A model generated the notes under the pieces. It saw only the letters and a list, made by a program, of their open reading frames with translations, had not been told where the DNA came from and ran no database searches. 11,210 bases of DNA from Candidatus Hodarchaeum mangrovi (lineage in GTDB: Archaea > Asgardarchaeota > Heimdallarchaeia > Hodarchaeales > Hodarchaeaceae). A program made the position numbers and the translations under genes. Position 1 is the stretch's first letter, and every line of letters starts with the position of its first letter. Location of the stretch: NCBI GenBank assembly GCA_016839515.1, contig JAEOUE010000309.1, positions 1 through 11,210 on the forward strand, written 5' to 3'. Below, piece by piece: positions 1 to 11,210 of the stretch.

Positions 1-2520
1 ATTGAAGAAATTTTAAAACATTTGAAAGAAACAAAGGATGATTTGGTAATACTTGACTTTTTATTGCATAAAATAGAGATTTGTTGGCGTTCAAGTAGCT
101 TAGATGAAGGATTTCAAGTTTCACAAAGGATAGAAGAAATACTTCGGAGGATAGAAAGTAATTTTGACCAAAAAAATGAAATTGATAGCAGGAAGGGAGA
201 ATATTTTTTAAAAAAAGGAGTTCTTGAATGGTATAAAGGGAATCTTGATCAATCATTAATAGATCATCAAAAGAGTCTTAGTTTCTCACAATCTTTGAAT
301 GATAAACAAGGAGTTGCAAATGTACTAAATAATCTAGGTCTATTATATCGTTCAAAAGGAAATTTAGATAAGGCAATTGAATGTCATCAAGAGAGCATCA
401 ATGTCGTTAAGAGATTGGGTAATGATCAAGTTCTCGCATCGAATTATAATAATTTAGGGGCGGCTTATCACTTGAAAGGAGACCATAAAAAAGCGTTAGA
501 ATTCTTACAGAAAAGCTTGATCCTTAAAAGGCAAATTGGTAACCAACAAGAAATCGCATTAACTCTACTTAATTTAGGGGTTAATTGTCGTATGCAAGGA
601 AGTCTGAATCAAGGATTAGAATATTATCAACAGGCTCAATTAATTTTTGAAAAATTAGGCGATAAAAAAGGTATTGCTCTTGTACTTAACAACCTAGGCG
701 ATGTATATCAGTTGAAAGGAGCCCTTAATTTGGCATTGGAATACTATCAAGAAAGTTTAACGCTTTATGAAGAACTAGGGATGAAGGAAGAAATCGCCCT
801 TTCCTATCTAAACATTGGTGAAATATACAAAATAAAAAAGAATGCTAGATGGGCTGAAAAATATTTCTTGCGAAGCTTAAAAATATATGAAGAGTCACAG
901 AACGATCTTTCAACATCTAATGTTTATTATAATCTATTTTTATTAAGTTTGGACAATAATGAGCTACATCAGTCCCAAAATTATCTACAAAAGGTTGAAG
1001 TGATCAAAAAAAGGGTTAAGAGCCGTATTGTCAATCATCAATATCTGATTGGAAAAGCCCTTTTATTCAAGACCAGCACTCGTTTTCGATCTAAGATGAA
1101 AGCTATAGAAATTCTTGAGAAAGTGGTTGAGGAAGAAGTAGCTGATTATAATTTAACGATTACCGCAATGATATCCTTATGTGATTTGTTACTATTTGAG
1201 CTTAAAACTACTGGAGAAGAAGAAATTCTTATTAAAGTCAAAGAATTGACAAATCAACTTCTTGATATAGCCAAAAAACAATCTTCCCACTCCTTACTAG
1301 CTGAGACTTATGTACTCCAATCTAAACTTACGCTTTTGGAATTAAATATTACAAAATCACAAAAATTATTAGAATCAGCATTATCTATTGCAGAAGAAAA
1401 AGGTTTAAGGAATTTAGCAGTTAAAATTTTTAATGAAAAAATAGCCCTTGAGGCACAGATAGAAAATTGGGAACATTTGCTTAAACAGAAAACGTCCTTA
1501 AATGAACGACTTGAATTAACAAGATTAGAGGACATAATGTCACGAGTAGCAGGAAAATCTTTCGAAATTACCGAAGAAGAAGTCAAACAATACGCAACAA
1601 GAGCTAAAAGCATCACAAAGGACTGGGAGGAAGTTCCGATTAGAAAATATAATTTGATCCATTTAAATCTACTTAAAGACTCCTCAAAAACTGAGAAAAA
1701 TAATTTTAGAGTTGCAATTGCCCAAATAGGAGTATCCGAGACTAATGATATTGTAAATGAGTTTTATGAAGAAAGATTAGATGGTCTTTTTAGTCTTAAG
1801 AAAGACAAAGTGGAAGTTATAAAATCTAAGCTTAGAGAATTAGTAAAAGATGCCCATTCCAAGGATGTAAAAGTCTTACTCTTTCCAGAGTTATCTATTG
1901 ATTTTAATTATCAGGAATTACTCGAAGAGGTTACCAACCTTGCTAATAAATATGATATGTATATAATTCCTGGTTCCTACCATAATCAAGACACTAAAAG
2001 AAACATTTGTTTAGTAATAGGTCCAGAAGGAGTCTTATGGCAACAAGAAAAACACATACCAGCTATTATCCATTATCATGGGAGAAGGCTCAAGGAAGGA
2101 ATTAATACTGAAGCTTTTATTAGAAATACAATTGTTTGTAGAACCGAATATGGAAATATTGCAATTACAATCTGTAGAGATTTCCTAGACATGGATTTAA
2201 GGGTTGAACTTAAAAATTCAGACCCCCCAGTGGATATGATATTTAATCCTGCCTTTACTCCTGTAACTGATGACTTTAAGGCCGCACATTTTGATGCCCG
2301 AAGATCTATCTATGCTTACTGCTTCTTTGCAAATATAGCAGAAGTTGGTGGATCATTTATCTTCACACCTGAACGAGAAAAAGTTGAACGAAAAATTCCC
2401 CCTAAGAAAGAAGATCTGATCTACAAGGAGGTAGATATTTTCAGATTACGTTCAGAGAGGAAAAAGTGGGAAATTGAACAAGGAAAAGATAAACCATTCA
2501 TTCAGAGTACACGAGTCTAG
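1..2520 (+). CDS. TPR-repeat protein with C-terminal carbon-nitrogen hydrolase (nitrilase superfamily) domain; probably 5'-partial
   Basis: Frame is open from base 1 (ATT GAA GAA ATT TTA AAA CAT TTG), so the TTG at 22 is probably not the true start. Seven 40-aa TPRs at 196-1035, a helical region, then from ~1705 FRVAIAQ...LLFPELS (E at 1888)...YIIPGS...QEKHIP (K at 2050)...ITICRDF (C at 2173)...FFANIA..GGS. Stop TAG 2518-2520. Confidence 0.9.
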   Translation: MEEILKHLKETKDDLVILDFLLHKIEICWRSSSLDEGFQVSQRIEEILRRIESNFDQKNEIDSRKGEYFLKKGVLEWYKGNLDQSLIDHQKSLSFSQSLNDKQGVANVLNNLGLLYRSKGNLDKAIECHQESINVVKRLGNDQVLASNYNNLGAAYHLKGDHKKALEFLQKSLILKRQIGNQQEIALTLLNLGVNCRMQGSLNQGLEYYQQAQLIFEKLGDKKGIALVLNNLGDVYQLKGALNLALEYYQESLTLYEELGMKEEIALSYLNIGEIYKIKKNARWAEKYFLRSLKIYEESQNDLSTSNVYYNLFLLSLDNNELHQSQNYLQKVEVIKKRVKSRIVNHQYLIGKALLFKTSTRFRSKMKAIEILEKVVEEEVADYNLTITAMISLCDLLLFELKTTGEEEILIKVKELTNQLLDIAKKQSSHSLLAETYVLQSKLTLLELNITKSQKLLESALSIAEEKGLRNLAVKIFNEKIALEAQIENWEHLLKQKTSLNERLELTRLEDIMSRVAGKSFEITEEEVKQYATRAKSITKDWEEVPIRKYNLIHLNLLKDSSKTEKNNFRVAIAQIGVSETNDIVNEFYEERLDGLFSLKKDKVEVIKSKLRELVKDAHSKDVKVLLFPELSIDFNYQELLEEVTNLANKYDMYIIPGSYHNQDTKRNICLVIGPEGVLWQQEKHIPAIIHYHGRRLKEGINTEAFIRNTIVCRTEYGNIAITICRDFLDMDLRVELKNSDPPVDMIFNPAFTPVTDDFKAAHFDARRSIYAYCFFANIAEVGGSFIFTPEREKVERKIPPKKEDLIYKEVDIFRLRSERKKWEIEQGKDKPFIQSTRV
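196..1035 (+). repeat. Intragenic array of seven 120-bp / 40-aa TPR units
   Basis: Units start at 196, 316, 436, 556, 676, 796 and 916. Core motif recurs at exact 120-nt spacing: NNLG 328, NNLG 448, LNLG 568, NNLG 688, LNIG 808, YNLF 928. DNA is diverged between units. Confidence 0.9.
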
Positions 2521-2559
2521 TTTTGGAGATTGTAAATGAGAGATCACTTAGAATAGTAA

Positions 2560-2569
2560 TTTTTTTCTT
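2560..2569 (+). terminator. Putative archaeal oligo-T terminator of the TPR-nitrilase gene
   Basis: TTTTTTTCTT about 40 nt after the stop, in a convergent intergenic region. Confidence 0.4.
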
Positions 2570-2607
2570 AAAAATAGAACTCCTTTTATTTGGACCTATA
2601 ATTGAAT

Positions 2608-2622
2608 AAAAAGAAGAAAAAA
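2608..2622 (-). terminator. Putative oligo-T terminator of the VOC gene
   Basis: Minus strand reads TTTTTTCTTCTTTTT, starting 11 nt after the stop codon. Confidence 0.45.
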
Positions 2623-2633
2623 TCCAAGAATGA

Positions 2634-3080
2634 TTACTTCCCAGATTTCACTCTTGGAGGACCAATGAAAAAAATATGATTTTCATCAGGATCTTTTATG
2701 GATATCATTGATATCATATCTGGATAATCGGTTATATCTGAGGTGGAGACACCTTTTGACTCCAGTGTAGCCTTTACTCCCTCAACATCTTTAATAGAAA
2801 TGTTCAATGAATCAGCTGTTTTAAATTCACCTTCACGGTACTGACTTAATCCTAAAAACGATCCCTTCACAGGAAGTTTGAACTCATACCATCCTGCCTG
2901 AGGAATCTCCATATTAATAGGTAATTCTAATACTTCATTATAGAACTTCTTGGAAACTTTATAATCCCTTATCCAATGGGATATATAGACCGATTTACTA
3001 TCATAGAGTTTAGCTAACGATTCTGTTGTTGGAGTTTTTTTAGATGTTGGCTTTTTTTTAGTAATTTTCTTTTTTGGCAT
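2634..3080 (-). CDS. VOC (glyoxalase/bleomycin-resistance) family protein with Lys-rich N-terminal tail
   Basis: VOC pattern: IRDYKVSKKFYNEVLEL...GWYEF...LNISIKDVEGVKATLESKGV...IKDPDENHIFF. SD-like GAGATGAT upstream. Confidence 0.85.
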   Translation of the reverse strand: MPKKKITKKKPTSKKTPTTESLAKLYDSKSVYISHWIRDYKVSKKFYNEVLELPINMEIPQAGWYEFKLPVKGSFLGLSQYREGEFKTADSLNISIKDVEGVKATLESKGVSTSDITDYPDMISMISIKDPDENHIFFIGPPRVKSGK

Positions 3081-3085
3081 CTTAA

Positions 3086-3093
3086 ATCATCTC
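3086..3093 (-). promoter_or_regulatory. SD-like sequence GAGATGAT for the VOC gene
   Basis: One mismatch to archaeal GAGGTGAT, 5 nt before the ATG at 3080. Confidence 0.5.
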
Positions 3094-3284
3094 TTAGGTT
3101 AGATATACATTCAATCTCGACTCTCTTCTCTTAAATTATATGATTGTTGCAATGATTCTTTAAATGGATATAACTATTAAGGTTATCTAGATTAAAACCG
3201 TAATTTCCAGCATTGGTTAAATAATAAGTCTTAATCAAACAAGGGGAGTATTGAAGAGAGATTTTTATTGATAATGTCCGTCAA

Positions 3285-5294
3285 TTAAATCTCCATCGAT
3301 ACCCAGTATAGAGGATGATCTGAATCATTGCTGACAATAAATTGACTAGTTAATATATTATATCCTGATGAAACAAAGATATGATCAATACGCTCAGAAA
3401 CATCAAAATCATTACCTACCACAATAGCAGAGGAACTTAGGAACCAGCTATCATTTAAAACAGAAATAGTCAAATTATATTGCTCCGAATATGGTTCAAA
3501 ATTGAAATCTCCCATCAAGATAACATTCTGATCCACGAGGTTCTCTAGGATATTCTGCTGTTGAATAAGAGGACCTCCATTCCCAAGATGGGTAACATAA
3601 ATAGTAAAAATTCTAGCTCCAATCTTCACCTCAGCTTCAATTGTGGCAGTCTGTTCTCCTTGACTATACATATAAAATGTGCGTAAATTTTGTATCGGAA
3701 ATTTGGAGAGCAAAGCAATACCAAAGGTTCCAGCTACTGTCTTGGGGCCGTAATATGAAAAGAGATTAAGTCGATCAGCAAAGAAACGAACGGCATCAGC
3801 ATTCCCACCCGAAATTCGGGCGATATCAGACTCCTGTAAGCCAATAATATCTGCATCAATTTCATTAAGAAGTGCTAATTGACCCTCGAGATTTTTTATA
3901 CCCTGTTCTGAAGTTCCTTGCTGAATATTATAGGTCGCAATTTTTAAACTAGTCGGAATAGAGGGTATTATAGGACGAGGGGAGGTAATAAAAATCCCCG
4001 ATACCGTACTAAGAACAATAATAATAAATAAACATGAAAAGAAGACAGGATTACGACTTATTGTTTTCTCCTTAATGTAAATTCGTTCTTTTATTAATAG
4101 AAAGGAGGTTATTGCTATTACTGCACCTATGATGAAGTAAACAATCCAGAATTTATCTCGAAAGAGAGGTCCAATAATTGGGATATAATCATATGTTGTA
4201 GTAAAGATATGAGCGAATAACATCAATAAGAAAAAAATTGAAGAAGAAGTAAAAGCCATTGACAATGTTTTTAATGAAGGTTTAATGTTGAGTAATGTTC
4301 TGGATAATAGTATAAAATCAATTAATAATATTGGGGAAAGAAGCAGCATAAATAATAAAGTAATGTAGGGAACAATAAAAACATCTGGAGCATAAAACGG
4401 AAAACTTTCGAGAGACCTAGGATAAAGAAGTTGATGTACTATTAGAGAATAAGACATCACAACTATAAATAGAGCATTCCAGACCCAAATCATCCAAGGT
4501 TGAAGCTGTGCAAGTAATTGAGTTTTTAAAAGGATAAGAATACCAAACCCGCTAAGTAAAACTGCAATAAGAATCGTAATTAGCCCATAATTACTCTCAG
4601 TCCATCGTGCTATCACAGTTGGGCTTGAAATACTGAAATAAATCATATTAAAAATACTGATTAGACCGAGAGAAGTAAGAAATGTTTTAGTATGGAACAG
4701 TGGAGTATTTTGATGAGTTTCCTGTTCATAAGACTGAATGATTACCTCTTTCATTGTCAATAAGAAACCTAACAACATTACAAGGCCAATTAAAGCAAAG
4801 ATCCAGCCAATAATTTGGAAACCTCCAAGTGTGGATAGATCACTCCCTGAACCAAGTGTTCGAAACAAGACAGAAAAAGCAACAGCGAGTACCAATCCTA
4901 AACCCAGAGAAAAACTTGTCGATTCCTCTTCAAAATCTTGCTTAAACCGAAAATATACTGGTAAAAATATTAAAAAACAACCAACACCCAACCCAGATAC
5001 AATTAACTTCAAATGAAGGGTTAAAAATGGTTCAAAAATTCTCATGATAATAACTCCTCCACCTGATAACATCAAAATCATTTTGTTTGCAGTATCTCTA
5101 AATAATATTAGAAGAATTGGCGAGAAAAGGAATAAAACAAATAAGACATTCTCATCAAGTGATAATGAGAGTAATTCTATTGCATAAATAGTCTCTATAA
5201 AATCCACCACTAATTGCAAAAAAAATAACATGAGTATGCTTAATAAAATTAGTTCAGAATACAGACGAGATATGAACCTTGAAATTGTTACCAT
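3285..5294 (-). CDS. Polytopic membrane protein (~13 TM) with C-terminal EEP (endonuclease/exonuclease/phosphatase) domain; Cwh43/PGAP2IP-like
   Basis: About 13 hydrophobic segments in aa 1-440. EEP motifs TYNI, GLQE488, TH569L, GD596FN, RIDHIF, SD659H660 in aa ~450-669. The block ESDIARISGGNAD...RLNLFSYYGPKT..GTFGIALLSKFPI matches the Cwh43 pattern as I recall it. Confidence 0.88.
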   Translation of the reverse strand: MVTISRFISRLYSELILLSILMLFFLQLVVDFIETIYAIELLSLSLDENVLFVLFLFSPILLILFRDTANKMILMLSGGGVIIMRIFEPFLTLHLKLIVSGLGVGCFLIFLPVYFRFKQDFEEESTSFSLGLGLVLAVAFSVLFRTLGSGSDLSTLGGFQIIGWIFALIGLVMLLGFLLTMKEVIIQSYEQETHQNTPLFHTKTFLTSLGLISIFNMIYFSISSPTVIARWTESNYGLITILIAVLLSGFGILILLKTQLLAQLQPWMIWVWNALFIVVMSYSLIVHQLLYPRSLESFPFYAPDVFIVPYITLLFMLLLSPILLIDFILLSRTLLNIKPSLKTLSMAFTSSSIFFLLMLFAHIFTTTYDYIPIIGPLFRDKFWIVYFIIGAVIAITSFLLIKERIYIKEKTISRNPVFFSCLFIIIVLSTVSGIFITSPRPIIPSIPTSLKIATYNIQQGTSEQGIKNLEGQLALLNEIDADIIGLQESDIARISGGNADAVRFFADRLNLFSYYGPKTVAGTFGIALLSKFPIQNLRTFYMYSQGEQTATIEAEVKIGARIFTIYVTHLGNGGPLIQQQNILENLVDQNVILMGDFNFEPYSEQYNLTISVLNDSWFLSSSAIVVGNDFDVSERIDHIFVSSGYNILTSQFIVSNDSDHPLYWVSMEI

Positions 5295-5316
5295 AATAAT
5301 CAGAAGAAATCCTAGA

Positions 5317-5332
5317 ATTATAAAGTTTTATC
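5317..5332 (-). promoter_or_regulatory. BRE-TATA promoter, likely leaderless transcript
   Basis: Minus strand GATAAAAC-TTTATAAT. TATA (5317-5324) is at -30..-23 from the ATG at 5294, and there is no convincing SD next to the start. Confidence 0.6.
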
Positions 5333-5455
5333 TAAAAGGGTCATAATAGAAAATAATCGACTCTAATTACCTTATAAATGGATGCATTCTCCTTTAATAA
5401 AGAGTTCACTTTTGTTTCTATATTCCAGCGCCTCAAAGCTCCAAATTTTTTCTAT

Positions 5456-6286
5456 TTAGCCCCTACTTTTAATTTCAACGCGATTTATCCAGATAAAACT
5501 TAAGATCAAAAATACCATGATAAAAATACTCAGAATAATTAAATTTGGGATTACATCGGTAGTTACTGATGTAACAAAGACATCTATAACATTTCTAGTT
5601 CTAAAAATTGATAAATCTCTTAAAAAATTAAAGTCGGGATTCATTCCACCAAATGTAAAGCTAAAGAAGCTACCAAAATAAAAGCCAGCAACTACAAGGA
5701 TTACTTTTCTTAAATCTAGTAATATTATCGAAATAAAGACCGTTACTGTTAAAATTGCTACAAAGAAAAAATAATCTAATAGAAAAACAGCAATAAGACT
5801 AGAATATGGTATATTTTCGTTAATGAAGATAAAAGTAACGATAATTCCAATAGTACTTGCACAAGGAATAAATAGAAGTTCAATTAAAGATGTTGTATAT
5901 CTTGATAGAAGAATCGCTTTTCGTGATATGGGTGTAACAAATAACTGATCTGCAGTACCTTGTGAAACCTCGATCGATAAAATTCGAACTCCTAAATAAA
6001 TTCCTAAAGGCAGTCCAATCCACCAGGAATAAGATAACCACCCCAAAGCAATCCATCCTCGAATTGAGGTGATACTAATAATAGGACCGATTAAAAATTC
6101 ATACAAAGGATTCTTGAGTAGTTCATTCAATGCATCATAAAAACCAATATCATTTACTTCAGGAAACATTATTCCCACCCAGAATATCAAAATAAAGATT
6201 AATATAGACATTCCCACCAAAATATACAGATCTTTTTTCATAAATTTCCACATTAATTGCAAATTAGCTTTATTTAAAAATTTCAT
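5456..6286 (-). CDS. ABC-2 type exporter permease
   Basis: About 6 TM segments and the ABC-2 permease motif EVSQGTADQLFVTPISRKAILLSR. Its ATG overlaps the ATPase stop (TAATG at 6284-6288). Confidence 0.88.
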   Translation of the reverse strand: MKFLNKANLQLMWKFMKKDLYILVGMSILIFILIFWVGIMFPEVNDIGFYDALNELLKNPLYEFLIGPIISITSIRGWIALGWLSYSWWIGLPLGIYLGVRILSIEVSQGTADQLFVTPISRKAILLSRYTTSLIELLFIPCASTIGIIVTFIFINENIPYSSLIAVFLLDYFFFVAILTVTVFISIILLDLRKVILVVAGFYFGSFFSFTFGGMNPDFNFLRDLSIFRTRNVIDVFVTSVTTDVIPNLIILSIFIMVFLILSFIWINRVEIKSRG

Positions 6287-7221
6287 TATTCTAAGCTCCT
6301 TGAATCTTCATCAGAATAATATTTAAGAAATATTTCCTCAAGTGAAGGATTTTCTATAGTTAAATCGTGAATGTCTTTAATTTCTGCTAATAATTTAATC
6401 AAAGAATGATAATCCCCAGAATATTGAAATTCGATAGTATTTTTTGATGACTTTACCTCTCTTATTCCATCCACCTTTGAAAAATTATTCTGGATACTAG
6501 GAACTAGTTCGGATTGCATTACTACCTTAATCCTTTTTAATCGAACGTTCAAAAGATTTTCAACTGATTCTGTTTTAACAAGTTTCCCATTTCGAATAAT
6601 TCCCACTTTATCACATAATTGTTGAACTTCACTTAAATTATGGGAAGAAAAGAAAAAGGTTTTCCCTTTTTTCCGTTCTTTTCTTATTAAGGAATAAACT
6701 GTCTGTTGTTTGAGGGGATCTAGTCCTGTTGTTGGTTCATCCAATATAATAAGATCAGGATTGTGTTGTAAGGCGGTTACAAAACCTATCATTCGTAATT
6801 GTCCCTTACTTAATGTTTTGATAGGACTATTCAACTTAATACCTTCAAATAGCTCAATTATCTCTTGTTGCTTCTCACTGGAAGAATTATAAAGGGATAG
6901 ATAAAAATCCAAATACTCTTGACCTGTAAAATGATTGTAAAGAAAAGAATCACCAGGTAAATAACCAATTCTCTTACGTATTTCTGGAGGGATATTCCGT
7001 GAATCATGATTCATGATTTCTGTATTACCCGAGGTAGCATGGAGTAACCCTAGGAGACATCGTATTGTTGTTGTTTTGCCTGCTCCATTTGGACCCAGAA
7101 ATCCATAAATTTCTTTAGGCTCAACTGATAATGTTAAATTATCCACTGCACAGGTCTTTTTCCCATAATATTTTGTTAAATTAGTGATCTGTATTACACT
7201 GGTCGTTTTAACTGCCTCCAA
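6286..7221 (-). CDS. ABC-2 type exporter ATP-binding protein
   Basis: Walker A GPNGAGKTT, YLPGD in the Q-loop position, signature LSKGQ, Walker B LIILDEPTTGLDP, H-loop SSH, C-terminal PSLEEIFL. TTG start with AGGA 6 nt upstream (7228-7231). Confidence 0.95.
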   Translation of the reverse strand: MEAVKTTSVIQITNLTKYYGKKTCAVDNLTLSVEPKEIYGFLGPNGAGKTTTIRCLLGLLHATSGNTEIMNHDSRNIPPEIRKRIGYLPGDSFLYNHFTGQEYLDFYLSLYNSSSEKQQEIIELFEGIKLNSPIKTLSKGQLRMIGFVTALQHNPDLIILDEPTTGLDPLKQQTVYSLIRKERKKGKTFFFSSHNLSEVQQLCDKVGIIRNGKLVKTESVENLLNVRLKRIKVVMQSELVPSIQNNFSKVDGIREVKSSKNTIEFQYSGDYHSLIKLLAEIKDIHDLTIENPSLEEIFLKYYSDEDSRSLE

Positions 7222-7571
7222 ATTTAGTCCTAATTGAGTAAAATTAAATACTAGCGTAATTTATTAAATCTCTCATCAAGGAAAATCATATTTTAGAATT
7301 AAAGCTTTCTTTATTTGTAAGAATCTTTACCAATTTATCCAAAAATAATTTTTTATTAAATTTATTGTTCCTAAACGACGAATGTAGAACTTAATTAGCT
7401 AGAACTTTGTTAATAACTCCTAAAGTTTTCTTAAAATTCAACTGTGAAAAATTCCCTAATTGGGCTTTTAAATACTAATTTTAAGTTTAAATTTCTTCTG
7501 TTCTATAATGAATAGAAAAGAAAATGATGAAATTTCTAGTGTCTCATTAGAAGTAATTCTTTTTTAATAAA

Positions 7572-8597
7572 CTAAAAATGAGGAAACCATTTAGTTAAAT
7601 CTGTCGGAATATTTACAATTTGAGTGTCATTTACAAGCCAATCTCGAAATTCTGTAATACATCTGAGAAGAAAAGATTTGTACTGCTCTGATAAATTTTC
7701 TTTTGCAGATTCCTTTACTAAGTATGTATAAATAATAAATTCTCGCCATTTGAAAAATTGAGGCAATAGGGTTAACCATTTTCTATCTAGAGGATATGTA
7801 GTGGAATAACCTTTCCAGAAAGCAGGAATAAATCGATCAGCGAATTCCTGTCGTTTATCAAGGGGATTATCCCAAACTGTTTCATGAAACGCTGAAGCAA
7901 GGTCATACATGAAGAAGAAATAATATGAATCATCCCAATCGAAAATTATCATTTCATTGCCATTTTTATGGAAATTATCAGTATGAAGGTCTGTATGAAT
8001 CACTCCAAAAGCATCAGGATCCATAGGTAGCTGTTCAAATTGCTGTAACAACTGTTCAACTTTTTTAATTATTATCTCATCATTTTTAGAGAATATTTGA
8101 TTTGCTAAATCAATATATTCATCCTCATAATACATAGGACGTCGAAATTTCGGCTTTAAATTGTTATATTGAACAGAAGCATGGTGAAGTTTTCCCATTA
8201 CTCGCCCCATGGTCCCCCAAAACTGTTCGTTCCACTCTTCGGGATTCTTTAAATCAACCTTTCCACCTGGAGCTTTCTCAAATACTACAATGTTATATAC
8301 AATTCCATTATTTTTTATTTTTTCGAGATATTTCTTTCTTATTGAAAGGACAGGAATAGATACTTTAACTCCAGTAGAGTGTAAGAACAATATCCATTCT
8401 AATTCAGCCTTTAGTAATTCTTCTGTATGACGTGTTCCTCCCCTTAGAATAAATTTTTTCCCATTCTGTTGAAATTCATATATAAAATTATTATCAGCTT
8501 CGACTAAAAGATTCAAATCATTACTGGATATTCCATACTGATTACTAATCTTATCAAGTAGTTCTTTCGAGGGCCCTTGCTGATTTATAACACTCAT
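7572..8597 (-). CDS. APH/choline-kinase-fold phosphotransferase (type II homoserine kinase / YerI-AmiN-like)
   Basis: Brenner motif GVIHTDLHTDNF, metal-binding IIFDWDD, plus FILR, AELEWILFL, FEKAPG, GRVMGKLH and MYDLA. Confidence 0.9.
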   Translation of the reverse strand: MSVINQQGPSKELLDKISNQYGISSNDLNLLVEADNNFIYEFQQNGKKFILRGGTRHTEELLKAELEWILFLHSTGVKVSIPVLSIRKKYLEKIKNNGIVYNIVVFEKAPGGKVDLKNPEEWNEQFWGTMGRVMGKLHHASVQYNNLKPKFRRPMYYEDEYIDLANQIFSKNDEIIIKKVEQLLQQFEQLPMDPDAFGVIHTDLHTDNFHKNGNEMIIFDWDDSYYFFFMYDLASAFHETVWDNPLDKRQEFADRFIPAFWKGYSTTYPLDRKWLTLLPQFFKWREFIIYTYLVKESAKENLSEQYKSFLLRCITEFRDWLVNDTQIVNIPTDLTKWFPHF

Positions 8598-8600
8598 ACA

Positions 8601-8607
8601 ATCACCT
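8601..8607 (-). promoter_or_regulatory. Archaeal-type Shine-Dalgarno AGGTGAT
   Basis: Plus strand ATCACCT, 3 nt before the ATG at 8597. Confidence 0.7.
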
Positions 8608-8658
8608 ATGGTTAAAAAAATGTCGAGATCCTTACGTTACGCCTAAATATTTAGTATT

Positions 8659-8666
8659 ATTATAAA
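8659..8666 (-). promoter_or_regulatory. Putative TATA box of the kinase gene
   Basis: TTTATAAT, the same 8-mer as at 5317-5324. Predicts a start near 8636 and a ~40-nt leader containing the SD. Confidence 0.4.
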
Positions 8667-8690
8667 ATTAAAGTTAATGGCAATTGAGTA

Positions 8691-8738
8691 AATTCAAAAA
8701 ATTGTGATCCTTAAAATTAAAATCGCAATTATTGAATT
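8691..8738. repeat. Imperfect inverted repeat
   Basis: AATTCAA-aa-AATTGTGAT (8691-8708), 13-nt loop, ATCGCAATT-a-TTGAATT (8722-8738). Outer arms TAAAGTT (8669-8675) and AACTTTA (8739-8745). Confidence 0.6.
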
Positions 8739-8860
8739 AACTTTATTCACCAAGCGAGCTAAAAATCATTATTTTAGTCATCTAATACAATTAATATGCT
8801 TCAATCCATATCTTATTCCTTGAATTATAGAAATCATTCAAATTCAATTCTCTGCATTAA

Positions 8861-9328
8861 TTATTTTAATTGCTTTTCCAGTAATACTGCATCGATAATC
8901 GATCCATGTCTATCAATTTGTGTTTTCTGGATAATTTTAAAACCGTTTTTAAGATAGAATCCTGTAGCATAAAAAACTGAATTCACCATTATAGAGGATA
9001 ATCCCAAATTCCTTGCTTCCTCTTCTAGAAAATTTAGGATAGTAGATCCAATATCCTTCTTCTGAAAGGTTTGATTAACATACATATGGCGTATCTCATT
9101 TCCCTTCAATGCTCCCATACCAACTATTTTATTTTTCAGTTCTGCTACAACAATGATTCTATCTTCACTTATAGATCTGACATATTCCGTTGTCCGGGCC
9201 TCTATTATTCTTTTTCTAGCTATTTCAGAGAGATTCGTCGCATAATTACGAAAATGATTTTGCATCAAAGCACTACATTCTTGAGCATCTTTAGGCTGAT
9301 ATTTACGGATAATTACATTGTTTGACAT
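8861..9328 (-). CDS. GNAT family N-acetyltransferase
   Basis: IIRKYQPKD start, VVAELKNKIVGMGAL, motif A HMYVNQTFQKKDIGSTIL, motif B ATGFYLKNGF. AAGGA upstream at 9337-9341. Confidence 0.92.
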   Translation of the reverse strand: MSNNVIIRKYQPKDAQECSALMQNHFRNYATNLSEIARKRIIEARTTEYVRSISEDRIIVVAELKNKIVGMGALKGNEIRHMYVNQTFQKKDIGSTILNFLEEEARNLGLSSIMVNSVFYATGFYLKNGFKIIQKTQIDRHGSIIDAVLLEKQLK

Positions 9329-9481
9329 ATATAAAATCCTTCTAATAACCTTTTATTTTTCAAACCTTCAGAAATTTAATCATTTAGAAATCCTTGTATA
9401 TAAAACAAAATCTGAAAAAATTTTACATTTTAATTAATGACTAGGGTATCTAGAAACTCAATTTAAGGAAACGATTAGTAG

Positions 9482-10360
9482 ATGAATTTTTTATCCTCAC
9501 TCAATAGAGAAAGAAAGGGGATTATTTCGTTTATTGCTATAACCTTTGGAATTACATTTTTTGTGACATTTCTTTTAGAATATTTAAATATTACACCTGC
9601 TGATCCTCTTTTTATGATTTATGCCTTACCTTCAGGAATCGCTCCCGCGATAGCTGCTATTCTCGTAAGAAAGTGGATAACAAAAGAAGGATTTAATGAT
9701 ATTTGTTATTCAATCGAGAAAAAAAGATGGATCTTCTATTGTTATGCTCTAATTATACCTTTCATTGTTATAGGTTCTATTATTATTCTTGCATCAATTT
9801 TTAGTTTGTCCTCTCCTGATTACACTTATCAGCGCTTTGAAAACTCAGAAAATCCTATTGGCACAATTCCTGAGTCATTATTGCAAATTTCTTTTCCAAT
9901 TTTAATACTAATACTCCCAATCTTGAGTATTCTTAACACAATAATAGTTTTAGGGGAAGAATTTGGTTGGCGTAGTTATCTTCAAACACGAATATATCCA
10001 AACCACTCATTGAAAGCTTCTATTAGTATTGGACTAATTCACGGATTTTGGCATTATCCCCAGATTCTTTTGGGTTACGCTTTCCCTGATGCTATTATCT
10101 GGGGACTAATTGCAATCCTAATAAGTACCACGTTATTAGCAATAATTTGGGGATGGTTATATCTAAAAGTACAGAATATCTGGATAGCTTCGTTTGCACA
10201 TTCATCCATGAATGTTATTGGGGGATTTACAGCAATGCTTCTCTTTTTTGGTGGACCAAATTGGATTTTTGTTTCACATATTGGTATTCTATCTTGGATT
10301 CCATTAGGAACTATTGCTTTCTTGATTATTTGGAAAAGTGATTTCAATGCTTCAGATTGA
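9482..10360 (+). CDS. CPBP family intramembrane glutamic endopeptidase (Abi / type II CAAX protease-like)
   Basis: GEEFGWRSYL (EExxxR), GFWHYP and AHSSMN (HxxxN) motifs in a multi-TM protein. Confidence 0.93.
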   Translation: MNFLSSLNRERKGIISFIAITFGITFFVTFLLEYLNITPADPLFMIYALPSGIAPAIAAILVRKWITKEGFNDICYSIEKKRWIFYCYALIIPFIVIGSIIILASIFSLSSPDYTYQRFENSENPIGTIPESLLQISFPILILILPILSILNTIIVLGEEFGWRSYLQTRIYPNHSLKASISIGLIHGFWHYPQILLGYAFPDAIIWGLIAILISTTLLAIIWGWLYLKVQNIWIASFAHSSMNVIGGFTAMLLFFGGPNWIFVSHIGILSWIPLGTIAFLIIWKSDFNASD

Positions 10361-10383
10361 ATAAGACGAATCTTTATAGTGGT

Positions 10384-10409
10384 TATTTGATTAGTTTCAT
10401 AATCAAATA
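10384..10409. repeat. Perfect 10-bp inverted repeat (possible terminator hairpin or operator)
   Basis: TATTTGATTA-gtttca-TAATCAAATA, 23 nt after the CPBP stop and followed by TTATTTCT. Confidence 0.65.
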
Positions 10410-10437
10410 TTATTTCTGATCTGATAAGAACAATTTC

Positions 10438-10500
10438 ATTAACGATGATGCTTTTAATGTAGGTAGAAATCATCACTTGTCTACCTAAAGCATTATTAAT
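10438..10500. repeat. Extended bulged inverted repeat
   Basis: Inner stem TAGGTAGA (10460-10467) / TCTACCTA (10480-10487). Middle stem TGATGCTT (10446-10453) / AAGCATTA (10488-10495) with one G-U. Outer stem ATTAA / TTAAT. Confidence 0.6.
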
Positions 10501-10522
10501 TAATTTCTTCTAGCAGATATAA

Positions 10523-10530
10523 AATATAAA
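10523..10530 (+). promoter_or_regulatory. Possible TATA box of the methyltransferase gene
   Basis: AATATAAA at -31..-24 from the ATG at 10554. AGGT also occurs at 10544-10547. Confidence 0.35.
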
Positions 10531-10553
10531 CTGATGTGTTTTCAGGTAGTAAA

Positions 10554-11210
10554 ATGATTAATAAAAAAGATTTAACTGATGCCTTTGGACAACTCCTTTT
10601 AGACCATTATACACATCAAAAACCAGTTAATTATGTAGTTGAAAGAGACGATGGTCTTATTGATATAGATAGCTCCTTGGGTTACTTCTCAAATTACGAA
10701 GATTGGTCAAATGAGGAACAAAACATTATAAATCATGCGAGACCACCGGTTTTAGATCTTGGTTGCGGTGCTGGACGGCATTCACTATACCTTCAAAATA
10801 TAGGATTGGAGGTTATTGCAATGGATCTCTCCCATGGAGCATTAGAGGTCACAAAACAACGAGGAGTAAAAAAAACACTTTATGGAGATATTCGAAAATT
10901 ACCACGTTTTAATTTGAAATTTGGGACATTTCTATTCATGGGTAATAACTTTGCTCTCTGTGGAGATCCGAAAACTATGAAGAGAGTTTTACAAGATCTC
11001 TCACAAATATCAGCACCTAGTGCAAAATTAATTGCACATTTCAGAGACCCAACTCCAAATGATCCAAATCTTGATCCTGTTCATCGTGAATATCACCAAG
11101 AAAATAGAAAAAAAGGATTACCTGTAGGACAAGTTCAGATTAGAATACTATATCGAAAATTAAGAACTCCTTGGATGAAATTTTATATCCCTACCAGTGA
11201 TGAATTTACA
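10554..11210 (+). CDS. Class I SAM-dependent methyltransferase, 3'-partial (not in the ORF track)
   Basis: Manual translation gives 219 codons with no stop: MINKKDLTDAFGQLLLDHY...VERDDG...YFSNYEDW...PVLDLGCGAGRHSLYLQNIGLEVIAMDLSHGALEVTKQRGV...FMGNNFALCG...EYHQENRKKGLPVGQVQIRILY. Motif I is LDLGCGAG and an acidic residue ends beta2 (MDLS). Confidence 0.92.
   Translation, partial: MINKKDLTDAFGQLLLDHYTHQKPVNYVVERDDGLIDIDSSLGYFSNYEDWSNEEQNIINHARPPVLDLGCGAGRHSLYLQNIGLEVIAMDLSHGALEVTKQRGVKKTLYGDIRKLPRFNLKFGTFLFMGNNFALCGDPKTMKRVLQDLSQISAPSAKLIAHFRDPTPNDPNLDPVHREYHQENRKKGLPVGQVQIRILYRKLRTPWMKFYIPTSDEFT

Follow-up and report, generated by a model that had tools for sequence, protein, structure and literature searches.

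The window analysed here (the whole stretch of 11,210 nucleotides from Candidatus Hodarchaeum mangrovi) begins with a gene that joins a long series of helical repeats to a nitrilase-superfamily domain, and it raises the question of whether such a protein is a metabolic enzyme, a protein-modifying amidase or a sensor that carries its own effector. The initial annotation had proposed a ligand-gated amidase; the architecture, the catalytic triad and the sensor-effector layout of that interpretation were supported, its start at base 22 was corrected, and a defence-island context was not seen. Frame 1 is open from base 1 and defines the following gene:

1..2520, plus strand: coding sequence, truncated at the 5' end, 839 codons plus a TAG stop (2518–2520)

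Base 1 of the window is the first base of contig JAEOUE010000309.1, and the contig end cuts the gene, so that translation does not begin at base 22. The TTG at that position was ruled out as a start by the contig edge, by the longer N-terminus of the full-length protein P0002 and by contigs from elsewhere. In particular, P0002, which is 99% identical with 5 mismatches over the 839 residues of the window, carries 65 additional N-terminal residues, and the contigs of three other studies reach 114–197 bases upstream of base 1. The first 80 residues of P0002 had no tblastn match in the window's own genome, so the absent 5' end is unassembled there. Based on the comparison with homologues, the complete protein has about 904 residues: about 600 of TPR/helical solenoid, followed by a nitrilase-superfamily module of 294 residues. 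The junction between the two parts (about base 1636) is spanned by single contigs of three independent DNA studies (X3, bases 1063–2520; X6, 1104–2520; X4, 1377–2247), hence the fusion is not an assembly artefact; the same architecture also recurs widely. A 272-nt contig from a metatranscriptome library spans bases 1475–1743 with 5 differences and is no proof of transcription of this particular gene.

The part of the protein ahead of the module was divided as follows:

1..1635, plus strand: alpha-solenoid scaffold with canonical TPRs, additional helical pairs and a low-confidence linker before the module (Pfam, AF2, Foldseek)
988..1641, plus strand: helical region after the TPRs, diagnostic of the scaffold family; its homologues carry a nitrilase, a TIR, a KaiC-like ATPase or no tail

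Canonical TPRs occupy about residues 70–470 of the window translation and were recovered with the Pfam domains TPR_12 (3.3e-41), TPR_1, TPR_10, TPR_2 and TPR_MalT (residues 187–468). The AlphaFold2 model of P0002 contained 31 helices up to residue 599 (residue 534 of the window translation), which together with the Pfam matches agrees with the more than 550 aa of helical repeats first described ahead of the C-N hydrolase domain. The full-length model had a pTM of 0.65, and contacts between scaffold and module are unreliable in such a model. Foldseek matched the TPR part to the TPR superhelices of LGN/Pins, OGT and SPY. We detected no P-loop NTPase domain among the Pfam and NCBIfam matches of the 839 residues, nor did the Pfam lists of the full-length homologues contain one. 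Across 26 orthologues, pairwise identity averaged 54% in the TPR region, 70% in the module and 38% in the first 130 residues; as far as these sequences suggest, divergence of the TPRs is no more than moderate, with no sign of the hypervariability of an arms-race sensor.

The remainder of the protein is the module:

1636..2517, plus strand: conserved nitrilase-superfamily module of 294 residues (Pfam, PADLOC, AF2, Foldseek, alignment of 153 modules)

The Pfam domain CN_hydrolase (PF00795) was assigned to residues 609–818 with 26.6 bits against a curated cut-off of 23.2 (E 4.5e-6), which bears out the C-N hydrolase domain previously reported; its size, given as about 270 aa, is corrected to 294 residues, since its first strand as well as its terminal helix and C-terminal tail lie beyond the Pfam match. 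The AF2 model of the isolated module (pLDDT 81.9, pTM 0.86) had the alpha-beta-beta-alpha sandwich fold, and in Foldseek its best match was mouse Nit2 (2w1v_A; E 4.4e-14, TM 0.66/0.70), with 213 matches at E ≤ 0.001 whose leading members all belonged to the nitrilase superfamily. The catalytic positions are the following:

1888..1890, plus strand: catalytic Glu in FPELS; E630 counted from base 1, E623 from base 22, E695 of P0002
2050..2052, plus strand: catalytic Lys in EKH; K684 from base 1, K677 from base 22
2095..2097, plus strand: putative second Glu of the tetrad, E699 in KEGI; invariant (153/153) and aligned with a Glu of Nit2 7elf
2173..2175, plus strand: catalytic Cys in ICRD; C725 from base 1, C718 from base 22; aligned with C1116 of DRT1

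All four residues align with Nit2 7elf in a profile alignment, which points to an intact catalytic centre; E699 we take to be the second Glu of the tetrad from what is known of the superfamily. Across the 153 full modules, the first Glu was conserved in 152, the Lys in 153, the second Glu in 153 and the Cys in 152. The triad originally placed at E623, K677 and C718 was thus located exactly. More broadly, 77 of the 294 module positions were at least 97% conserved, and two further features stood out:

2185..2310, plus strand: two near-invariant helices, LDMDLRVELKN and DFKAAHFDARRSI, a predicted two-fold dimer interface
2497..2514, plus strand: conserved C-terminal FIQSTR tail at the extreme end of the protein; its role is proposed from the DRT1 tail

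The predicted interface corresponds to module residues 184–194 and 212–225, its two best-conserved segments. The homodimer scored 0.54 against 0.12 for the best of three controls, a mark reached by 20 of 30 benchmark proteins solved as same-chain pairs and by 1 of 23 single-chain ones, and the prediction runs agreed in at least 84% of contacts with a partner pLDDT of at least 86; since nitrilase dimers have already been solved, this score may reflect likeness to them. Across the nitrilase superfamily oligomers are required for activity, and a two-fold dimer is regarded as the minimal active unit. In 138 of the 153 modules, no more than 0–2 residues separated the FIQST(R/K) motif from the C-terminus; in the models the tail had low confidence and lay outside the confident predicted dimer contacts.

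We then examined which other proteins contain the module. Out of 1.84 billion representatives, 48 matched at E ≤ 1e-30, and those covering most of the module were 40–65% identical; after this group there was a cliff down to matches of at most 33% identity. By sequence comparison, the module family is tight, sharply bounded and highly conserved. The module was nearly always terminal in a large multidomain protein. The combination of TPRs and nitrilase is real and recurrent, being shared by 75 of the 175 proteins retrieved with the module; other front ends included long helical scaffolds of 1,275–1,450 aa (60 proteins), AAA_16 plus TPR plus alpha/beta-hydrolase (15), alpha/beta-hydrolase (6), beta-helix/NosD (3) and FIST, a putative sensory domain (2). 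In all three beta-helix forms a single transmembrane helix, ending about 25–42 residues before the module, separates the ectodomain from the module, which therefore is cytoplasmic. Two of them with a complete N-terminus (P0149 and P0150) had an additional N-terminal hydrophobic segment, and the third (P0147) begins within the ectodomain. The module also occurs in single-pass receptor forms whose large ectodomains are of the beta-helix, PKD or TSP3 type, and such receptors usually signal through induced proximity. Second-tier relatives included fusions of a nitrilase with an nSTAND3 NTPase.

The window's genome contained 7 copies of the module, alongside at least 4 complete paralogues that consist of the scaffold only. 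The module was present in 11 out of 18 congeners versus none of 12 genomes from other families of the class; in a wider sample of the phylum, 90 of 301 genomes carried it, all within 4 of 30 families, with 1–7 copies and tandem arrays. The module family is mainly Asgard-archaeal, and the gene family behaves as accessory and expanded, patchy and multi-copy. In a FastTree phylogeny of 160 rows, including 4 second-tier outgroups, the architecture labels clustered (14 changes, versus an average of 70 after shuffling); as 61 of the 156 inner branches were unsupported, this tree does not show how often the module was transferred or in which direction.

A search with the scaffold region alone recovered 51 homologues: 29 carried the nitrilase, 4 a C-terminal TIR_2 domain and one a KaiC-like ATPase, while 11 ended within 12 residues of the junction, 5 had other tails and one was left unexamined. 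Judged from these homologues, the C-terminal slot is swappable, with a TIR, a KaiC-like ATPase, a nitrilase or nothing at one and the same junction, which lends independent support to the sensor-effector layout first proposed. The TPR_MalT match and the varied tails correspond to a repeat sensor with an interchangeable effector, as in STAND/NLR-like systems. Because the module is intact, very conserved and exchangeable for a TIR in relatives, the protein is probably a one-protein sensor and effector.

Among family models, the module was best matched by the PADLOC model CARF_nitrilase (PDLC01989; 48.7 bits, 1e-13), over positions 212–392 of its 457, presumably the nitrilase part, followed by 43.3 bits (5.8e-12) for RTasNitrilase, the DRT RT-nitrilase model. 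Both defence-associated models outscore the general Pfam CN_hydrolase model. With a profile of the C-terminal half of the module, DRT1 (9yfd_A) was the sole PDB match at E 6e-4, the next having E 0.3; this match is weak and of partial coverage, and by these profile scores the module is at most a candidate member of the UG-associated nitrilase clade. DRT1 (UG1; PDB 9yfd) and UG5/DRT11 are class 3 UG/Abi defence reverse transcriptases. According to excerpts of the DRT1 report (PMC13275509), a reverse transcriptase is followed there by alpha-helical repeats and a C-terminal nitrilase effector with its catalytic Cys at C1116, activity requires a tetramer, and conserved C-terminal residues cover the active site of a neighbour; in the extracts of that source and of PMC13436386, defence by DRT1 and UG5 needs the catalytic Cys.

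The protein of the window shares with DRT1 and UG5 the helical repeats ahead of a C-terminal nitrilase-superfamily module, and with DRT1 a conserved extreme C-terminal tail and an oligomerising nitrilase core (solved for DRT1, predicted for the module). It differs from both in lacking DNA-adduct logic, in its front end, a canonical TPR solenoid, and in its Asgard host; no reverse transcriptase family appeared in the Pfam matches of the 839 residues or in the Pfam lists of the full-length homologues. With STAND/NLR sensors (Avs, nSTAND3, AAA_16/MalT-type) it has in common a MalT-like TPR repeat sensor, a swappable effector and a patchy, multi-copy occurrence, and the STAND/NLR-type NTPases nSTAND3 and AAA_16 are fused to relatives of the module. 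Unlike these sensors, it showed no central P-loop NTPase, which only distinct AAA_16-bearing relatives possess, and its effector is C-terminal to the repeats, whereas theirs is N-terminal. A CARF domain was not matched either: the rest of the protein, outside the region aligned to CARF_nitrilase, is TPR, and unlike CARF-nitrilase ancillaries of type III CRISPR-Cas, the gene had no CRISPR-Cas genes among the neighbours examined. OGT and SPY also have a long TPR superhelix, of similar fold, followed by a catalytic domain, but their catalytic fold is unrelated and they are conserved single-copy housekeeping proteins, whereas the TPR-nitrilase family is accessory and modular. Nit2, beta-ureidopropionase, D-carbamoylase and AmiF resemble the module in fold, catalytic tetrad and predicted dimer surface, but they are only 12–18% identical to it, and the module adds an N-terminal strand and hairpin; the conserved C-terminal helix and FIQSTR tail are likewise extra relative to metabolic nitrilases. 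Nta1 appeared neither in the Foldseek hits listed nor among the 13 PDB sequences that reached E ≤ 1, in libraries that may lack an Nta1 structure. Full-text searching, at abstract level, found no published account of the TPR-nitrilase architecture, in line with the earlier statement that no characterised protein of this kind was known.

We also annotated the neighbours of the window gene, of the paralogues on C180, C32 and C44 and of 10 loci of relatives. The defence-island enrichment that had been envisaged gave no signal. In a small sample of 14 copies, made up of the window gene, two paralogues and another 11 from the 10 loci of relatives, none of the 82 neighbouring proteins had a specific defence match in PADLOC, which covers Asgard defence systems poorly; its matches were limited to ABC ATPases of a generic kind, one Lon domain, and single methyltransferase, oxidoreductase and WD40 proteins. 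Pfam assigned the neighbours to metabolic and transport genes, and no conserved operon partner was found among the annotated loci; upstream genes were common to C180 and C44 only. No synteny was seen, the homologues of two window neighbours lying on other contigs or not being found in five congeners; as these congeners are divergent (46–48% identity for the neighbour), this result says little. In viral contigs, 76 pattern matches yielded no confirmed relative. In the window's genome, two paralogues adjoin related secreted beta-propeller-repeat proteins and a small HTH-like protein.

We put at about an even chance the reading of this protein as a sensor scaffold with an assembly-activated nitrilase effector and a probable role in conflict or immunity. 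The binding scaffold, a TPR/helical solenoid, would work without an NTPase, and an amidase of the nitrilase superfamily would occupy its C-terminal effector slot. The solenoid would bind a ligand, either a protein or a peptide, on which the scaffolds would cluster and so bring the nitrilase modules together; the predicted two-fold module dimer, probably as part of a higher oligomer, would be needed for activity, and the FIQSTR tail, by analogy with DRT1, may complete or gate the active site of the neighbour. The E-K-E-C centre would then hydrolyse a C-N bond of a highly conserved substrate. The most likely role would be in conflict or immunity, as an abortive-infection-like or dormancy response, with a non-immune signalling output as a less likely alternative. 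Counting against the effector reading are the lack of a defence context in the neighbourhoods examined, of a viral-contig relative, of an NTPase or known switch domain among the matches and of hypervariability in the TPR region; moreover, so strongly conserved a module would also suit a housekeeping enzyme.

Alternatively, the protein could be a substrate-recruiting protein amidase laid out like OGT and SPY, in which the solenoid delivers proteins for deamidation or amide cleavage (e.g. of N-terminal Asn/Gln, as in Nta1, of a side-chain amide or of an isopeptide-like bond) and each front end chooses the target, with a role in proteostasis or signalling. The likeness of the TPRs to the peptide-binding superhelices of LGN/Pins and to those of OGT and SPY would fit this account, as would a single strongly conserved catalytic module on many protein-binding front ends, but in the membrane receptors the module stands directly behind the transmembrane helix, without a cytoplasmic binding domain. 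Likewise, moderate TPR conservation is what a fixed partner would leave and the absent defence context agrees with it, while a slot that holds a TIR, a KaiC-like ATPase or nothing fits output modules better. Given also the patchy, multi-copy distribution, the higher scores of the defence-associated nitrilase models over that of Pfam and the absence of Nta1 from the listed hits, we regard such an amidase as unlikely.

A non-immune signalling output, in which the module would make or destroy a small-molecule signal when receptors cluster, for environmental or cell-cell sensing and without toxicity, appears a little less likely still. It would account for the module on single-pass receptors with beta-helix, PKD or TSP3 ectodomains, for the FIST fusion, for the secreted beta-propeller-repeat and small HTH-like proteins next to two paralogues and for the missing defence context, but no partner able to read the signal was conserved beside the gene at the loci annotated, and the exchange with TIR, like the kinship with DRT1, CARF and nSTAND3 proteins, points to conflict systems. 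Finally, a constitutive metabolic amidase with the TPRs merely as a scaffold for oligomerisation or localisation is very improbable: the catalytic centre is intact, the top PDB sequence and fold matches are Nit2, beta-ureidopropionase, D-carbamoylase and formamidase, and neighbour genes are often metabolic, but the module is only 12–18% identical to those enzymes, lacks a conserved pathway neighbour, occurs seven times in a single genome on front ends unrelated to one another, was not found in 26 of the 30 phylum families sampled and sits in a slot able to hold a TIR instead.

Returning to the sensor with an assembly-activated effector, we tentatively, and at less than even odds, extend it to a whole family of NTPase-free receptors in Asgard archaea and some bacteria, in which ligand-clustered cytoplasmic TPR and long helical solenoids and single-pass beta-helix receptors would share an assembly-activated terminal nitrilase interchangeable with a TIR. 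The nitrilase would be the death or output domain, hydrolysing a C-N bond of a universal metabolite or macromolecule, a chemistry not known so far from immunity, and would make the family an archaeal parallel to the induced-proximity signalling of eukaryotic innate immunity. Nitrilase domains were recognised only very recently as effectors of bacterial anti-phage systems (DRT1, UG5); here, a related module is freed from reverse transcriptase, CARF and NTPase and is joined to at least six kinds of sensor-like front end, including membrane receptors. Its main hosts, the Asgard archaea, are the closest prokaryotic relatives of eukaryotes. Being a small, soluble and highly conserved unit, the module offers a tractable handle on the substrate of effector nitrilases and on switching by induced proximity; if the family is non-immune, Asgard archaea would possess a large and so far uncharacterised group of regulated amidases. 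In the ESM Atlas, the nearest clusters were bacterial 'hypothetical' proteins of about 300–340 aa with scores of 0.95–0.96, which we record as leads only.

We examined the architecture of the TPR-nitrilase gene and the predicted catalytic residues of its product, which are as follows.

Window 1..2520 (+): TPR-nitrilase gene; frame 1 open from base 1, TAG stop at 2518-2520, 839 residues.
E630, K684, E699 and C725 of its product, counted from base 1 (+): predicted catalytic residues, equal to E85, K139, E154 and C180 of the nitrilase module (last 294 residues, window 1636-2517).

The initial annotation had proposed TPR repeats and a C-N hydrolase domain in one protein, and this was borne out by both Pfam matches and AlphaFold2 models. 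We detected TPR_12 (3.3e-41), TPR_MalT (residues 187-468) and CN_hydrolase (residues 609-818; 26.6 bits; cut-off 23.2) in the window protein. Because the window begins at the first base of the contig, the 5' end of the gene is missing. The full-length protein P0002 (904 aa) showed 5 differences across the window's 839 residues and carried 65 extra N-terminal residues, and contigs from three other DNA studies extended 114-197 bases past window base 1; thus, the TTG at base 22, from which the initial annotation had numbered the protein, was rejected as the start. The AlphaFold2 model of P0002, based on a 37-sequence alignment (pLDDT 84.1, pTM 0.65), contained 31 helices, the last ending by residue 599, followed by a linker of low confidence that leads into an alpha/beta domain. 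Mean pairwise identity among 26 orthologues was 38% in the first 130 residues, 54% in the TPR region and 70% in the module.

The catalytic triad reported earlier (E623, K677 and C718, counted from base 22) was present exactly as described, corresponding to E630, K684 and C725 from base 1; E699 we take to be the second Glu of the nitrilase tetrad and the fourth catalytic residue. We aligned the window's module with 15 modules of paralogues and relatives translated from genome DNA (56-87% identical to the window copy), and the four residues were invariant. Among 153 full modules, the tetrad was retained in 152-153, 77 of the 294 positions were at least 97% conserved, and a FIQST(R/K) tail lay 0-2 residues from the protein end in 138. 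The AlphaFold2 model of the module (pLDDT 81.9, pTM 0.86) matched only nitrilase-superfamily structures, the best being Nit2 (2w1v_A, 4.4e-14), with 12-18% identity to the fold matches listed. In a profile search of PDB sequences, FPE, K-H and I-C-x-D of the module lined up with the active-site motifs of Nit2 7elf. The stretch with the first interface helix and the catalytic Cys was missing from the module of one TPR-nitrilase homologue, P0278 (886 aa), through either degeneration of this copy or a deletion in its assembly.

The two-copy prediction of the module scored 0.54 (best of 3 controls, 0.12); this mark was attained by 20 of the 30 proteins solved as one-chain pairs and one of the 23 solved as single chains. 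Contact agreement between runs was at least 84%, and partner pLDDT was at least 86. The predicted symmetric interface involved module residues 184-194 and 212-225; no other stretches of the module are as conserved. The usual dimer surface of the nitrilase superfamily is formed by the same two helices. Because nitrilase dimers have already been solved, the score of the predicted dimer may reflect likeness to them.

Defence-associated PADLOC models, namely CARF_nitrilase (48.7 bits, 1e-13) and DRT RTasNitrilase (43.3 bits, 5.8e-12), outscored the general Pfam model on the module (26.6 bits), with E-values that come from libraries of different size. When the C-terminal half of the module was used as a profile, DRT1 (9yfd_A) was the sole PDB match (E 6e-4; next 0.3), in an alignment that begins at the catalytic Cys and extends nearly to the C-terminus. 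DRT1, as described in PMC13275509, consists of RT, alpha-helical repeats and a C-terminal nitrilase; its nitrilase core tetramers are required for activity, conserved C-terminal residues are domain-swapped across the neighbour's active site, and the nitrilase substrate is stated there to be unknown. In the UG5 RT-nitrilase, the nitrilase Cys is required for defence, according to PMC13436386. The TPR-nitrilase shares with DRT1 a C-terminal nitrilase placed after alpha-helical repeats, but without the RT.

Among 1.84 billion cluster representatives scanned exhaustively, 48 had E <= 1e-30; those covering most of the module were 40-65% identical to it, and beneath them identity fell sharply, with all remaining matches at 33% or less. 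This second tier (26-33% identity) included archaeal HEAT-repeat proteins with a TrmB match and a nitrilase region at the end, proteins combining an N-terminal nitrilase with an nSTAND3 NTPase (with PUA in some), and nitrilase-class II aldolase combinations. A homologue search limited to proteins of 461-1,469 residues gave 810 matches, among which the module was 63-70% identical in proteins whose other parts differed. The module was present in 175 of the 270 proteins collected; 147 of the 175 had front ends of at least 150 residues, and we clustered the proteins by front end.

Settings of the module, with number of proteins
TPR front end: 75
Long helical front end (1,275-1,450 aa): 60
Alpha/beta-hydrolase front end: 6
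FIST front end: 2
Beta-helix/NosD front end, with or without PKD and TSP3: 3
Internal module (residues ~130-430), after an AAA_16 segment and before TPR and alpha/beta-hydrolase: 15

In all three beta-helix proteins, a single transmembrane helix lay between ectodomain and module, ending ~25-42 residues upstream of the module. P0149 and P0150, which have a complete N-terminus, carried a hydrophobic N-terminal segment as well, and P0147 begins within the ectodomain. Given this lone helix, the beta-helix forms resemble receptors of single-pass type whose nitrilase is cytoplasmic. In proteins of the P0035-P0055 type (~1,090 aa), the module was preceded by the initial ~100 residues of an AAA_16 match, which has two matched stretches; the nitrilase may be inserted into, or set beside, the NTPase; one AAA_16-type protein with an internal module had the source name Zixibacteria. 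Stand-alone forms of ~290-300 aa also exist, and the two with complete ends were Ala/Arg/Gly-rich.

We then searched with the scaffold only, using the post-TPR helical region (P0002 residues 395-612), and found 51 proteins. The tally of their tails covers 50 of the 51, leaving out P0283, and 23 of the 51 were compared with P0002 by BLAST. A nitrilase was found at the scaffold end in 29 of the 51, a C-terminal TIR_2 in four (P0282, P0290-P0292), a KaiC-like ATPase in one (P0272) and other tails of 77-155 residues in five, and 11 had no C-terminal domain, ending at P0002 residues 603-609, at most 12 residues from the scaffold-module junction. Judged by these domain assignments, the C-terminal slot of the TPR scaffold is swappable. 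At least four complete scaffold-only paralogues were present in the window's genome. The scaffold homologues P0289-P0295 had an extra, unassigned domain of ~135-155 aa past the junction, which looks roadblock- or longin-like by eye; in P0290-P0292 the TIR comes after it.

The window's genome (348 contigs, 91% complete, 6% contamination) contained seven module copies: three on TPR scaffolds (contigs C316, the window itself, C32 and C44) and four on long helical scaffolds (C180, C324, C343 and C134). Contig ends cut the module in C343, C134 and C44, and C316 is cut in the scaffold, at the 5' end of the gene. Such breaks are expected if the assembly is interrupted by strain variants and by paralogues of ~60% identity; thus, copy counts in draft genomes are lower bounds. 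The genus and phylum samples are of incomplete genomes, in which a module not found is not necessarily absent: it was detected in 11 of 18 further genomes from the genus (1-4 copies), in none of 12 genomes from other families of the class, and in 89 of 300 other genomes of the phylum (even draw; 1-7 copies per genome). The latter belonged to families f1 (13/20), f11 (29/76), f14 (32/68) and f17 (15/19), with none in 117 genomes of the remaining 26 families. Close homologues had the source names Hodarchaeales, Thorarchaeota, Promethearchaeota and Hermodarchaeota. Long-helical nitrilase genes (~1,280 aa) were found in tandem arrays, ~4 kb apart, in other families of the phylum, with four genes at G208:C1:157752-170593 and three at G142:C33:148257-157065.

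We give about an even chance to the TPR-nitrilase being an assembly-activated nitrilase effector on a sensor scaffold, in which scaffold assembly would switch on the C-terminal nitrilase; a role in conflict or immunity is probable. This reading fits an invariant catalytic module predicted to oligomerise, front ends of binding or receptor type (single-pass receptors included), a slot that can carry TIR instead, the existence of scaffold-only paralogues, a patchy multi-copy distribution and kinship with effector nitrilases. Against it count the lack of defence context among 82 neighbours, TPRs that are only moderately divergent (54%) and the lack of a switch domain. In fold, the helical part of P0002 resembled the peptide-binding TPR superhelices of LGN/Pins as well as the TPR regions of OGT and SPY. 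We consider an OGT-like amidase that acts on protein substrates it recruits itself rather unlikely. A signalling output other than immunity is an unlikely reading, and a metabolic amidase is very improbable. A full-text literature search, judged from listings and abstracts, found no paper on a TPR-nitrilase protein. The protein is best described as a putative effector-type nitrilase on a new scaffold that has neither NTPase nor RT. New here are the seven-copy complement and scaffold-only paralogues of Candidatus Hodarchaeum mangrovi; the TIR, KaiC-like and empty slot of the TPR scaffold; the membrane-receptor forms and the family-level distribution; and a dimer predicted to form through the best-conserved helices, together with contigs bridging the scaffold-module junction (~base 1636).

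Finally, we examined the gene neighbourhood. The genes downstream in the window are:

Glyoxalase-like (convergent); membrane protein with endonuclease/exonuclease/phosphatase (EEP) domain; ABC transporter pair.
APH-like kinase; GNAT acetyltransferase; CPBP protease; methyltransferase.

Neighbours were all different around two paralogues of the same genome and 11 copies at 10 loci in relatives, two window neighbours were not syntenic with the TPR-nitrilase gene in five congeners, and no relatives were found on viral contigs. The defence-island enrichment raised for checking in the initial annotation did not emerge: PADLOC on 82 neighbouring proteins returned generic domains only, with no specific defence match. 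From these observations, the gene looks like a self-contained single-gene unit in shifting contexts, without a defence-island signature.

The membrane protein (window:3285-5294, -; 669 aa) is polytopic with a C-terminal endonuclease/exonuclease/phosphatase domain, and its best Pfam match was the PGAP2IP C-terminal nuclease-like family (8.1e-21). Such an architecture is known chiefly from eukaryotes. In G011, a congener, the TPR-nitrilase module (G011:C2:290673-293400) was 87% identical to the window copy, whereas the best homologue of this membrane neighbour (G011:C7:150532-152514) was 46% identical and on a different contig; this may come from strong constraint, from a nitrilase gene transferred recently or from the neighbour being a paralogue.

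The same gene trio precedes the nitrilase paralogues of C180 (L009:4658-9291, -) and C44 (L011:1970-7210, +), which are of long helical and TPR type, respectively. One trio protein (~160 aa, HTH-like, weak PCYCGC match) was 60% identical between the two contigs; the other two are large, with 'DGG(F/Y)...W' repeats (26% and 34% identical), and the smaller repeat protein has hydrophobic N- and C-terminal segments. The trio may have arisen by duplication of a block, or it may point to a functional tie with a surface system. On C32, the gene directly downstream of the TPR-nitrilase paralogue (L010:637-2268, -) encodes a 544-aa protein in which the C-terminal domain of a Lon protease (2.3e-16) is fused to an Arf-family small GTPase (2.8e-42), and a degenerate second Ras-like ORF lies nearby at L010:7716-8246.
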